Shown one piece after another: positions 1 through 64,000 of a stretch of 64,000 nucleotides of DNA. The DNA is taken from the sequence record MT129654.1; one strand, written 5' to 3'. The stretch is from Escherichia phage MN04. The position numbers and the translations under genes were made by a program. Each line of letters starts with the position of its first letter. Positions within the stretch are counted from its first letter, which is position 1. The notes beneath the pieces were generated by a model. It did no database searches, was not told the origin of the DNA, and saw only the letters and a list, made by a program, of their open reading frames with translations.

Positions 1-1
1 G

Positions 2-181
2 ACTCTTGCCGGACAAGACTGGAAAACTGATGACCCAGATAGCCCGTATTATTTGCACCGATATACACTTCAAAAAATGATTACCGATTATCCGGAGGTT
101 GATGTACAAGAATCTCGTAATGGTCGAATTATTCATCGCACCGCTTTAGAAGCTGGTATTATATACGATTACGTTTATTAA
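2..181 (+). CDS. 3' fragment of a gene truncated by the window edge (hypothetical)
   Basis: Open frame from window start to TAA at 179-181; followed by a GC hairpin. Confidence 0.3.
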   Translation, partial: TLAGQDWKTDDPDSPYYLHRYTLQKMITDYPEVDVQESRNGRIIHRTALEAGIIYDYVY

Positions 182-185
182 TTAA

Positions 186-206
186 GGGCCGCAAGGCCCA
201 TTTTGC
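186..206 (+). terminator. Rho-independent terminator hairpin (GGGCC-GCAA-GGCCC then T-rich)
   Basis: Perfect 5-bp GC stem with GCAA loop followed by ATTTTG. Confidence 0.5.
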
Positions 207-225
207 ATTAAAGTACAAAATTCCT

Positions 226-255
226 GTTTACAAGTTAAAAATTCTATGTTAAGAT
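226..255 (+). promoter_or_regulatory. T4-type early promoter candidate (GTTTAC -35, TAAGAT -10)
   Basis: GTTTAC at 226, 17-bp spacer, -10-like hexamer, about 30 nt before ATG 286. Confidence 0.4.
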
Positions 256-285
256 GAGTTTTACCGACTCAACGAGAGAATTGTT

Positions 286-495
286 ATGGATAAGGTTAAA
301 GTACATTTTTTACACGAATCTGGGTTGAATTTTATAGAAATTGCTAAAAAAATGGGCGGGACCGCTAAGGACATGGCCAAAGCATGGGTTGATGTAGAAC
401 AAGCCAAGGCCAAATTTAAAGCGAAAGAAAAGGTTGTTTATCGTAAAAGATTGAACAACAAGGTTCGGCGCAAAGCGCGTTCTGGTTCAAAGTAA
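286..495 (+). CDS. Small basic protein with helix-turn-helix-like segment (hypothetical)
   Basis: 69 aa ORF; HTH-like 'LNFIEIAKKMGGTAKDMAKAW'; Lys/Arg-rich tail. Confidence 0.45.
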   Translation: MDKVKVHFLHESGLNFIEIAKKMGGTAKDMAKAWVDVEQAKAKFKAKEKVVYRKRLNNKVRRKARSGSK

Positions 496-498
496 TAT

Positions 499-523
499 GC
501 TTTAAATTTAGGTGTGTTATAAT
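499..523 (+). promoter_or_regulatory. MotA-dependent middle promoter candidate for rnlB
   Basis: MotA box GCTTTA 499-504, 13-bp spacer, TATAAT 518-523; conserved GGGTCTAGGTCCTT downstream. Confidence 0.5.
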
Positions 524-609
524 GGGTCTAGGTCCTTCCGTTAAACCATTTGGCTTGGTGACAGAAGACTACTAGCTCTTCTATTTAATTATATTTATTA
601 TGGTGATTT

Positions 610-1614
610 ATGTTCAAGAAATATAGCAGTCTCGAAAACCACTACAACAGTAAGTTTATCGAAAAACTCCGTACTAACGGTTTGACTGGTGGTGAATGGG
701 TAGCACGTGAGAAGATTCATGGAACCAACTTTAGTTTAATCATAGAACGTGACGCAGTCACATGCGCCAAGCGCACTGGCCCTATCCTCCCTGCTGAAGA
801 TTTCTATGGTTATGAAATTGTACTCAAGAACTATGCTGATTCTATTAAATCCGTTCAACATCTAATTGAATCGATTAATTACCAGTCATACCAGATTTAT
901 GGCGAATTCGCTGGGCCAGGTATCCAGAAGAATGTGGACTACGGTGATAAAGACTTTTATGTGTTCGATATCCGAGTTACTAAGGAAGATGGCACTGAAT
1001 CTGTTCTAACCGATACATTGATGGAAGCCTTCTGTATTATCCATAAGTTTAAGGTAGCCCCATGTCTGGCCACTGGTAGCTTTGAAGACCTTATTAAATT
1101 ACCTAATGACTTTGATTCGGTTGTTCCTGATTATAATTTTGCAGTGGATAACGCAGGCTTAACTATTGCTAACTCAACCGATTTTATTCCTAAGGTTGAA
1201 GGTAAAGTATTCACGGCTGAAGGCTTTGTACTTAAACCTGATATTCCTACCTGGCTTCCTAATGGAAATCGTGTAGCGATTAAATGTAAGAACTCTAAAT
1301 TCAGCGAGAAGAAAAAGTCTGATAAGCCTATTAAAGCTGCAGTGGTTTTATCCCAAGATGATATGGATTTGATGTGGCAATTCACTGATTATGTGACTGT
1401 TAACCGCATTAATAATGTCATCAGTAAGATTGGTGAAGTATCTAAAAAGGATTTTGGAAAGGTAATGGGCTTGACAGTTCAAGATATCCTTGAAGAAGCT
1501 GCCCGTGAAGAATTAGAATTAACTGATGCCGAAAATCCTGTTGAAGTTAAAAAGCAGCTCGTTGAGTGCGTAAAAGATACCTTACGAGCCGTATGGATTG
1601 AATTAGTGTCATAA
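610..1614 (+). CDS. rnlB: RNA ligase 2 (Rnl2)
   Basis: 334 aa; N-terminus [20 protein letters not shown] and KIHGTNF lysine-adenylylation motif as in T4 Rnl2; convergent with gene 24 as in T4. Confidence 0.9.
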
Positions 1615-1620
1615 GACGAC

Positions 1621-1646
1621 AAAGGGACCTTACGGTCCCTTTTTAG
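1621..1646. terminator. Bidirectional terminator between convergent rnlB and gp24 paralog
   Basis: AAAGGGACC-TTAC-GGTCCCTTT hairpin with flanking T/A runs. Confidence 0.6.
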
Positions 1647-2926
1647 TTTTTATCCAATGGAGGAAGTTTTACACCAAGATAAGAACTCAATTGACTTTGA
1701 TTAGCCATTTTGTCCATATCCGCACCATCAATAATACGAGCTTCTTTGTCGTCTTTAGCGACGGTATAAGGATTCGCAGTCAATGCATACCGAGCCAATA
1801 AAGATATGGTAGGTTGCAATGAATCCGGGTCTACAATAACCTTGAATTCACCTACTGAAGTATCACCTTCATCATCAACCTCTTCGAGCCCTTCCGTATA
1901 AGGCGCATAATACAAAGATGCGACCGTCTGCCCTTCACCCATCTGAGCATTTACACCGACAATAACATAATCACACGGGCTATTCATATCAGCATAAAGT
2001 GGTAGACCGTTCTTTAATACGCCATAAGCTAATTCGTCTTGGTCTTCTTTTTTCTCAACCCAACCGGATGCAGCTAAAATAGCAGCGCAGCGAGAAGAAG
2101 CTACTGCATAAGTACCTGCAAACGAAGTCTGGCGTTGAACAGCAGAATTCATTTCACACATATAGTAATACAAGGTACGTGCTCGGTCTTGGGCGTTATC
2201 GTATTGTGGGTCTGTTAAGTTCAAGACACCTTTCTCAGAAACTCCTTGGACTTTAAAACGAGAACTTACCGTAATTAAGGACTGTAATACGTCTTTATTA
2301 ATTTCTTCAGCCATTTGAATAGCCAAAATATTGTCTATAAAGTCCGGTGCATTAAACCCGTTGGATTCTAAATCCTGGGCCAGTTCCACAGTCAAAGAAG
2401 TTTTAAGTTTACGCGATTTAACTTCAGTCTGCCACTTATCAATACGGAACCCTGCTTCAGCAATCTCAGGATGACCTTTTTCAAATTTATTGGTAAAGGC
2501 TGCATCAGACATCATACGAATATGGCCCGCGGCAATAGCTTCTGAAATAACTTCACTCAAATCGGTTTCAGTTGTTCCTGCAAACGGAGAAGCTTCTAAT
2601 ACCTTGAAAACCACACTTTCGAATTGGAACATATCGCCAACAGCATATGCTTCGTCTTTATCGGTGAACTCAGGAATGTTTTTACGTTCGAACATACCAA
2701 TTTCGCCTGCAAAAGTGGCTCCGCCGAGATAAGTCATTTTATCGTCTGGGTTTAAAACACGGACACCATATAATGCTGCAACAGGTTGAGTAGTTTTTTG
2801 TTCAGCAACAAGGGCTTTAAAAATTCTTTTATTAGTTGCCTGGGTATATGAAAGAAGATTAGGACGGGCGACCTGGTTGGCCGCCGTCAAAGTTGATTCT
2901 TGTATTAATGCATTAATCTTTTTCAT
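1643..2926 (-). CDS. gp24: Head vertex protein gp24, divergent second paralog
   Basis: 427 aa; clearly paralogous to adjacent gp24 (shared KSRKLKT, ELAQD, NKDVLQSLITVS, NPYTVAKDDKEAR); start ATG abuts upstream stop (TAAATG). Confidence 0.8.
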   Translation of the reverse strand: MKKINALIQESTLTAANQVARPNLLSYTQATNKRIFKALVAEQKTTQPVAALYGVRVLNPDDKMTYLGGATFAGEIGMFERKNIPEFTDKDEAYAVGDMFQFESVVFKVLEASPFAGTTETDLSEVISEAIAAGHIRMMSDAAFTNKFEKGHPEIAEAGFRIDKWQTEVKSRKLKTSLTVELAQDLESNGFNAPDFIDNILAIQMAEEINKDVLQSLITVSSRFKVQGVSEKGVLNLTDPQYDNAQDRARTLYYYMCEMNSAVQRQTSFAGTYAVASSRCAAILAASGWVEKKEDQDELAYGVLKNGLPLYADMNSPCDYVIVGVNAQMGEGQTVASLYYAPYTEGLEEVDDEGDTSVGEFKVIVDPDSLQPTISLLARYALTANPYTVAKDDKEARIIDGADMDKMANQSQLSSYLGVKLPPLDKN

Positions 2927-4207
2927 TTATGCCTCGTAAATAATCGGAGGAAGTTTAACACCAAGCAGATAAGACATGTTACTCTGACCTGCCATTAAAT
3001 CCATATTAGTTGCGTCTATAACACGAGCTTCTTTATCATCTTTAGCAACGGTATATGGGTTTGCTGAAAGTGCATAACGAACCATCAGAGAAATAGCCGG
3101 TTGTAAACTATCAGGGTCTACAATAACTTTATACGCACCAACATGTTCTTGGTCGTCTAAATCCAGACCTTCGGTATACGGAGCATAGAAAATAGAACCA
3201 ACTACTTCATTACCGCCGTAATCTTCTTTAACGCCTACGATAACATAATCTAAAGGACTATTAACATCACAGAATACAGGCAATCCATTAATCAAATAAC
3301 CGTAAGCAGTTTCTGGGAGCCAAGCTTCATCTTCTGGTTTATGTTTCAACCAACCTGAACCAGCGAGCATAGCAGCAGCACGACTAGATGCGACAACAAA
3401 CGTACCTGAATAAGAAGTGGTTTTCTGAATTTCAGAATTCATCTCACAAACCATTTCATATAATTTACGTGCACTTTCTGGGGCGGAATTATAGGACAAA
3501 TCAATAATACCATTATCAGATACACCAGTTACTTTGTAACGTTTAGATACGGTAATCAAGGATTGTAGTACGTCTTTATTGATTTCATCAGCCATTACAG
3601 TGGCTAAAAGGTCTTCTAAGAACGCAGGGGCGTCGAAGCCATTGGATTCCATGTCTTGGGCTAGTTCTACAGTCAAAGCGGTTTTAAGTTTACGAGACTT
3701 AACAGGTGCGTTCCATTTATTAACCTGGAATACTGCATTACTAATTTCAACATCACCTGCTTCGAATTTCTCTGTGTGAGCCGCATCAGGAACCAGACGA
3801 CATGTTAATGACACCAAACCTTCTTGAAGGGCCTCAGCCAATTCTGTAGCGCTAGTGGATGCGAGTGGGCTTGCTTGAAGAGCCTTATAAACTATGTTCT
3901 GATACTTGAAATATTCACCCTTGGCAATAGCCTGGGCCTTATCTGTGAGTTCTGGGATAGTTTCACGGTCTTTAGAACCAACTTCACCGCCATAAACGGC
4001 ACCAGTTTGGAAGCTAAATTCATTATCAGGAGTAAGATATTTGACACCATACAATGCAGCAATAGGCTGGCTAGTACGTTGTTCAGCAATAATATCACGG
4101 TAAATCAATTTGGTTGTAGCACGGGTCAAAGCAACAAGATTAGGGCGACCCAATGAGTTGCTAGAAGTAGTTGTTGACTCGCGCAGTAATTCGTTAATCT
4201 TTGCCAT
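2927..4207 (-). CDS. gp24: Head vertex protein gp24
   Basis: 426 aa; MAKINELLRESTTT N-terminus and overall match to T4 gp24; adjacent to gp23. Confidence 0.85.
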   Translation of the reverse strand: MAKINELLRESTTTSSNSLGRPNLVALTRATTKLIYRDIIAEQRTSQPIAALYGVKYLTPDNEFSFQTGAVYGGEVGSKDRETIPELTDKAQAIAKGEYFKYQNIVYKALQASPLASTSATELAEALQEGLVSLTCRLVPDAAHTEKFEAGDVEISNAVFQVNKWNAPVKSRKLKTALTVELAQDMESNGFDAPAFLEDLLATVMADEINKDVLQSLITVSKRYKVTGVSDNGIIDLSYNSAPESARKLYEMVCEMNSEIQKTTSYSGTFVVASSRAAAMLAGSGWLKHKPEDEAWLPETAYGYLINGLPVFCDVNSPLDYVIVGVKEDYGGNEVVGSIFYAPYTEGLDLDDQEHVGAYKVIVDPDSLQPAISLMVRYALSANPYTVAKDDKEARVIDATNMDLMAGQSNMSYLLGVKLPPIIYEA

Positions 4208-4235
4208 TGCGCTTTCCTTATTGAGGGTATATGTT

Positions 4236-4243
4236 TATTTATA
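4236..4243 (-). promoter_or_regulatory. Late promoter TATAAATA for gp24
   Basis: TATAAATA on minus strand about 30 nt upstream of gp24 ATG (4207). Confidence 0.6.
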
Positions 4244-4249
4244 AAAGTT

Positions 4250-4290
4250 GTTTACAGCAAGGTTATCACATGTTACTATAGACCTATCAA
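4250..4290 (+). promoter_or_regulatory. Early promoter module (GTTTACA ... TACTATAGACCTATCAA)
   Basis: GTTTACA at 4250; conserved TATAGACCTATCAAAACA box shared with more than 8 other copies in window. Confidence 0.6.
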
Positions 4291-4308
4291 AACATGAGGA
4301 GATTAAAA

Positions 4309-4575
4309 ATGAACAAGTTAAACTTTATTCGTACTACTCTTTCCGCTCTTGATAAAGACATCAAAGCCCTGGTAGAAAAATATGGTTCCAATCCTAACGG
4401 TAATGCAGTGAATGCACTAGTTAAGAAATACGAAGCCATGGCTTATGCTACCGACTTCTGGTGGAACGGTGAATACTCTACCCATACCAAAGACAAATCT
4501 GGTAACTGGCTGAAAATCCAAGAAAATCGTATTGACTTCCGTGATATCATCAACCGTCGTGTTAAGATTGCATAG
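4309..4575 (+). CDS. Hypothetical 88 aa protein, early-promoter driven, inside the late capsid module
   Basis: ATG 4309 with GAGGAG RBS; track ORF 4294 is a 5-codon extension; flanked by promoter and terminator hairpin. Confidence 0.5.
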   Translation: MNKLNFIRTTLSALDKDIKALVEKYGSNPNGNAVNALVKKYEAMAYATDFWWNGEYSTHTKDKSGNWLKIQENRIDFRDIINRRVKIA

Positions 4576-4588
4576 TATAGAAACAAGA

Positions 4589-4610
4589 ATGGGAGACCGA
4601 AGTCTCCCAT
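4589..4610. terminator. Bidirectional terminator hairpin (ATGGGAGAC-CGAA-GTCTCCCAT)
   Basis: 9-bp stem between stop of ORF 4309-4575 and stop of gp23. Confidence 0.55.
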
Positions 4611-4623
4611 AATAAGGTTTATA

Positions 4624-6183
4624 TTAGATACCTTTAACATATACGCGACGGAAGTAACCATTCAGACCGAGGCTGTTAACGATGTCAGGCATACCATTCT
4701 GAATACGTTTGGTAGGTGCCTGAGCAGCTGGGTCAGCGAACGGGTTAATACCGATACCGTAACGAGTTTTGAAGCCCATTACCGGTTGGAAGTTCTTCGG
4801 ATCGGAACCACGCAGCGGAGTCAGCGCAACGTACGGAGCATAGTAGATACCTGCGTCCATTTCGTTGGAACCTTTATAACCGATGGTGAAGTAATCGGAA
4901 CGAGCATACTGGTCGATGTAAACACGATATTTACCACCAAGAACACCGGCAAATACTGCTTTGGTTGTGTCAACGTTGAAACCCTGACCCAGACCTTGAG
5001 CTGCATAACTTACAGAAGTATCAACTGCAGCCAGTACGTTAACTACGTTACGGGAAGCGATGATGAAGTTACCAGCACCACGACCGGTCTGACGAGCGAT
5101 TTCGGCTGCTTCTTTATCAATCTGGAACAGAAGGGCTTTAAAGCTCTCACCGGCCCAACGAGCACCACGGATATCAATCGGGTCCTGGAAGTCAAACACA
5201 CCAGCTTTAGCGCCAACGGTGTTGGTCATACCAGATTTACCAACCTGTGCAGAGTAGTTAATCCAATCGATAACTTCACGGTTGATTTCGAGCATAATTT
5301 CGGTAGCAAGGATACCGGACAGTTCAGCATCTGCATCCATACCGTGTACTGCACGAAGGTCCTGTGCCAGTTCGATAGAGTAGCTTGCTTTCAGCTGACG
5401 AGATTTAGCTTCGATAACTTGTTTGTCGATGCGGAAGCCCATTTCGTTCCACGGGTTATCGGTAGAACCGTTGAAACCTTCCTGAAGTTCGGCGATAGAA
5501 GTAGCCATACCTTCAGCGATTTCAGCCAGCTGACCAGCTTCAACCAGAGCGGTAACAGCAGCATCCAGTTTAGCGGCATCAGTAGCGCCTGCATCAACGG
5601 TTACAGCTTCAACAGCCTGGAAGTGTGCAGAACCGGTAGCTTCGAAGAAGTGAGAATAAATTTTACCAACTTCCAGAACTTTGCTTGCAGCCAGTGCTTC
5701 GAAAGTTTCAGCAGCACCCTGACCAGAGAACATAGCGTTCGGAGCATACATCGGATGGAAAGCTTCTTTAGCGCCTGCAGCGATAGGGTCTTTACCATAT
5801 ACTGCACGCAGTGCAAATACCTGACCGGTAGGGTTATTCAGAGGCTGAACACCACAAATATCAAAAGCAATCAGATGAGGAATAGCACGACGAACCATAC
5901 CCATTACTGCCGGCCCAATCTGAGTTACAGCACCAGAAGTCTGGCCAGCTGCGATATTGGTAGCATCATAACCGTGGTCACCACCAATTTCAGCTTCGGT
6001 CAGGAAAGAACCAAATGCTTCAGAGATTTTTTCATCACGGTATTCCGGGGCAGTCAGGATGTCTTGTTCCTGGTTTTCGAAAATTTTAGCGATGATAGCT
6101 TGTTTAGAAGCACCAACGATTTCAGGAAGAGCTTCGTTTTCCAGCAGAGCGGACCATTTTTGAACTAATGCATTCTTTTTCAT
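4624..6183 (-). CDS. gp23: Major capsid protein gp23
   Basis: 519 aa; N-terminal propeptide and body closely match T4 gp23. Confidence 0.95.
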   Translation of the reverse strand: MKKNALVQKWSALLENEALPEIVGASKQAIIAKIFENQEQDILTAPEYRDEKISEAFGSFLTEAEIGGDHGYDATNIAAGQTSGAVTQIGPAVMGMVRRAIPHLIAFDICGVQPLNNPTGQVFALRAVYGKDPIAAGAKEAFHPMYAPNAMFSGQGAAETFEALAASKVLEVGKIYSHFFEATGSAHFQAVEAVTVDAGATDAAKLDAAVTALVEAGQLAEIAEGMATSIAELQEGFNGSTDNPWNEMGFRIDKQVIEAKSRQLKASYSIELAQDLRAVHGMDADAELSGILATEIMLEINREVIDWINYSAQVGKSGMTNTVGAKAGVFDFQDPIDIRGARWAGESFKALLFQIDKEAAEIARQTGRGAGNFIIASRNVVNVLAAVDTSVSYAAQGLGQGFNVDTTKAVFAGVLGGKYRVYIDQYARSDYFTIGYKGSNEMDAGIYYAPYVALTPLRGSDPKNFQPVMGFKTRYGIGINPFADPAAQAPTKRIQNGMPDIVNSLGLNGYFRRVYVKGI

Positions 6184-6204
6184 GTGTTGTATAACCTTAT
6201 TAAA

Positions 6205-7020
6205 TTAAGAAATTCGAGATGCTGCGATTGCAGACAGGTCCGCGAAGGACAGGGTAGGCTTAGTGCCTTTTTCTTCAACTGCTTCCGAAATATAATTCAG
6301 TGCTGCAGCATCGTCTTCAGTTTTATTTATAGCGGCTTCGGTGATTGGTTTTTCAACGTCAGTCTGGCCTTTAACCATTTCAACGATAGCGCCAATTTTT
6401 TTACCAAATGCATCGGAATAATCCATGCCTTCTACCAGAGAACTAACTTTTTCTTTCTGAGATTCAGTCAGGTCTTTAGTTGCTTCAGTCAACGCAACTT
6501 CACGCTGTACGTAATTAATATATGCATCACGCTTACCAACTTCTTCGAACAGACGAGCGGTTTCATCTTTCTGCTCTTGGAGTTCTTCTTCCATTTCAGC
6601 AACAACATCCACTGCTTCTTCTGGAACAACCACATTGTGTTCAACAAACAGTTCTTTCATACCCATCAACATGGATTCGAACAGTTCGGCTTTAATACCT
6701 TTATCAACAGCCAGCTGGTTTTCAGCCATCCATTCTTTAGCAACGTGGTCAAGGAAACGACCAGCAGCTTCTTGGATTTTCTTATCAGCTTTTTCTTCAG
6801 CTTCTTCTTTATTTTTCTCAACTTCTTCTTCCGCTTTTTCAGCGATTTTAGCGATGTGAGATTCAGCCAGTTTAACGGCGTGTTGCTTGACGGTAGCTTC
6901 GAATACAGTGCCGAAAGTTTCTTTTGCTTCCGGAGAAATATTAACTGATTCGAAAATACTGTCAAGAGCAACGGAAGCATCAATATTCTGTGCTTCGGCG
7001 ATCAGTTGTTCTTTAAGCAT
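6205..7020 (-). CDS. gp22: Prohead core scaffold protein gp22
   Basis: 271 aa acidic, helical, Glu/Lys-rich; T4 position between 21 and 23. Confidence 0.8.
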   Translation of the reverse strand: MLKEQLIAEAQNIDASVALDSIFESVNISPEAKETFGTVFEATVKQHAVKLAESHIAKIAEKAEEEVEKNKEEAEEKADKKIQEAAGRFLDHVAKEWMAENQLAVDKGIKAELFESMLMGMKELFVEHNVVVPEEAVDVVAEMEEELQEQKDETARLFEEVGKRDAYINYVQREVALTEATKDLTESQKEKVSSLVEGMDYSDAFGKKIGAIVEMVKGQTDVEKPITEAAINKTEDDAAALNYISEAVEEKGTKPTLSFADLSAIAASRIS

Positions 7021-7047
7021 TTTGTAGTCCTGTTGTTTAGATAATAA

Positions 7048-7055
7048 TATTTATA
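7048..7055 (-). promoter_or_regulatory. Late promoter TATAAATA for gp22
   Basis: TATAAATA on minus strand overlapping gp21 stop, about 28 nt upstream of gp22 ATG. Confidence 0.55.
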
Positions 7056-7686
7056 ACGCTTTTTTCATGGCCTCTGCGAGAGCCATAAAGGCGTCATCGG
7101 CACTGGTATCGGTATCTACCGTTTGTGATTCTGTAATTTGTTTAGGAGTTACATAAGCATCAGGAGCAGATGGACCCCATACTGCATCAACACCGACGGT
7201 TAATTTATAACCTTCGTTTACACGCTTATATCCTTTATTGGTTTCGGTTAAAGAACCTAGACCACGAGAACTAACACCAGGCACCCAACCGGCTCTAATA
7301 TTAGCAGCTAGTTTATCACCAGGACCATGGTCGCCTTCAATAATACGAGCACGTCCATAAACGTCATTACCTTTCCACCACATATCTTCAATAATAATAG
7401 CGGCTTGCATAGGGTCGACGTTAGCACGAGGCGGATGATTTAATTCTCCTAAAGCTTGTTTAGTAGCAACCTGTTCTGCCATATAATCGGCAACAGCTTT
7501 TTCCAAAATAGGTTTTGGATAAAGGCGTTTATTACGGTTAACCACTTCGGCTTGCATGAATATGCCTTCTATATAAAGGCCCGGGGCAAGTCCAGAATCT
7601 TTTCCATCATGAGATTCCAACATCGGAACCCCATCGATAATTTCACCTGGTTGTCCCCAATGTTCGATGAGCAATTCAGGTTTCAT
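7051..7686 (-). CDS. gp21: Prohead protease gp21
   Basis: 211 aa; size and position match T4 gp21. Confidence 0.85.
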   Translation of the reverse strand: MKPELLIEHWGQPGEIIDGVPMLESHDGKDSGLAPGLYIEGIFMQAEVVNRNKRLYPKPILEKAVADYMAEQVATKQALGELNHPPRANVDPMQAAIIIEDMWWKGNDVYGRARIIEGDHGPGDKLAANIRAGWVPGVSSRGLGSLTETNKGYKRVNEGYKLTVGVDAVWGPSAPDAYVTPKQITESQTVDTDTSADDAFMALAEAMKKAL

Positions 7687-8114
7687 TAGTTAAGTCCAAA
7701 GGCTTTACGTTTAGAACGAGCTTTCTTACGCTTACGTTCAGCACGTACTTGAGTAGACGGGTTAGCACGTTTGGTTTTAGATGCTTTGCGAGCAATCTGA
7801 CGGCGTTTTGCTTTAGACAACCCAGTCGTTTGATAAGCGTTGCGTTGACGGGTTTTAATATCTTTAGTACGAGTAAGCTCACCTTTAGAAGAGACGTGCT
7901 TAACGATAAATTCGTTAAGAGCCATATTTTCATTCAAAGAGGCGATGGCAATAGCTGTATCGATATCACCATCAGCAATCATGTTCTCTACAAGATTATT
8001 TATATCGCTTTTCTCGAGGGCTTCAGAAAGAGTAGCAAAACGTCCCTGTGCTTCTGGAATTTTGGCCTCTACGCTTTCTAGAGTTAATTCGTAATCATCA
8101 GGGATAAGGAACAT
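7686..8114 (-). CDS. gp68: Prohead core protein gp68
   Basis: 142 aa; T4 order 20-67-68-21; basic C-terminus. Confidence 0.65.
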
Positions 8115-8389
8115 TATTCGTCGTCCTCGTCGTCTTCATCATCGTCATCACCTTCATCCGCATCGTCAGATTCTTTTTTGTCTTTCTTATCTGCTTTATC
8201 GGATTTTTCGTCTTTATCTTCGTCTTCGTCATCTTCGTCGGCTTCTTCGCCTTCAATCATAACGGAGCGAGCAATTTCTGCTTTACGGGCTTCAATCAAA
8301 GCGGCTACTCGAGATTCGATAAGCGGGCCTGCTGCTTTACGAACTGCTACGAGGTCGTTTGATTTAATAGCTTCGATTAAATCTTCCAT
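8114..8389 (-). CDS. gp67: Prohead core protein gp67
   Basis: 91 aa with poly-acidic Asp/Glu tail; T4 synteny. Confidence 0.65.
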
Positions 8390-9963
8390 TAGAAATCCTC
8401 TTCTTCTTCATCTGGGTTTTGGAAACGAGCCTCTTTAGACTCTTCTTCAATTTGCTTAGCTTCTTGATTAATTTCTTCGTCAGTCATCTGAAGGAAATCT
8501 TTCATAGCCGTTTGATGTGAAATATACTTACCAATAAATGGTTCAGCCATCGTTAGCATATTGATTCTGCGTTCCATGATTTCCGCATCTTTCATTTCAC
8601 TGAAATAGCTATCACGGTTGAACGTAACTTTAATATTATTTATTTCTCTTTCCCACTCATCTTCTGTAATAATCTTTTTAAGAATGAGGTTTGTTTTTAA
8701 TGGGTCTAAGAAAATTTCTTCAAATTTATTTTGGAGCTGTCGAATCCATTTAGCAAATTTCAACTCATCGCGGGTGATTGCTGTACCAGCATCAAACATA
8801 ACACCGGAATTAGATTCACTAGGGATACGTGACTCTGGGATACGCAGCGCACGATAAAGTGCTGTGCGGAAATAAAGAACGTCATCCATATCACTCATAC
8901 CTGTGGCACCAGGCATGGTATCAACTTCTGTTACCGCTTTACCGTCTCGACGTTGCAACCAATAGTCTTCGGTCATTGACATATTATGTTGCTGGTTTTT
9001 AATTTTACCGGTCGAAGCATCATATACCACACGGTTTTTCATCGTGTTCATGATATGTTGCATTTGTGCTGCAGCCTTACGTGAAGGCATATTACCTGTA
9101 TCGATATAAAACACACGACGGTCGGGAGCACGTGTAATACGGTAGATGACCATTGCGTCTTCCATCAATTTAAGCTGGTTTGCAGGCTTAATAGCACGTT
9201 GCAAATAGCCAATGATGTTTTTACCACAACAATCTAATAATCCAGAATGTGCATAAACTACAGCAGCACGAGGAATTTTAACTTTAGTCCCAGCTGAATA
9301 AATGCGTCCGTCAGCACAATAACTTTCATGACCAGTATCGTAAACGAAAAACTCGCGGTACCCATCTACAATTTTAACACCATCTTCCATACGTGTAACA
9401 ATTTCACGAATATATTGGACTTGGCGCGGGTCTAAGCGTCGAAGCTCTTGTACGCCATCTTTCATTTTTTTAGGGTTTATAATTTTATGAAAGAATATTC
9501 TTGAGTCTACATACCAACGTTGGAAATGGTCGGTGCCTTTACGTTGGAAATTTAAAAGATTCAAAACTTCACTAAATTCAGCCAAAATTTTATCTTTAAT
9601 TGATTGACTGAAATCTGTCCCGTCTAAATTTAATGCAACTACTTCTTTATCATCCTCGTAGACAATAGCGTCAGACACAATTTCTTGAACTGCGTTATCG
9701 ACTTCATAGTTGTTCATCAAATTACGGTAGGTATCAATGAGTTCCCTGGTGTTTTTAACTTCAGGCTCATTACTACCAAACATTTGTTGCATAAGAGCGT
9801 TATAAGGAATATTTTGCTCTTGGGTTTCAATTTCGCGAGCGCCATCATCAAGCTTAGGTGCAGTGACAGACTCTAAATTGTTATTAATTTGTTGTTTATA
9901 TTCTTTTTCGTCTTCATTAGCCCATGGCTTAAGAAAACTTAATATTGTATTAAAGTTTGCCAT
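8389..9963 (-). CDS. gp20: Portal vertex protein gp20
   Basis: 524 aa, same length as T4 gp20; synteny. Confidence 0.9.
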
Positions 9964-10011
9964 TAGAGTCTCCGATGAATGGGATAAGGAGCCGAAGCTC
10001 CTTTATAATTC

Positions 10012-10019
10012 TATTTATA
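10012..10019 (-). promoter_or_regulatory. Late promoter TATAAATA for gp20
   Basis: TATAAATA on minus strand just after gp19 stop; GGAGC-CGAA-GCTCC hairpin in 5' leader. Confidence 0.55.
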
Positions 10020-10020
10020 C

Positions 10021-10524
10021 TCATTCCCACCAATCGATAGCGAACGTAGATTCGAAAGTTTCTACCTCGTTGTTTGAATCCCAATCCATCTGGACTTCAC
10101 CAACGTTAGTAGGCCATAAGCCATAAATTGTAACTTCTTTAGTCACAGTCTTACCGTCACGATGGAACTGACGAACAACTGCTTGTTTCTTATATTCTGC
10201 AGGTGCAGCACCTGTAATTTCATTGGTCATACCATGGCAGAGGTTTTGCCAATCAACAATTGCCTGACGGGTGTCATGGGCGTCATCGTTATAAATGGTA
10301 ATGGTCCAATCATCAAATGTACGGTCACCAGCTACGTTAATTTTACGGTTCATGTAGCCAACCGGTACTTTTTCTACAATGCCTGCCGGCATAGGTGCTG
10401 CTTTACATTTAAAGCTAAAGTTTTTACCAAGAAATGGAATTTCCACTTCGAAAAGGTTAGGGCGTGCAAAGTCACCTGACTCAAACGCACGAGTGATATC
10501 TGTCAACTCCATGGGATGCCTCAT
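10021..10524 (-). CDS. gp19: Tail tube protein gp19
   Basis: 167 aa; T4 synteny between 18 and 20. Confidence 0.85.
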   Translation of the reverse strand: MRHPMELTDITRAFESGDFARPNLFEVEIPFLGKNFSFKCKAAPMPAGIVEKVPVGYMNRKINVAGDRTFDDWTITIYNDDAHDTRQAIVDWQNLCHGMTNEITGAAPAEYKKQAVVRQFHRDGKTVTKEVTIYGLWPTNVGEVQMDWDSNNEVETFESTFAIDWWE

Positions 10525-10564
10525 AAGTCAGTTCCTGGCCACACCAGGAACGTTCTGATTAATT

Positions 10565-10572
10565 TATTTATA
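10565..10572 (-). promoter_or_regulatory. Late promoter TATAAATA for gp19
   Basis: TATAAATA on minus strand about 40 nt upstream of gp19 ATG; leader hairpin 10531-10551 overlaps RBS. Confidence 0.55.
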
Positions 10573-10634
10573 ACAGTTGATAAATCATATTCCTGATAGT
10601 TAATCAATCCCAGGCGCAATTCTACGTGATGTAC

Positions 10635-10673
10635 GCTGTAACCAAACACATGGTATAATGGTTTTAGGTTCTT
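10635..10673 (+). promoter_or_regulatory. MotA-box middle-promoter-like element oriented antisense to gene 18
   Basis: GCTGTA box, 13-bp spacer, TATAAT 10654-10659, then GGTTTTAGGTTCTT matching the 14-mer after two other middle promoters. Confidence 0.4.
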
Positions 10674-10697
10674 TATATTACAGCCTGGGATAATAGA

Positions 10698-12680
10698 TTA
10701 TACTAAAGGTCCAATCAATTCATCAAAATCAGCACCAGTGCTCGTTGCAACGAAGTTCAACGTGATGTAATTTATCGATCTCGCAGGTTTGATGTATATA
10801 TTAGCAATAAACTCATTACGGTCGATAACCGCAGGGGTGTTCACTGTAGTATCACAAACCACACGTCCTTCATAAATCCCACCAAGTGCCTTAATACCGT
10901 CTAAGTACTGAGAAACTTCCATACGGAAGCTTGAACGAGTGAAGTTATCGTTCAATTCAAACAGTTTATATTTAGAGGCATCACCGATATTTTTCTTAAG
11001 CATGTTGAACAGACGGCGAACGTTAATGTGGTCCATCGGAGATGGAACTTTAGTTGCAGTCTTATCACCAAACAATACGAAACCATCACCGCCAGCAAAA
11101 CCAACAACCGGGTTAATAGCTTCCTGGTACATGCGGTCACGTTGTGCTTGACGTGGTTCAATTGCCAATTTCAGAACGTTAAGAATCTGACCACGGTTAT
11201 AACCGGCAGGAGACATCCAAGGCTGAGACACATCATCAGTACGTGCACACAAACCAGCCAAATCAGCAGCCAGTGGTACCCAACGGTTTACGTCGTTATA
11301 TTTGTCGTATTGATATTTATAGTTACCATCAATAGCGGCATAAGTGGTACTGATGTTCATGTTGTTGGCATCGAAAGTACCGGCACCGGTACGCCAGTCG
11401 ATAAGGTTATCTACTGCACGAGTCAGTGGAACGTTAACCAACAGACCTTTAGGAGGAGAAATAAATGCTAAGCAATCCTGACGTTCATCAGCAATACTCA
11501 CAACGTGTTTCTGAACAGTAGAAGCCACTTCATCGCCTTCACCAGCAACAGCACCAGCAATAAGCAGGTTAATATGGAGTGCTTCACGGTCGGCAAACAA
11601 ATCCCAACCCTGCATCAAATCGCCTGCAGTAACTTTATCGTTGGCGGAAATACCACCAGACAGATTAATGATACCACTAAATCCTTTCGGCCAGTTTAAC
11701 GAGGTAGCATAGATGTAATTAGAAGTACCTTTAGCGAAATAATCGTCAAGATAAATGTTATTACCGTAAACGTCTTTTTCACCTTCTTTGGTGGAAAGTA
11801 CGACTGATTCTACTATAGCGCCATCGCGACGAACGATAATTGCGTATTGGTCATCTGTTTGTGGGCCGTAATTAAATACTGCCTTGGCAATAGAAGCACG
11901 GGTACCGCCACCAGGATAAACATCCAACATTTTAGAAGAACCGGCTTCGTAAGCTGCTTTAGAAACGATTTCTACTTCCAGAGTAGAACCAATTTCACCA
12001 GGATAAAGGGCCACTACGCCTGGCATAGCAAATTTCTTAAGGGCCGCTTGGAATTCAAGAGAAGTAATAGCTTCTTCACTATTCTCGGCTTCTGTCAAAA
12101 GAATACCGGAATCCGTAACAATTTTACCTACGGTAATAGTACCAGAAACACCCGAAGAGGCGGAAGTAACTTCAGCAGTCCAAGCCGGGCCTAGGGTAGG
12201 ATACTGGTTTAAAGAACGTGCGTAAGCAATAATTTTTGCTGACGGAATAAACACAGAAAGAATTTTACCGTCTGTATCTACAGAAGTCACACGACCTTCA
12301 GATTCGACTACAGTTTGGTTATATTTAATATTAATTTTATCGCCTACAGCATAGTTGGAACCAGCCGTAGTAATAGTGGTTTCAATATTACCAGCGATAG
12401 GAGATGCGTTTTTAGCAAATTCGCGACTAACAACACGAACTGTACGAAGGTCATTACCATACTGGAGGAAGTTCATACCAGACATAAAGTAATCTGCTAC
12501 TTCGTTATTAGGACCTCCAAACAAATCAACCAGTTCAACTTCATTGGTAATCTGAGTTACCTGGAAAGCAGGGCCCCACTGGAATTTACCAACCAGCGCT
12601 GCACGACCCGTTGCGTTACGAACGACAGTACTCTGTACGGACGTTTCTTTGAGCTCAATGCCCGGTGATAATAAAGCCAT
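10698..12680 (-). CDS. gp18: Tail sheath protein gp18
   Basis: 660 aa (T4 gp18 is 659); synteny. Confidence 0.9.
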   Translation of the reverse strand: MALLSPGIELKETSVQSTVVRNATGRAALVGKFQWGPAFQVTQITNEVELVDLFGGPNNEVADYFMSGMNFLQYGNDLRTVRVVSREFAKNASPIAGNIETTITTAGSNYAVGDKINIKYNQTVVESEGRVTSVDTDGKILSVFIPSAKIIAYARSLNQYPTLGPAWTAEVTSASSGVSGTITVGKIVTDSGILLTEAENSEEAITSLEFQAALKKFAMPGVVALYPGEIGSTLEVEIVSKAAYEAGSSKMLDVYPGGGTRASIAKAVFNYGPQTDDQYAIIVRRDGAIVESVVLSTKEGEKDVYGNNIYLDDYFAKGTSNYIYATSLNWPKGFSGIINLSGGISANDKVTAGDLMQGWDLFADREALHINLLIAGAVAGEGDEVASTVQKHVVSIADERQDCLAFISPPKGLLVNVPLTRAVDNLIDWRTGAGTFDANNMNISTTYAAIDGNYKYQYDKYNDVNRWVPLAADLAGLCARTDDVSQPWMSPAGYNRGQILNVLKLAIEPRQAQRDRMYQEAINPVVGFAGGDGFVLFGDKTATKVPSPMDHINVRRLFNMLKKNIGDASKYKLFELNDNFTRSSFRMEVSQYLDGIKALGGIYEGRVVCDTTVNTPAVIDRNEFIANIYIKPARSINYITLNFVATSTGADFDELIGPLV

Positions 12681-12709
12681 TTTGAATCCTCTTGGTTATG
12701 CTTTATTGT

Positions 12710-15107
<2,398 letters not shown>

Positions 15108-15925
15108 TCTGCTTGTTCTACATCTCTTGGAACCACTTCGCTATCAACAGATTCAAAATTACCTTCAGGAGCGAGTTCCTTTGAGTTAGCAAAGAAATCA
15201 AGATAAATGGTTTTAATTTCGCCTTCCATTTCTTTAACTGGAGGATATAACCATCCGTTAACCTCAAACATCATAGACCATTCTAAACGTCGACGAGAAG
15301 TGGTATCACCTTCTAATTGTTCGTCCATTGCAATAGACTGGAATACAATACGAATATCACGGTCAAATTTAATTTCGTTTGTATAGAGTTCCGTAATGGT
15401 GGTATTGAAATGAGGTTGGAAATAAGGCATAATCTGTTCCACAATTTGGAACATATCATCTTGGGTTCTAGTGTAAATGCCCAGTTCGAAAATCATTTTT
15501 ACTGGAGTAGGAGAATATTGGCTAACCCGTTTACGAGGGTCGCCATTCTCAAATTGAATTTGTGTTCTGTTCTGAAGAGCTGTTTTGTATTGTGAGTTAT
15601 AAAGCATATCAACCATTTGAAGGTTCATACGTGGAAGAACTGTTTCCACCTTAGCCTTTTGTTCAGCTCGTTCTTTAGGAGACATATTAGGGTTTGGAAT
15701 ATTTTGAACGGCTGTCCATTTACCCAAATTTGCCATAAATCTTTCTTTAGAAGCATACGTAATAGGAACCTTAATAAATTTAAGTCCTGTATCTTCTCTT
15801 TGACGTGCTACTTGAACATGGGAAAATAAATCACCCATCAAAACAATATAGCGACGTAGCGAACTATTATACCAATGTCCAAACATCAAACCTCCTAAAA
15901 TGGCGCACCATGCGCCATGTATTAT

Positions 15926-16699
15926 TTAATCATCTAAAAAAGCATCATCAAATGCTGTAGGAGGAGCATCTTCTCCTCGTCCATTAATCACAACATAAGG
16001 ATGCACGAATTCCGCCGCTTCAGCATTAATCTCATTGACCTCTTCATATTGAATGTCGGAGACGTCAGCCAATCCGTCGATATTCTTAATAGGCATTAAA
16101 TCAAGCTCACTAAACTCAGGAATATTAATACCTTCATTTCTCTGTAATTCAGGACGAAGTTCTTCACCATTGTAAATGAACTTGGTAGCGGTGATTCTAC
16201 GCTGGACGTTAGCACCCACTTGATAGAACGGGTCGTAAGGCTGTACCCAGTTAATTTCGAATAGGCTGTTGTCCATTGGGAAATAAATCAAATCGCCTGA
16301 AACAGGTTCAGTGCCATTGCATTGATGTTTAAAAAGGTTAGGGTTAATTGTGATTGTTACTTCATCATTAACCATCATACCGAACTTACTGAAATAAGTA
16401 TTGTCACCGGAATAACCTTCAAAGGAATCTAAATACCCTGCAAATTTCCAGGCTTTAGTAAATTTGTTCTGAAGGTCTTCGCCAAATAGCTGGTCCGGTT
16501 TAACGTATTCACGCGGTATATAATAAAGCTCAATACCCCGCATTTGAATAGACTCAGCAACTAAAGCATCAGCCAATGTTTGGGTATTCTCATGCTTGTA
16601 GAAGTTGACGAACGGATTCATTATTTCAGTTTCGTTCGTGTTAGCATAGCCAGTGTTATTTTCTAGCTTGGCAAATAAACTCGAATCGAAAGTAGCCAT
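15926..16699 (-). CDS. gp14: Neck protein gp14
   Basis: 257 aa (T4 256); synteny. Confidence 0.7.
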
Positions 16700-16701
16700 A
16701 A

Positions 16702-17637
16702 TTATCCAATTAAAATAGGTGTTGGTGGGTCGAGTAAATCTAATTCTTCGCGAAGACGTTCTTTTTCTAAACGAGCTTCTTCAATCAATCGAATACCATC
16801 TACAGTGGTTCCACCTGCAAGTTGCATGCCTTGGTGTTTGGCCAAAATATTACCATTGACTTCTTTAACCAATGCCGTGGCATAATCTTTGACCCAACGG
16901 TTATTATATGAACCATCTTGCAAACCAAGGTCTTCACCTGCTCTCATACCTGAAATACGACGAGCCGGGTTATCCCAAATAGCTCCAGGGCTCCATTCAT
17001 TTTCGTCACACCCGCCAGAGGCATATCCATATCCTGCGGTATTTCCTACCATAGAATCAACCCCATTAAAAGAGCGAGTATAAACTTCAATTACAATAAA
17101 ATCACCTTTAACAAAGTTACCCATTACCTTCAACTGTTCAGTGGCATCGTTATACCAATAATCAGGCAACGGAACCAAAAGGTCTTGCATCATAGAACGA
17201 TATTGCATTAATTGTGTAAAATAACCAAGGTCAGCACCAAAGGCATTAGGTCCAAAGCTGTTACAAGAAGTTCCAAGACCGCCATTAATACCTGCTAAGC
17301 CTAATACAAAATCAGTAAACCATGGATAAGTCGCTTGGCCATCCATAGATGTTAAAGAACCTACATTAGTTCTTAAAATTTGTGTCACTGCAAATATATT
17401 ACGGCCTTTAAGGTCAAATACGCCGTTACGGAATTTTTCTTCGTCATCATGGCCTATATAAAAAGCCTGATAACCTTTGTTATAACCGTTATAATGATAC
17501 TCACCGTAGAGCTCCAGGGCGCGCTGGATGCAATCGTATACTTGGTCTGTAGTTACTTCAATATTTGTAATTGGTGCACCCAGGCGGCGCAGGATTGCGT
17601 CCTTGAGTTGCTTAGGGTTATATGATTCACTTGCCAT
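16702..17637 (-). CDS. gp13: Neck protein gp13
   Basis: 311 aa (T4 309); synteny; late promoter upstream. Confidence 0.7.
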
Positions 17638-17658
17638 GGTTTATTCCTCTAATAACCG

Positions 17659-17666
17659 TATTTATA
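17659..17666 (-). promoter_or_regulatory. Late promoter TATAAATA for gp13
   Basis: TATAAATA on minus strand about 22 nt upstream of gp13 ATG. Confidence 0.55.
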
Positions 17667-17670
17667 GCAA

Positions 17671-17690
17671 AAAAGGGCCGAAGCCCTTTT
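17671..17690. terminator. Terminator hairpin downstream of wac (GGGC-CGAA-GCCC flanked by A/T runs)
   Basis: AAAAGGGCCGAAGCCCTTTT palindrome. Confidence 0.55.
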
Positions 17691-17691
17691 A

Positions 17692-19281
17692 TTATGGTGC
17701 TGAGTTTAAAGTCACAAAATCTGACAATAACACCCACGCATTATCAACAAGAACATACGGAAGTCCATCAGCCACAGGAGCAACAGGAGGGCGTTTAGCC
17801 AACTCAGTTTCTAGTGCAGCGATTTTATCTTCTGCTGTAGTAACTCTAGAAGTTAAAGCTGCCACTTTACCATCGGTAACAACTAAATCATCCTTAACAG
17901 ATTCTATTTCAGTAGAAACGTTAGGAACTTCTGTCCATGTAGCATTACGACGAGCATAAAGTTTACCATCGGAAGGGGCATCATTCAACTTACCTAACAT
18001 CTGGGTTTCTAAAGAAGTAACCGCATTAATAAGACCACGTTCTTCTACAGTAGTACCGTTAGGGTTTGTCCCGTCAACCTTATTGGTGAGTTTAAGTAAA
18101 GTACCCTTAATACCAGATTGGTTATTTCCAATTTCTACTTGAATATCCTGGATAGATGAAGTAGATTGGTTTGCTTGGATAATAACGTCATTTAAACGCT
18201 TATTAATGGTCCCAGCTGCCGGAGATACTTCACTACCTAAACGGCGGTTGATATCAGTAACTTGGAAACGTAAGCCATCACTTGAACTAACACCCACTAT
18301 GGTTTTAAGGTCATTTACATCAGTACGAAGACCGCTTAAACGTCCATTAATAGAAGTAGGAGTTGATTCAGAACCTATTTGGGTTTCAATTGATGTTACA
18401 CGAGGTTTTAAATCAACGTTGACTGAATTTTCTAGGGTAAGAGTTTTGCTTTCTAAAGTAGTTACTCGGTCCTTTATAGGCATACCAGAGAAATCAATAT
18501 CAGCCTTAATTTCGTCGATAGATGTATTAAAATTAATTGCGGCCGTTTCTAATACAGAAATTCGGGTATAAGCCGGTTGTTTACCTACAGTATCAGAATG
18601 AGGGCCAAGTTCAGCACGAATTTCATTTAATTTAATACCCAATTGCCCGACGTCAGAATCTTCATAATTCCTTTCAAGGGTATCAATGCGAAGACGATGG
18701 TCGACCAATTGAGTGGTATTATCAATGATGCGACGTTTCATACCGGTGGCTTCACTGGTTTCACCAGGAGGCAATGGATTGCCATTTATATCCTGGTTTT
18801 CATAATGACCTATTTCGGTTTTAAGAAGAACAATATTTTCACGTATAGTTAAATATGGGCCGTCTTGTAAAGGGTCATGGTAACCAACGTCTTCTTTTAG
18901 GTGGTCGAAATTTATGGTTAAATTGTTTAGCCCGGCAGTGGTTTCGCCTTCTACTCTCTTAAGCTCTACGATATCAACACGGTTTTTCTCAATTTGCTGA
19001 ATGGCGGAAATATCCGTAGCCATTTCTAAGGCATCATTGATATTATTAACGTTTTCTACCAGTTCGTTAACTTTATCTGCGGTTTTCAAATCATTCGCAT
19101 CAAGAGCTTCAACGTTTTTCTGAACTCCTAAAGCAGCAGCGTTCAAATTACCTTCATTGCCGTATTTTGTTTTTGCTGCAGACATACAATCACCCTCGCG
19201 TATCCATTGGATACGCTTTTGAGGAGCATCAGGTACGCCGTCAACAAATGGTAACTCACTAAGTTCCAATTTGTTAATCAT
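17692..19281 (-). CDS. wac: Fibritin (whisker antigen control, neck whiskers)
   Basis: 529 aa coiled-coil-rich; C-terminal foldon-like 'DGLPYVLVDNAWVLLSDFV' resembling T4 foldon. Confidence 0.85.
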   Translation of the reverse strand: MINKLELSELPFVDGVPDAPQKRIQWIREGDCMSAAKTKYGNEGNLNAAALGVQKNVEALDANDLKTADKVNELVENVNNINDALEMATDISAIQQIEKNRVDIVELKRVEGETTAGLNNLTINFDHLKEDVGYHDPLQDGPYLTIRENIVLLKTEIGHYENQDINGNPLPPGETSEATGMKRRIIDNTTQLVDHRLRIDTLERNYEDSDVGQLGIKLNEIRAELGPHSDTVGKQPAYTRISVLETAAINFNTSIDEIKADIDFSGMPIKDRVTTLESKTLTLENSVNVDLKPRVTSIETQIGSESTPTSINGRLSGLRTDVNDLKTIVGVSSSDGLRFQVTDINRRLGSEVSPAAGTINKRLNDVIIQANQSTSSIQDIQVEIGNNQSGIKGTLLKLTNKVDGTNPNGTTVEERGLINAVTSLETQMLGKLNDAPSDGKLYARRNATWTEVPNVSTEIESVKDDLVVTDGKVAALTSRVTTAEDKIAALETELAKRPPVAPVADGLPYVLVDNAWVLLSDFVTLNSAP

Positions 19282-19290
19282 TTTTTACCC

Positions 19291-20817
19291 TTATTCTACT
19301 TTAATAATAAAAAGAACGGACATTGTCCAAGGACGAGTTTCATTTGCAATAAGTCCTTCACTATTCAATGTGGTATGTCCATCGCGGTTCCAAGGATCGG
19401 TGGTCTCAAAACCTTCGTTGGTATAATAACTACGGTTATCCCAGTCAAGTCCTTTACGAGTACCAACATATCCAGAGTTAGCGGTGTTACCAAAAGCACC
19501 ATAGTTATCATGTTCACCAAAACCACCAGCATGTTTATGATAACGTAATGCTTGGGCTTGAACGGAAGATTGCGGGAACGAACCGACACCATTACCTAAA
19601 CGGGCCTTACCTTTACCGTCTTGTCCTCGGTTACCGGCAATATGTGGGTTAACTTCGCCTTCAGAATATCCGCCAACCATGTTAGCACCGCGAGGATATA
19701 ATCCACGGAAATCTGGAATAGCACCCCACCATCCCCAACGTCCGCCAACAGCATTTAAATATGCACCACCAGTATAAGTCCCACCTACACAAGCTCGCCA
19801 TTTGCCTGGGATATTACCTTCATGTCCACCCCACATACAAATAGTACCTACCGGAACGCTATCTGATAATTGGTCGTGGGTAACAACATCAACACCATTA
19901 CGACGTAATGCGCCATTAACGTTTAAAGTACCCCATATTTCACCACCGGAAGTAGAAATAACGTTAGCATTATAAGCCAGTGCTGTATTACCATCACCTT
20001 GACCTACGGTAGTAGATAAACGAACTAACCCAATACGTCCGGTATTGCCTGTACGAGCTAACAAAGAAGCCGGTGTAACTGCGGCGGTATGGTCGGTACC
20101 ATTAGATACCATATCCCAACCAGCGAGTTTAATAATACCACTTCTGGCTTCGGTGGAAGTTAATGTGGCTAATCCTGCTGGAGAAATAGCAATACCTACC
20201 GAAAGACTTCCATTACCAACCTCGGCATTGGTCGCTAAACGAACTAAACCTTCATTTGTAGTCGTTGCCGTAGAATAAACCGGTAACGCTGCTGTGGCCG
20301 CACCAATTGCTTGAGATACTTTAAGTGGGGTCATTGCTGTGGTATCATCGGTACCAGCTAATGCAGCAGGCGTAGTTGAAATCTTGATAACGCCTGTAGT
20401 GTTCTCTGTTGATAAACGGTTCTCAAATGTATAATCCATTACCGCTTTCAAAGAGGTTGCTACGATTGCAGCCTGGGGCTCTGTACCTGCTATAGCTTCA
20501 GCGTTAGTAGCATAACGGGTAATACCTACATAAGTTTCTGTTGCCTGAGTAGGAATATCTAAACGTGCTTTTAAAGTTGCCGGGGTCACTGCACTATAGG
20601 CATCCAACCCATCCATTACTTCTTGTGTTGTGGCAAGACGAATAATACCTTGGGATGTTTCTGTGGCTGAAGGAACATTACCTGTGACACCGATTAATGA
20701 AATAGCCGCCAATGCTTCTTGAACATTAGTAATATCAGGCGGGAAATTCGACCCAGTAGGGTCGAATGATTTGAATTCCGATTTATCACTAATGTGTTTT
20801 AGTGTGTTTGTTGACAT
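19291..20817 (-). CDS. gp12: Short tail fiber gp12
   Basis: 508 aa Gly/Thr/Ala-rich fibrous protein; T4 synteny. Confidence 0.75.
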   Translation of the reverse strand: MSTNTLKHISDKSEFKSFDPTGSNFPPDITNVQEALAAISLIGVTGNVPSATETSQGIIRLATTQEVMDGLDAYSAVTPATLKARLDIPTQATETYVGITRYATNAEAIAGTEPQAAIVATSLKAVMDYTFENRLSTENTTGVIKISTTPAALAGTDDTTAMTPLKVSQAIGAATAALPVYSTATTTNEGLVRLATNAEVGNGSLSVGIAISPAGLATLTSTEARSGIIKLAGWDMVSNGTDHTAAVTPASLLARTGNTGRIGLVRLSTTVGQGDGNTALAYNANVISTSGGEIWGTLNVNGALRRNGVDVVTHDQLSDSVPVGTICMWGGHEGNIPGKWRACVGGTYTGGAYLNAVGGRWGWWGAIPDFRGLYPRGANMVGGYSEGEVNPHIAGNRGQDGKGKARLGNGVGSFPQSSVQAQALRYHKHAGGFGEHDNYGAFGNTANSGYVGTRKGLDWDNRSYYTNEGFETTDPWNRDGHTTLNSEGLIANETRPWTMSVLFIIKVE

Positions 20818-21482
20818 TAATATAATCTCTTATAGTAATATAAAGGAATCGTGCCGTTAACTGTACCACCTGCTAACGATTGGGTAGAGTTACCTAAGTA
20901 TTCCCACTTACCGTATCCAGCCCTTGGCTGTTGGACTATAGTATGGGAAATTGTACAACCCGATTGTTTATATGGTGAAAAAATATGATTCTGATAGTCA
21001 TTGTATTTAATATTCAAGGTAGATTGGTCTAAGACATCAATAGCAGTTTCGGCCAAAATATAGCTATTAGCAATAGCGTCTAAAAACACATCATTTACTT
21101 TAGATGCAACCAATACAGATGAATCGCCAACTAAGACCTCTACAGGAAGTCCGAACACTTTAATAATAACCGGGTCGCCAAGTTCACCGCCTGAAGAAAT
21201 AGAACCGGTAAATGTAATTTTATCAGATTGCTGGATAAATCCAGGTGCTCTGTTTTCTGTGGTAATAATAACAGAGTTCACAGGAAGCTCTGTTCTAAAT
21301 GCAATATCATCTATTGCACTTTGGACCGTAGGAAAATAAACACCCTTCTGGGTTTGGTTTGCAGAAGGGCCACCGATAGGTCGTTGGTCAGCAACAGCAG
21401 TAGGCTTGTCACTGGTGTAAGATAATTCCAAATAGTCAGCTAAGCGGGATTTTAACCCGCTTTTCATTTCAGTTAAAGTCAT
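20817..21482 (-). CDS. gp11: Baseplate wedge protein gp11
   Basis: 221 aa (T4 219); synteny. Confidence 0.7.
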   Translation of the reverse strand: MTLTEMKSGLKSRLADYLELSYTSDKPTAVADQRPIGGPSANQTQKGVYFPTVQSAIDDIAFRTELPVNSVIITTENRAPGFIQQSDKITFTGSISSGGELGDPVIIKVFGLPVEVLVGDSSVLVASKVNDVFLDAIANSYILAETAIDVLDQSTLNIKYNDYQNHIFSPYKQSGCTISHTIVQQPRAGYGKWEYLGNSTQSLAGGTVNGTIPLYYYKRLY

Positions 21483-23293
21483 TATGCAATCCTCATCCAG
21501 CGATGAACAGTTAAGTATGGTGGTAGAGTATTAACCGGGATAGGAGTGGTCCCTTGAGCCTTATTAATACTGGCTTTATCTTCACGATATTTTGTATAAG
21601 CCGGTCCTTGTGAATCAGGGTCAACTAAACATCCACCTACAAAAATAGGGCCATCGTTATCAGAAATAAGAACTTTATCATCAGTATTAAGTTCAGGGAT
21701 ATTCTCATATTTCAAATTAGCCACATGAGCACCACCAGTACCACCAGCAGTTGACTGTGGAATACCAGCAGAATCCAGATCGTTATTATTTGCATTAAAC
21801 AAAGAACTAGCGTCAGGAGACCAACCTACCAAGAACACATCAGATAAACGCTTCCATGAACCAAAGCCCATATAAGTTTTAGGGTTATTAGGGTTCACTG
21901 TATTCTCATAGATGGTTCCTATAGGGTAGATTAAATCAAAAAATGTTGATGCCGTATCTATTGTAATATTAGATGGGGCTACTGATTCAACGTTAGGTGC
22001 AAAAGGATTATCTACATCAGTAATACGAACCTGGCCTGTTATATCAATCGACAGGCCTTTAGAAATATAGATGTTATTGGTATAATCCAAAATCTCATCA
22101 ATTTCCATGGTAGTACCGATATCATTATTGTACCAAATTACCGTAAGAATATCGCCGTGTTCAAAGTTACGTCCAAATTCGATGGATTCAATCTTGTCTT
22201 CAGGAGTCAAATTAAAAATATAGTCTGATTTAGATTGTGTCCATTGGCCACCTGCATTAAAACACTCGGTAGCAGTACGACCATCAGCACCTTCACAATA
22301 AAATGAAGGAAGGCCCGCAGTACCAGCTTGATGAAGTAATGTGCTATTAAGCATGACTTGGCAAGCATTTGGGTTGATAGGACTGTTAACAGAAATATTC
22401 AAATCAGCTGCTGATATAACATGCGAAGTATTCAAATCGGCCACGAAAGAAGAACCGGGAACAGAAACGTTTTTAGTCAATTCTGAACTTTGGATTGTTA
22501 TATCACGGCGGTTATAAGAACTACGCCATTGAGCAAGCCCGTCATTATATGATTTGATAATAACAGTATCACCTGCTTCACAAGGATATTTTAAACGGAT
22601 GTCTTTACCATTCAAAGCTACCAATTCGCCAGGTTGAGCACCCGGAGAACCGAACTCTGCGGTAGCCGCATCAAAAATATCATCAACACCGTAGAACAAA
22701 TTGTTACCACGTTGCGAAACGCTTAAACTTGCTACGTTATAAGAAAGACCCGGGAAAATGTCTAGAAAATCTGTTTGACCTTCGGTTGCAATAAACTGCT
22801 TAGTTGCTACAGTAGCGAGGTCGTTATTTGGAATACGGTTTACTTGCTTATTTTCAACATATTCCCAACGACCAGGTGCACAATAAACCAATTCAAGGTC
22901 AGAGAAGTTGCGAGCAATTTCAACTTGAGTAGCTGAACCCTTAATGGTATCACCTGTGGCAGGGATTAAGGTTACTGGGTTAGCTTGCCATGAAGAATAC
23001 ACGTCACGTACACGGATAACAAAGTTATATTCTTCAGGAGAGCCTTTAGGAAGCTGGACGTTAATACGCCCACCCTGGGTATTAAGGGTATAGCTATGGC
23101 CCATTACGGCATTCAACAAAGCACCATCTGCAGTAGAATGCTGTTTCCAAGCGCCTGCTGCATGTGGGTTGTTGCCATCACCTAATTGGTAATAAAGCTC
23201 ATTGAAGTTGTTATTAATTTTAAGACCACCTGCACGCAGGTAATCACCGGACCCGTCATCAACAGCGGAACCTACTTTTAAGTCTTGTTTCAT
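21482..23293 (-). CDS. gp10: Baseplate wedge protein gp10
   Basis: 603 aa (T4 602); synteny. Confidence 0.7.
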   Translation of the reverse strand: MKQDLKVGSAVDDGSGDYLRAGGLKINNNFNELYYQLGDGNNPHAAGAWKQHSTADGALLNAVMGHSYTLNTQGGRINVQLPKGSPEEYNFVIRVRDVYSSWQANPVTLIPATGDTIKGSATQVEIARNFSDLELVYCAPGRWEYVENKQVNRIPNNDLATVATKQFIATEGQTDFLDIFPGLSYNVASLSVSQRGNNLFYGVDDIFDAATAEFGSPGAQPGELVALNGKDIRLKYPCEAGDTVIIKSYNDGLAQWRSSYNRRDITIQSSELTKNVSVPGSSFVADLNTSHVISAADLNISVNSPINPNACQVMLNSTLLHQAGTAGLPSFYCEGADGRTATECFNAGGQWTQSKSDYIFNLTPEDKIESIEFGRNFEHGDILTVIWYNNDIGTTMEIDEILDYTNNIYISKGLSIDITGQVRITDVDNPFAPNVESVAPSNITIDTASTFFDLIYPIGTIYENTVNPNNPKTYMGFGSWKRLSDVFLVGWSPDASSLFNANNNDLDSAGIPQSTAGGTGGAHVANLKYENIPELNTDDKVLISDNDGPIFVGGCLVDPDSQGPAYTKYREDKASINKAQGTTPIPVNTLPPYLTVHRWMRIA

Positions 23294-24153
23294 TATACTG
23301 GAACTCCAATAGTTTGGGTTTCTACGACCTTAATTGCAAGCCTCATAGGATTGACGGAAGAAGCGGTCGCGATAATATAGTTTGATGTATCGAATTTAAA
23401 ATCTAGAGAATAAATTTCGTCATCATCTGAAGTTTGTCCACGTTTAATAACTGCGTATTCAGTGGAATAAATCTTTTTAGCTTGGTTGTCAATAAACACA
23501 AGATATTCTGAAGCTTTGTAAATGGTTTCGTTGGCATTCACCGCCGTAACTAAAAGTTTGACCAATGAATACTGACCTGAATAAACCACTGGGATATCAC
23601 GAGCGACAGAAGATATATTATATGTCTTATTTAATGGAACCCGTTTATCACCAAACATGCTTTCAATTGAATAATCCCATACCGCAACACCATTTGTATC
23701 TGATACACACCATAAAAGAACTCGTGTATAAGGTGTTACAATACGCAAAGTCGAAGTTGAATGGCTTGCAAAAGTATCTAATATACGGATTTCAAGATAG
23801 TTGGTAGGTGAAATACTTCCATTAGAGTTGATAATCTCAATTCCTTCACCAACTGCGCCTTTTACAGTGGTTAACACGATAGAACCGGTAGAAGCATCGA
23901 TATCCACCAAAGAGCCTAAATCAACCGAGCTTGCTTGGTCTGTATCACCAAATTTTTGATAATAACCTGTAGCGTGTAATTTCTGGCCGGTCAATTCGCC
24001 GGTTAAAGCAGTTTTACGTTGGTCGCCGAAAGTATTATAGATGTTGTTTAAGTCAGTGTTCAGTTTAACACCGCCGTCATAAAGAATGTCGCCGGTGCTG
24101 GCATTACCAATTTCACCGACGTCAATTAGTTCTTTACCAGTTTGCTTAATCAT
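23293..24153 (-). CDS. gp9: Baseplate wedge / long-tail-fiber socket gp9
   Basis: 286 aa (T4 288); synteny. Confidence 0.7.
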   Translation of the reverse strand: MIKQTGKELIDVGEIGNASTGDILYDGGVKLNTDLNNIYNTFGDQRKTALTGELTGQKLHATGYYQKFGDTDQASSVDLGSLVDIDASTGSIVLTTVKGAVGEGIEIINSNGSISPTNYLEIRILDTFASHSTSTLRIVTPYTRVLLWCVSDTNGVAVWDYSIESMFGDKRVPLNKTYNISSVARDIPVVYSGQYSLVKLLVTAVNANETIYKASEYLVFIDNQAKKIYSTEYAVIKRGQTSDDDEIYSLDFKFDTSNYIIATASSVNPMRLAIKVVETQTIGVPV

Positions 24154-24195
24154 AGGTATGCCTCATTATTGATATACTGTATTTATTAAACCCGA

Positions 24196-24213
24196 AAGGG
24201 CCTTGCGGCCCTT
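24196..24213. terminator. Hairpin AAGGGCC-TTGC-GGCCCTT between gp8 and gp9
   Basis: 7-bp GC stem immediately after gp8 stop. Confidence 0.45.
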
Positions 24214-24214
24214 A

Positions 24215-25219
24215 TTAGAATTCGAAGACAATGTTAATTTCTTCTGTTTGGTCCATGGAACGAATAACCGGAGGACGGTTTTCCATATAAATCATTTCAC
24301 CGGAGTGGCGGGAGAGGTCTATAACATCATAGTACTCTTTTTCGGCTTTAATGATCGGATCGGATGGGTGAGCTTTAGCTTCTAACGGGTTAGAAATTAT
24401 CGAAAGCTGTCTAAAACCTTTGTTGCCAGGCAAACTAAATTCAGGGAAATAAACTGAATCTAAGAATGCTTTAAAGCGAATAGTATTGGCTTTAATACGG
24501 TAAATTAATCCATAATCGTCTTGTTGCCAAGTGAGGTTATTCTCATATCCCCAACGTTCTGGGTCCTCAGCAATTTCTTCTGGCCATGGAACTACAATAT
24601 ATTCATTAGTGCATCGGTTAATACTTACATCAGGTGGAATCTCATACAAATATTCCCAGAGATATCCATCACCAGTATCCACCATACCTTCCGTATCGCC
24701 TTGTCCTGCCGGGGCTTTAACTGATTGCACATTTGAAGTCCATTTGCCACCAAGTTTAATACACTCGGTTTTATTATCAAGGGACAAAATAGAACATGTA
24801 CCTGATTCAGGAATATCTACACAACGATAAACCATCCACCCAGCACCTACATCAGTACGGTTTTGCGGCTGGCTATTCGCTACTACAATTTCACCGATCT
24901 GGAAAGTAAATGGGTTAGGATAAGTTGTGTCACCCCAGTCTTTGCGTGGGACAACACAATCCAGCATACTCTTATAAACCTTAACACAACCCATCATGTT
25001 GGTCCAGACGTCTTCTACGCCTTCAGAATCATCTACAGGATAGGGTGGTGCAAAACCAGGGTCATTTTCGTTATCGGCCCACGGTCGGGCCCTTCCGAAA
25101 GATACATACATAGTGTTCTGGTCTTCACCGTCACCTATTGTTCTGTAAAAGTTGTACATTTTTTCCGTTCTAAATTTTGAAGTAACAATAGAACGATAAA
25201 CTACTGTAGAATTAATCAT
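24215..25219 (-). CDS. gp8: Baseplate wedge protein gp8
   Basis: 334 aa (T4 334); synteny. Confidence 0.7.
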   Translation of the reverse strand: MINSTVVYRSIVTSKFRTEKMYNFYRTIGDGEDQNTMYVSFGRARPWADNENDPGFAPPYPVDDSEGVEDVWTNMMGCVKVYKSMLDCVVPRKDWGDTTYPNPFTFQIGEIVVANSQPQNRTDVGAGWMVYRCVDIPESGTCSILSLDNKTECIKLGGKWTSNVQSVKAPAGQGDTEGMVDTGDGYLWEYLYEIPPDVSINRCTNEYIVVPWPEEIAEDPERWGYENNLTWQQDDYGLIYRIKANTIRFKAFLDSVYFPEFSLPGNKGFRQLSIISNPLEAKAHPSDPIIKAEKEYYDVIDLSRHSGEMIYMENRPPVIRSMDQTEEINIVFEF

Positions 25220-28200
25220 TAATTTTTACCTGAGTTGGAACTTTAGGGTCTCTAGGATTTCCAATATCGTCTTTAAGACGCTTATCAACCAGTGCACGCC
25301 AATTGGCAAAAGTCACAGCACTTTGGTCAAACAATGGACTATGCTTTTTAATACGTTCGTGTGGTAATTGACCTTGGAATACAGAGAAATCATTTTCTGC
25401 ATCATAATCGGCAGGAATATCAAACGGTTCACCTGCTTTAGGTCCAACGTTGTACATCGGAGCACCTGTACGAGGGTCTCGTTCTATATTACCATCAAAA
25501 CCTATTACAGCAACTCTATCATACCATTCAGATGGCAAACCTGAGTCCCATTTATAGTTCTTAAGGATATTAATAATGGTTTCTGTATGTTTTAGTGTTA
25601 AACCAACGTTAACAAACATAGAAAGCAAAGTTATACCTATAAAGCCGAAACCTACCGGGTGAACAAATCTCAAAACGTCGTTGCGATAACGAGAGGTTGG
25701 GAGATTAGACTTAATAGTCATCACATAGTAAGAACGGTTACGGTTGATATAATCGATATTGTTACTCAAAAGCTCTTTGCCGCGAACACCTTGAACAATC
25801 ATACCCTTAAATGAAGTACGTTCAGATTTGATTTCCTGACCGACTATAAAACGACCTAAAAGATTATGAATGGTTAAACGCCATTGCAATTTACCGTCTT
25901 TGTAATTTCGTTCTATATAAGTAACATTACTTCTTCCTGTAGGAGTATAAATCGTTTGGCCTACGATATCTTCACTGATATTGTCGGATTCTACGATGAT
26001 ATCATATTCGATAGAGTTCTTGGACTCGATATCAATTTCGACATCTTCATTATAAAGCAATTTAAACAGGAATTTATATGAAGCTTCAGTACCTTTAGTT
26101 GACCAAAAATCAGACTGACGAGCTTGGAAAAATCTAACAACTTCGTCGCGTTTTTCTTTTGACAAATAGATATTACGTTTATAAATTTCAGACCACAGGT
26201 ATTCCCATGAGTCTTCTTCACGAGGATACTGATTTCGAATAAGGTTTAACAAATTATTATAATGAGTGCCGGAACCATCACTAATAAACTGTAGATAATA
26301 TTCGCAGAATTTTTCAAAATTGGAATCTTGGAGTAAATAACTATCCGGAACCATTTTGACCAATAACGGTTTCAAATCAGGGTCTTGTTCGCCAGTCTCT
26401 TCTTTAGGGGCCCATGGAATTTCATGCTCTTGGTTTTGGAGCTCTGCCGTAAACATAATTTCTTTAGGCTTCCAAATAACACGAACTTCATCACGCACAC
26501 GATAGTCGAATTCAAAATAACCAACTAATTCACCCGTAGATTTGTGAATCATCATACCAGAAGAATATTTTTTAAAGCCATTAAATTCGATATTAGGGGA
26601 TGTAACTTTGCAAAATCCTTTATTCCAAATCTCGTGAACAATACGTTCCGGCGATGAACCACTATTAAGGTCGATTATTTTCTGATACAAAGCATCATTA
26701 TAAACGACCATAGCATGGTCACCCGTAGTAATCCAAGAACGGGTTCCATCACGACGTGACCAACTGAAGAACGGTTCAGCATAATAAGCCATACGACCCG
26801 GTTTAAATTCTTTAAAATCTGATTTAGAGTTAGACCTAAAGCTCATCATCAAATAATGCTTATTATGAATCCACTGTTCGTCTTTAACGTATTTAACGGC
26901 CGAAGTAACAATTTCAGGATATTTCCAAGGAAGTTCAGAATCAACCTCTACTTCATATCTAAAGTTGCTTGAACTGAAAAATAATTCTTCACCATCTGTA
27001 GACATGCTAGTATATCCATGCTCTATACGACGACGTTCTTCTTCAGTATTTCCGAATACGCGAGTCCAAGTATCTGTTTCTACATCTAACCAATAGACAC
27101 CTTTAGATTCAGAATCAATTACGTTAGCCTCTACTGTAGGGTCCATTTTTTCTTCTTTAACTTCACCTGTAATTAAAGCAAACGTATGCCCTTGAATAGA
27201 ATCTAATTTATAACAAACAGCTTTAGGGTTCCCTGTGATAGTTGAATATCCGCTTTCAAATATCTTCTCGCCGTAAGTTGGTGAGCTAGGGTCAGTGTCT
27301 ATAGGGGCCTCGGATGTTTTTGCTTTATAAACTCTGTCTCTACCCGCAACATAAATGAAATCGTCAGAAGCACACATAGCTTCGGCGATAGTGGAAATAG
27401 GCAATGGGAGTTTTGCGTATGACCCAAATATTTCTATTTCAAACGGAAGGTCTATATCACTACCTATTTTAGCAAAAGTTACATCTTGGGAACTAAATCT
27501 AACATCATCAGCAGACCAACGAATATCACTTGATTTACGTCCGTAAAATATTTGGTCATAACCTAGAACATAAGTAGTCGTTTCAGTTTGGTAATGTACC
27601 GTACGTGAAACAGGGTTACCTACCCGGTCATTAAACAAACGGATATAATGCCAGTTCTGCCCTTTATCATTAGAAACCTTAGCGGTACTTTGGAATCTTT
27701 CTAAAAGGTAAAGTACACCGCCAAGTTCCATTAAAATAGAACGTTTAGGGTCTTTACAAACTGCTTGAATGCTTCCTTGGATTTCATGGAATCGGTCGGC
27801 TTTTAAAACATAATTTGATATAGATGACAAATGCGAATACGCTGGCGTAAAGTTGAAATCTTCCGTCATTAAGGAAGCCATAATGGCATCAGTATTAAAG
27901 TTCACATAATTCTGATTATTTTTTGTGAATTTTTCTTCAATAAATTTATTAGACAAAGCGAATTCGCGCATATGCTCAAATGTATATGCGTTGGTAGAGA
28001 AAGTTTCAAATTCTTCAGTGTAAACCCATTCAGACTGCTCAAACCCCTGAGCAGCTACCGCAACTCGCATTTTATAAAATGAATTAGGAGAAATGAATGC
28101 CTCTTCAAACCATTCGTTATTAGGGGTGTAACCTAAATTTCTCCAAAATAATCTATCGTCGGGAATTTCTACACCCGCATCCTTCGTTTGGGCCAGTTCT

Positions 28201-28307
28201 ACGAAATAATAGAAGTTGGCGCCTACGTCATCCCAAAGAATGCTCACATGGTTAGCCGAGAGCTTATCAATTCTCAGACTAGTAACATAAGGCGCTTGTA
28301 CAGACAT
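25212..28307 (-). CDS. gp7: Baseplate wedge protein gp7
   Basis: 1031 aa (T4 1032); synteny. Confidence 0.75.
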   Translation of the reverse strand: MSVQAPYVTSLRIDKLSANHVSILWDDVGANFYYFVELAQTKDAGVEIPDDRLFWRNLGYTPNNEWFEEAFISPNSFYKMRVAVAAQGFEQSEWVYTEEFETFSTNAYTFEHMREFALSNKFIEEKFTKNNQNYVNFNTDAIMASLMTEDFNFTPAYSHLSSISNYVLKADRFHEIQGSIQAVCKDPKRSILMELGGVLYLLERFQSTAKVSNDKGQNWHYIRLFNDRVGNPVSRTVHYQTETTTYVLGYDQIFYGRKSSDIRWSADDVRFSSQDVTFAKIGSDIDLPFEIEIFGSYAKLPLPISTIAEAMCASDDFIYVAGRDRVYKAKTSEAPIDTDPSSPTYGEKIFESGYSTITGNPKAVCYKLDSIQGHTFALITGEVKEEKMDPTVEANVIDSESKGVYWLDVETDTWTRVFGNTEEERRRIEHGYTSMSTDGEELFFSSSNFRYEVEVDSELPWKYPEIVTSAVKYVKDEQWIHNKHYLMMSFRSNSKSDFKEFKPGRMAYYAEPFFSWSRRDGTRSWITTGDHAMVVYNDALYQKIIDLNSGSSPERIVHEIWNKGFCKVTSPNIEFNGFKKYSSGMMIHKSTGELVGYFEFDYRVRDEVRVIWKPKEIMFTAELQNQEHEIPWAPKEETGEQDPDLKPLLVKMVPDSYLLQDSNFEKFCEYYLQFISDGSGTHYNNLLNLIRNQYPREEDSWEYLWSEIYKRNIYLSKEKRDEVVRFFQARQSDFWSTKGTEASYKFLFKLLYNEDVEIDIESKNSIEYDIIVESDNISEDIVGQTIYTPTGRSNVTYIERNYKDGKLQWRLTIHNLLGRFIVGQEIKSERTSFKGMIVQGVRGKELLSNNIDYINRNRSYYVMTIKSNLPTSRYRNDVLRFVHPVGFGFIGITLLSMFVNVGLTLKHTETIINILKNYKWDSGLPSEWYDRVAVIGFDGNIERDPRTGAPMYNVGPKAGEPFDIPADYDAENDFSVFQGQLPHERIKKHSPLFDQSAVTFANWRALVDKRLKDDIGNPRDPKVPTQVKIND

Positions 28308-28334
28308 TAAATCTCCTTAAACCTCCGAAGAGGC

Positions 28335-30293
28335 TTATATTGTAATTGGTTCCAACTCTATAGTTGTGTACTGAGGACGAAGGTCATCTTCAAATACGAT
28401 TAAAGAACCGTCTTTGGTAAAGATGTTGTCTTGGTCTGGTCCTGCATAAAGTTCAATAGACTGGACTTCAAAACGGTCGGAAGTAAGGCCTATTGCGGCG
28501 ATATCCCAGAAAATAAAGTCTGAGTAATAATCAATTTCGCCAATAACATAGTAGACCGATTGGTCTGCAGGAGCTGCCATTTTATCGAAGTCATCTCCGG
28601 TATAAGGTTGGATGTATTGGTTTTCAATTACATCACCTGGACGGAAAGGACCTATAACCATTTTACCATCGCCTCGTTCGTCTTTATCTGTGGCAACAAT
28701 ACGTACGTTATAAGATTTAATATCATCCGATACGTTTGTTGGGACGAACTCAAATTCACTAGAAGTTACAGAACGGTTGGTGTATTGATTATAGTATTTA
28801 ATACCCGCTTCAGGTGTTTTGAAGAAGTTTAATACCTCGCGAACCATTGTTACCGTAGCCGAAGAGCCAAGGATACTGTGGTCTGCGTTATCAATATAAG
28901 TCAGCATTTTAGACTTGGCAAATCCATGGTTGAATATTTCAACTTCGTTAATATAATAACGGTCTATTTGGGAAAGGATTTGGGCCGTTAGCCATTGTTC
29001 GGATTCCTGTAATTTGTTCAGTGCATATGAAACCTTAATTTTATGCTTTAAGAACAAATAGTCTGGAGAAATAACCGAAGGAGTAATAGGCGCCAAGTTA
29101 AATTCTGAAAGATAATTTTGGATATCTTCGCGTTGAACCGCTGTCAAATACAATCCTGATTTAGGTTTAATAGTAACAAAGGCGTAACCTGGTTTATTTG
29201 GGTCTGTAAATGTTTGTACTGCTTGTACAATAGAACCAAATCGTTCTGAAACGAATGTATCATAATCTGTACCGGTTACGGCACGCATCTGGGCTTCGCG
29301 TTTAACTACAGCCAGTTCACGAATACGTTCGATATCTTCAGGGTCACCGCCGCCATCAGCACCTACATAATCCGGGTTCCCATCATAGTTTTCTGTAATT
29401 TTTTCAACTGTAATATATGCCAAAGAATCCGCATAACTAAAGTCCACTGCGCCGTTAGCAACTTCACCATCGGTACGAAGATATTCTATAACAATGGTAG
29501 CATCTTTAACAGGTTTTAAACCACCAATATAGTTAGCTTCTAATACACCGCCCGCAACTGATTTTTCGGCAACGCCTTCACCAAAGAAGAATTCAGTATT
29601 ACCATCTACGGTTTCACGCATATAGTAAATGGTTGATGTACTACCAGCATGAACCATGGATTTATTAGTCCAGTTAGTCCATTCTGCACCATCGACATAA
29701 AGTTTAACTTCTTGTCTATCAATATCCGGGTCACGAATAAGAATAGGGGTTTTAGGGTCATACTTAAGTTCAGTACGAATAATACGACCTTGTGCTAAAG
29801 ATACAATAGGGAGATATTGGTTATTAACATCACGTACGGCAATAACGTTTTCCGTGGTAACAAAAGCATACGGGTCTGCCGAAGTATCACGAGCATAGGC
29901 CAAGAATTTAGTACCACGTGGGATACGAATATTCTTTTCATTCAGGGCCTGAGTACAGGTCAACATAATACTTGTTTTTGCCGCGGATTTGGAACTAGGA
30001 AGGTATCCGTTATCTTGTGCAGCCTGGACAACCGAAGAACGAAGGTTTGCCGTTCCTATAAAAGACTCGTATAAAGCTGTGTTAGCAAATTGCTGTATAT
30101 AAAGAGTATTATAAGCAAGCATATCAATAAGGATATTCATTCGAGAACCAACGAAATCATAATCCTTAAATTCTTCCTGGCTGGAAAGCCAATCGATAAT
30201 ATTCTTTTTAATTTCTTCAAACGTAGCTCCCACAAATACTTTTGGGATAGCGTTAACGGTTCTTGTTAATTGGTAATTCGTAGGAGTAGCCAT
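28335..30293 (-). CDS. gp6: Baseplate wedge protein gp6
   Basis: 652 aa (T4 660); synteny. Confidence 0.75.
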   Translation of the reverse strand: MATPTNYQLTRTVNAIPKVFVGATFEEIKKNIIDWLSSQEEFKDYDFVGSRMNILIDMLAYNTLYIQQFANTALYESFIGTANLRSSVVQAAQDNGYLPSSKSAAKTSIMLTCTQALNEKNIRIPRGTKFLAYARDTSADPYAFVTTENVIAVRDVNNQYLPIVSLAQGRIIRTELKYDPKTPILIRDPDIDRQEVKLYVDGAEWTNWTNKSMVHAGSTSTIYYMRETVDGNTEFFFGEGVAEKSVAGGVLEANYIGGLKPVKDATIVIEYLRTDGEVANGAVDFSYADSLAYITVEKITENYDGNPDYVGADGGGDPEDIERIRELAVVKREAQMRAVTGTDYDTFVSERFGSIVQAVQTFTDPNKPGYAFVTIKPKSGLYLTAVQREDIQNYLSEFNLAPITPSVISPDYLFLKHKIKVSYALNKLQESEQWLTAQILSQIDRYYINEVEIFNHGFAKSKMLTYIDNADHSILGSSATVTMVREVLNFFKTPEAGIKYYNQYTNRSVTSSEFEFVPTNVSDDIKSYNVRIVATDKDERGDGKMVIGPFRPGDVIENQYIQPYTGDDFDKMAAPADQSVYYVIGEIDYYSDFIFWDIAAIGLTSDRFEVQSIELYAGPDQDNIFTKDGSLIVFEDDLRPQYTTIELEPITI

Positions 30294-30301
30294 TTTAATT
30301 C

Positions 30302-30595
30302 CTATTTTATGAATACTTTAGATGAGGCTTGTGCGACTGTATCTCCGCACGAAATAGGGTCTGCCATTTGGACAGCCTTTTTGCCTGTAACATATACCTT
30401 TGATGTTCTAGGTTGGGTTACCCCACCGTGGGTTTCATATGGTTTTTTAATTTCTGTATGAGGAGTTATTGGGTCCCCATCGACTAATACAGGAATGCCG
30501 CCTGTAAATACTTTACCCTGGGTGGCATTTATTACTGTAGGAGGCCATGCTTCATGACCTGCTGTTACGCATTGGTTATAACTTAAGCCCGACAT
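30302..30595 (-). CDS. gp5.4: PAAR-repeat baseplate spike tip protein gp5.4
   Basis: 97 aa, same size and position as T4 gp5.4. Confidence 0.75.
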
Positions 30596-31092
30596 TATGG
30601 CCTCGCATATACATATTCTCTAAGTTGATTAGCCCATTTGCTCCAATTACCCACTATAACCTTGGTATAAACCTTAGTAAGAGTTTTTCTTACCGGTGCT
30701 GGAGGAGGGTCTGTTTCGTTACCGGCTCTAGAATTACTTCCTCCTGAGCTCCCTGTATCACCTCCTGATGACTCTTCCTGAAAGTCATAGATTAATGTGA
30801 CGGTATAGGAAAAAGTCTTCTGAAGATTACCAGGGGCTTTCCAGAGGTATAATTGGGTGCTCTTGTCCTCTGGTAAATCTTTCCATGACCCTGCTGTTTT
30901 AAATTCATCACCTAATCGATATTTTAACGCATCTTCAGAAAATCCGAATACCGATTCATAGGTTCCGTATAAACGAGCCCCATCGACAATAATGCCTTCT
31001 GTTGGCTCATATTCTGTTATATTTATTTCAACTAATGTTTCGTTTGTTTCTAATTGAGCGGTAAACGTAACATCGATTGAGGCTCCTTCCAT
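30595..31092 (-). CDS. gp5.1-like hypothetical protein
   Basis: Start set to ATG 31092 with AGGAG RBS, 34 nt after gp5 stop; track ORF 30595-31176 overlaps gp5. Confidence 0.5.
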
Positions 31093-31126
31093 GGAGTCTC
31101 CTAAATCTGTGCTCATAGGTAAAATA

Positions 31127-32869
31127 TTAGCCAATGTCAATCCTCGAACCATCAATAGTATATTGACCGGACGCAATAGAACTCATAGTCGACATAGTTT
31201 CAGACCAATTACCGGCAACAGTCATATCGACGTTTCCGTTTACCGACCACTTAACATTTCCATTTACTGTATAATCATGATTGCCTTCGACTAAGGTTTT
31301 TGCATCACCTTTAACAGTTATATCGGCATTGCCTTCAACAATAACTGTAACATTTCCTTTAACAATAAGGGTCCCGTCGCCTTCTACCGTTTTGGTTTCA
31401 TTACCACGAATATGGATGCTTTCAGAACCGTCAGTTTGACGTCGAACGTTTGCCATATTATAATAGGTTTCATCACCGCCTATATTGACTTTATTATTAC
31501 CACCAACATAAGTATTAGAATCGCCTTGGGTCATATAATACCCGTCGGCTACTGTCTTAGAAGTTTTACGTCCGTCAGGAGCGACTTCTTCGTAACTACC
31601 TGTAGGGTGGATTAATCGGTAACGTTCTTGCCCTGGGGTGTTATCGAATTCTTGGATATGCCCACCTTCAGTTTGCATGGTTTGGACATACGGGTATTCG
31701 CCTTTATAACTAGAATCTGGCTCTTTAAAAAGAATCCTTGTATCTTCCGGAGTCCATGGGTCGGCAGGGTCAGAATTTGTAGGGGCTGCAAAGGTTTGAA
31801 TCATCCTATAAGAACGTCCTTTAAATTCTCTTTCTTTAGGGGCCATAATACCGTATGATTCCATATTACCTGTAAGGATAATCATTGATACCCTTGATGC
31901 TCGGCCTTTAGTTTGGTTGAACCATACTGAATCACGAGCGGCATCAAATGCTTTCTTATAATCTCCGACTAGCATTGCGCCAAGCATCGTTTTAAATTTG
32001 GCAAGTCCACCTAAACCCATTTGGAAAGCCATGTTTTCAAGAGCCATTTGTCTTGAACGGTTTTCTTTATTGTAAACCGGACCTACAACACTATGCCTGC
32101 CTATATCGTTTTGAACTTTTTTAAGGTCTTCTTGGAATAACTTGGAAGCCTCGTCCATTGATATTGCACCCGGGTTTCCTTTAACTTCACGACCTATTTG
32201 ATTAGATAATATTTTGTTTATCTGATTCATATCTCTAATAGGTTGTGGTGTAATAAGGTGACCTATACCAATAGTAGGGTATCCTTCGGTATCCCAATAT
32301 ACCTTCAGTCTAAGCCCTTCATCACGATGAAGCATGTTTTCTATTGTGAAATTAGGATTATCATCAGGCTTAACTTGGCTTAAATCTAATCCATCCGGAT
32401 TAATACCTACATCAGTGTTTGCATCTTGTATTACGTTAGAAGTGGCATCATATCCAACTTCACCACCTCGGTTTAGTGCAGCGGCATCATTACCTAAATA
32501 AAGCGGATACTGTCCTGTCGGGTCACTAAAACCTTCGTTTGGATTTGCCTTTTGTTTTGAAGCCGAACCGTATGTACCGAGGACAAGCCCGTTTAATTTC
32601 CACTTATCAAGAAAGTGTCCGTAAACTTGTGTACCTGGGACCATACCAGTCATAGCGGTTTGGATACCTGAAACAGAGGCAGAAGATGTAGGCATTAATA
32701 CCGACATCCATGGTAAATCTTCTGTACGAAGGCCTTTTACAGGACCTTGTACTTTTTCATATGGATGCATACCCCAGACGCGTACGCGTACTCGGCCTTG
32801 TTTGAGTGGGTCCATTCGGTCTTCAACTACACCGACGAACCAACTTAAATTATCAGACATGTTAATCAT
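31127..32869 (-). CDS. gp5: Baseplate hub and tail lysozyme gp5
   Basis: 580 aa; internal lysozyme domain 'YWDTEGYPTIGIGHLI' and C-terminal VxGxxxV beta-helix repeats. Confidence 0.9.
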   Translation of the reverse strand: MINMSDNLSWFVGVVEDRMDPLKQGRVRVRVWGMHPYEKVQGPVKGLRTEDLPWMSVLMPTSSASVSGIQTAMTGMVPGTQVYGHFLDKWKLNGLVLGTYGSASKQKANPNEGFSDPTGQYPLYLGNDAAALNRGGEVGYDATSNVIQDANTDVGINPDGLDLSQVKPDDNPNFTIENMLHRDEGLRLKVYWDTEGYPTIGIGHLITPQPIRDMNQINKILSNQIGREVKGNPGAISMDEASKLFQEDLKKVQNDIGRHSVVGPVYNKENRSRQMALENMAFQMGLGGLAKFKTMLGAMLVGDYKKAFDAARDSVWFNQTKGRASRVSMIILTGNMESYGIMAPKEREFKGRSYRMIQTFAAPTNSDPADPWTPEDTRILFKEPDSSYKGEYPYVQTMQTEGGHIQEFDNTPGQERYRLIHPTGSYEEVAPDGRKTSKTVADGYYMTQGDSNTYVGGNNKVNIGGDETYYNMANVRRQTDGSESIHIRGNETKTVEGDGTLIVKGNVTVIVEGNADITVKGDAKTLVEGNHDYTVNGNVKWSVNGNVDMTVAGNWSETMSTMSSIASGQYTIDGSRIDIG

Positions 32870-33471
32870 TAGAGGGCTTTCTCCATTTCGCGAATAAGAG
32901 CAGAAATAAAAGACTCAATATCATTAGGGTCTATAATTTTTATTTCGCGCTTATATTCATTTTTGCGAATAGCATCCTCGTAAATATCTACTGCGGCCAA
33001 TGGGCCTTCGTATTGAGGATAACGTTTTTCTGTATCGCCTTTATCATACCAAGTATATGGATTTTCTGGTGTGTTGACAAGATTCCAGAATTTCTCGCCT
33101 TTTTCGTTTACATGGTAAAGGACCTGGTTTCCACCAGCGGTAGAATATCTTTGGATGGCTGCTTGGTAGGCGGCTTCTTGGCCGGTAATCCATCCATAAT
33201 ACGGGTCGTATATATTATTACACATCAGTAGAACCCAATATAATTGGACATTGCCATAAAGAAGATGGGCTAATTCTTCCGGACGCGGGGCTCCATTGAT
33301 ATAATAAGTTTTTAGTGTATAATTTTTAGCCACTCTATCAAAGTATTCTTTATAATTTCTAAATATATCAGTCATCGGCACGCTCAATACATCGGCATTT
33401 GTTAATGAGCCGGAATCTGGCTTGACTGTTTTTGATTCGTAATCGATAGGATCGAAAAATGAGAAGAGCAT
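32869..33471 (-). CDS. gp53: Baseplate wedge protein gp53
   Basis: 200 aa (T4 196); synteny; late promoter upstream. Confidence 0.7.
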   Translation of the reverse strand: MLFSFFDPIDYESKTVKPDSGSLTNADVLSVPMTDIFRNYKEYFDRVAKNYTLKTYYINGAPRPEELAHLLYGNVQLYWVLLMCNNIYDPYYGWITGQEAAYQAAIQRYSTAGGNQVLYHVNEKGEKFWNLVNTPENPYTWYDKGDTEKRYPQYEGPLAAVDIYEDAIRKNEYKREIKIIDPNDIESFISALIREMEKAL

Positions 33472-33483
33472 AGGGCCTCCGAG

Positions 33484-33491
33484 TATAAATA
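33484..33491 (+). promoter_or_regulatory. Late promoter TATAAATA for gp4-gp2-gp3
   Basis: TATAAATA about 27 nt upstream of gp4 ATG. Confidence 0.55.
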
Positions 33492-33498
33492 ATATTAA

Positions 33499-33506
33499 TA
33501 TTTATA
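33499..33506 (-). promoter_or_regulatory. Late promoter TATAAATA for gp53 (divergent)
   Basis: TATAAATA on minus strand about 28 nt upstream of gp53 ATG. Confidence 0.55.
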
Positions 33507-33517
33507 AGGAGGCAACT

Positions 33518-33967
33518 ATGGCTTACTCAGGGAAATTTAAACCTACCAACTTACAAAAATATAAAGGTGACTGGAAGAAAATCCAATATCGTTCCTCATG
33601 GGAAGCATGGCTCATGCGTTGGCTTGACAATCATCCTAACGTAGTCCAATGGAACTCTGAAGAGGTAGTTATTCCGTATTTTAGTAATGCTGATGGAAAG
33701 AAACGTCGATATTTTATGGACTTCTGGGTTAAGTTTGATAACGGCCAACAATTCTTTTTTGAAGTCAAACCTTTTAAAGAAACCCATCCTCCAGCGGCTC
33801 CTGCTAAAATGACTACAGCCGCTAAAAAGAGATATATCAACGAACATTATACATGGAGTGTAAATAAAGATAAATGGAAAGCTGCTAAAGCTACAGCAGA
33901 TAAAATGGGAATCAATTTTAGATTGATAACTGAAAACTCACTGAAAAAATTAGGATGGAAAGGATGA
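33518..33967 (+). CDS. gp4: Head completion protein gp4
   Basis: 149 aa (T4 150); synteny 53/4/2/3/1. Confidence 0.75.
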
Positions 33968-34791
33968 GTATATTTTCCTACATCAATGAGGCTACTGAAA
34001 CCACAAAAGGTTCTAAGCCTACTCGTTCAGAACAACAATGGATAACTTTAGGCGTTGAATATGCCAAAGCTAAGGCCAAAGGTGTCTCGGCTAAGAAATT
34101 CGCTGAAGATAAAGGCATCAAGTATTCTAGCTTTACATCTGCGATGTCTCGATACTCGAGTCGAATTAAAACTGCTGTACAGGTTGAAAAGCTTCAGAAT
34201 AAACCTGGCAATAAATTGACCAAAGCCGAACGTCAATTAATTTTGGTGAATAGTTTTAGAAAGAGTATTCGTGATAAGATTGCTAACGAAGGCGCTGCTG
34301 TAAACAATAAATCAGCTAAATGGTTTACAGAAACATTAAAGAAAGGAATTCGTGGACACCAGGTATCTAAACCATCTCCTGGTAAGCTTTATGCTTATAT
34401 CTATGATGCTAAACACAAGGACACATTACCCTACTGGGACAAATATCCTTTAATCATTTATCTTGGGCTTGGTAAGCATAATCTGATGTACGGGTTGAAC
34501 TTACACTATATTCCGCCTAAAGCACGCCAGCAATTTCTAGAAGAATTGCTGAAGCAATACGCGAGTACGCCTACCATTACGAACTCGACTAAATTAAAAA
34601 TCGATTGGAGTAAGGTAAAAGGATTCGCTGGCGCTGACGTGATGATTAAGGCTTATATCCCTGGAAATATCAAGGGTCCTTTAGTAGAGATAAAACCTTC
34701 TGATTGGGCTAATGTAGTCATGCTTCCGCTTCAGCAATTTGTATCTAAAGGTAAGCGTTACTCAGCTCAGAAAGTATGGAAGAACGCATAA
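33955..34791 (+). CDS. gp2: DNA end protector protein gp2
   Basis: 278 aa (T4 274); synteny. Confidence 0.7.
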
Positions 34792-34876
34792 TAATCTATT
34801 ATCCCAGCCAGTTATTGAATGGAACAGACCTAGGACCATTATACACTGGCTAGGACTTAAGCAATATAGGAATCCT

Positions 34877-35467
34877 ATGAACGGTTTATTTAACCAAACT
34901 AACACTACCAACTTTATCTTAGAGGTTAGTGACTCAGGAATGACGCAGTCATTCAAATTGAACGTACAAGATGTAACACTACCAGGTATCCATATTCCGG
35001 TCTCAGACGTCCCAGGATCGACCCAAGGTATAAACCGTGCTAAACTGCCAGGTTCTACTGTAGAATTCGACCCTTTGATTGTGAACTTTCTTGTAGACCG
35101 CGAATTGAAATCATGGCTGGACGTTTATAAATGGATGCTATCATTAAACAACTATGTAACACATGAATCCGAAGCCTGGCATCCTAAAGGTCAGCCTGAG
35201 GCTATCACCCTCCACATCCTTGATAACAACAAACAGAAAATCGTAATGAGCATTCATTACTACGGTGGTTGGCCATCAGACCTTTCCGAGATTCAGTACT
35301 CTTATAAAGAAGATTCCGACCCTGCGATAATCGCTACAGCAACATTCAACTTCAAATCGTTTGCTGTAGAAATAGATGGTACAATAGTTACAGGTCGTCC
35401 ACAAATTGATTCGTATGCCGAACAACGTGTGGCTCGTATGTCTATGCATCCATCTATGAGAAAATAA
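34877..35467 (+). CDS. gp3: Tail tube terminator / tail completion gp3
   Basis: ATG 34877 with AGGA RBS; track ORF 34739 is a run-on through the gp2 overlap. Confidence 0.65.
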   Translation: MNGLFNQTNTTNFILEVSDSGMTQSFKLNVQDVTLPGIHIPVSDVPGSTQGINRAKLPGSTVEFDPLIVNFLVDRELKSWLDVYKWMLSLNNYVTHESEAWHPKGQPEAITLHILDNNKQKIVMSIHYYGGWPSDLSEIQYSYKEDSDPAIIATATFNFKSFAVEIDGTIVTGRPQIDSYAEQRVARMSMHPSMRK

Positions 35468-36220
35468 TGAAACTAATATCAATTGTAGGAATCAAACGTA
35501 GCGGTAAGGATACCGTTGCTAACTATGTAATTGAGAATATGGATTCCGTAAAATTCCAACTCGCTGGTCCTATTAAAAAGTATCTGGCTGAAGCTTATGA
35601 ATACATATCTGATGACCCTGTATTCGACCGTAGCTATATGCCTAAACTTGATTTTAACTGTTTTGAAGGTATCGGTTACGACCGTGAAGAAATCCTTCCT
35701 TTAAAACCATATGATGTGGTTGATATTTTTGAACATGCTATTGTTAAACTGAATAATATCCTTCCTATTCCAGGAATTGATGTTCTTACCGCATATCATT
35801 ATGGTCTTACCCCGGTCCAGTATCTGTCTGAAGAAACAAAAGACCAGCTATTTGAAGTAATAAATAAAAATAACAATTGGTCAGTACGTCGTCTCATGCA
35901 GACCCTTGGGACTGATATTATTGTTAACCAATTTGATAAGATGTATTGGGTTAAGTTGTTCGCTTTAGACTATTTTGATAAAATATACTCTGATGCGAAA
36001 TACTATGTCGTACCTGATGTTCGTCAAACACATGAAATTGATTCGCTCAGAGCGATGGGTGCTACGATTATTCATGTAGTTCGCGCTGAAACCGGTCAAG
36101 TACAAGACTCGCACATCACTGAAGCGGGTCTACCAATTTTACCTGGTGACGTTGTTGTTGAAAATAACGGCACTCTTTCTGAACTATACACCACTATTGA
36201 TAAATTATTAGGAAATAAAA

Positions 36221-36228
<8 letters not shown>
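35467..36228 (+). CDS. gp1: Deoxynucleoside monophosphate kinase gp1
   Basis: 253 aa; P-loop 'GIKRSGKDT'; 'SVRRLMQTLGTDIIVNQFDKMYWVKLFALDY' matches T4 gp1. Confidence 0.85.
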
Positions 36229-37127
<899 letters not shown>

Positions 37128-37139
37128 TTTAAAAAAGAT

Positions 37140-37185
37140 GTTTACAAGGTCTATAGACATGATACTATAGACCTATCAAAACAAA
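37140..37185 (+). promoter_or_regulatory. Early promoter module
   Basis: GTTTACA, 17-bp spacer, TACTAT, conserved AGACCTATCAAAACA. Confidence 0.6.
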
Positions 37186-37208
37186 CCCAACCTAACGGAA
37201 ACAAAAAA

Positions 37209-37502
37209 ATGAAAACTTATCAAGAATTTATCAAAGAATCGACAGATTTGTATTCCATTAACAAAGCGGCTATGGCCGATATTAGTAGCGATATTAAAAG
37301 AGCCTTTGGCTCAGGTGATGTTGATAAGGCTCAGCAAATTACTATTACAGTAAATGGTAAACCTGTTAGTATAGCATTCAATACGGTTAAAAAGAAATAT
37401 TATATTAATCTTGGTGATGATATCCACTTTACAAAATATAAGACTTTTTCCGGTCTTACCAAAGATAAAGTAGTTTCTAAAATCAAAGAAATTACAAAAT
37501 AA
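37209..37502 (+). CDS. Internal-protein-like protein (ipI-locus) with capsid targeting sequence
   Basis: N-terminus MKTYQEFIKES; 97 aa; early promoter upstream. Confidence 0.65.
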   Translation: MKTYQEFIKESTDLYSINKAAMADISSDIKRAFGSGDVDKAQQITITVNGKPVSIAFNTVKKKYYINLGDDIHFTKYKTFSGLTKDKVVSKIKEITK

Positions 37503-37504
37503 TT

Positions 37505-37550
37505 GTTTACAACGGGCTTTAGTTGATGATACTATAGCCCTATCAAAACA
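37505..37550 (+). promoter_or_regulatory. Early promoter module
   Basis: GTTTACA ... GATACTATAGCCCTATCAAAACA. Confidence 0.6.
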
Positions 37551-37571
37551 AATGAGTGATTGGAGAATAAA

Positions 37572-37757
37572 ATGAAACGTTGTGAATTAATTAGAAATGT
37601 TACTGCACTGACCGCCGTTACTGCTTTTGGCTTTAGTATGTTTGCAGGATTCATGTTGGATTTGCTTACAACTTCCGAGAATACAATCTCTTTAGTAGTG
37701 GCATTCTTAATTGGTTCAATCTCTTTCGTTATGGATAAAATCTCTAAAGGTGAATAA
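37572..37757 (+). CDS. Small membrane protein (hypothetical)
   Basis: 61 aa from ATG 37572 (GGAG RBS); two hydrophobic helices. Confidence 0.45.
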   Translation: MKRCELIRNVTALTAVTAFGFSMFAGFMLDLLTTSENTISLVVAFLIGSISFVMDKISKGE

Positions 37758-38158
37758 TGAACGTTGAATATTATGTATATGCGGATTACGAAAATAATCC
37801 GTCTAAAGATGAAGATAATCGTTTAGGTGTTGATGCTTTTGAATCCCCTGCAGCAGCATGGCAATGGGTTGAAAGTACTGATATTCCTTACCGTTATATT
37901 GAAGTGGTAGACCATGCAGGAAACAAGTATCCTAAGGAAGCATATGTTCCTTCCGGAAAGGTAAATTTCCTTTTGTTTGCGGGTGATAATTATTATCCAC
38001 GCGGTGGGTATACTGATTTAATCGCTAAAGCCTTCTCTGAAGATGAACTGCACGATATCATTAAAGAAAACGAGAATAAGCCTCTTTACGGTTCTAATCG
38101 TTTTGGTTGGTGGCAGATTGTTAATGCCAATACCCACACTATTGTAGACGAGGGTTAA
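37757..38158 (+). CDS. Hypothetical protein
   Basis: 133 aa; ATG overlaps upstream stop (TAATG). Confidence 0.5.
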   Translation: MNVEYYVYADYENNPSKDEDNRLGVDAFESPAAAWQWVESTDIPYRYIEVVDHAGNKYPKEAYVPSGKVNFLLFAGDNYYPRGGYTDLIAKAFSEDELHDIIKENENKPLYGSNRFGWWQIVNANTHTIVDEG

Positions 38159-38449
38159 ATGTTATACGTTAAGGTTACTAATCCAGAGAATGGCTATAAA
38201 TCCGATCAGGTTGCAGCTGAGTTGTTGATTCGAAATTACGGCAAAGATGCTGTGCTTGATGTTCAACAGGTTAATATTGGCCGTAGTTCAAGCGATGTTA
38301 AACTCAAAGTTAACGGCCATCGCTATAATTCTGTTAACTTTACTTTTTATACTGCAACTGAAAATGGATTGGTCGAATACGACATCTTTAAAAATCCTTT
38401 GAAGATTGCTTCTATTAAACTTGATTATATTAATATGTGGCCACAATGA
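38159..38449 (+). CDS. Hypothetical protein
   Basis: 96 aa; tight spacing to upstream stop. Confidence 0.5.
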   Translation: MLYVKVTNPENGYKSDQVAAELLIRNYGKDAVLDVQQVNIGRSSSDVKLKVNGHRYNSVNFTFYTATENGLVEYDIFKNPLKIASIKLDYINMWPQ

Positions 38450-38922
38450 ATATTAAATTCGGACAAGTTATTCCTAAAGGTTATGCGATTGAAATTGAAA
38501 CCTGGGAAAATGATGGCGATAACTATAAAACCCAGACTATATTTGGCGTAGAAGAACAAGAAATCCAACAGTACAAATATATCCTAGAACTTTTCCATGG
38601 TTCGCATTGCAACAACCCGGATAAATGCGGTAATTCGGAATGGGACGTAGTTAAGCATTTGGTTATTGCTCACATTGAATCCGGTGTAAAATCAGGCCAA
38701 TTGACTCCTGAATTTTTAGATAAAGTCCTCGGTATCCAAGACTTAGAAGCCTTGCTGAACGATGACGAAGAAGAATACTACTTGAATGAAGCCCTTACTG
38801 AGCTCCTTGGTATGGCTTGTGAATATGGTGGCGATTTTATCCGTGCAATTTCTTATGTCAAGCTGTATATCATTGAAGAAGAAATTAAAATCCCTGATGT
38901 GAAAGCACTTGATATGCTTTAA
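38446..38922 (+). CDS. Hypothetical acidic protein
   Basis: ATG 38446 overlapping upstream stop (ATGA); 158 aa. Confidence 0.5.
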   Translation: MNIKFGQVIPKGYAIEIETWENDGDNYKTQTIFGVEEQEIQQYKYILELFHGSHCNNPDKCGNSEWDVVKHLVIAHIESGVKSGQLTPEFLDKVLGIQDLEALLNDDEEEYYLNEALTELLGMACEYGGDFIRAISYVKLYIIEEEIKIPDVKALDML

Positions 38923-39051
38923 GAATTATGTGATATTATTACTCTATCATTAATACCCTCTATTACCAAAGGTTCTTCCCTCAAAGAGCCTTTCATAATA
39001 GACAAGGTCTATTAATCAAACTTACTTTACTTAATTTTATTTGAGGTGTTT

Positions 39052-39318
39052 ATGTTAGTATTAAAATTAGCTTTTTATGACCCAGAAACCAAGACAACAA
39101 CTACTAAACGTTGTTCTATTTCATATGAATGCCAATTTGGCGAAGTTGAGACCGACGGCGAGCCCTTTATGGCAATTGCCGATAGCACATTCGCTAAACC
39201 AAAAATAATTCCACTAGTTAACGCTGCGGCTTATCTGGTTGCTCCTGAAGAAATGACTTATCATACAATTCAGCACATGGCTAAAGACGATAATGCTCCT
39301 GCTGGATTTGTAATTTAA
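39052..39318 (+). CDS. Hypothetical protein
   Basis: ATG 39052 with GAGGTG RBS (track start 39046 is GTG); ends 5 nt before first tRNA. Confidence 0.45.
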   Translation: MLVLKLAFYDPETKTTTTKRCSISYECQFGEVETDGEPFMAIADSTFAKPKIIPLVNAAAYLVAPEEMTYHTIQHMAKDDNAPAGFVI

Positions 39319-39323
39319 ATTAA

Positions 39324-39397
39324 GGCCCTGTAGCTGGACGGTCAAGCGAGCGACTCATAATCGCTGGATGGTGGTTCGATTCCACCCAGGGCCACCA
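39324..39397 (+). tRNA. tRNA-Met (anticodon CAU; could be Ile2 if lysidine-modified)
   Basis: Perfect 7-bp acceptor stem, anticodon stem AGCGA/TCGCT with loop CTCATAA, T-arm GGTGG-TTCGATT-CCACC, encoded CCA. Confidence 0.8.
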
Positions 39398-39401
39398 ATT
39401 T

Positions 39402-39476
39402 GGATGTGTAGCTCAGTGGTAGAGCAGTTGACTGTTAATCAATTGGTCCATGGTTCGAATCCATGCATGTCCGCCA
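39402..39476 (+). tRNA. tRNA-Asn (anticodon GUU)
   Basis: Cloverleaf: D-arm GCTC/GAGC, anticodon loop CTGTTAA, T-arm CATGG-TTCGAAT-CCATG, acceptor with two G-U pairs, CCA. Confidence 0.75.
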
Positions 39477-39480
39477 AATA

Positions 39481-39556
39481 CGAGGCATAGCTCAGAAGGA
39501 AGAGCAACGGTCTTCTAAACCGTAGGTCGTAGGTTCGATCCCTACTGTCTCGACCA
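39481..39556 (+). tRNA. tRNA-Arg (anticodon UCU)
   Basis: Cloverleaf: D-arm GCTC/GAGC, anticodon stem ACGGT/ACCGT loop CTTCTAA, T-arm GTAGG-TTCGATC-CCTAC, CCA. Confidence 0.85.
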
Positions 39557-39840
39557 AACAAGAAACCGGGTCGCTACCGGTAAGCCGTCGGACTGATGTT
39601 CCCTGAGTAAGGACTGACATTAACAAATCTTTACGATCTGTTAACGTCCCCTTACATCACAGCAGAAACGGCGCACCGAATTATCGATTCGAGGAAATAT
39701 CTTTGCCGTAAGCCGAGTAGCGTTTTTGACGGAACGTTCGGATATGGTCGAGATATGGCCTTTTAAAAATATTGAGTAGCGTCAACTACTTAATAACCGG
39801 GTTCGAATCCTGGCGTTTCGTACAAACACTTGCCTAGCAG
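39557..39840 (+). ncRNA. Candidate small stable RNA(s) or degenerate tRNA-like element after the tRNA cluster
   Basis: No ORF; tRNA-like T-arm (CCGGG-TTCGAAT-CCTGG) and 7-bp acceptor pairing 39730-36 with 39814-20; internal repeats CGGTAAGCCG and GAGTAGCG. Confidence 0.3.
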
Positions 39841-39872
39841 GTGGAACCCCGACAAGGTTACCCTAGGTTAAA

Positions 39873-39909
39873 GGCCCTTCCGAAAGGTTGGGCCTTTTTT
39901 GTATAAATA
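39873..39909 (+). repeat. Terminator hairpin plus late promoter cassette, copy 1
   Basis: GGCCCTTCCGAAAGGTTGGGCC, T-run, then GTATAAATA; near-identical copy at 40496. Confidence 0.7.
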
Positions 39910-39935
39910 TACAGTAAACTAACTTAGGAAATAAT

Positions 39936-40490
39936 ATGAAACTTTTAAAATATTTGAGTTGGATTCTGTTGGTCCCACTAGATTTTATCTCTATGGTTCT
40001 AGCCGTTATCCTTGCGCCTTTTGTGGTTCCTTTCCACAATAAAAAGACTGGTAAATTGCCGTACGGTTTTGATTGGATGATGACATACGATAATCCAATT
40101 GACGGTGACAAAGGTCATATTAAACGTTGGGCTAAAATCAGGAAAATGCCTGGCGGTGTTTATCTCCAGAGGGTAGCTTGGCTATGGCGAAATAAAGCTT
40201 ATAACTTTGCTTACCATAAACTCGGTCGCGATTGTAGCTCAGAATTCCATTATCGTGGTAATCCTGATGTGGAATCAGGTTCTCCTGATAAAGCTCACCA
40301 TGGTTGGTTGTGGATGTGGAATGATGACGCCTGGGGTGTATTTGCTTCAGTTCCTTATCTTAAGGTCGGTGGAATCACATTTTACCTTCGCGTGTACTGT
40401 GGCTGGAAGCTTAAGAGTCTTTTGTCTCGTAAAATCCCTAAAGCTATGTTAGCCTTCCACGTGAACCCGTTCCGGTTCTACAAGAACTGA
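39936..40490 (+). CDS. Membrane-anchored hypothetical protein (late-promoter driven)
   Basis: 184 aa; N-terminal TM helix (LSWILLVPLDFISMVLAVILAPFVVPF); Trp-rich; AGGAA RBS. Confidence 0.55.
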   Translation: MKLLKYLSWILLVPLDFISMVLAVILAPFVVPFHNKKTGKLPYGFDWMMTYDNPIDGDKGHIKRWAKIRKMPGGVYLQRVAWLWRNKAYNFAYHKLGRDCSSEFHYRGNPDVESGSPDKAHHGWLWMWNDDAWGVFASVPYLKVGGITFYLRVYCGWKLKSLLSRKIPKAMLAFHVNPFRFYKN

Positions 40491-40495
40491 TTTAC

Positions 40496-40531
40496 GGCCC
40501 TTCCGAAAGGTTGGGCCTTTTTGTATAAATA
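40496..40531 (+). repeat. Terminator hairpin plus late promoter cassette, copy 2
   Basis: Same 36-bp sequence as 39873-39909 with one fewer T. Confidence 0.7.
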
Positions 40532-40559
40532 GATAAGTTAATTAACACAGGAAACAATA

Positions 40560-41177
40560 ATGAAAACTTACAATGAATTTTTGAACGAAAGCGTTCTGAC
40601 TGAAGCCAGCGTGCGCATGACTAAAGATATGTGGCAAGCTGCTTATGATAAAATTTCCGGGACTAAAACCACTACCGAGTTCTTTAAAAACGTTTATGAT
40701 ATGTATGGTTTTGATACTAGTAGCCAGAAAGAATATTACAAAGCTTCCAAAGCTTTTAAAGATATCGTAGCCGGTGGCGCTACTAAGCCTGCTAAACCAG
40801 CTAAAGCTCCTGTTTCTAAACCCGTGGCTCAGACCAAAGTTGCAGCACCGAAACCGACACCTAAAGCAGAGCCTGTAAAAGAAGCTCCTAAACCTAAAAT
40901 CAAGTTCGACACCAGCACTATTGTTAAAAAATATAACCAGCTGGCTTCTTTGGTTTCTGAAATCGAATCCGAAACTAAACAACTCGTTCGAGAATTCAAC
41001 GCCCTTCGTAATGGGCAGCACATTAACAACCTGGATACCCCAGACCTCTATCGTCTTTACCTGACGGTTGAAGGCCTTAAGTATACCCAGCCTATGCACG
41101 AAGAAATTGATAACAAACTTCGTCAAGCCCGCCGCCTTGCAGGTGACGCAGCACAGTTCGAAAAGACCCGTAAATAA
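40560..41177 (+). CDS. Internal-protein-like protein with capsid targeting sequence and Pro/Ala/Lys-rich linker
   Basis: N-terminus MKTYNEFLNES; 'KPAKPAKAPVSKPVAQTKVAAPKPTPKAEPVKEAPKPK' linker; late promoter upstream. Confidence 0.65.
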   Translation: MKTYNEFLNESVLTEASVRMTKDMWQAAYDKISGTKTTTEFFKNVYDMYGFDTSSQKEYYKASKAFKDIVAGGATKPAKPAKAPVSKPVAQTKVAAPKPTPKAEPVKEAPKPKIKFDTSTIVKKYNQLASLVSEIESETKQLVREFNALRNGQHINNLDTPDLYRLYLTVEGLKYTQPMHEEIDNKLRQARRLAGDAAQFEKTRK

Positions 41178-41180
41178 TGA

Positions 41181-41203
41181 AAGGAGACTTTGGTCTCCTT
41201 TTA
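41181..41203 (+). terminator. Rho-independent terminator (AAGGAGAC-TTTG-GTCTCCTT then T-run)
   Basis: 8-bp stem plus T-run right after stop at 41177. Confidence 0.6.
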
Positions 41204-41236
41204 GGGGGTTTAAACTAAAAATAATTTCACAAAGTT

Positions 41237-41280
41237 GTTTACACCTCCTTTAAATATGATACTATAGACCTATCAAAACA
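41237..41280 (+). promoter_or_regulatory. Early promoter module
   Basis: GTTTACA ... ATGATACTATAGACCTATCAAAACA. Confidence 0.6.
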
Positions 41281-41300
41281 ACAGTGTGAAGGAGAGTAAA

Positions 41301-41564
41301 ATGGATAATTATGGTGAATTGTTTAATTTCTTTATGAAATGCGTTCCTGAAGAATTTGGTGCTACTGTTAACGATATTAAGGTTATCGGTCCTGAACACC
41401 CAGTGTATGAAACCTATGCAGTAATGGGTAACGAAGATGGACAGTGGTATACAATTAAAGTTGTGATTAATATGTTCTCAGCTGAAGGCTACGCCAAAAC
41501 GTCTACCAAAGTTTACCATGATAACGATTTTGATGCAGAAGATTATTTCAATAATATGAAATAA
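41301..41564 (+). CDS. Hypothetical protein
   Basis: ATG 41301 with GGAG RBS (track 41286 is GTG extension); 87 aa. Confidence 0.5.
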   Translation: MDNYGELFNFFMKCVPEEFGATVNDIKVIGPEHPVYETYAVMGNEDGQWYTIKVVINMFSAEGYAKTSTKVYHDNDFDAEDYFNNMK

Positions 41565-41566
41565 TT

Positions 41567-41596
41567 GTTTACATGGGCCCATGATTGAGATATTAT
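41567..41596 (+). promoter_or_regulatory. Early promoter candidate (GTTTACA ... TATTAT)
   Basis: GTTTACA, 18-bp spacer, TATTAT; GGGCCC-containing inverted repeat spans -10. Confidence 0.45.
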
Positions 41597-41621
41597 GAGC
41601 CCATAATTTGAGGAGAGCATA

Positions 41622-42020
41622 ATGAATATCGAAGATAAAGAAATGCAAGAGTTATATAATTCATTAACACCTGAACAACAAAAAGCTGCCAAAGAATTAG
41701 AGAAAGCTCTTGCTTTCAACTTGGCAAAAACCGATTGGGCCGCCATGTATGAAGAAAAAAGGAGATCGGAAATTGAAGCTGCCGAGAGAAATGAATGGAT
41801 TGTAGAAACCAAGATTTCTGATGGTGGTTGCTCTGTTGAGGTGTCAGCTGTGGTTAAAGGTAGTCATGGCGAAAAATCACTAGGTTGGCATAATGAGGCA
41901 AACAAATATATTGTTCTCTCAACGTCAAAAACTTATGGTCAAAAGGTTCCTGTATCCAAAGCTATTATTAAGCAAGCTCAATGGGAAGCCAATGAAATCT
42001 GCCTCACCAAAATGAAATAA
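41622..42020 (+). CDS. Hypothetical protein
   Basis: 132 aa; GAGGAG RBS. Confidence 0.5.
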
Positions 42021-42023
42021 AAT

Positions 42024-42053
42024 GTTTACAACCCTCAGAGGACGGGGTATAAT
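42024..42053 (+). promoter_or_regulatory. Early promoter (GTTTACA, 18 bp, TATAAT)
   Basis: Consensus hexamers; lies inside the N-terminal extension of track ORF 42022. Confidence 0.6.
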
Positions 42054-42096
42054 GTCCTCATGGATTACAAAATACCAACCGACTGAAGGAAATACT

Positions 42097-42690
42097 ATGA
42101 ATACTTTAAAGAAAATTGTTGAGTTCATCCGTTCTAAACTGGGTACCGCAATGACTCAGAACCTGTCAATCGAAGACCAGTATACTAAAGCTGCTTCTAC
42201 CCTGATTGATAAAATTACTGAACTCCAGACTGCTCATGTTAAGTCTGTGAATGAAGAAAAACGCATTCGTGCATTGGCAAATGAAAAAGACCAACTGGCT
42301 GCTTCTAAAGAACGTGAAATTCGTAAACTGATTGCCGAAGGCGCCGATGTTCAGGTACATGCTAAACTCGGCCTCCTTTATCGTCGTACAGCCACTCAAC
42401 TTCGTAAGAAAGCTGACGATTATATCGAAATGCGTAATGAAATTAAACTGAAGGTCAAGGAACTTGATGACTCTCGCCAGGAACTGGCTGTTAAGCTCGA
42501 GTACATCCGTGAAACTCGTAATATGGCTGCCCTTGGTATTGCTACTGCCGATGATGTGGTTGAAATCGCTGCACTGACTAAGATTGATATTGAAGACACT
42601 CTGATGCGTGTAGAAACGTTTAAAGGCCCACAAGTTGGAATGGATACGACTTCAGCTGATATCGAAGACTACATTAATTCACTTAAGTAA
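42097..42690 (+). CDS. Coiled-coil protein (possible PspA/IM30-like), hypothetical
   Basis: ATG 42097 with GAAGGA RBS, downstream of promoter; 197 aa, heptad-rich, charged. Confidence 0.5.
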
Positions 42691-42697
42691 TGTTACC

Positions 42698-42720
42698 CGG
42701 AGACTTCGGTCTCCCTATTT
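42698..42720 (+). terminator. Rho-independent terminator (GGAGAC-TTCG-GTCTCC)
   Basis: Stem-loop then TATTT, immediately after stop at 42690. Confidence 0.5.
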
Positions 42721-42738
42721 GGAGGAGAGGAGAATATT

Positions 42739-43284
42739 ATGAGTTTATATGATGACCTGATATCAAATGTTGGCTGGTTTAAAAATAGTGGTCTTTCCCA
42801 TGAAACTAATTCGGTTCTTTATAGAATTCGCCAAGACCTAGGTTATTCTAATGATTTCTTAAGTCGAACAAGTAGCAGCCGTGGATATACTACCAAATTA
42901 CCCTTTATCTTTGCTTTAGCTGAAGACCTTTCTTTTGCAGAAGCTTTAGAAATTATTGACGTAAATCTGGGTATTCAACGGGTGGAATTCGCTGGACTAC
43001 GTTATTCAGTATACTCTTTAAATGAACCAAGCGATTATAAACAGCTTGTTGATGCTGATGATGATTATCACTTGGTATGCTATTTGATGTTAGAAAACGG
43101 TGACCACTTTGGTATGGTCGACCGCCGTCCGAGTTATTCGGATATAAAAAACTATGATAAAGATGAGCTTATTATTTTAGCCAACGAATACACATCAGAG
43201 AGTCGTAAACAGCAACGTAAACTTAATCGTTTTATTAAAGAATGCCGTGAATACGCTAAAGAGGTTCAAAATGGAGCGGCCTAG
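42739..43284 (+). CDS. Hypothetical protein
   Basis: 181 aa; GGAGGAGAGG RBS. Confidence 0.5.
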   Translation: MSLYDDLISNVGWFKNSGLSHETNSVLYRIRQDLGYSNDFLSRTSSSRGYTTKLPFIFALAEDLSFAEALEIIDVNLGIQRVEFAGLRYSVYSLNEPSDYKQLVDADDDYHLVCYLMLENGDHFGMVDRRPSYSDIKNYDKDELIILANEYTSESRKQQRKLNRFIKECREYAKEVQNGAA

Positions 43285-43624
43285 TCTTGCATCACATGTT
43301 TATCAATTGGCTGAATATAATATTGGTGACAATTTATTATTAGGGATTGCCACCGGTATGCTTGGTGGTTTGGTTGGTCTGGTAATGACCACGGTTATGG
43401 CTGCAATCGAAGGAGTCATGCCCGTTGAGATGGGTTTCTATATGATAATCGCTCCGGCTGTCGTGGCTTATTTTATCCCTCTCGTGTATGATATTTGCCA
43501 TACAAATGCTTTGAATGCTCCCATCCGTAAGAGATATGCTTTAGAGATGGCTAATTATAATGAGTATGTAAAACAAACCAAACGTAATGACCTTGAAACC
43601 TTTATTAAGGAATGTAAATCATGA
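43271..43624 (+). CDS. Small membrane protein (hypothetical)
   Basis: ATG 43271; two or three TM helices (LLLGIATGMLGGLVGLVMTTVMAAI...). Confidence 0.45.
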   Translation: MERPSLASHVYQLAEYNIGDNLLLGIATGMLGGLVGLVMTTVMAAIEGVMPVEMGFYMIIAPAVVAYFIPLVYDICHTNALNAPIRKRYALEMANYNEYVKQTKRNDLETFIKECKS

Positions 43625-43911
43625 ATAAAATTGAAATTGAAATCCCTGAATACAACGACGAGAAATCTGCAGAAAAAGCTATCTATGCTCTTCTGAATAA
43701 AGTAGATACCATCGAACATGAATGTGAAGCTATTGCCGATAAGTACGGTATTCAATTCGGAACAGGTGATTATGGCTCAGGACGTACATACTACCCCGTT
43801 GGTTATGAATGCTCACAGTGGTTTAAAGATGAAATTGAAAACAATGGTGGTGAAGTTGAAAATGGCGTCGTTACAGTTGGTGCCTGGGTCTCCTCTTCAG
43901 CATTATGCTAA
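43621..43911 (+). CDS. Member 1 of tandem small-protein family with W-V-S-S-S-x-x-C C-terminus
   Basis: 96 aa ending ...GAWVSSSALC; ATGA overlap with upstream gene. Confidence 0.55.
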   Translation: MNKIEIEIPEYNDEKSAEKAIYALLNKVDTIEHECEAIADKYGIQFGTGDYGSGRTYYPVGYECSQWFKDEIENNGGEVENGVVTVGAWVSSSALC

Positions 43912-43920
43912 GGAAACGCT

Positions 43921-44202
43921 ATGATGAATGATAATCATAACCACCCAGAGCTTCTGGCCGCAGTAAAAGAAATTCATGAAGCTATTCGTCGTGCCGAGGA
44001 AATTGCAGACAAATATGAGTCCCATTTTAATATATACCCTGCTCGCGGTATGGGCGGCGACTATTATTCTCCTGGTGCCTTGAAAGCTGACCTTGCCCAT
44101 TGGGAAGAAGATGGTCATCCTGAATGGGCTATTGTTAATACTCATGACTATACAACTGACCTGGAAAATGGTGGTTGGGTGTCCTCTTCTTCTGAATGTT
44201 AA
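43921..44202 (+). CDS. Member 2 of tandem small-protein family
   Basis: 93 aa ending ...ENGGWVSSSSEC; shares EAIADKY/EEIADKY with member 1. Confidence 0.55.
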   Translation: MMNDNHNHPELLAAVKEIHEAIRRAEEIADKYESHFNIYPARGMGGDYYSPGALKADLAHWEEDGHPEWAIVNTHDYTTDLENGGWVSSSSEC

Positions 44203-44211
44203 GGAAATATT

Positions 44212-44409
44212 ATGTCTCGTGAATTAGATTGTGCAATCCGAACTGCCGCCGCAGCTATTGAAAACGTTATCCAGATTTGTAAAGAAGAACGCGAAGAAGC
44301 TGATATCTATATCGATGGTGTTCGTGACTTAGAACGACATATCACGCTTTATAATGGTTGTATTACTATTAGTGGTACCTCTTGGGTATCATCCTCTTAC
44401 GAATGCTAA
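44212..44409 (+). CDS. Member 3 of tandem small-protein family
   Basis: 65 aa ending ...SGTSWVSSSYEC. Confidence 0.55.
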   Translation: MSRELDCAIRTAAAAIENVIQICKEEREEADIYIDGVRDLERHITLYNGCITISGTSWVSSSYEC

Positions 44410-44418
44410 GGTAATAAA

Positions 44419-44631
44419 ATGACTATTGATGAAATCGAAAAACAAATCCGTGAATTAGTACGTAAAGGCCAGTCCGTGGCTGACGAAACAGGTGAAGAGT
44501 TCCATGTTTCCGGACGTGGACAATACATTTCTCCAAAGAATCCGGAATATGATGATTACGAATGGGTCCGTGACGATTACGGTATCCCAGATGGTGAAGG
44601 TTTCTGGTTTACATCCTCTATGTCTTGCTAA
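44419..44631 (+). CDS. Member 4 of tandem small-protein family
   Basis: 70 aa ending ...GEGFWFTSSMSC. Confidence 0.55.
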   Translation: MTIDEIEKQIRELVRKGQSVADETGEEFHVSGRGQYISPKNPEYDDYEWVRDDYGIPDGEGFWFTSSMSC

Positions 44632-44642
44632 GGAATAAAAAA

Positions 44643-44867
44643 ATGACCGATATTGATGAATTAGAAAAAGCTGCCCTTGAACTGGCTGCCCTGTATAAGA
44701 AAGTAAAAGATATGGCTTCTGCTCAGGATTTTGGTGTTGAGCTAGATGATTATGACGGTGAAGTTCGTCTTGAAGATTGGCTGAATAGTTCTTGTTATGG
44801 TGAAGAAGCTGGTCGTACCTTCGTTGCTCGTCCCGATGGTAAAATCTGGTACCCGAGCTCATGCTAA
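44643..44867 (+). CDS. Member 5 of tandem small-protein family
   Basis: 74 aa from ATG 44643, ending ...GKIWYPSSC; TAAGGA stop-RBS junction as in other members. Confidence 0.5.
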   Translation: MTDIDELEKAALELAALYKKVKDMASAQDFGVELDDYDGEVRLEDWLNSSCYGEEAGRTFVARPDGKIWYPSSC

Positions 44868-45088
44868 AATTAAAGAAAAGATATATTCGTAAAATAAACG
44901 GTCTTCGTGATTATGCCAAAGGTTGGCCGTTAAGTATTATTATGGCCGATAGACACCCACGTTATAATACTGAGATGACTTATTACAAAAAGTATGATTC
45001 ATATTGTCGGTCTAAAGCTGGTCGTTTAGATGGTTCTTATGAAGAATATTTTGGCAAAAAACCTACTCGTATTTCGTTAGGAAAATAA
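44861..45088 (+). CDS. Hypothetical basic protein
   Basis: 75 aa; ATG overlaps upstream stop. Confidence 0.4.
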   Translation: MLKLKKRYIRKINGLRDYAKGWPLSIIMADRHPRYNTEMTYYKKYDSYCRSKAGRLDGSYEEYFGKKPTRISLGK

Positions 45089-45118
45089 TTTAACCACAAG
45101 GATGTGGTAGGAGGACTT

Positions 45119-45448
45119 ATGCACAAAGATTCAGTATTCAAATACCTTTTGAAAACAGATAAAGAATTCTATATGAATGGACAAGCTTTCTTGTTCATTC
45201 GTGGTAAACGTGAGATGTTTTATAAATGCGACCTCTCAATGCATCATCATATGTATCATACTCATGGTGAGCCTATACTAGGGTTTTCTGGTGACGAGAC
45301 TAGACGCATAGCTATGTACTACGACCATTTTAAGCTCAATGATTGTGGTGACAACGCTTTGGTCTGGAACCCGTCTTGGCGTCGTTGGGATACAGTAGAC
45401 AACGATAAATTATTTTTAGAATATTGCAGAAGTGATGTACAACTCTAA
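45119..45448 (+). CDS. Hypothetical protein
   Basis: ATG 45119 with AGGAGG RBS; 109 aa; His/Cys-rich. Confidence 0.5.
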   Translation: MHKDSVFKYLLKTDKEFYMNGQAFLFIRGKREMFYKCDLSMHHHMYHTHGEPILGFSGDETRRIAMYYDHFKLNDCGDNALVWNPSWRRWDTVDNDKLFLEYCRSDVQL

Positions 45449-45492
45449 AAATACGTGTTACTATTACCGTACACCAACATGAGGAGAACATT

Positions 45493-45732
45493 ATGTGGTA
45501 TTACTCTCCACTGTCTGATAAGTCTGATGAGCCGGTACGAATTAGTCGTGCTAAGTTTAAAAAGATTTATGGCTTTGCCTATAAGAAGTCTGATTACGGC
45601 GTTCGTTTTGAAGATGCCCACTGTATCAATGACCCTTATGCAGAAGAAATCTCTAATGAGATAATTCCTATCATTAAGAATAATTCTGATGATATGTGGG
45701 AGTTGCATAACGATTATGTTGCTGAAATTTAA
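45493..45732 (+). CDS. Hypothetical protein
   Basis: 79 aa; GAGGAG RBS. Confidence 0.5.
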   Translation: MWYYSPLSDKSDEPVRISRAKFKKIYGFAYKKSDYGVRFEDAHCINDPYAEEISNEIIPIIKNNSDDMWELHNDYVAEI

Positions 45733-45753
45733 GTTTACTCTGAGGAAAATATT

Positions 45754-45921
45754 ATGTATAATGTTCTTATTGTTTTTGTTACTCACCCACAAGGTGGCGT
45801 AAGGCAGAATACTTCCCAAGTGGTCCAATTTTCTTCGGTAGAGGCTGCTAATCTAGCCGCAACGCGTATTGAAGCAAAAAAATCTGAACTGGGTAAATAT
45901 GAAGTAACTCGTCTTTATTAA
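45754..45921 (+). CDS. Hypothetical 55 aa protein (below ORF-track cutoff)
   Basis: GAGGAAAATATT-ATG RBS arrangement identical to the next gene; open to TAA 45919-21. Confidence 0.35.
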   Translation: MYNVLIVFVTHPQGGVRQNTSQVVQFSSVEAANLAATRIEAKKSELGKYEVTRLY

Positions 45922-45934
45922 TGAGGAAAATATT

Positions 45935-46894
45935 ATGATGTTAGTTATTGGTTCTCGTGCACTGCACCAAGCTGGTCTGATTGAAAGTAAGTATATCGAA
46001 AATTCTGATTGGGATTTCATTGCCGACCAAGGCTCATGGAATCACTTTAAAGCCCGGATGTTCGGCGCTCATGTTCCTGTGGATAATCCTGATGTCCAGG
46101 CCTTTAAATGTATGTACAATGGTAAAGAAACCTATTTTGAAGCTTATATCGTCCGTGCCCTGACTAACGTACGAGAAATCACCGGCGAGCTTCAGGACGA
46201 AGATTTCACCTCAAGTTATCGTCTCCTGAAATATGCCGAAAATCATATTAAAAAGGACCGTCTTACGGGTTTCTATTGGGCCACACCTGATATCTGTCTG
46301 GCCATCAAAATGAGCCATCGTTATCTGAAGAATAACCCTTTCTTTTTGAAGACGATGTCCCACATCAAATACCTTCGTAATAAAGGTGTAACCCTGAATG
46401 AAGAGCTCCAAGAAATCATGCTGCAACGTCAGAAAGAAACGTTGAGCTATTCTCATCCTAAATTGGATGTAAACAAATCATCATTCTTTAATGACACCAT
46501 TTATACGCTAGACCATGACTCTATCCACGAAGCTGTGGCATTGGCTGGACGCCCTGCATATACCTTTTATATGAAAGATGGTTCTGAAGTCATGACCTCA
46601 CGTGAGAAGTTTGAAGCTTTGCCTGAAGCTATTAAACTGGCTGGCGTATATGAAGAAACTTGTGTGTTGGCCCTAGAACGTTCACAGGTTCCTAATGACT
46701 TCAATATTTCACCATCATTAAGTTTCTATATGGCTCTTGAGAAAGTGTGTACCTCAATCACTTCAGGCTGGTTCCGCGAGTATGCCTGGGAAAACTACCA
46801 AGCTGTAGTGAATATGTATAAGACGCTAGGTGAAAATGACTACATCAAGCGATTCCAAGATAACCAACATTTAATTCGTCCTTTCACAAAATAA
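45935..46894 (+). CDS. Hypothetical protein with possible nucleotidyltransferase-fold motif
   Basis: 319 aa; 'VIGSRALHQAG...SDWDFI' resembles GS-x(n)-DxD NTase signature. Confidence 0.5.
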   Translation: MMLVIGSRALHQAGLIESKYIENSDWDFIADQGSWNHFKARMFGAHVPVDNPDVQAFKCMYNGKETYFEAYIVRALTNVREITGELQDEDFTSSYRLLKYAENHIKKDRLTGFYWATPDICLAIKMSHRYLKNNPFFLKTMSHIKYLRNKGVTLNEELQEIMLQRQKETLSYSHPKLDVNKSSFFNDTIYTLDHDSIHEAVALAGRPAYTFYMKDGSEVMTSREKFEALPEAIKLAGVYEETCVLALERSQVPNDFNISPSLSFYMALEKVCTSITSGWFREYAWENYQAVVNMYKTLGENDYIKRFQDNQHLIRPFTK

Positions 46895-46906
46895 TTGCAT
46901 AAAACA

Positions 46907-46950
46907 GTATACAAGGTCTATAGGTGTGATACTATAGACCTATCAAAACA
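46907..46950 (+). promoter_or_regulatory. Early promoter module (GTATAC variant of -35)
   Basis: GTATACAAGGTCTATAGGTGTGATACTATAGACCTATCAAAACA. Confidence 0.5.
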
Positions 46951-46972
46951 ACAGAGTGAAATGGAGAATAAA

Positions 46973-47185
46973 ATGAAACTTTCTAACCAAGCAATCAACA
47001 TGTTAAACGAAGTTCGTGCAGCTGGTGCTAAATGTCTGATGGTTAACACTCGTGACGGTGACCTTCGTCAAGCATTTGGTGAATTGAAATCTGCTGACCT
47101 GGTTAAATGTTCAGTTGGTATTGGTAACGCACTTCGTGTATCCTTATCCCCTAAAGGTAAAATGTACTTTTTCAACAAAAAGTAA
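46973..47185 (+). CDS. Hypothetical protein
   Basis: ATG 46973 with GGAG RBS (alternative ATG 46961); 70 aa. Confidence 0.45.
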   Translation: MKLSNQAINMLNEVRAAGAKCLMVNTRDGDLRQAFGELKSADLVKCSVGIGNALRVSLSPKGKMYFFNKK

Positions 47186-47199
47186 TTGAGGAAAATATT

Positions 47200-47886
47200 A
47201 TGAACAGCCCGAAAACTTTTAATTCTCAAGCTCGTGCAGTAGGCGGTTTCGCCGGTAAAATTTCTAACGATAAAATCAAAAATGAAACTATGTTCTTCAA
47301 CAGCTCATTGGCTTTCGCTTTTGATAATGGTGGTCCTATTACTCGCAGCTTCATCATGAACCTGCCAGATGGGTGGAACACCGACCAGGTTGTATTTGAT
47401 TCTCGGGTTCATATGCTGATGCCTGGTTGGTATCCTGCTATCCCAGGTTATCACCATGATGATGTACCACGTCCGGATATTCCGGTTGGTCAACACTTTA
47501 TTACTGCAGGGCAACCTGATTATGATAATCCTCGATACCATTCTGAACATATTCTTGGTCTTGTTAACGCTGATGTGTGTCCTACTTATTTTGCAACCGG
47601 AACTGCGCAATTTAGCCAGATTCCTGAAGGCGAACTTATCTATCGCCAGTGGCATAAAGAAGTTCTGGAAAAAATCGAGTCCAATGAATTAACCAAGTGG
47701 GATGCTCCTGACCGCACATTGCTCCAGTTTGATTGGCAGACATGGCATACAGGTTCTCGTGCAGTAAGTAACGGTTGGCGCTGGTTTGGTCGTGTGTCTC
47801 GTAATACTGACCGTGTTAAAAAGATTACAAATGAAATCCGCGTTAATGCTCAAGTATATCTGGAATTCCCTATGGAGGGCTGGTAA
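47200..47886 (+). CDS. Hypothetical protein (His/Asp-rich, possible metal-binding)
   Basis: 228 aa; 'PGYHHDDVPRP' and 'YHSEHILG'; GAGGAAAATATT RBS. Confidence 0.5.
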   Translation: MNSPKTFNSQARAVGGFAGKISNDKIKNETMFFNSSLAFAFDNGGPITRSFIMNLPDGWNTDQVVFDSRVHMLMPGWYPAIPGYHHDDVPRPDIPVGQHFITAGQPDYDNPRYHSEHILGLVNADVCPTYFATGTAQFSQIPEGELIYRQWHKEVLEKIESNELTKWDAPDRTLLQFDWQTWHTGSRAVSNGWRWFGRVSRNTDRVKKITNEIRVNAQVYLEFPMEGW

Positions 47887-48473
47887 TGGCCCTTTATGAA
47901 CCAGGTTGTATGGGTGTTGATGTAAACTTCATCCGTCGGTCTGAAAATGCCGGAATCATTATCCCAAGTGGTGAGAATATGATTATTAAAAAGTCCTGGC
48001 GAAATATTGATGATGGTGATGAAGGAATTTCAGCCAGTACAATAGATTGGTCAGGTTGTACTGCTGAAATGAAACAACTTTTAATTGAGGAATATAAAAT
48101 GGGTTATATCGTAAATGGTTGGCAACCAGAACCTCATAAAGAACAGACTCCAGACCCATTGATTTGTTATAGCAAAAAATATGGCTTTCGTGCATGGAGT
48201 GATGAATACGACAAATTGGTGAGTTCTAGGTTCTATGTTTGGATGGGTATATTATTTTTCCCACTCCTAGGGTTTTTCCTGACAACAGATAATGACCTGC
48301 CTATTACTGTATTCGCTTCGGCCATGTCTGCAGCTATCTTAGGTCTTATTGCATCATTTTTATGGACCTCTGTTATCGAAGTACCTTTTCGTATTTCTAA
48401 AGTTAAAAAGGTGTATGACGATATAACCAAGAAAAATACATTAAACTCTTTTATTGAGGAATGCCGTAAATGA
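47886..48473 (+). CDS. Membrane protein (hypothetical)
   Basis: 195 aa; two TM helices in C-terminal half; ATG overlaps upstream stop. Confidence 0.5.
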   Translation: MALYEPGCMGVDVNFIRRSENAGIIIPSGENMIIKKSWRNIDDGDEGISASTIDWSGCTAEMKQLLIEEYKMGYIVNGWQPEPHKEQTPDPLICYSKKYGFRAWSDEYDKLVSSRFYVWMGILFFPLLGFFLTTDNDLPITVFASAMSAAILGLIASFLWTSVIEVPFRISKVKKVYDDITKKNTLNSFIEECRK

Positions 48474-48706
48474 GTATTGCAATTTATATTAAATCTGAGT
48501 CGTGTGATTCTTATCTGTATTCCTATGATACGGGTACATCAGAAGAGAAAATCAAAGAAGATTTAGAAAGCGACTTGGATATGTTCCGCCCTATTTCTGA
48601 CTATATGGTCCAAATATCTGATAGTGAAAGTCCGTCAACAGAAACGTGTGTTGAAATTATTATACGAGATATTTTTGAACAATCATGGAAACGAGACGAT
48701 GAGTAA
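48470..48706 (+). CDS. Hypothetical acidic protein
   Basis: 78 aa; ATGA overlap. Confidence 0.4.
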   Translation: MSIAIYIKSESCDSYLYSYDTGTSEEKIKEDLESDLDMFRPISDYMVQISDSESPSTETCVEIIIRDIFEQSWKRDDE

Positions 48707-49145
48707 AGTTAAAGAATTATCCGCAGGTATTTTGTTCATGACCGCCGATAAAGAATTGGTTATGGGTCGTGTAACAGGCTCTCGTAATCCAGAGAACATG
48801 CGTCATAAATGGGACATTCCTAAAGGTCATGTCGAACCAGGCGAAGAGCCTATTCAAGCAGCAATGCGTGAAACCGAAGAAGAGATTGGATTCACGGCAT
48901 ACGACCCTGCGTTCCTGAAAGACCTAGGTGAGTTCAAATATTCAAGCAATAAGAATCTACACCTGTTCTTATATACTGTGCCTGTCGAACACGAGCAGTT
49001 CAAGAATTGCAAATGTACAGCTTACCATACGTTCCCTGATGGTCGTACGATTCCGGAATTCGACGCTTTCGCTTTGATTAAACGTCCGCAATGGGAATAT
49101 GTCATGGGCCCGTCGATGTTTAAGGTTTTAGATTCGCTCTTTTGA
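48699..49145 (+). CDS. nudE: Nudix hydrolase
   Basis: Nudix box 'GHVEPGEEPIQAAMRETEEEIG'; ATG 48699 (track start is upstream extension); directly upstream of e as in T4. Confidence 0.8.
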   Translation: MSKVKELSAGILFMTADKELVMGRVTGSRNPENMRHKWDIPKGHVEPGEEPIQAAMRETEEEIGFTAYDPAFLKDLGEFKYSSNKNLHLFLYTVPVEHEQFKNCKCTAYHTFPDGRTIPEFDAFALIKRPQWEYVMGPSMFKVLDSLF

Positions 49146-49175
49146 TATAAATACCTCCTATAATCAGGAGGTATT

Positions 49176-49664
49176 ATGGATATTTTTGATATGTTACGTC
49201 AAGACGAAGGTCTTGATTTAAATCTTTATAAAGACACTGAAGGTTATTGGACTATTGGTATTGGCCAGTTAGTTACCAAGAACCCATCTAAAGATGTTGC
49301 TCGCGCTGAACTTGATAAGCTTATGGGCCGAGTTTGTAATGGTCGTATTACTATGGCTGAAGCTGAACAACTCTTTAATCGTTCAGTGGAAAATGCTCGT
49401 AGAGCTATAATGCGTAATCCTAAATTGAAACCGGTTTATGATGTGCTGGACGAAGTTCGTCGTTGCGCATTGATTAATATGGTCTTCCAAATGGGCGAAG
49501 CTGGTGTAGCAGGATTTACCAACTCTCTGCGTATGCTCCAACAGAAACGTTGGGATGATGCCGCAGTTAACCTGGCGCAGTCTCGTTGGTACAAGCAAAC
49601 CCCGAATCGTGCCAAGCGTGTTATCGCCACTTTTAAAACAGGTACTTGGGCTGCTTATAGATAA
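49176..49664 (+). CDS. e: Lysozyme (endolysin)
   Basis: 162 aa; '[30 protein letters not shown]...' near-collinear with T4 lysozyme. Confidence 0.95.
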
Positions 49665-49669
49665 AAGCA

Positions 49670-49698
49670 GTTTACATCTCCTAGAATTGTGATAGTAT
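49670..49698 (+). promoter_or_regulatory. Early promoter (GTTTACA ... TAGTAT)
   Basis: GTTTACATCTCCT shared with promoter at 52196. Confidence 0.55.
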
Positions 49699-49748
49699 AT
49701 CTACAGTTACTTGAACAGACTAATTAAATTTACATTTGAAGGACCCGT

Positions 49749-50345
49749 ATGAAAACGTATAAAGAATTTATCACCGAAGCTACTGCAGGAAAGGTCAAAG
49801 GCATTAATAAAGATGAGTGGACCTACCGAGGAAACGGCGTTGACAACCCAGGAAACGGCTTTGACGCTAAAACAGCTCCTATTGAACGGTATTTAGCTAC
49901 AAAAGCTTCCGACTTTAAAGCTTTCGCCTGGGAAGGACTTCGCTGGCGTAACGACCTAAATATTGAAGCTGATGGACTTAAATTTGCTCATATTCAGGAT
50001 GTTGTTGCTAGTAACTTAGACGCAGCTTTTGTTAAAGCTGACAGCGACCTTCGTCGCTGGAATTTAAAACTGTTCTCTAAACAGAAAGGTCCGGTATTTG
50101 TACCTAAAGCAGGTAAATGGACTATTGATAATAAATTGGCTAAAGCAGTCAACTTCGCTGGTCTTGAATTTGCCAAGCATAAATCAGCATGGAAAGGTCT
50201 TGATACAATGGCTTTCCGTAAAGAATTTGCCGATGTTATGACTAAAGCCGGCTTTAAGGCAGAGCTAGATACCTCTAAAGGTACGTTTAAAGACGCTAAT
50301 ATTCAGTACGCTTACGCCGTTGCTAATGCCGCTCGTGGTAATTAA
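49749..50345 (+). CDS. ipIII: Internal protein III-like (capsid targeting sequence)
   Basis: 198 aa; N-terminus MKTYKEFITEA; position after e as T4 ipIII. Confidence 0.7.
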   Translation: MKTYKEFITEATAGKVKGINKDEWTYRGNGVDNPGNGFDAKTAPIERYLATKASDFKAFAWEGLRWRNDLNIEADGLKFAHIQDVVASNLDAAFVKADSDLRRWNLKLFSKQKGPVFVPKAGKWTIDNKLAKAVNFAGLEFAKHKSAWKGLDTMAFRKEFADVMTKAGFKAELDTSKGTFKDANIQYAYAVANAARGN

Positions 50346-50405
50346 TAAAGCCTATACTGACCCTTAAATCCGTGATAGAATACTTCTATCAACTTAAGGA
50401 ATAAT

Positions 50406-50705
50406 ATGAAAACTTATCAAGAATTTATTACAGAAGCCAAAGCTCCTAAAGCATTCCAAATAGGTGTCCAAGGCACCTTAGACCAAGAATATGTTGATGC
50501 TATTGTAGCAAGCCTCGGTAAACAGGGTGTACAAGTGGATTTGGTTGATTTTACTAAAGGTAATACTTTTAATATTGTTACATCTAAAGGCTCTTTAGCT
50601 AAAGTTAAAAAGGCCTTTGGTGTAGCCCAAGCATACGAAATCGACCACTCCGAATTGGAAAATAAAGGTCGCCAGAACACAATTAAAGGTTCTGGTTCTT
50701 TCTAA
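50406..50705 (+). CDS. ipII: Internal protein II-like (capsid targeting sequence)
   Basis: 99 aa (T4 IPII about 100); N-terminus MKTYQEFITEA. Confidence 0.7.
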   Translation: MKTYQEFITEAKAPKAFQIGVQGTLDQEYVDAIVASLGKQGVQVDLVDFTKGNTFNIVTSKGSLAKVKKAFGVAQAYEIDHSELENKGRQNTIKGSGSF

Positions 50706-50801
50706 TAAAGGCAAGCCGGCCCTCTCCTCATGAACGTCGCGTCCTCTGAGTGATGGACCTTTCCCTACCTGTAATAAGGTCGAGCCCAAGTGCGGTAAAG
50801 G

Positions 50802-50830
50802 GTTTACATACGGATACATGGATGAATTAT
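50802..50830 (+). promoter_or_regulatory. Early promoter (GTTTACA, 17 bp, AATTAT)
   Basis: Hexamers with 17-bp spacer, 35 nt upstream of ATG 50866. Confidence 0.5.
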
Positions 50831-50865
50831 GTGCCAAGGAATGGCCCCACAACTAAGAGACAATT

Positions 50866-51411
50866 ATGAAAACGTTTTTAACCGGTAGTTATCTATCCCT
50901 GATGAATGCTTTTGCAAACCATTCTGATGCTAGAGTAGAACACATTTGTAATAGTGGGTTTTATGTACCCGATTCACCAACCCTGTTTAAAGAATGCTGC
51001 ACCTTAAAACTTGACGGCGGACGCCAATCTGGCAAAACAAGGGCAGTATCCATTTTTGCTACAGAATGGTTAGCTAATGGTGGCTCTATTGTTATTTTGT
51101 CTAATAACACGGCGTATGCTAATGTTTCGGCTACTGCAATCCGAAAAGAATATTTTAATAACCATACAGAAAGTATTAAGTACCGTTTGTACACTGATTC
51201 TGTTCGTAGTTTTATTGGTAACACTGCATGCAAATTCCGTGGATTATCACTTTCACGGGTTCTGTATATAATTGATGAGCCTGTTAAAACACCTGATATG
51301 GATAAGATTTATGATGCTCATATAAAGGTAGTCCAGAATTGCTGCCGAGCTCAATGCGTAGAAAGAAATCAAACCGCAAGACCTTTGTTTTTTGTGATAG
51401 GAATGCAATGA
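50866..51411 (+). CDS. P-loop NTPase (hypothetical)
   Basis: 181 aa; Walker A 'GGRQSGKT', Walker B 'LYIIDEP'. Confidence 0.55.
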   Translation: MKTFLTGSYLSLMNAFANHSDARVEHICNSGFYVPDSPTLFKECCTLKLDGGRQSGKTRAVSIFATEWLANGGSIVILSNNTAYANVSATAIRKEYFNNHTESIKYRLYTDSVRSFIGNTACKFRGLSLSRVLYIIDEPVKTPDMDKIYDAHIKVVQNCCRAQCVERNQTARPLFFVIGMQ

Positions 51412-51704
51412 TGACTGATGAAGAGCTTTTTGAGTTCTGTTATTTCTCACGTAAGGTTCGAAGAGAGGACCTTACTGCAAATTTCGAATATGCTTATTTC
51501 TATCCATTAGAATATGTATTCATGTCAGGGCCCTTTAAGGGCTCTCGTTTTAGATGCCATGCCCCAAGCATCCGATTAATGAAACAGGTTCCTTACTTCA
51601 CTCTCGAGTTCATCTCTGGGCCGTGTAAGGGTATTATTACTCGCAGTCTCTTGACGTATGACCAAGAGATTCATATGATTTCTGACTGGAAAAAATATGT
51701 CTAA
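51408..51704 (+). CDS. Hypothetical protein, translationally coupled to P-loop gene
   Basis: ATG 51408 overlapping upstream TGA; 98 aa with internal duplication (YVFMSGPFKGSRF / LEFISGPCKGII). Confidence 0.45.
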   Translation: MMTDEELFEFCYFSRKVRREDLTANFEYAYFYPLEYVFMSGPFKGSRFRCHAPSIRLMKQVPYFTLEFISGPCKGIITRSLLTYDQEIHMISDWKKYV

Positions 51705-51915
51705 ATTGACAATTGAAGGCTCTGATGAAGCCCTGAAGATGTTTGTTGACTGGTTCCACGAACAGGGCGAACAAGGCTTTATGGAATGTTGGGACGGTGG
51801 CCAATGGAATGGTAAAGAAATTGTTTACCCGACTACGTATATCTCTGTTAGTGGTGGATACGATGGCCTTCGTTTTGTAGAATATGATATTGCATCTGAT
51901 GAGGAAGTGAAATGA
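51697..51915 (+). CDS. Hypothetical protein
   Basis: 72 aa; ATG overlaps upstream stop. Confidence 0.45.
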   Translation: MSKLTIEGSDEALKMFVDWFHEQGEQGFMECWDGGQWNGKEIVYPTTYISVSGGYDGLRFVEYDIASDEEVK

Positions 51916-52190
51916 TTGAAGATATCAAGGGTTACAAGCCACATACCGACGATAAAATCAGTAAAGTGAATGCCATTAAAGATGCTGAAGTTCGATTAGG
52001 CTTAATCTTTAAAGCATTAGAAGAAGAATACGTTGAAGCCTTTACATGCTCAGGTGTTGATAAAATGAGTGATGAAGAATTCGACCTCACTCATGAACGT
52101 CTCGCCCAGATTCGTACGGCAATCGAACGCTTGAAAGAAGCCTCCATGTGGGCCTGTCGTTCTGTTTTCCAACCCGAAGAAAAATACTAA
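51912..52190 (+). CDS. Hypothetical protein
   Basis: 92 aa; ATGA overlap. Confidence 0.45.
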   Translation: MIEDIKGYKPHTDDKISKVNAIKDAEVRLGLIFKALEEEYVEAFTCSGVDKMSDEEFDLTHERLAQIRTAIERLKEASMWACRSVFQPEEKY

Positions 52191-52195
52191 AAGCA

Positions 52196-52240
52196 GTTTA
52201 CATCTCCTGTAGACGTGGTACTATAGACCTATCAACTACA
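52196..52240 (+). promoter_or_regulatory. Early promoter module with flanking inverted repeat
   Basis: GTTTACA; CTCCTGTAG ... TACTATAGACCTATCAA ... CTACAGGAG. Confidence 0.6.
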
Positions 52241-52252
52241 GGAGATTACAAA

Positions 52253-52711
52253 ATGTCAGAAATTAATTCAGAAGTATTCATCCGCCGCAACAAATTACGT
52301 CGTCAGTTCGAAACCGAATTTCGTGAACTTAACGCGTCCATCAAAAAAGCCGCCATCAAGAGCGGTGTCCCAGCTTTCTTTATTAAGTACTCTAATCACT
52401 TGTTGGACCGTGCTATCCAACGTGAAATTGACGAAAAATATGTTTTCTCTTTGTTCAAGAAGCTCCATAATCATGTTAAAGAAATCCATGAATTTTTAAT
52501 CCAGGAGCCTCTTCCTGACATAGAATCTGAAATTGTCCCAGGTAAAGTGTATCGTCCACTGCGTCTCGAGATTACCGATAAAACCTTATGGTTGGGTATG
52601 ACCGTAGATCGTAAACATCCTGATAAAGGATATTCATTAAAATGTCGTATGGCATTTGTTAACTCTAAACGTTTAGAAGGTAAAACCAGCACGAAAGTAA
52701 TCTATCTTTAA
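52253..52711 (+). CDS. regB: RegB-like endoribonuclease (tentative)
   Basis: 152 aa (T4 RegB 153); early promoter; position between ip genes and tk; assignment by size and synteny, not confirmed alignment. Confidence 0.45.
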   Translation: MSEINSEVFIRRNKLRRQFETEFRELNASIKKAAIKSGVPAFFIKYSNHLLDRAIQREIDEKYVFSLFKKLHNHVKEIHEFLIQEPLPDIESEIVPGKVYRPLRLEITDKTLWLGMTVDRKHPDKGYSLKCRMAFVNSKRLEGKTSTKVIYL

Positions 52712-52723
52712 TAATGAGGTCTC

Positions 52724-53263
52724 ATGAAAAAAGTATTAGCCACTTTACTATTGACAGTTAGTATGTCTGCCTATAGCGTAGAGCCTACTTTCAGTAATGA
52801 ACAACTCGATAATTTACATTATGCGTATGCTTTCGGTGAACAATACCAAAAGTCGGGAAAGTTCAAAGAAAACCCTAATCAAAAAGGATTAGGATATATA
52901 ATGGCCGGATTATTATGGCAGGAATCATCTGCTGGAATTAATCAAGGTTTAAATAAAGATAAGCACCATGCTTATGGCATGTTCCAAAATTACTTGCCTA
53001 CGTTAAGAAGTCGTGTTCAACAGGTAGGTTGGAAGATGTCAGACAAAGAAATAATTCGTATGGTCCAAAAACGACAGAACAGTGCCTCTTGGGCCTACAT
53101 TGAGCTGTCTTATTGGATTAATGTTCACAAAGGTGACCTGAGAAAAGCGATTGCTTCTTATAATGCGGGCTGGAATGTCAAAGCAGGCAGTAAATATGCT
53201 TCCGAAGTTCTAGAAAAGGCCAATTACCTAAAATCTAAAAAGATGTTTGAGGCGGTATATTAA
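52724..53263 (+). CDS. Secreted lytic transglycosylase-like protein (SLT family motifs)
   Basis: Signal peptide MKKVLATLLLTVSMSAYS; motifs 'WQESS', 'AYGMFQ', 'ASYNAGWN' resembling SLT E-S / GLMQ / AYNAG. Confidence 0.6.
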   Translation: MKKVLATLLLTVSMSAYSVEPTFSNEQLDNLHYAYAFGEQYQKSGKFKENPNQKGLGYIMAGLLWQESSAGINQGLNKDKHHAYGMFQNYLPTLRSRVQQVGWKMSDKEIIRMVQKRQNSASWAYIELSYWINVHKGDLRKAIASYNAGWNVKAGSKYASEVLEKANYLKSKKMFEAVY

Positions 53264-53620
53264 ATGATTAAACAGATGACTATAGCGCTTATGTTGATTG
53301 CTCCGGGAGTATTAGCATCACAGGTTGATGATACAAATAATTCAATTGTCGAGTATGCCACCCGTACAGCAAAAGATTATTGTCATCCAAGTAATACTGA
53401 ATGTGTTATTGAATTCAGTTCAAAAATAACAGCTGCTTTTAAAGATGGGCAGAACGACGTCGAGCATCGCCGAATGAAAGAGAAAACTCTTTCTAAAAGA
53501 TACGAGCAACGTCTAAACGTTACTGAATGTGTTCCGTCTGATAAAAAGTACAAAGAAATGTGCGCGTCTATGGTAGACAGACTCGTTGACTCTTACAACC
53601 GAGGGCTAAACTCTAAATGA
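53264..53620 (+). CDS. Secreted Cys-containing small protein (hypothetical)
   Basis: Signal peptide MIKQMTIALMLIAPGVLAS; four Cys; 118 aa. Confidence 0.5.
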   Translation: MIKQMTIALMLIAPGVLASQVDDTNNSIVEYATRTAKDYCHPSNTECVIEFSSKITAAFKDGQNDVEHRRMKEKTLSKRYEQRLNVTECVPSDKKYKEMCASMVDRLVDSYNRGLNSK

Positions 53621-54096
53621 TTATTGATTATATTAAGGGCGATATCGTCGCCCTGTTTCTCCAAGGTAATATTATTGCACATGGGTGTAACTGCTTTCAC
53701 ACAATGGGTTCAGGTGTAGCGGGTCAATTAGCAAGAGCTTATCCTAAAATTTTAGAAATTGATAAGACTACTACCGAATACGGCTCTCGTGATAAATTAG
53801 GTGATATGTCTATTGTTTTTAAACATAAGCCTAATGGATTTGCAATGTGCTATAATTTATACACCCAATACGAACCAGGCCCTAATCTTGATTACGGTGC
53901 TTTAGTAAACTGTATGATAGAATTAAATCTACAAGCAAATGACCTTTTGTTTAAACCAAGAATTTATATTCCTCGTATAGGTTGTGGTATTGCTGGTGGC
54001 GATTGGGACAAGGTTTCTCAATTAATTGATATGTTTACCCCTGATATTGATTTAATAGTGGTGGATTATGAAAGCACATTACCCACATCCGTTTGA
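53617..54096 (+). CDS. Macro-domain-like protein (putative ADP-ribose binding/processing)
   Basis: 159 aa; 'GDIVAL...NIIAHGCNCFHTMGSGVAGQLARAY' and 'IPRIGCGIAGGDWDKV' resemble macro-domain Gly-rich motifs. Confidence 0.55.
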   Translation: MIIDYIKGDIVALFLQGNIIAHGCNCFHTMGSGVAGQLARAYPKILEIDKTTTEYGSRDKLGDMSIVFKHKPNGFAMCYNLYTQYEPGPNLDYGALVNCMIELNLQANDLLFKPRIYIPRIGCGIAGGDWDKVSQLIDMFTPDIDLIVVDYESTLPTSV

Positions 54097-54280
54097 CCCT
54101 AAAAACAAAGCGGAAATTATTCGGAGTTGGACCGAAACCCGAGTAACTAAATGCCCTATAAAAAGTCAGCATAACACCGATAAATGGTATATTGGTGAAT
54201 ACGTTGAATATACTTTTATAGATAAAAATAAACGTAAACAGCATGTAGAAGAATATTGCTTAAAGGTGCAATGGTTATGA
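54068..54280 (+). CDS. Hypothetical protein
   Basis: 70 aa; overlaps upstream gene by 29 nt. Confidence 0.4.
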   Translation: MKAHYPHPFDPKNKAEIIRSWTETRVTKCPIKSQHNTDKWYIGEYVEYTFIDKNKRKQHVEEYCLKVQWL

Positions 54281-54483
54281 GCCAAGCCCGAATTCTTAAA
54301 ACGGCTAAATGTGAAAAATGTGAATGGCCGGTAATCGCAGCTTTATGCAACGATGAAATGGAATGTGAATTTGATTACTGGTGGTACTGTTCTAATAAAG
54401 GATGTTCTAATCATAAGGGTGAAGGTTTTCATTCTGGTTATTGCGAACATCCTAAATTTGTGCGATATGGTGAACCTAAATGA
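54271..54483 (+). CDS. Cys-rich small protein (putative zinc-binding)
   Basis: ATG 54271; 9 Cys including CEKCEW and CSNKGC. Confidence 0.4.
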   Translation: MVMSQARILKTAKCEKCEWPVIAALCNDEMECEFDYWWYCSNKGCSNHKGEGFHSGYCEHPKFVRYGEPK

Positions 54484-54665
54484 GTTTAAGTATTAGTCAG
54501 AAAAGTAGATTGTTTGAGCTTATTCATGAGCTTTTGGATGAACATACCGAAGCAAACGCTTTTTACGATGAATATGGCCCGCTATCCCCCGAACAGCAAG
54601 AAGAATTTGCTGATCGGTTTGATGAGAAAGAAAACGAATTAATTGCTTATGTGAATACGCTTTAA
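54480..54665 (+). CDS. Hypothetical acidic protein
   Basis: 61 aa; ATGA overlap. Confidence 0.4.
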   Translation: MSLSISQKSRLFELIHELLDEHTEANAFYDEYGPLSPEQQEEFADRFDEKENELIAYVNTL

Positions 54666-54674
54666 GAAGGTAAT

Positions 54675-55247
54675 ATGGCTCAACTTTATTTTCATTATGC
54701 GGCAATGAACTCAGGTAAGACCGCTTCATTGCTAACGGCCGCTCATAACTACAAAGAACGCGGTATGGGCGTGCTCCTTTTAAAGCCTGCGATAGACAAT
54801 AGAGAATCAAGCCATACCATTTCGTCTCGTATAGGGATTAGTCAAGAGGCCAATGCGGTGACTCCGGATATGGACCTATACGAGTTCTATCGTTGGGCTG
54901 AATCTCAAAAAGATATCCACTGTGTGTTTGTGGATGAAGCACAGTTCTTAGAACCTGCACAGATAAAACAACTGGCAAAGATAGTAGACAATTATAATGT
55001 TCCGGTTATGTGTTACGGGCTAAGAACTGATTTTCAGGGTAAACTGTTTCCTGGTTCTGCTGAATTACTCGCTACGGCAGATAAACTCGTTGAGTACAAA
55101 GGTGTGTGCCATTGCGGCCGTAAAGCTACTATGACTGCTAGGGTCCAAGATGGTGTCGCAATTAAGGACGGAGCCCAAGTTTCTATAGGTGGCAACGATT
55201 CTTACGTGTCATTGTGCAGGAAGCACTGGATAGAAATAACGAGTTGA
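54675..55247 (+). CDS. tk: Thymidine kinase
   Basis: 190 aa; 'YAAMNSGKTASLLTAAHNYKERGM' P-loop; 'VFVDEAQF'; C-terminal Cys zinc ribbon. Confidence 0.9.
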   Translation: MAQLYFHYAAMNSGKTASLLTAAHNYKERGMGVLLLKPAIDNRESSHTISSRIGISQEANAVTPDMDLYEFYRWAESQKDIHCVFVDEAQFLEPAQIKQLAKIVDNYNVPVMCYGLRTDFQGKLFPGSAELLATADKLVEYKGVCHCGRKATMTARVQDGVAIKDGAQVSIGGNDSYVSLCRKHWIEITS

Positions 55248-55254
55248 GGGTACT

Positions 55255-55533
55255 ATGGACCTAAATTCAAAGATTTTAATTCTAGCGTTCGCTGTGGCCA
55301 TCTCTTATATTGTTCTTTTGCCCATCATGGATGATGCGGCTTACAAAAGAGAGATAGAAGTTGTAGCAGCGACGTATAATGCTAATAATAAAGAATGTCC
55401 TAATAAAAATGGAATGGATTTAATTAAAGCGCATTATATGCTTTCCATTACCTCGCCTATACAGAGGAATTGGGTTGAATATAATTTTAACGACGTGTTC
55501 TATTCTTATTGTCGTAAGCTTAAAAAGCTATAA
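55255..55533 (+). CDS. Small membrane protein (hypothetical)
   Basis: 92 aa; N-terminal TM helix. Confidence 0.45.
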   Translation: MDLNSKILILAFAVAISYIVLLPIMDDAAYKREIEVVAATYNANNKECPNKNGMDLIKAHYMLSITSPIQRNWVEYNFNDVFYSYCRKLKKL

Positions 55534-55626
55534 ATAGTAATACTAACCGTAGAGCTTTAGCTTTTGGTAATCGCTATCGGTTAAGGCCGAAAGGCAAATT
55601 CGTATAAAATAACAAAGGACTTTTGT

Positions 55627-55920
55627 ATGGGTATTTTCCGTACAGTGGCTTGTATCCTTATGATTGGATGTTTAAGCCCAACATCTTCACTAGCAAACAA
55701 ATCCGACCCTAAATTGATGGACGCCTTTGCTAGTAGTGCGATGCCAGTTTATGCGCAAATGAGTAAACCTAGTGTAAAGGCCTCCGAAGACTACTGGGCT
55801 TATGTAACTGCTTCTTGGAAAATTTCAAATTGCAATACAATAGAGTCTTGCTCGATTGAAGGTCGGGCTATCGGAGAACGATACGCTAAACTAATGAAGG
55901 TAGATGATGAAATTCAATGA
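55627..55920 (+). CDS. Secreted protein or lipoprotein (hypothetical)
   Basis: Signal peptide MGIFRTVACILMIGCLSPTSSLA with lipobox-like LMIGC. Confidence 0.5.
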   Translation: MGIFRTVACILMIGCLSPTSSLANKSDPKLMDAFASSAMPVYAQMSKPSVKASEDYWAYVTASWKISNCNTIESCSIEGRAIGERYAKLMKVDDEIQ

Positions 55921-56290
55921 TTTCGTACTTAGTCGAGGGACTGAAGTAGATTCTTATATTGGTTGGCTGTTGGTTTCTTTAGCCTATTTTAAGTCAGCCC
56001 ATTTGGAAACCAAAAGCTATGCAAGACACAAAGCATATGACTTCTATTATACAGAAGTTCAAGGACCACTAGACCAGTTCAGTGAACAGTATTTAGGATT
56101 TAGTGGCAAAGAATATAAAGCATCACTACCATCTGCTTCAGAACTGCCTAAAGACCCCATAGATTTTCTTGATGAACTTATTAAAGCGTCTGATAAAATC
56201 TACAAAAATCTTCCTAAGGCCATCCAATCGACTTTGGACGACATCACTGGTGTCTTTTACCAGACTAAGTATTTGTTAACGTTAGAATAA
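55904..56290 (+). CDS. Hypothetical protein
   Basis: 128 aa; followed by strong terminator. Confidence 0.45.
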   Translation: MMKFNDFVLSRGTEVDSYIGWLLVSLAYFKSAHLETKSYARHKAYDFYYTEVQGPLDQFSEQYLGFSGKEYKASLPSASELPKDPIDFLDELIKASDKIYKNLPKAIQSTLDDITGVFYQTKYLLTLE

Positions 56291-56295
56291 TCAAA

Positions 56296-56322
56296 GGTCT
56301 CACTTCGGTGGGACCTTTTTTC
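56296..56322 (+). terminator. Rho-independent terminator (GGTCTCAC-TTCG-GTGGGACC then TTTTTT)
   Basis: 8-bp stem plus T6 right after stop 56290. Confidence 0.65.
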
Positions 56323-56330
56323 GTTTTAGT

Positions 56331-56371
56331 GTTTACATCCTCTAGGAACGTGATACTATAGACCTATCAAC
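56331..56371 (+). promoter_or_regulatory. Early promoter module
   Basis: GTTTACA ... GTGATACTATAGACCTATCAACTA. Confidence 0.6.
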
Positions 56372-56387
56372 TAATGAGGAGAACAGT

Positions 56388-56624
56388 ATGAAACTTACAA
56401 GTACTACGGTTTCATTGGAATATGAAATCAATAACCGCCTCCTTGAGATTAAGATATTCGACGACCGAAGTATCTTTGCTGACTACCGAGGGTACAGAAT
56501 TCGTCTAGAAAAGGACGAGCTCAAGGAACCATGGCTCCTTAAAGACACATTAAAGGGTTGTGGGTGTAAGCTGAAGACCACTCAAGCCCAAGAATTAATT
56601 TCTACTATCAACAAATACTGGTGA
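56388..56624 (+). CDS. Hypothetical protein
   Basis: 78 aa; GAGGAG RBS. Confidence 0.45.
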   Translation: MKLTSTTVSLEYEINNRLLEIKIFDDRSIFADYRGYRIRLEKDELKEPWLLKDTLKGCGCKLKTTQAQELISTINKYW

Positions 56625-56628
56625 TATT

Positions 56629-56811
56629 ATGTTAACTACCGAACAGATTGAGAAAATTATCAAACTCGCCCAGCATATTGAAAACGCATCCAATGACCTA
56701 GCTGTTGAATATTGCGAAGGTTATTCATATTCCGGAATAGAGCAGTGTAAACGAGATTTGGCTAACTCTAAAGCAGCCTTGGCTGAGTATCTTAATGAGT
56801 TGAAAGCATAA
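56629..56811 (+). CDS. Hypothetical protein
   Basis: 60 aa. Confidence 0.4.
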   Translation: MLTTEQIEKIIKLAQHIENASNDLAVEYCEGYSYSGIEQCKRDLANSKAALAEYLNELKA

Positions 56812-57068
56812 TGGCCGTTGGATTTGCTAAGGACGGAGCCGAACAGCTCGAAATGGAAGCGGTCGTTCAGGCCGCTATAGTACACGCCCGTAAGCAAGTA
56901 GCAGTTGAACGTGAATCGGCTAAATATTGTTTTGATTGCGATGAAGAGATTCCTGAAGCACGACGTCAAGCTATCAAAGGTGTGATATATTGTATAGGTT
57001 GTCAGTCAATGCATGATGAAATTTTTAAACGTGAGCCACGTAACTGTTGGCACAGGAGCATGAGATGA
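56811..57068 (+). CDS. TraR/DksA-type C4 zinc-finger protein
   Basis: CFDC-x17-CIGC (CxxC-x17-CxxC) spacing typical of the DksA/TraR family. Confidence 0.55.
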   Translation: MAVGFAKDGAEQLEMEAVVQAAIVHARKQVAVERESAKYCFDCDEEIPEARRQAIKGVIYCIGCQSMHDEIFKREPRNCWHRSMR

Positions 57069-57160
57069 TTTACTATCTTGAACCTTGGGCTTGGCTTACA
57101 ATGCTTATTGGTCCAGTTTTAATAGGTTTATTCTTTTCATGGCTAGCGAGGAAACTGTAA
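57065..57160 (+). CDS. Hydrophobic micro-peptide (31 aa), tentative
   Basis: MIYYLEPWAWLTMLIGPVLIGLFFSWLARKL; overlap-coupled on both sides (ATGA / TAATG). Confidence 0.3.
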   Translation: MIYYLEPWAWLTMLIGPVLIGLFFSWLARKL

Positions 57161-57357
57161 TGTTATACGACCCAAGTGGTAATTCTGAAGACGGTATTAT
57201 TGTCCTTTTGGCAGATGTTGAAGAGTCTGACGATGACATTTTTGTTAAAGATTGGGAAGAAAAAGGCGGAATCACAATCCAGCAAGAAAATGATATGATT
57301 TGTCTGAATGCAAGCCAAGTCGAAGAACTTTATAGTATTTTAAAACATAACCGTTGA
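57160..57357 (+). CDS. Hypothetical acidic protein
   Basis: ATG 57160 (track start 57085 is a TTG-initiated extension); 65 aa. Confidence 0.4.
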   Translation: MLYDPSGNSEDGIIVLLADVEESDDDIFVKDWEEKGGITIQQENDMICLNASQVEELYSILKHNR

Positions 57358-57367
57358 GGAACAGAAA

Positions 57368-57928
57368 ATGATTATTGAAACAACTGAATTGTTTGGTGAA
57401 CTGACCGCTGAAGTAGTTGATAATGCAATTGTGCTTTCACAAGAAGACGATAAAATCGTACTAACTATCCAAGATATTAAACCACTTTATGATTTAAAGG
57501 TTTTGGATAAAGATGGGTATCTTGATGGACGCCATAGAGCATCGTTTGATATTAACGACGATGTATGGGCCCAGATTTATAAAAATGAAGACGGGTTTAA
57601 TATCGAAACTGATACGGAATGTCTAAGCATTAGGAATTCTAGTAATTTCTTTAAATGTATTTTTAAACTGTTCCAGGAAGAATGCAAGCCTGAAGTTGAA
57701 TGGAAAGTTCCAGGTCAAGATGCGGTGATTCGTTCTAGTGAAACATTCGAAGGTGATGAAGAAGAACTGGATTATGATACCGAATTATCCGTGTATCAAC
57801 ACCAGGGTCGTGATTTGCTATCCTTGACCCAAAGACACGACGGTGAAAATGAAGTGGTATTTACTAAAGACGAGCTAAAAGTTTTAGTCTCTTATCTGAA
57901 CTCTGTTATCCCAACTATGAACCCTTAA
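57368..57928 (+). CDS. Hypothetical acidic protein
   Basis: 186 aa. Confidence 0.5.
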   Translation: MIIETTELFGELTAEVVDNAIVLSQEDDKIVLTIQDIKPLYDLKVLDKDGYLDGRHRASFDINDDVWAQIYKNEDGFNIETDTECLSIRNSSNFFKCIFKLFQEECKPEVEWKVPGQDAVIRSSETFEGDEEELDYDTELSVYQHQGRDLLSLTQRHDGENEVVFTKDELKVLVSYLNSVIPTMNP

Positions 57929-57938
57929 GGAAAATATT

Positions 57939-58391
57939 ATGATTATCAATTCAAACTCTTGGCACGTTAAATTACACGACCGTTTTTATGACCGTCATTC
58001 TCGACCGCACTCTTTGTGTGCTTATTTCTGGAAAATGGTTTGGGCTTGTTTTGCTTGTGCCATTGTTGCAGGTAGTACGCTTTTTGGATTAACTGTTGCA
58101 GGCGCTGGTGTATTAGAGCATTTCTTTGTATTAAGTACTCCCGTTCTGTTGAGTCTAGGGTTTGTTTTAGGGTTGATTGCAATAGCTCTTATTATTGCTC
58201 TATCCATTGGTTTGGCATTAGGTGCGATGAATTTACACGCGTGGTATGATGCACGTAGAGAAGAAAAGGAATGGCAACGTATTCAAGCTGAGCGTGAAGG
58301 CCGAGAAACTAAAGAAAATATCGTCGTCCAATACATTAAAGCTCGTAAATCTAAGATGTGTCCTGTAATCCACTTCGAGAACAAAGAATGA
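57939..58391 (+). CDS. Membrane protein (hypothetical)
   Basis: 150 aa; two long TM segments. Confidence 0.5.
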   Translation: MIINSNSWHVKLHDRFYDRHSRPHSLCAYFWKMVWACFACAIVAGSTLFGLTVAGAGVLEHFFVLSTPVLLSLGFVLGLIAIALIIALSIGLALGAMNLHAWYDARREEKEWQRIQAEREGRETKENIVVQYIKARKSKMCPVIHFENKE

Positions 58392-59398
58392 GAACTGTTA
58401 TGAAAGGCTACTTCGGTAGCCACCTTTATGGAACAAGTACTCCGGAATCTGATGTCGATTTTAAAGAAATCTTTGTTCCACATCCGCGTGATATTCTGTT
58501 AGGTACGGCTATGAACCATACCAACCTGAACACGAATAACACTGCTTCCAAAAACACTAAAGATGATGTTGACCATGAGCTTTATAGTCTGAAATATTTC
58601 TTTAAACTGGCTGCTGAAGGCGAAACCGTTGCTCTGGATATGCTCCACACTCCGCCTGAAATGGTGGTTAAATCTGATTTACCTGATGTATGGAAATTTA
58701 TCCAAGACAACCGTTCTCGGTTCTATACAACCAACATGAAAGCCTATTTAGGGTACGTCCGTAAGCAAGCTTCTAAATATGGTGTTAAGGGTTCTCGACT
58801 GGCTGCTCTGCGTGGTGTACTGGCTATTGTTAACCAGATTCCTGAACAATGGGTCGATTATCAAGAAGACGGTTCGACTAAGCAACGTCGCACTAAGGTA
58901 GAAGATATCAAACATCGACTCCCTGAAAATGAGTTCTGTGAATGGGTATTCCATAACCATGAGAAAACAGGACCTCAAACGTTCTATACTGTTCTCGGAC
59001 GTAAGTACCAAACCACTTTGTCATTAATCGAGCTCAAGCAATCTCTGAATAAGCTCGATGCGGAATATGGTGAACGCGCTCGTAAAGCTGAAGCTAACGA
59101 AGGTATTGACTGGAAAGCTCTGAGCCATGCTTATCGTGCTGGTTATCAGTTGAAGGAAATCTATCAAACTGGTGACCTCCAATATCCTTTACGTACAGCA
59201 CCGTTTATCCTTGAAATCAAACAAGGGCTTCATGCTTTTAAAGATGTACAGGCCGAACTTGAAGCTATCGTTGATGAAGTCGAAACCAATGCTATCTGGG
59301 CCGCTAAGAACGGCATGCCTGAGAAGGTAGACATGAAGTTCTGGGACAAGTTCGTTGAAGAGGTGTACCTTGACAACCACAACGCTTATTACCGCTAA
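58388..59398 (+). CDS. Nucleotidyltransferase-fold protein (hypothetical)
   Basis: ATG 58388 (ATGA overlap; alt 58400); 'GYFGSHLYGTSTPESDVDF' = GS-x11-DxD NTase signature, downstream third Asp (ALDMLH). Confidence 0.55.
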   Translation: MRTVMKGYFGSHLYGTSTPESDVDFKEIFVPHPRDILLGTAMNHTNLNTNNTASKNTKDDVDHELYSLKYFFKLAAEGETVALDMLHTPPEMVVKSDLPDVWKFIQDNRSRFYTTNMKAYLGYVRKQASKYGVKGSRLAALRGVLAIVNQIPEQWVDYQEDGSTKQRRTKVEDIKHRLPENEFCEWVFHNHEKTGPQTFYTVLGRKYQTTLSLIELKQSLNKLDAEYGERARKAEANEGIDWKALSHAYRAGYQLKEIYQTGDLQYPLRTAPFILEIKQGLHAFKDVQAELEAIVDEVETNAIWAAKNGMPEKVDMKFWDKFVEEVYLDNHNAYYR

Positions 59399-59594
59399 AG
59401 AAGAAATTAACGTCTTTCTATCGTATGGAAGACCTCATAAAACTCGACGTTGGTATCTTGAAGCTGTCTGTAAAGAAACCGGACGTCGAGTCAATGTCAA
59501 ATACGTATGTAAACCGTCTCCCAAACAAACTCGCAGGTTTGTTAACTGGGCTATCAATACTATAAGATTCCATAATTTTTGGAGTGCAATATAA
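59355..59594 (+). CDS. Small basic ORF, questionable
   Basis: TTG-initiated, overlaps 3' end of upstream gene; terminator follows directly. Confidence 0.25.
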   Translation: MKRCTLTTTTLITAKEEINVFLSYGRPHKTRRWYLEAVCKETGRRVNVKYVCKPSPKQTRRFVNWAINTIRFHNFWSAI

Positions 59595-59616
59595 GGGCCG
59601 TATGGCCCTTTTTTTG
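59595..59616. terminator. Bidirectional terminator (GGGCC-GTAT-GGCCC then T7)
   Basis: Separates plus-strand early unit from convergent minus-strand collagen-like gene. Confidence 0.65.
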
Positions 59617-59617
59617 T

Positions 59618-60373
59618 TTACGAAGTCACTGTTTGTTCGGCTACTAACAATGCAGAGGTTATTGTAAAGTTGCCGCCATTTGGCGTAACAGTTATAGCTG
59701 TACCATTGGTTGCCATTGGCCCATCTTTATCAATGCTAAAGAACGTCGTAAAAGACAAAATATCTGTAGCATTTTCTGGACGGTTCTGTATATAGGAGTT
59801 TCCGTTGGTTCCAACGAAATTTAATGTTATACTTCGAGCTTGCGAGACTCCTGTAAAATTACCAATAAGGTTGAGTTTAAACATTAGGCTTCTGTCTTGC
59901 TTATATGGCCACATCTTATCATCAGCGGTTCTAAAAAACGGAGATAGAGTCCCTGCTGTCGGCGGAATCCCCTTTAAAATACTAATTATGTTTGAAGCCG
60001 CACCATTAGTTAATAGAACGTTTATACCACTCCAAAACACTTCTGATTTTCTTCTCTTTCCTGCTGTTGCAGTCAAAAAATCATCTACTGTTCCACTATT
60101 ACCCTCATCAATCCATAATTGGTATGAAGACTTTCCTGGTTCACCTTGAACTCCCGGGTCGCCAGGATTTCCCGGGTCACCTTTATCACCTTTTTGTCCA
60201 GGAGGTCCTGGAATCTGGGTAACTGATTTTGACATCGTTTGAAAGAACCGTTCGCTGTTATCAGTTACGGTATTAGGAAGGACTACCGTTGAACCAAAAA
60301 GATGCCAGTTATCGTCTAATGCTAACTGGACCTTCTCGTTCAATTCATCGATGGTTTTTGCTGATAAAATCAT
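59618..60373 (-). CDS. Collagen-like repeat protein (putative virion fiber or decoration protein), late gene
   Basis: 251 aa; G-X-Y run 'GPPGQKGDKGDPGNPGDPGVQGEPG'; late promoter TATAAATA plus AAGGAG RBS upstream. Confidence 0.65.
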   Translation of the reverse strand: MILSAKTIDELNEKVQLALDDNWHLFGSTVVLPNTVTDNSERFFQTMSKSVTQIPGPPGQKGDKGDPGNPGDPGVQGEPGKSSYQLWIDEGNSGTVDDFLTATAGKRRKSEVFWSGINVLLTNGAASNIISILKGIPPTAGTLSPFFRTADDKMWPYKQDRSLMFKLNLIGNFTGVSQARSITLNFVGTNGNSYIQNRPENATDILSFTTFFSIDKDGPMATNGTAITVTPNGGNFTITSALLVAEQTVTS

Positions 60374-60395
60374 AAACCTTCTCCTTTAAATAAAA

Positions 60396-60403
60396 TATTT
60401 ATA
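60396..60403 (-). promoter_or_regulatory. Late promoter TATAAATA for collagen-like gene
   Basis: TATAAATA on minus strand about 23 nt upstream of ATG 60373. Confidence 0.55.
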
Positions 60404-60409
60404 AAAGTA

Positions 60410-60450
60410 GTTTACACTTTCGTAGAGCATGTTATTATGGACCTATCAAA
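60410..60450 (+). promoter_or_regulatory. Early promoter module
   Basis: GTTTACA ... TGTTATTATGGACCTATCAAATC. Confidence 0.55.
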
Positions 60451-60475
60451 TCTACTGAGTGAAACGGAGAATATA

Positions 60476-61456
60476 ATGTTAACTATCAAAATCAACAAAG
60501 GTATCTATCGCGGTAATGAAATCTCTGGTACGTTCATGAGTTCAGGTAAAACCTGGTTCCCTAATAAAATTCATGAATCCGAAGCTCATCTCGGTGATGG
60601 CAAGGTATTTGTACAGATTGATGGTGTTGAACGTGGTGTATGGGTGTTCAAATGTGACGTTGAAATGGAAGGTGTTGAAGCTCCTGCAATGGTTACTGAA
60701 TCCGCTGAAGAAATGAAACATCGCATCAACAAACGTTTTAAAGTAATGAACATGATGACTAACGGAATCATTGATGGTAAAATTCGTTCCCTTATCATCT
60801 CTGGTGCCGCAGGTATCGGTAAAACGTATTCTTTGGATAAAGCATTACAAAATGCCCACGAAAATGAAACTATCGAATATAAATCAATCAACGGAAAGAT
60901 TAGTGGAATCGGTCTTTACGAGCAGCTTTGGAATAACCGCGGCCCTAATAGTGTTCTTCTTATTGATGATGTTGATGTATTCTCTGACATGGATATCCTG
61001 AACCTTCTTAAAGCTGCATTGGATACCGGTGAGAAACGTAAGGTGTGCTGGAGCACTTCAAGTTCTTATCTCGATGATAAAAATATCGATAAAGAATTCG
61101 AATACGAAGGCACCATCGTGTTCATCACCAACGTTGATATTGATCGTGAATTAGAGCGTGGAACTAAACTTGCTCCACACCTCCAAGCTTTAGTATCTCG
61201 TTCAGTTTACTTAGACCTCGGAGTTCACTCGAATGAAGAGATTATGGTTCGTGTTGAAGACGTTATCCTGTCCACCGATATGATGCAAAACCGAGGTCTG
61301 ACTGATGCTGAGACTTATCAAGCTCTAGCATGGATGAAGGCCAATGTATCTCGTCTTCGTAACGTATCATTACGTACAGCTCTTTATCTGGCGGACTTCA
61401 TTGCCACCGATAAAAATGACTGGAGCGAAATCGCCGAAGTTACACTTCTGAAATAA
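60476..61456 (+). CDS. P-loop ATPase, AAA+-like (hypothetical)
   Basis: ATG 60476 with GGAG RBS; Walker A 'GAAGIGKT', Walker B 'VLLIDDVD'. Confidence 0.6.
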   Translation: MLTIKINKGIYRGNEISGTFMSSGKTWFPNKIHESEAHLGDGKVFVQIDGVERGVWVFKCDVEMEGVEAPAMVTESAEEMKHRINKRFKVMNMMTNGIIDGKIRSLIISGAAGIGKTYSLDKALQNAHENETIEYKSINGKISGIGLYEQLWNNRGPNSVLLIDDVDVFSDMDILNLLKAALDTGEKRKVCWSTSSSYLDDKNIDKEFEYEGTIVFITNVDIDRELERGTKLAPHLQALVSRSVYLDLGVHSNEEIMVRVEDVILSTDMMQNRGLTDAETYQALAWMKANVSRLRNVSLRTALYLADFIATDKNDWSEIAEVTLLK

Positions 61457-61466
61457 AGGTGAAATT

Positions 61467-61808
61467 ATGTTCGAACAATTTATTTACAATCTTTTTAATG
61501 CAGGCCAAACTTTTTCCAAAGCCATGAAACAGTCCGTCGAGGACTATGATAAAGAAGTTATCGACGGATATACCAATAGAGTTTATAAAACGGATTGTGA
61601 AGAAGGAGACTACAGGAGACTGCTCTTGGCAGCGAAGACCCAAGCCTTAATAAATCTAGACCGTAAGCAGGTTAAGTTGGCAGGCGACTTCAGAGATGAA
61701 CTCTGTGCCATCAGGAACGAATACCTTATTCGTATTAAACACCAACGGAAAGAGAACACACAATCCGCCTGGTTTAGTGGGCAAGCCGGTGAAAAAAGTT
61801 TTTATTAG
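61467..61808 (+). CDS. Hypothetical protein
   Basis: 113 aa. Confidence 0.45.
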   Translation: MFEQFIYNLFNAGQTFSKAMKQSVEDYDKEVIDGYTNRVYKTDCEEGDYRRLLLAAKTQALINLDRKQVKLAGDFRDELCAIRNEYLIRIKHQRKENTQSAWFSGQAGEKSFY

Positions 61809-61810
61809 TT

Positions 61811-61851
61811 GTTTACATCTCCAGTAGAAATGATACTATAGACCTATCAAC
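61811..61851 (+). promoter_or_regulatory. Early promoter module with flanking inverted repeat
   Basis: GTTTACA; CTCCAGTAG ... TACTATAGACCTATCAA ... CTACTGGAG. Confidence 0.6.
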
Positions 61852-61865
61852 TACTGGAGGTTATC

Positions 61866-62390
61866 ATGAACGCTAAAGATATTTTTTCATTGATTAATTT
61901 TAACAATGGTAATTTCAAATCTGAAAAACAAAGCAAGTTCTTTAACGACGTTGCTTGTGGTAATGAGATTACCGTATCTGGAGGAGAGATTTACAAAAGC
62001 CGTTGGAACTGGATTGCTATCATCGATTCAGTTGGTATTGTAGAGCTCTATAAAAACACCAACAAAAAACGTACTCTTCACTGGAGTCGTGAAACCAACC
62101 AAGCTTATCAAGCTGAGCGTAATAAACGTTTAATGCCTACTGAATCTGACCTGGCAAACGTTAAATCAGATATCGCTTATTTTGATAACTTGATTGCCGA
62201 ACAACAAGCGGTTATTGATAAGTTTGACGAAATCAAAGCTTGTAAAGAGATTCCTGAATTCATGCGGGAATCAGTAAACGAACAGTACGCCCTCACTTCA
62301 GGTCGTATTGAGCAGTACAAATCACAACGAGCTGAACGCCAAGCTCTGCTTCAGAAATTTGAAGAGCGTTTAAAGACGGTTCTCGCATAA
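61866..62390 (+). CDS. Hypothetical protein
   Basis: 174 aa; helical C-terminal region. Confidence 0.5.
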   Translation: MNAKDIFSLINFNNGNFKSEKQSKFFNDVACGNEITVSGGEIYKSRWNWIAIIDSVGIVELYKNTNKKRTLHWSRETNQAYQAERNKRLMPTESDLANVKSDIAYFDNLIAEQQAVIDKFDEIKACKEIPEFMRESVNEQYALTSGRIEQYKSQRAERQALLQKFEERLKTVLA

Positions 62391-62392
62391 AC

Positions 62393-62430
62393 GCTTTATA
62401 CCAAGGATGGTATAATGGTTCTAGGTTCTT
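62393..62430 (+). promoter_or_regulatory. MotA-dependent middle promoter candidate
   Basis: GCTTTA box, 12-bp spacer, TATAAT 62411-16, conserved GGTTCTAGGTTCTT downstream. Confidence 0.5.
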
Positions 62431-62453
62431 AATTACTTACTGAGGAAATTATT

Positions 62454-63299
62454 ATGTCACAAGCAATTAATCAAATTCGTTCTGAAGTTAAAAAAGTTGT
62501 TAAATTTGGTCGTATTCCGAGTTCTAAAGAAGTGGTTGAAAAGGTCCTATATATGATGTGGGACAAGTTCAACGTTTGTACTGTTAAAGATGACTTCACT
62601 AAAATCTTTGACAAGACTAAAGGTTCGTTTACGTTAGAAGACCGAGTCATGAAAACTCTTCGTAAAACAGGTATGTTGTCTCGTGCTAATGCCAAAATTA
62701 TTCTTAAAAATTATAACAAAGGCTACGACCTCTATGGTCGTTTAATCCCGGCGATGACATTTGATGAAGTTGTTAAAGACCTTAATACTAATCAACGTCG
62801 TCTACTGGCCCTTGGTGCTCGCCTTGCAAAAGGTCAAGATAAACAAATGACCTTTAAAACCAATGGTTCAGGCGATTGGATTATCTTTAATATTGTTAAC
62901 CATCCAAGAAATGAAAACGAGTATACTATTTCCCATTACAGTGGGTGTCAATATGACAACTGGAAGTTCCATCTCCGATTAGCCCTGTCTGAATTAGAAC
63001 AGCACGGTGTTCTTAGTTTTGGTGATGCTGAAACTGGAATGGGTCAGCGTATTAAACTTTATAAAATTAAAGACCTGGCTGAAGAGCATTCAGAACAAGC
63101 TCCTAAAATGGAACCTGTACCAGTGCGCAGCAATGAGAAACATCAAGCCCAGATTGAGTATTTTAGCAATTTGCTTACTTGCTTGAATGTTACAATCCAA
63201 CAACAAGATGATGAGATTTTCCGACTCTCTGGTCTGAATGCCAAAGCTAAGGCTGAACGCCAGAAATATATCGATATCCTAAATCTTCTTAAGGATTAA
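62454..63299 (+). CDS. Hypothetical protein
   Basis: 281 aa; GAGGAAATTATT RBS. Confidence 0.5.
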   Translation: MSQAINQIRSEVKKVVKFGRIPSSKEVVEKVLYMMWDKFNVCTVKDDFTKIFDKTKGSFTLEDRVMKTLRKTGMLSRANAKIILKNYNKGYDLYGRLIPAMTFDEVVKDLNTNQRRLLALGARLAKGQDKQMTFKTNGSGDWIIFNIVNHPRNENEYTISHYSGCQYDNWKFHLRLALSELEQHGVLSFGDAETGMGQRIKLYKIKDLAEEHSEQAPKMEPVPVRSNEKHQAQIEYFSNLLTCLNVTIQQQDDEIFRLSGLNAKAKAERQKYIDILNLLKD

Positions 63300-63301
63300 T
63301 T

Positions 63302-63382
63302 ATGGAATGGCTCACTGTTCTTGGTTATGTAATCGTAGCCACGGGTGTTCTGTGGCTAATTTTCTCAAACATTATAGGTTAA
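63302..63382 (+). CDS. Hydrophobic micro-peptide (26 aa), tentative
   Basis: MEWLTVLGYVIVATGVLWLIFSNIIG; tightly packed between genes. Confidence 0.3.
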   Translation: MEWLTVLGYVIVATGVLWLIFSNIIG

Positions 63383-63383
63383 T

Positions 63384-63599
63384 ATGGAAATCTTAGGTTT
63401 TATTCTCCTTTACTTTGTGCTAGGATTTATGACGACCTTTATCATTCATAAATCGGGTGATTGGAATCCAATCGAAATTGAATCAAGCTATGATGCAGTA
63501 TTCATTACACTAGTATGGCCTATGTTTTGGATAGTGGGCATTATAATGTGTATCGCATGGCCTTTCGCTAAATTCTATGAAAAATTATTTGGACTTTAA
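63384..63599 (+). CDS. Small membrane protein (hypothetical)
   Basis: 71 aa; two TM helices. Confidence 0.4.
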   Translation: MEILGFILLYFVLGFMTTFIIHKSGDWNPIEIESSYDAVFITLVWPMFWIVGIIMCIAWPFAKFYEKLFGL

Positions 63600-63600
63600 T

Positions 63601-64000
63601 ATGAACATTAAAACACGTAAAGAATATTCTATATATGACCATGACACGACTCGTCGTATCGCTATTGACCGGCTGGCCGACTTTGGTTATATTTGTAATG
63701 GTAATTATACTTATGGTGTAGGCCATAAAGGAACTTATATCGGTTCTTTGAACGATTATTGCCGTTGCCCAGCCCACCTGTTTGGTGCAACATTGCGAGC
63801 TAATATCAAAGACCTCTTGGCTACTGCAGGACGTATTTCTACGGTTCCTGTTAATATCAAAAGTATTAATTTTACGGCTCGTAACCTGGTCATTAATATT
63901 CTGGCTGAGGGTATTCAAGTTCGTTTCCGTCCTACCTCAAAAGGTAATAAGGCCCTTCGTGAAGCATTCGAAACCTTATTCAGAGAAGCAATGACTCGTA
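63601..64000 (+). CDS. 5' part of a gene truncated by the window edge (hypothetical)
   Basis: ATG 63601; open frame to end of window. Confidence 0.4.
   Translation, partial: MNIKTRKEYSIYDHDTTRRIAIDRLADFGYICNGNYTYGVGHKGTYIGSLNDYCRCPAHLFGATLRANIKDLLATAGRISTVPVNIKSINFTARNLVINILAEGIQVRFRPTSKGNKALREAFETLFREAMTR

Follow-up and report, generated by a model that had tools for sequence, protein, structure and literature searches.

Phage enzymes that reverse ADP-ribosylation of DNA

DarTG systems halt phages through ADP-ribosylation of DNA, and the phage reply consists of orphan antitoxin-like enzymes. For DarTG2, an earlier gap was that T2 and T4 both stayed resistant without adfN, as did a T4 double mutant in adfA and adfN. 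This gap was filled by the HIDEN-SEQ preprint of November 2025, in which a T4 transposon library on DarTG2-expressing E. coli returned tk.4 as the single significant hit (10.1101/2025.11.20.689424). A clean tk.4 knockout makes T4 DarTG2-sensitive, whereas the gene is non-essential on plain K-12. T4 tk.4 was accordingly named adfM (anti-DarT factor, macrodomain), with DNA de-ADP-ribosylation proposed from genetics only and without biochemistry (10.1101/2025.11.20.689424). The modification in question is the ADP-ribosylation by DarT2 of thymidine in single-stranded DNA, which blocks phage replication (PMC13309987).

Another stand-alone phage macrodomain that counters DarTG2 bears the same name, AdfM. 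This protein, gp104 of the chimallivirus PhiKZ, removes in vitro the ADP-ribose that DarT2 has placed on DNA; its Asn23 and Lys78 match Asn22 and Lys80 of DarG (Cell Rep 2026, PMC13309987). Outside phages, the stand-alone SCO6735 protein of Streptomyces hydrolyses thymidine-linked ADP-ribose on DNA and shields cells from DarT (PMC9411070). It lacks the catalytic Lys and Asp. Its Gln85 is essential, Q85A and Q85E being dead on DNA and on protein substrates, and is held in a productive rotamer by Asn27; the N27S variant is nearly dead, and G128E lowers activity. The chemistry proposed for SCO6735 is water-mediated, with the distal ribose positioned by Gln85 (PMC9411070). Human TARG1 (also called OARD1) removes both T-ADPr and U-ADPr.

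A tk.4 orthologue in a Dhakavirus-like phage

The window, by which is meant the whole 64,000-nucleotide stretch of Escherichia phage MN04 (MT129654.1) analysed here, corresponds to about 45–109 kb of Escherichia phage JS98 (Straboviridae, Tevenvirinae, Dhakavirus), and the 2.6 kb around the ORF under study are 99.0% identical to that phage. In the ORF listing, the frame begins with ATG and encodes 159 amino acids plus a stop. Its product is 100% identical in amino acid sequence to JS98 Tk.4 (ABX11088.1), for which GenBank gives 'Tk.4 conserved hypothetical protein' and RefSeq gives 'phosphatase'. Alignment with T4 Tk.4 gives 56% identity over 155 residues with no gaps (E=8e-69), the Tk.4 family is present as a single copy in the window, and the order regB - vs.1 - vs - tk.4 - tk.3 - ... 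- tk is common to JS98, T2, and T4. Full-length similarity, shared gene order, and single copy identify the ORF as the orthologue of T4 tk.4.

The earlier note, made from the sequence, had singled out a 159-aa ORF with GDIVAL, IIAHGCNCFHTMGSGVAGQLARAY, and IPRIGCGIAGGDWDKV. All three segments are present as quoted, at residues 8–13, 19–42, and 118–133 of the translation, and the protein was correctly recognised as a macro protein, but the fact that it is the already named gene tk.4 was missed. The T4 record already carries an 'A1pp phosphatase motif' remark on tk.4. As gene, fold, and the anti-DarTG2 phenotype of the orthologue are all on record, the present analysis leaves the picture of phage-host conflict unchanged.

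The positions of the gene, of its predicted active-site segments, and of neighbouring features are collected in Table 1.

Table 1. Window positions of tk.4, of its predicted functional segments, and of features nearby.
Feature	Position	Strand	Basis
Vs.1 orthologue, 179 aa	52724..53263	+	
vs stop / tk.4 start, ATGA overlap	53617..53620	+	vs ORF end 53620, tk.4 start 53617
tk.4 (adfM orthologue) CDS, stand-alone macro domain	53617..54096	+	identity to ABX11088.1, Pfam Macro, AF2
Loop 1 of the predicted ADP-ribose pocket, H22-A35 (HGCNCFHTMGSGVA), including the G31-x-G33 turn	53680..53721	+	alignment to SCO6735, DarG, TARG1
Strand-end motif N80-L-Y-T-Q84	53854..53868	+	codons AAT TTA TAC ACC CAA; alignments
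Predicted diphosphate-binding loop P119-R-I-G-C-G-I-A-G-G-D-W130	53971..54006	+	alignments
GCGIAGG segment of that loop	53980..54000		
Cys-rich 70-aa ORF between tk.3 and tk.2	54271..54483	+	PF23895 'Phage zinc binding domain', 2e-29
JS98 GenBank 'orf98 hypothetical protein', probable rI orthologue	55627..55920	+	PF24205 T4-like virus antiholin family, 2e-25

The four-nucleotide overlap between vs and tk.4 is found likewise in T4 and T2, and tk.3 starts at 54068, 29 nt inside the end of tk.4. Such packing is tight and co-directional, and the overlap makes translational coupling of vs and tk.4 possible. Throughout the regB-tk stretch (window 51000–55500), every gene is co-directional, and starts and stops overlap or abut; RegB and thymidine kinase, which flank the tk.4 cluster, were both confirmed by Pfam. 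The regB-vs.1-vs-tk.4-tk.3-tk cluster is prereplicative in T4, and the position of tk.4 within it fits the label 'early region' under which the ORF had first been described. To place tk.4 in an early transcript, 51000–55500 was scanned for sigma-70 promoters and terminators. The 14 promoter sites found compare with 14.2 expected from shuffled sequence; since the count is no better than in shuffles, the scan is uninformative on this point.

Several neighbouring genes deserve mention in their own right. The Vs.1 orthologue has a signal-peptide-like N-terminus (MKKVLATLLLTVSMSAYS), and its motifs LLWQESSAG, AYGMFQ, and ASYNAGWN recall, as judged by eye, family-1 lytic transglycosylases; searches with it gave neither a Pfam match at E<0.01 nor a match to any PDB sequence at E<1. 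The antiholin-family match of the orf98 counterpart suggests that this ORF is probably the orthologue of the lysis-inhibition gene rI. An ORF of the same length as the Cys-rich one (213 nt) lies between tk.3 and tk.2 in T2, whereas in the T4 record tk.3 is directly followed by tk.2.

A macro domain of the ALC1-like class

The macro-domain assignment rests on several agreeing lines. The Pfam Macro profile (PF01661) matches with 34.2 bits (E=2.7e-8; gathering cutoff 22) over profile positions 2–117 of 118, and the protein belongs with PHROG 335 at E=1.2e-70. Searches of PDB sequences returned macro domains only, namely BT1257, yeast Poa1p, SCO6735, DarG, and TARG1. An AF2 model built from a 76-sequence alignment (pLDDT 94.3, pTM 0.89) has the three-layer alpha/beta/alpha sandwich of solved macro domains, and its best Foldseek matches are TARG1 (top), T. 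aquaticus DarG, BT1257, Poa1p, and SCO6735. In addition, G31, G33, G122, and G124 are conserved in all ten aligned macro domains as well as in the family. The agreement of Pfam score, PDB matches, model, and Foldseek matches places the protein in the ALC1-like/TARG1-like macro class. The initial macro-domain call was therefore borne out by profile, by solved-structure sequences, and by predicted fold; a different Rossmann-like family, which would have spoken against it, did not emerge from the profile search, and structure prediction gave the macro fold.

The family is large, with homologues in 2762 phage records and, among 50%-identity clusters, 6187 at E<=1e-3, of which 1629 at E<=1e-10. The database labels 'phosphatase' and 'RNase III inhibitor' attached to it are inherited names with no tested functions behind them, and on thousands of phage genes they mislead.

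Membership of this class bears on a role that the earlier note had raised, in which the protein would reverse or tune the ADP-ribosylation of host proteins by the phage's own Alt, ModA, and ModB. T-even phages do encode three ADP-ribosyltransferases, but these are R-S-E enzymes that modify arginine (PMC8120803), whereas the activities documented for TARG1, DarG, and SCO6735 in the literature consulted concern thymine- or uracil-base and PARP1 protein-linked ADP-ribose, not the arginine-linked form. The Legionella macrodomain MavL, arginine-specific according to the title of a cited reference, is absent among the structural matches listed, and the dispensability of tk.4 on plain K-12 also counts against such a role. 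As the transferases are arginine-specific and the activities of the class are recorded on other linkages, reversal of Alt/Mod marks gains no support and must be considered very improbable.

A further suggestion of the same note, degradation of NAD-derived signals, gains no support from the present results. The note had also proposed that ADP-ribosylation imposed by bacterial defences is reversed, and this matches the screen hit and the knockout sensitivity of the T4 orthologue on DarTG2 (10.1101/2025.11.20.689424). A prediction that follows is that DarTG2-sensitive phages lack the gene. It was tested on T5, the DarTG2-sensitive control: its unique 112 kb contain no Tk.4-family member (best tblastn E=3.5, best profile E=0.085), compared with 5e-67 for the window's own copy, a correlation that rests on one phage. 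Two T5 genes, T5.102 and T5.105 (6948–8595 of the T5 sequence searched), bear a Sir2 annotation (NAD-dependent deacetylase/ADP-ribosylase), so that T5 differs in its complement of NAD/ADP-ribose-related genes.

A glutamine in the catalytic-lysine column

For comparison of the active sites, PDB sequences were taken from HMMER alignments, and numbering offsets were checked against published residue numbers. In loop 1, H22 and N25 are the counterparts of SCO6735 His24 and Asn27, the latter position corresponding also to DarG Asn22. The motif N80-L-Y-T-Q84 ends a strand spanning residues 74–84 in the AF2 model, and Q84 falls in the catalytic-lysine column. In this column, Lys is found in TARG1 (K84, within ITK), in both DarGs (K80, FPTK), and in PhiKZ AdfM (K78, FPTK), whereas Gln is found in the window protein and in T4 and T2 Tk.4 (NLYTQ), as in SCO6735, where it is the essential Gln85, and BT1257 (both NMIGQ). 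In the predicted diphosphate-binding loop, G122 and G124 align with SCO6735 Gly126 and Gly128, and A126 stands at the column of TARG1 Asp125.

This pattern is a feature of the family as a whole. Gln occupies the Q84 column in all 121 close relatives, and the same holds for every one of the 138 full-length sequences that represent 50%-identity clusters. H22, N25, N80, Y82, G122, and G124 are almost invariant or invariant, G33 and A35 are invariant, and P119 and W130 vary little or not at all. By alignment, T-even Tk.4/AdfM is therefore Gln-type like SCO6735, and not Lys-type like DarG. Appropriate catalytic-dead controls for such a protein are accordingly Q84A or N25S.

The likeness to SCO6735 has its limits. 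In the alignment, the DNA-positioning residues Lys34 and Lys89 of SCO6735 have no counterparts in the window protein. S32 stands at the Lys34 column, which in the Tk.4 family is A, S, or G, and Lys89 would fall in the loop after Q84, which is shorter and contains no Lys. DNA binding would thus be arranged differently from that in SCO6735, and this is the main structural caveat for a SCO6735-like reading. TARG1-type chemistry was also considered and is ruled out for the window protein, the Lys84/Asp125 dyad being absent.

The diphosphate loop also varies within the T-even phages. The GCGIAGG of JS98 is the family consensus and occurs in SCO6735 and BT1257 as well, whereas T4 and T2 have GAGIGKG. 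The Lys of the latter is rare in the family (3/121), so that the DarTG2 phenotype has been measured on an atypical T4 variant. With three substitutions in this loop between JS98 and T4, it is across a 56% identity that we infer a shared function.

Distance from DarG

Comparison with DarG counts against the preferred reading: the DarG profiles give only 28 bits. The window protein reaches 27.8 bits on NCBIfam NF048014 (cutoff 250) and 28.4 bits on the PADLOC DarG profile, and together with T4 Tk.4 spans 28–36 bits, as opposed to 132.9 and 137.8 bits on these profiles for PhiKZ AdfM. It covers only positions 1–145 of these 329–338-position profiles. PhiKZ gp104 matches a DarG structure sequence at E=9e-25, whereas BLASTP between it (12518–13006 of the PhiKZ sequence compared) and the window protein gives 9e-4 over 33 aa only.

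Gene context points in the same direction. In the window, no darT stands beside tk.4, the adjoining genes being vs and tk.3. The family relatives in the Pelagimonas chromosome and in phage-like contigs are likewise stand-alone genes, and in these two contexts no DarT (DUF4433) neighbour was found. A strict DarG homologue is ruled out, as catalytic Lys, second domain, darT neighbour, and profile cutoff all fail. On these sequence criteria, the two published AdfM proteins, T4 Tk.4 and PhiKZ gp104, belong to different macrodomain lineages.

Proposed role and mechanism

Taken with the phenotype of the T4 orthologue, the residue pattern suggests that JS98-type Tk.4, a stand-alone macrodomain, probably serves as an orphan antitoxin against DarTG2 and hydrolyses ADP-ribosyl-thymidine by SCO6735-type chemistry. 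A lysine-independent mechanism of this kind is indicated by the retention of counterparts of His24, Asn27, Asn81, Gln85, Gly126, and Gly128, and of the GCGxAGGxW loop. On infection, DarT2 moves ADP-ribose from NAD+ onto thymidine of single-stranded phage DNA, and replication stops. The macro-domain pocket of Tk.4 would take the ADP-ribose moiety, and the enzyme would cleave the ribose-thymine bond, so that normal DNA would be regained. In place of a catalytic lysine, Q84, held by N25, would orient the distal ribose so that water can attack it. JS98 Tk.4 would thus share the role of T4 Tk.4 and act catalytically on ADP-ribosyl-thymidine, and Q84 would be essential to it.

The published genetics could also be explained if DarTG2 were neutralised mainly without catalysis, by binding and inhibition of DarT2 or by shielding of the ADP-ribosylated DNA. 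Indeed, the dead variants SCO6735 Q85A, DarG K80A, and TARG1 K84A each inhibit DarT in vitro by interaction, SCO6735 most strongly (PMC9411070), and the T4 data do not separate catalytic from non-catalytic modes (10.1101/2025.11.20.689424). However, among hundreds of distant relatives the residues on which hydrolysis by SCO6735 depends (H, N, Q, and both G) do not vary, a signature of selection on the active site that argues for enzymatic activity. The protein is moreover too short, with 159 aa against 329–338 profile positions, to include the C-terminal DarT-binding domain of DarG, and the PhiKZ macrodomain works enzymatically (PMC13309987). A mainly non-catalytic mode is hence quite improbable, but stoichiometric inhibition of DarT2 by Tk.4 may contribute.

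A broader function must be weighed as well, in which Tk.4 would remove ADP-ribose in general or act on metabolites, with DarT2 products not its main substrate. Candidate substrates would be uracil-ADP-ribosylated RNA, Glu/Asp-linked protein ADP-ribose, O-acetyl-ADP-ribose, and ADP-ribose-1''-phosphate, the last in keeping with the database 'phosphatase' label. SCO6735, TARG1, and DarG also remove uracil-linked ADP-ribose from RNA, and the very wide spread of the family may point beyond DarT2 products. Poa1p-like residues are partly kept: Poa1p H23 aligns with the invariant H22 and S30 with T29, F152 having no confident alignment. The T29 position is nevertheless variable in the family (T in 73/140), T-even infection is not known to supply ADP-ribose-1''-phosphate, and the sole phenotype recorded for the T4 orthologue is DarTG2-specific. 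A function in which DarT2 products are secondary is consequently unlikely. Broader activities are in any case compatible with a role against DarTG2 and do not exclude it, and the Gln-type family (about 2,800 phage records) may be a broad eraser of base-linked ADP-ribose, on thymine in DNA and uracil in RNA, rather than a countermeasure to one defence.

Such a role has practical consequences. The presence of Tk.4/AdfM in JS98-type phages helps to forecast which therapeutic or model phages withstand DarTG2-bearing E. coli. Inhibitors directed at DarG, or annotation based on its profiles, would overlook the Gln-type family.

Comparison with known systems

The nearest described system is Tk.4/AdfM of T4, a Tequatrovirus, which likewise lies between vs and tk.3 and has the H/N/Q/G-x-G set of the window protein. 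T-even phages also possess a functional analogue in AdfN of T4 (gene 30.3, NADAR), an orphan antitoxin-like hydrolase that clears DarT-installed ADP-ribose from DNA. AdfN, whose fold is unrelated, acts specifically on guanosine-ADPr (DarTG1) and has no effect on DarTG2. Judging from the T4 map, adfN and adfA, the latter of which we take to be T4 gene 61.2, presumably both lie outside the window.

Among cellular macro domains, TARG1 (4j5r) is of the same class and has the PRIGCG loop of the window protein, which however carries Q84 and A126 in place of the Lys84/Asp125 dyad. Yeast Poa1p (6lfq) is an ADP-ribose-1''-phosphate phosphatase of tRNA-splicing metabolism, and Bacteroides BT1257 (2afc/2fg1) has no known function; neither has a link to phage defence. 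SCO6735 of Streptomyces coelicolor (5e3b) is likewise stand-alone, ALC1-like, and Gln-type. It differs in that it shares only about 27% identity with the window protein, and its gene is a bacterial one, inducible by DNA damage, rather than a phage counter-defence.

The DarG2 antitoxin macrodomain (T. aquaticus 5m31, M. tuberculosis 5m3i) stands apart by its Lys80, replaced by Gln in the window protein, and by its C-terminal DarT-binding domain and adjacent darT; gp104 of PhiKZ, with its Lys78, is aligned with DarG and forms a separate lineage from the phage protein described here. What is added by the present work is this Lys-to-Gln distinction, which ties T-even AdfM to SCO6735 and sets it apart from DarG, a modest point. 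The chances appear evenly balanced that the AdfM of T-even phages and dhakaviruses is a mechanistically distinct, lysine-less, SCO6735-like DNA de-ADP-ribosylase, and that two macrodomain lineages have been recruited against DarT2. If so, chimalliviruses would use a DarG-derived Lys-type and T4-like phages a Gln-type, with one name in use for both.

What the first reader, a model, noticed from the sequence alone, without database searches (positions are those of the whole stretch)
56811..57068. TraR/DksA-family zinc-finger protein (candidate RNA polymerase secondary-channel binder)
85-aa ORF with CFDC-x17-CIGC spacing, the C4 zinc-finger arrangement of DksA/TraR proteins, which bind the RNA polymerase secondary channel; phage versions can reprogram host transcription.
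Basis: partly seen in the sequence, partly recalled or inferred. Interest (0 to 1): 0.4.

Follow-up and report, generated by a model that had tools for sequence, protein, structure and literature searches.

The report
YbiI-type DksA/TraR zinc-finger phage protein
This is a real, strongly conserved early gene of a T4-like coliphage that encodes a small zinc-finger protein of the DksA/TraR superfamily (YbiI branch); it probably docks into the host RNA polymerase, but relatives are already annotated this way in public phage genomes and nobody has tested what the protein does.

Summary
The 85-aa ORF at 56811..57068 (+) exists exactly as described, with C40xxC43-x17-C61xxC64. The window is a JS98-like Dhakavirus, and the protein is identical to JS98 orf95. 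It passes Pfam PF01258 (38.1 bits against a cutoff of 24.9) and matches PHROG 54. All 41 full-length phage orthologues keep the cysteine spacing. dN/dS is 0.03–0.10.

It is not a TraR-type protein. Its closest relatives are E. coli YbiI (PDB 2KGO) and NCBIfam NF008243. The tip reads MAVGFAKDGA, so the first Asp of TraR's DxxDxA motif is replaced by Phe. A conserved C-terminal tail that TraR lacks is also present, here in a phage-specific form, FKRxPRNCWHRSMR.

The TraR residues that contact RNA polymerase at the channel rim are conserved (E49, R51, R52). The AlphaFold model superposes on polymerase-bound TraR (TM 0.72, 2.3 Å). The gene lies in a predicted early operon.

Secondary-channel binding is therefore plausible (about 0.5) but untested. 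Sister phages already carry this annotation, so this is a new member of a known kind and of modest interest. The conserved termini are the only unexplained feature.

The parts
56811..57068 (+). CDS, 85 aa: YbiI-type DksA/TraR-superfamily C4 zinc-finger protein, identical to JS98 orf95 (YP_001595224)
56811..56846 (+). Codons 1-12 (MAVGFAKDGAEQ): YbiI-type N-terminal tip with G4, aromatic F5, D8 and A10. This is the most constrained segment of the gene.
   Evidence: 5-6 synonymous and 0 nonsynonymous differences against three distant orthologues. The motif MAxG[FW]xxDGA is shared with bacterial YbiI.
56829..56897 (+). Predicted N-terminal helix (residues 7-29), the counterpart of the TraR N-helix that inserts into the secondary channel
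   Evidence: AF2 model; superposition on TraR chains 5W1S_M and 6N57_M; hhalign 99.7% over residues 13-81
56928..57002 (+). C4 zinc finger: C40xxC43-x17-C61xxC64
56949..56966 (+). I47-P48-E49-A50-R51-R52, the counterpart of TraR I44-P45-E46-A47-R48-R49 (contacts with the beta' rim helices and beta'Si3)
   Evidence: I47, P48, R51 and R52 are invariant and E49 is at least 90% conserved. IPxxRR is present in 196 of 225 homologues. Residue roles are from PMC9239242 and PMC6970531.
56994..57023 (+). Predicted C-terminal helix (residues 62-71), shorter than the TraR C-helix (58-73)
57024..57065 (+). C-terminal tail F72-KREPRNCWHRSMR85. It is specific to this phage clade, invariant across the clade, homologous to the YbiI tail NRRGSKDSQLR, and predicted disordered.
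56293..56318 (+). Terminator-like hairpin (11 bp stem, TTCG loop, T-run) closing the upstream rI / rI.-1 unit
56331..56359 (+). T4-early-type promoter-like site GTTTACA-N-TGaTACTAT, the predicted start of the operon that holds the zinc-finger gene
   Evidence: The motif family is enriched in the window: 15 sites against 3.9 expected, 12 of them on the gene strand.
56388..56811 (+). Two upstream genes of the same predicted operon: a 78-aa phrog_10363 protein and a 60-aa MobD.3/DUF7438 protein. The second overlaps the zinc-finger start codon (TAATG).
57065..57160 (+). Downstream small ORF (31 aa, one predicted transmembrane helix). Its ATG overlaps the zinc-finger stop (ATGA), and a GGAG Shine-Dalgarno lies inside the tail codons.

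Best explanation
The gene encodes a small zinc-ribbon protein that is made early in infection and binds host RNA polymerase in the way TraR does. [quoted passage not shown] The N-terminal helix would run down the channel and place the conserved tip (G4-F5...D8-x-A10) next to the active-site region. In that position it would change open-complex kinetics without ppGpp and would exclude DksA and the Gre factors, shifting transcription from host promoters such as rRNA promoters towards phage needs.

Shown here: superfamily membership, the fold, conservation of the contact residues, purifying selection, and the predicted early-operon position.

Inferred: polymerase binding itself, the direction of any regulatory effect, and any role for the conserved C-terminal tail. 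The tail could be an extra contact with the beta lobe/Si1, with DNA, or with a partner protein.
For: 1. Pfam PF01258 is above its gathering score, and PHROG 54 matches.
2. Profile-profile alignment with TraR-type proteins gives 99.7% probability and E=7.6e-27 over residues 13-81.
3. The AF2 model (pLDDT 71.8; helices 7-29, 49-54 and 62-71) superposes on TraR taken from RNA polymerase complexes: 5W1S_M at TM 0.72 and 2.3 A, 6N57_M at TM 0.70 and 2.8 A.
4. The TraR residues E46, R48 and R49 (rim-helix and Si3 contacts) correspond to E49, R51 and R52, which are invariant or at least 90% conserved.
5. D8 and A10 match the second half of DxxDxA (DksA D74 and A76, the functionally critical tip residues). 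D8 lies 32 residues before the first Cys, inside the 28-34 range seen in TraR-type proteins.
6. The tip is the most constrained part of the gene, with 0 nonsynonymous against 5-6 synonymous changes.
7. Over-expressed E. coli YbiI is reported to rescue the amino-acid auxotrophy of a dksA deletion (PMC2613031, data not shown).
8. X. bovienii Gp34, a TraR homologue that lacks D3, still binds polymerase as well as TraR does.
9. The gene sits behind a T4-early-type promoter with no terminator in between. The jumbo-phage orthologue lies among consensus sigma-70 promoters.
Against: 1. The full DxxDxA motif is absent. An aromatic residue replaces the first Asp, and D3N in lambda Orf73 strongly reduces inhibition.
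2. [quoted passage not shown] An N-terminal extension was suggested to lower the activity of VHML Orf8.
3. Profile alignment does not align the tips.
4. In other phage YbiI-type clades even the Ala of DxA is missing, so the family-wide constraint is G-[FW]...D and not DxxDxA.
5. All curated NCBIfam TraR and YbiI equivalog cutoffs are missed.
6. Some C4 DksA/TraR-family proteins do not act on polymerase at all, for example RSP0166 and SMc00049.
7. [quoted passage not shown]
8. No experiment on any YbiI-type phage protein was found.
Confidence: 0.5

Rival explanations
1. Passive plug. The protein binds the secondary channel but has little regulatory activity of its own. Its role would be to keep DksA (and with it ppGpp site 2), GreA and GreB off the polymerase, insulating phage transcription from the host stringent and stress responses.
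For: The rim-contact residues and the fold are the same as in the best explanation. The catalytically relevant tip is degenerate: the first Asp is missing here, and the Ala is also missing in other phage clades, which would fit binding without TraR-like allostery. Gp34, which lacks D3, binds well but inhibits poorly. Rnk is a precedent for a secondary-channel binder that acts by competition.
Against: The tip is the most strongly conserved segment of the gene, which is hard to explain if it only fills space. YbiI is reported to rescue the auxotrophy of a dksA deletion, which implies positive DksA-like activity.
Confidence: 0.2
2. Not a polymerase factor. YbiI-type proteins use the zinc ribbon and their two conserved termini to bind a different, highly conserved target, such as a metal- or iron-related partner, a stress-response component, or a nucleic acid. 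The phage copy would manipulate that target.
For: The hallmark termini (MAxG[FW]xxD and the tail NRRGSKDSQLR, or RNCWHRSMR in this clade) are absent from TraR and DksA. They are conserved from bacteria to phages of Klebsiella, Acinetobacter and Erwinia. E. coli ybiI lies in an iron-metabolism cluster and is sigma-S dependent. According to the JS98 annotation the Pseudomonas relative is PA4870, which is induced 13.9-fold by RpoH. Several C4 DksA/TraR-family proteins lack DksA function. All NCBIfam equivalog cutoffs are missed.
Against: The TraR residues that contact polymerase (IPEARR) are invariant. The fold matches polymerase-bound TraR better than anything else in the PDB. There is the reported rescue of a dksA deletion. 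No conserved neighbouring gene hints at another pathway, and there is no match to defence-system families.
Confidence: 0.25
3. Decaying or non-functional passenger ORF in a hyperplastic region of the phage genome.
For: The gene is accessory. T4 has no homologue in the syntenic tk-nrdD region. Mosigviruses keep only a 54-aa chimeric remnant that lacks the first CxxC.
Against: dN/dS is 0.03-0.10. All four Cys and both termini are invariant across orthologues down to 60% identity, in four T4-like genera and in roughly 350-kb jumbo phages.
Confidence: 0.02

Closest known systems
E. coli YbiI (88 aa; PDB 2KGO; NCBIfam NF008243 / PRK11019), an uncharacterised DksA/TraR-family C4 zinc-finger protein
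   Same: It is the best sequence match among solved structures (E=3.6e-9, aligned from residue 1) and the best NCBIfam model (76 bits). It has the same N-terminal signature MAxG[FW]AxDxA, the same CxxC-x17-CxxC, the same IP(E/Q)ARR, a similar length, and a positionally homologous basic C-terminal tail. The intermediate P0082 tail HNRKVWHRSMR links the two tail forms.
   Different: The score is below the equivalog cutoff (76 against 96 bits), and the match stops at residue 71. The canonical tail GYNRRGSKDSQLR is replaced by REPRNCWHRSMR. There is one extra residue in the helix-to-finger linker. The protein is phage-encoded and predicted to be expressed early, whereas ybiI is a sigma-S-dependent chromosomal gene. 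YbiI's own function is unknown.
F-plasmid TraR (73 aa; PDB 5W1S, 6N57) and its temperate-phage homologues lambda Orf73, P2 Orf82, VHML Orf8 and VP882 Orf61
   Same: It shares the three-part architecture of N-helix, C4 zinc domain and C-helix. hhalign gives 99.7%, and the model-to-structure TM is 0.70-0.72. The equivalents of E46, R48 and R49 are conserved. It is carried by a mobile element and is small enough to act without ppGpp.
   Different: The tip is FxxDxA instead of DxxDxA and has two extra N-terminal residues. The C-helix is shorter and is followed by a conserved 14-residue tail. The TIGR02419 and NF010268 cutoffs are not met. It is encoded by virulent T4-like and jumbo phages rather than by temperate phages or plasmids. 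No biochemical data exist.
DksA (151 aa; PDB 1TJL, 5VSW, 7KHI)
   Same: It shares the zinc-finger globular domain. D8 and A10 correspond in pattern to the critical D74 and A76. The weak fold matches have TMq 0.52-0.54.
   Different: There is no coiled-coil hairpin (a single helix only), no ppGpp-binding residues and no D71 equivalent. NF033459 scores 13 bits against a cutoff of 105.

Membership tests
Pfam PF01258 zf-dskA_traR (DksA/TraR C4 zinc-finger superfamily) | HMM score above the gathering threshold | tested here: met
   38.1 bits against a cutoff of 24.9, E=1.6e-9, residues 38-66
Pfam PF01258 zf-dskA_traR (DksA/TraR C4 zinc-finger superfamily) | Four Cys as CxxC-x17-CxxC, conserved among homologues | tested here: met
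   C40, C43, C61 and C64 are invariant. The x17 spacing is present in 41 of 41 phage orthologues and 203 of 225 homologues.
TraR-type secondary-channel regulators (TraR, lambda Orf73; TIGR02419 / NF010268) | N-terminal DxxDxA motif at the start of the N-helix | tested here: not met
   The sequence is F5-A-K-D8-G-A10, so only the DxA half is present. The tips are excluded from the profile-profile alignment. 32 TraR-type representatives carry DxxDxA, whereas 157 YbiI-type ones carry G[FWY]x2-3[DE].
TraR-type secondary-channel regulators (TraR, lambda Orf73; TIGR02419 / NF010268) | Globular-domain residues that contact the beta' rim helices and Si3 (TraR E46, R48, R49) | tested here: met
   E49, R51 and R52 are invariant or at least 90% conserved. 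Residue roles are from PMC9239242 and PMC6970531.
TraR-type secondary-channel regulators (TraR, lambda Orf73; TIGR02419 / NF010268) | C-terminal helix that contacts the beta lobe/Si1 | tested here: inconclusive
   A helix is predicted at residues 62-71 and aligns with the TraR C-helix. It is shorter and is followed by a Pro-containing conserved tail. The contact residues could not be evaluated.
TraR-type secondary-channel regulators (TraR, lambda Orf73; TIGR02419 / NF010268) | Curated NCBIfam model cutoffs | tested here: not met
   TIGR02419 scores 51.5 against 59.7. NF010268 scores 29.2 against 108.
TraR-type secondary-channel regulators (TraR, lambda Orf73; TIGR02419 / NF010268) | Binds RNA polymerase, regulates rrnB P1 and amino-acid promoters, and complements a dksA deletion | not testable with these tools
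   This requires biochemistry or genetics. The only related report is the YbiI rescue of a dksA deletion, given as data not shown in PMC2613031.
YbiI family (NCBIfam NF008243 / PRK11019) | Equivalog HMM cutoff | tested here: not met
   76 bits against a cutoff of 96. The match covers residues 1-71 only, so the tail is not matched.
YbiI family (NCBIfam NF008243 / PRK11019) | N-terminal signature M-A-x-G-[FW]-x-x-D-x-A | tested here: met
   MAVGFAKDGA. It is the same as in bacterial members such as MAGGFAKDGA and MASGWANDDA.
YbiI family (NCBIfam NF008243 / PRK11019) | C-terminal tail ...NRRGSKDSQL[RK] | tested here: not met
   It is replaced by PRNCWHRSMR. It appears homologous through the intermediate P0082 tail (NRKVWHRSMR) but is clearly diverged.
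DksA (NF033459) | Coiled-coil hairpin with a DxxDxA tip, ppGpp-binding residues, and length of about 150 aa | tested here: not met
   The protein is 85 aa with a single N-helix. It scores 13.4 bits against a cutoff of 105.

The most novel reading that the evidence does not exclude
YbiI-type proteins, including this phage clade, are a functionally distinct class of polymerase (or other) effectors and not merely weak TraR copies. An aromatic N-terminal hook (G-[FW]) would replace the first acidic tip residue and reach two residues further towards the active site. A conserved basic C-terminal tail (NRRGSKDSQLR, retooled to RNCWHRSMR in Dhakavirus-like and jumbo coliphages) would make a second contact that TraR lacks. 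Large virulent phages would have captured this bacterial stress-regulon protein repeatedly as an early host-takeover factor.
Probability: 0.2. Interest if true: 0.55.

Novelty: new member of a known kind. Interest (0 to 1): 0.3.

Why it matters
T4-type phages are the textbook case of stepwise takeover of host RNA polymerase (Alt/Mod, AsiA/MotA, gp33/gp55), and T4 itself has no secondary-channel factor. A TraR-like protein made early by many non-T4 Straboviridae and by jumbo phages would add a ppGpp-independent layer to that takeover. tblastn finds matches in 752 phage records. It could also give E. coli YbiI, an orphan stress-regulon protein with a solved structure, its first functional handle.

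The practical value of this locus is modest. The family assignment is already in public annotation (Merlin 'zinc finger protein, DksA/TraR-like'; UP19 'ybiI'; PHROG 54). What is missing is experiment, not discovery.

Tried and rejected
1. Tail conservation as a by-product of the overlapping downstream ORF and its Shine-Dalgarno. Rejected. In the jumbo phage Turkey5 the downstream gene is different and does not overlap, and the tail codons differ synonymously (AGC to TCT, AGG to AGA, CAC to CAT) while the peptide is unchanged.

2. A conserved partner gene next to the zinc-finger gene, by analogy with VP882 QisA-TraR. Rejected. The upstream and downstream neighbours in the window, Merlin and Turkey5 are unrelated.

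3. A link to defence or anti-defence. There was no PADLOC hit.

4. A T4 homologue in the syntenic tk-nrdD region. None was found at E<=10.

5. Fixing the tip register by sequence. hhalign leaves the tips unaligned. Ungapped extension from the helix would put D8 opposite TraR A5, while anchoring through YbiI puts it opposite D6. The register therefore remains unresolved, and only the distance range is compatible.

6. Literature on the function of YbiI, PA4870, or DksA-like proteins of virulent phages. I found only expression data and one 'data not shown' remark.

7. My first count of Cys spacing gave a spurious x14 class, because a lazy regex picked up an extra Cys58 present in 19 orthologues. 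This was corrected.

Full report
**Observation.** The window carries an ATG-to-TGA ORF at 56811..57068 on the + strand. It encodes 85 residues with C40-F-D-C43, 17 residues, then C61-I-G-C64. This is the only CxxC-x15-19-CxxC motif in any of the six reading frames of the 64-kb window. The start codon overlaps the stop of the upstream gene (TAATG). The stop overlaps the ATG of a small downstream ORF (ATGA).

**Genome context.** The region is 98.6% identical to Escherichia phage JS98 (Straboviridae, Dhakavirus). The protein is identical to JS98 orf95, annotated 'hypothetical protein, similar to P. aeruginosa PA4870'. It lies in the variable region between tk/rI and nrdC.11.
- Upstream are tk, a 92-aa ORF, rI (antiholin) and rI.-1 (DUF5856).
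- A terminator-like hairpin follows at 56293-56318, then a promoter-like site at 56331-56359 reading GTTTACA-N-TGaTACTAT.
- That motif occurs 15 times in the window against 3.9 expected by shuffling, and 12 of the 15 are on the gene strand. From general knowledge it matches the T4 early-promoter form (GTTTAC at -35 with an extended -10).
- Behind it, with no predicted terminator before 59593, come these genes: a 78-aa ORF, MobD.3/DUF7438, the zinc-finger gene, a 31-aa membrane ORF, DUF7189, MobD.1 (y05I-like), a membrane protein, and the NrdC.11 nucleotidyltransferase.

The gene is therefore predicted, not shown, to be early.

**Family.**
- Pfam PF01258 (zf-dskA_traR) scores 38.1 bits against a gathering cutoff of 24.9.
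- PHROG 54, 'DksA-like zinc-finger protein', gives E=4.6e-20.
- In NCBIfam the best model is NF008243, the YbiI equivalog, at 76 bits and below its cutoff of 96. TIGR02419 (TraR subfamily) follows at 51.5 against 59.7, then NF010268 (TraR) at 29 against 108.
- Among solved structures the best sequence match is E. coli YbiI (2KGO) at E=3.6e-9, aligned from residue 1. TraR (5W1S, 6N57) is at about 2e-4.
- An AlphaFold2 model built on 73 homologues has mean pLDDT 71.8, helices at 7-29, 49-54 and 62-71, and both termini at low confidence.
- Foldseek places that model on TraR chains taken from RNA polymerase complexes. 5W1S_M gives a target-normalised TM of 0.72 and rmsd 2.3 A. 6N57_M gives 0.70 and 2.8 A. 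DksA follows more weakly.
- In the viral structure library the top hits are DksA-like phage zinc fingers.

**Homologues and selection.**
- A word-indexed search returned 77 homologues. Those numbered P0001 to P0042 form the phage clade at 59-94% identity. They come from Dhaka-, Gapriver-, Moon- and Marfavirus-type phages, Yersinia phages, and jumbo phages of E. coli and Salmonella (319-356 kb). Bacterial YbiI-like proteins of 88-89 aa follow at about 45%.
- tblastn finds matches in 752 phage records, mostly large virulent phages of Klebsiella, Escherichia, Acinetobacter, Erwinia, Enterobacter and Aeromonas.
- An exhaustive HMMER scan of 1.84 billion representatives gives 437 relatives at E<=1e-3.
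- The four Cys, I47, P48, R51 and R52 are invariant. M1, A2, G4, D8, A10, A17, S36, E49, G57, Q65 and R82 are at least 90% conserved.
- CxxC-x17-CxxC is present in all 41 full-length phage-clade orthologues and in 203 of 225 homologues.
- Pairwise dN/dS is 0.03-0.10, with synonymous sites near saturation.
- By segment, codons 1-12 show 5-6 synonymous and 0 nonsynonymous differences against Klebsiella R3_1, Merlin and Turkey5. The tail (codons 72-85) shows 2-6 synonymous and 0-3 nonsynonymous differences.

**Two classes of short DksA/TraR proteins.** Sorting the retrieved proteins separates two groups.
- The TraR type begins M(x)DxxDxA and has no conserved tail.
- The YbiI type begins M-A-x-G-[FW]-x-x-D-G-A and usually ends ...NRRGSKDSQL[RK].

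The window protein has the YbiI-type tip (MAVGFAKDGA). Its tail, FKRxPRNCWHRSMR, is confined to its own phage clade and invariant within it. P0082 (...HNRKVWHRSMR) is intermediate, so the two tails appear positionally homologous.

The tail is constrained at the protein level. In the jumbo phage Turkey5 the downstream gene differs and does not overlap, and the Ser, Arg and His codons differ synonymously, yet the peptide is unchanged.

Other virulent-phage clades carry the exact bacterial tail YNRRGSKDSQLR. These are Klebsiella RCIP0002 and JD18, Acinetobacter Maestro, and Erwinia pEa_SNUABM_19. Their tips keep G-[FW]-G-x-x-D but not the Ala.

**How it most likely works.** TraR consists of three parts (PMC6970531; PMC9239242):
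- an N-helix (residues 2-27) that runs down the secondary channel to within 4.3 A of the active-site Mg and carries the essential DxxDxA motif;
- a zinc globular domain (28-57) that sits on the beta' rim helices (R48) and contacts beta'Si3 (E46, R49, K50);
- a C-helix (58-73) that contacts the beta lobe/Si1.

The window protein reproduces this architecture. Profile-profile alignment with 28 TraR-type sequences gives 99.7% probability over residues 13-81. It also keeps the equivalents of E46, R48 and R49.

D8 and A10 match the DxA half of the tip motif, corresponding in pattern to DksA D74 and A76, which are the functionally critical tip residues. D8 lies 32 residues from the first Cys, within the 28-34 range of TraR-type proteins.

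Blankschien et al. state that over-expressed YbiI rescues the auxotrophy of a dksA deletion but not that of a relA spoT deletion (data not shown), and they list it as a putative secondary-channel protein.

On this basis the best explanation is early-expressed, ppGpp-independent binding in the secondary channel of host RNA polymerase. I give it a confidence of about 0.5.

**Weaknesses.**
- The first Asp of DxxDxA is replaced by Phe, or by Trp in bacteria.
- The N-terminus is two residues longer than TraR's.
- hhalign does not align the tips, and the register cannot be fixed by sequence.
- D3N in lambda Orf73 is strongly defective. Gp34, which lacks D3, binds polymerase but inhibits poorly.
- Some C4 family members have no DksA-like activity.
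- No paper in the searchable library tests a YbiI-type protein from any phage.

The rivals are a passive channel plug (0.2), a target other than polymerase that is recognised through the two hallmark termini (0.25), and a decaying ORF (0.02, contradicted).

**Accessory status.**
- T4 has no homologue in the syntenic tk-nrdD region.
- Mosigviruses (JS09, HX01, DCP548) keep only a 54-aa chimera. It fuses a DUF7189-like N-terminus to the C-terminal half of the zinc-finger protein and has lost the first CxxC.
- The neighbours of the gene are unrelated in Merlin, Turkey5 and the window.

The gene therefore behaves as a free-standing cassette.

**Novelty and verdict.** The family assignment is already public. 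Merlin is annotated 'zinc finger protein, contains DksA/TraR-like domain', Turkey5 'TraR/DksA C4-type zinc finger protein' and UP19 'ybiI', and PHROG 54 covers the family. The finding is a correct but ordinary annotation. This analysis adds three points:
- the protein is YbiI-type, not TraR-type;
- it fails the strict tip-motif test for TraR-like function, while it passes the fold and rim-contact tests;
- both termini are under the strongest constraint, and the tail has a phage-clade-specific form whose role is unexplained.

Interest is 0.3. I file it as a new member of a known kind.

Noticed in passing
window 57065..57160 (+): There is a 31-aa ORF here (MIYYLEPWAWLTMLIGPVLIGLFFSWLARKL) with one hydrophobic helix. 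A GGAG Shine-Dalgarno lies at 57055-57058. Its ATG overlaps the zinc-finger stop (ATGA), and its stop overlaps the next gene's start (TAATG). It is not annotated in JS98, but it is annotated in JS09 (JS09_078, 'VR7 ORF105c-like') and is 93.5% identical there. It is probably a real small membrane protein.
   Followed up: partly
L004 2459..2623 (phage JS09, JS09_077); also P0044, P0048, P0063, P0065: Mosigviruses carry 54- to 64-aa chimeric proteins (phrog_25948). A DUF7189-like N-terminus is fused to the C-terminal half of the zinc-finger protein, from about V58 to RNCWHRSMR. The first CxxC is lost, and P0063 has also lost C61. They look like recombination remnants, yet they are kept as ORFs in several phages.
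   Followed up: partly
window 56293..56359 (+), with sites of the same form at 37140, 41237, 49670, 52196 and 61811 among others: A terminator-like hairpin is followed directly by a GTTTACA-N-TGnTACTAT promoter-like site. The promoter motif occurs 15 times in the window against 3.9 expected, and 12 of the 15 are on the + strand. From memory this resembles the 'promoter-early stem-loop' cassettes proposed to mediate gene shuffling in T4-type phages. I did not check that against a paper.
   Followed up: partly
window 55904..56290 (+): The rI.-1 homologue (DUF5856, phrog_858) carries the database name 'starvation-inducible transcriptional regulator'. Nothing seen here supports that function. The name may be a transferred annotation.
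   Followed up: no
window 56982..56984 (codon 58) and orthologues: In 19 of the 41 phage-clade orthologues, residue 58 is Cys (G-C-x-Y-C) where this protein has Val. That gives a fifth Cys three residues before the third zinc ligand. The tail also contains a conserved Cys79 and His81. Whether these form an alternative or second metal site is unknown.
   Followed up: no
window 58358..59398 (+): The mechanical ORF list starts the NrdC.11-like nucleotidyltransferase at GTG 58358. The JS98 annotation corresponds to ATG 58388, which overlaps the stop of the preceding membrane-protein gene. The later start is more likely.
   Followed up: no

Follow-up and report, generated by a model that had tools for sequence, protein, structure and literature searches.

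NrdC.11 of a Dhakavirus is an RlaP-family nucleotidyltransferase and a candidate gap-filling enzyme in phage tRNA repair

During infection, host anticodon nucleases cut tRNA, and T4 Pnk together with Rnl1 reverses simple cuts, a tRNA repair that is a textbook example of phage counter-defence. [quoted passage not shown] The RlaP family (RNA-ligase-associated Pol-beta) was named by Burroughs and Aravind (2016), as later papers relate, for its gene linkage to RNA ligases, with the prediction that its members put back nucleotides that RNA ends have lost, ahead of ligation.

Two members of this family, the Pseudomonas proteins PfRlaP and PaRlaP, were characterized in an unreviewed preprint of December 2025 (PMC12776372). 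They label RNA (rRNA-, tRNA- and fragment-sized), not DNA or protein, and they extend single-stranded RNAs; in particular, they add 1-2 NMPs (or dNMPs) to RNA 3'-OH ends with little base preference, and they are most active with Mn2+ or Co2+. In a nicked-tRNA mimic, the broken anticodon-loop end was favored over the acceptor end, and aminoacylation was partly rescued for a tRNA missing one nucleotide. The preprint also notes that the 3'-OH product fits T4-type 5'-phosphate ligases better than RtcB, and it places T4 NrdC.11 in cluster 5 of its SSN, whereas the characterized enzymes fall in cluster 1a. The literature on 'nrdC.11' itself consists of genome descriptions and one T4 deletion report, with no functional study found. 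T4 can do without the nrdC.11-mobD.3 block in the laboratory, and this tolerated loss fits an accessory counter-defence gene.

The nrdC.11 locus

The window (the whole 64,000-nt stretch of Escherichia phage MN04 DNA that was analyzed) comes from a Dhakavirus, a T-even phage like JS98, IME08 and KIT01. The ORF under study was confirmed at its full length, with a 336-aa product whose N-terminus is MRTVMKGYFGSHLYGTSTPESDVDFKEIF (Table 1). By sequence and gene order, it is the syntenic ortholog of T4 nrdC.11. In particular, T4 NrdC.11 (NP_049709, NC_000866 55435-56445; 'nucleotidyltransferase' in RefSeq) is also 336 aa long and aligns with the window protein end to end at 82% identity with zero gaps. 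The T4 gene occupies the matching place in its genome, between the mobD.1 region and nrdC.10, and the window's next gene but one (60437-61456, plus strand) is 77% identical to T4 NrdC.10. The original prediction, with no T4 counterpart at this position, was wrong on this point. Within the genus, the gene's DNA is 93-97% identical to many Dhakavirus genomes and the protein is 99% identical to that of phage KIT01. The IME08 counterpart is annotated as nrdC.11, 'nucleotidyltransferase', within the gene order tk, rI, rI.-1, mobD.3, mobD.1, membrane protein, nrdC.11 and nrdC.10. The gene is already known: it is a T4 gene that is commonly annotated as a nucleotidyltransferase, it falls into families of both Pfam and PHROG, its function has been predicted in print, and NrdC.11 is named in a biochemical study of its relatives.

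The upstream neighbor in T4 is the mobD HNH homing endonuclease, directly adjoining nrdC.11, whereas the window has there a hydrophobic membrane protein of 150 aa (57939-58391, plus strand). The stop codon of this membrane ORF shares an ATGA with the start ATG of nrdC.11, an overlap that would be expected if both genes are translated from one early or middle transcript. An alternative GTG start, 30 nt upstream of the ATG at 58388, would yield 346 aa and is the version adopted by RefSeq in IME08; the ATG is preferred because the alignment with the 336-aa T4 protein is gap-free from end to end.

In T4 and IME08, nrdC.10 lies directly downstream of nrdC.11, whereas in the window a minus-strand ORF of 251 aa (59618-60373) is inserted between the two, on the strand opposite to the early genes around it. 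This ORF contains collagen-like G-x-y repeats at aa ~56-81 and matches Pfam Phage_tail_NK (Sf6-type tail needle knob) with an E value of 5e-32. It is absent from IME08 and T4; phage C6 (97.7%) alone has all of it, and ~27 other Dhakavirus records, some of them labeled 'tail needle knob', have a part. A short ORF past the nrdC.11 stop (window 59355-59610; 46 aa if started at ATG 59425, 79 aa if at TTG 59355), without a family match, closes at a terminator-like GC hairpin and T-run at 59593-59610. The nrdC.10 homologue carries the Walker-A motif GAAGIGKT and has weak, sub-threshold matches to AAA/STAND NTPase models.

Further features were observed elsewhere in the window. The rnlB gene adjoins two tandem ORFs of ~427 aa (1643-4207, minus strand) that correspond to the pair of gp24 vertex-protein genes (24a/24b) found duplicated in IME08; a 460-aa, TTG-initiated ORF (4786-6168, plus strand) is antisense to nearly all of a 519-aa ORF (4624-6183, minus strand) and is probably a chance ORF. 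The tRNA cluster (39324-39556, plus strand) has three genes only (Met-CAT, Asn-GTT and Arg-TCT), spaced 4 nt apart.

Homologues of nrdC.11 are present in 1549 of 50,697 phage records, and a metagenome-scale library holds 3216 homologue clusters at 50% identity. Among T-even phages, the gene is mosaic by blocks, at aa ~140-200 in the insert region and over the last ~70 aa; the blocks come in a few discrete sequence types that have been recombined between lineages. For example, one phage record (P0046) joins a T4-like N-terminus to a window-like C-terminus. The labels of the orthologs vary as well: several phage records call the locus, and many source names call the protein, 'thioredoxin', while others read 'HNH homing endonuclease', 'ArsR regulator' or 'hypothetical protein'. 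The 'thioredoxin', 'HNH homing endonuclease' and 'ArsR regulator' labels are annotation errors, apparently borrowed from the name of the nrdC gene or of genes nearby.

Table 1. Positions in the window of nrdC.11, its domains and motifs, and the nearest RNA ligase gene
Feature	Position	Strand	Evidence
nrdC.11 ortholog, 336-aa RlaP-family (PF10127) nucleotidyltransferase	58388..59398	+	ORF, T4 identity, Pfam, PHROG 388, KIT01 identity
NTase domain at the N-terminus (aa 1-135), where the Pfam RlaP match lies	58388..58792	+	
hG[GS] motif (G10-S11)	58415..58420	+	no variation among 61 homologues or in the six-way alignment with canonical RlaP
DxD metal-binding motif (D22-V23-D24)	58451..58459	+	D22 and D24 invariant; start of modeled strand 23-30
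KNTKDDVD, signature of the family (aa 55-62), with D62 as its last residue	58550..58573	+	N56 and D62 invariant; D62 on strand 61-67
D84 (acidic residue of ALDMLH)	58637..58639	+	nearly invariant; near-invariant Glu in canonical RlaP; helix 80-86 (DSSP on model)
Subdomain inserted in this clade (aa ~138-238), made up in order of a helix, two strands, a helix, three strands and a long helix	58799..59101	+	
Helical domain at the C-terminus (aa 239-336); K243, H247, R250, K278 and G280 are invariant	59102..59395	+	
rnlB (RNA ligase 2), probable pathway partner, 57 kb from nrdC.11	610..1614	+	Pfam RNA_ligase E 4e-20, T4_Rnl2_C E 5e-19; counterpart of IME08 rnlB

Family membership, active site and predicted structure

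Profile comparisons place the window protein in the RlaP family (PF10127), of which it is a member. The Pfam model, whose gathering score is 23, matches at 43.1 bits (E 5e-11), covering only aa 8-134 (model positions 25-142), and PHROG 388, 'nucleotidyltransferase', matches over the full length (E 1e-133). The Pfam model is also matched by 60 of 61 diverse homologues that are 34-51% identical to the window protein. For comparison, a profile was built from the canonical, ~250-aa RlaPs of Bacillus and Bacillus phages (e.g. Bc431v3 orf177), which match the whole Pfam model. Aligned with hhalign, the NrdC.11-clade profile and the canonical profile match at 99.9% probability (E 3e-33) over 236 columns; the match spans clade-profile columns 5-320 and thus both domains, with one insertion breaking the alignment. 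Motifs common to both groups include GSxxYGTxTxxSDxDxKG (G10, S11, D22 and D24), KNTKDDVD (K55 to D62), NRxxF, GYxxxQ, DxKxxxHxxR (D241, K243, H247 and R250), KxG (K278 and G280) and LPxKxD (P311 and D315). What separates the two groups is a subdomain of ~100 aa (90-117 aa), inserted between the NTase and helical domains and found in every NrdC.11-type protein examined and missing from the Bacillus-type proteins, the canonical set aligned.

Four other memberships were considered and rejected. The original prediction had listed a CCA-adding enzyme among possible roles; no match to the CCA-adding / poly(A) polymerase family (PF01743) was found in Pfam or NCBIfam at E values up to 1. Membership among the cGAS/DncV-like CD-NTases is backed by no PADLOC defence-model match at E values up to 1, by no Pfam CD-NTase match and by no CD-NTase among the structural neighbors listed. 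An MntA-type MNT antitoxin was discarded because the NCBIfam MntA model scores 13.1 bits over 18 residues only, against a cut-off of 60, and no separate HEPN gene adjoins nrdC.11 in the window. Finally, HalB of the Hailong system shares an identity of only 11% with the protein, and no PADLOC defence model was matched at E values up to 1. Neither PADLOC nor NCBIfam thus yielded a family of use.

The original prediction took its nucleotidyltransferase reading from a Gly-Ser pair followed after 11 residues by Asp-x-Asp, together with a downstream acidic residue. The 336-aa ORF and both quoted strings are indeed present (the first, 'GYFGSHLYGTSTPESDVDF', spans aa 7-25 and the second, 'ALDMLH', aa 82-87), and the spacing between S11 and D22 is 10 residues rather than 11. 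As a hallmark, the short motif is non-specific and was dismissed as stand-alone evidence; of the 70 window ORFs that are 100 aa or longer, 5 contain the pattern G[GS]x9-13Dx[DE], as do 6% of shuffled versions of the NrdC.11 protein. The nucleotidyltransferase observation is nevertheless solid, because it is carried by the Pfam and PHROG 388 profile matches and by the invariance of G10, S11, D22 and D24. These four residues, with N56 and D62, are invariant among the 61 diverse homologues, and all of them except N56 were also found kept in a six-way alignment with canonical RlaP.

The catalytic triad is likely D22/D24/D62, since D62 shows no variation, belongs to a strand in the modeled catalytic domain and aligns with the invariant last Asp of the canonical KNTKDDVD, while D84 is placed in a helix. 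D84, the acidic residue of ALDMLH pointed out in the original prediction, is conserved, but it is modeled as helical and is thus probably an accessory residue rather than the third metal ligand. Overall, that prediction is supported in part, in its nucleotidyltransferase fold, and erred on the T4 counterpart and, probably, in its choice of the third acidic residue.

No relevant PDB chain was found by sequence, with either the single protein or a 61-sequence profile. An AlphaFold2 model built from a 69-sequence alignment (mean pLDDT 88.2, pTM 0.70) has an N-terminal NTase domain and a helical, HEPN/KNTase_C-like C-terminal domain. The predicted elements are, in order, a strand (2-9), the G-S turn with a short helix, a strand beginning at the DxD (23-30), a strand carrying D62 (61-67), helices to ~148, a five-stranded insert (154-208) and helices from 213 to 335. 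This two-domain model may correspond to the architecture described for the PfRlaP crystal structure (PMC12776372). A structure search of the PDB returned NTase-fold enzymes as the best matches of the catalytic domain (LinB, Tam41 and AadA); other neighbors were kanamycin nucleotidyltransferase and MNT/HEPN complexes, and the C-terminal domain is similar to HEPN/KNTase_C bundles. Among solved structures, the closest are HalB and kanamycin nucleotidyltransferase ANT(4'). Neither has a detectable sequence relationship to NrdC.11, and they differ from it in substrate (dATP, made into oligo-dA, for HalB; aminoglycosides for ANT(4')) and in genomic partners. Nothing in the PDB matched the inserted subdomain in structure.

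Linkage to RNA repair genes and a candidate function

In T-even phages, nrdC.11 is not adjacent to RNA repair genes. In IME08, rnlB, pseT and rnlA are tens of kilobases off; in the window, the nearest ligase is rnlB, 57 kb upstream of nrdC.11 (Table 1). The pseT and rnlA genes are farther still. Among more distant members of the clade, such genes are close by. For example, three contigs from uncultivated phages (L081, L082 and L084) carry on one strand a fusion of an HD phosphohydrolase to a P-loop kinase, an Rnl1-type ligase and an RlaP, with a gap of 14 nt between the ligase and RlaP ORFs. In a fourth (L086), genes for an RlaP, an RNA_ligase-family protein and a Pnk (kinase and HAD phosphatase) abut or overlap. 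Looser linkages include an Rnl1 gene 3.5 kb upstream of the NrdC.11-type gene (L065), RtcB genes 4.3 and 2.5 kb downstream (L004 and L088), Pnk genes ~9 kb away (L068, L069, L070 and L079) and, in Sinorhizobium phage phiN3, a homologue annotated as NrdC.11 that is flanked by two RNA ligase genes, each 3-4 kb off. These more distant members, 39-46% identical to the window protein, have the insert and the invariant residues; in the cassette-linked proteins, all of the latter are kept. The tight, same-strand cassettes with a ligase and a kinase/phosphatase support, at the level of gene order, a partnership between NrdC.11-type enzymes and the heal-and-seal enzymes of 3'-OH/5'-P chemistry.

A gene for an HD_4-type (RelA/SpoT-like HD) phosphohydrolase also recurs near NrdC.11-type genes of uncultivated phages, as in L003 (8939-9445), where it overlaps the RlaP stop codon, and in L075, L078 and L088; in L081, an HD domain is the partner fused to the P-loop kinase. 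This phosphohydrolase may be an alternative end-healing phosphoesterase.

The reading that we favor, with moderate confidence, is that NrdC.11 acts as a gap-filling RNA 3'-end nucleotidyltransferase within the phage Pnk/Rnl tRNA repair pathway. Its active site would hold two divalent metals, probably Mn2+, by D22, D24 and D62, and the enzyme would act by preference on the 5' half of a tRNA after a host anticodon nuclease, for example RloC, has cut the anticodon loop and trimmed it. Pnk would remove the 2',3'-cyclic phosphate or 3'-phosphate, leaving a 3'-OH, and phosphorylate the 5' end; NrdC.11 would then refill the lost nucleotide(s) by adding 1-2 untemplated NMPs to the 3'-OH; and Rnl1 or Rnl2 would seal the 3'-OH/5'-P nick. 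The basis provided here is the orthology, the family membership, the fold, the conserved active-site residues and the clade's linkage to RNA repair genes. The NMP-adding chemistry is taken from the literature on two distant Pseudomonas RlaPs only; by analogy with these, the phage enzyme would have the same activity. Its substrate would be tRNA, and the insert would help to bind RNA.

Several observations bear on the strength of this analogy. PfRlaP and PaRlaP share with NrdC.11 the Pfam family, apparently the NTase and helical architecture, the Asp triad, the family motifs and a linkage to RNA repair genes, but NrdC.11 is partnered by 5'-phosphate ligases (Rnl1/Rnl2) and Pnk rather than by RtcB/RtcA. 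In favor of a repair pathway, the Dhakavirus genus encodes rnlA, rnlB and pseT, as seen in IME08. Counted against it are the distance to the characterized RlaPs in the SSN, the Pfam match to the N-terminal half only and the lack of a local RNA repair neighbor in T-even phages. The ~100-aa insert could also alter the substrate or the product. Moreover, correct refilling would be inefficient if NrdC.11 resembles the published RlaPs, because they show little NTP selectivity.

Each of the rival readings is weaker than gap-filling repair. An unlikely one is that NrdC.11 tails or mends RNA 3' ends in general, either restoring trimmed tRNA 3'-CCA ends or adding short tails that alter the stability of host or phage transcripts. 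The wide range of RNA sizes labeled by the Pseudomonas enzymes and their extension of single-stranded RNAs (PMC12776372) would suit such a role, as would the separation of nrdC.11 from pseT and rnlA in T-even genomes; however, the same enzymes prefer a broken anticodon loop to the acceptor end, none of the Pfam families of CCA-adding enzymes or poly(A) polymerases is matched, and the clade's cassettes point to heal-and-seal repair. We regard as very unlikely the nucleotidylation of a protein or small molecule, in the manner of MNT antitoxins that AMPylate HEPN toxins or of the ANT/Lnu antibiotic enzymes. The combination of an NTase domain with a HEPN/KNTase_C-like helical bundle is common to NrdC.11 and to these structural neighbors (kanamycin nucleotidyltransferase, LinB, AadA and the MNT/HEPN complexes), but the resemblance is at the level of the fold only, no defence profile is matched and the clade's neighbors are RNA repair genes. 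A synthase of nucleotide signals or oligonucleotides directed against host immunity, such as a HalB-like maker of oligodeoxyadenylate that keeps the HalA channel closed, is highly improbable, since the resemblance to HalB is again one of fold (11% identity), no PADLOC model (E up to 1) or CD-NTase profile is matched, the sequence is unambiguously that of an RlaP, RlaPs did not extend DNA (PMC12776372) and the neighbors in related phages are RNA repair genes, not signaling or defence genes.

Gap-filling repair by NrdC.11 is directly testable with existing T4 genetics. The idea of refilling has already been published for the RlaP family, and the window brings no new concept to it; what is added here is comparative support, namely the three-gene cassettes that join NrdC.11-type genes to those of a ligase and a kinase/phosphatase, and the clade's own inserted subdomain. 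It is possible, though doubtful, that this insert is a substrate-recognition module that chooses a particular damaged tRNA or nucleotide; if so, insert-based recognition would address the fidelity problem left by the non-selective bacterial RlaPs and would render T-even phages resistant to RloC-type nucleases. More broadly, if NrdC.11 refills the excised nucleotide, then T-even phages would already have an answer to RloC, and the heal-and-seal pathway would become one of heal, fill and seal.
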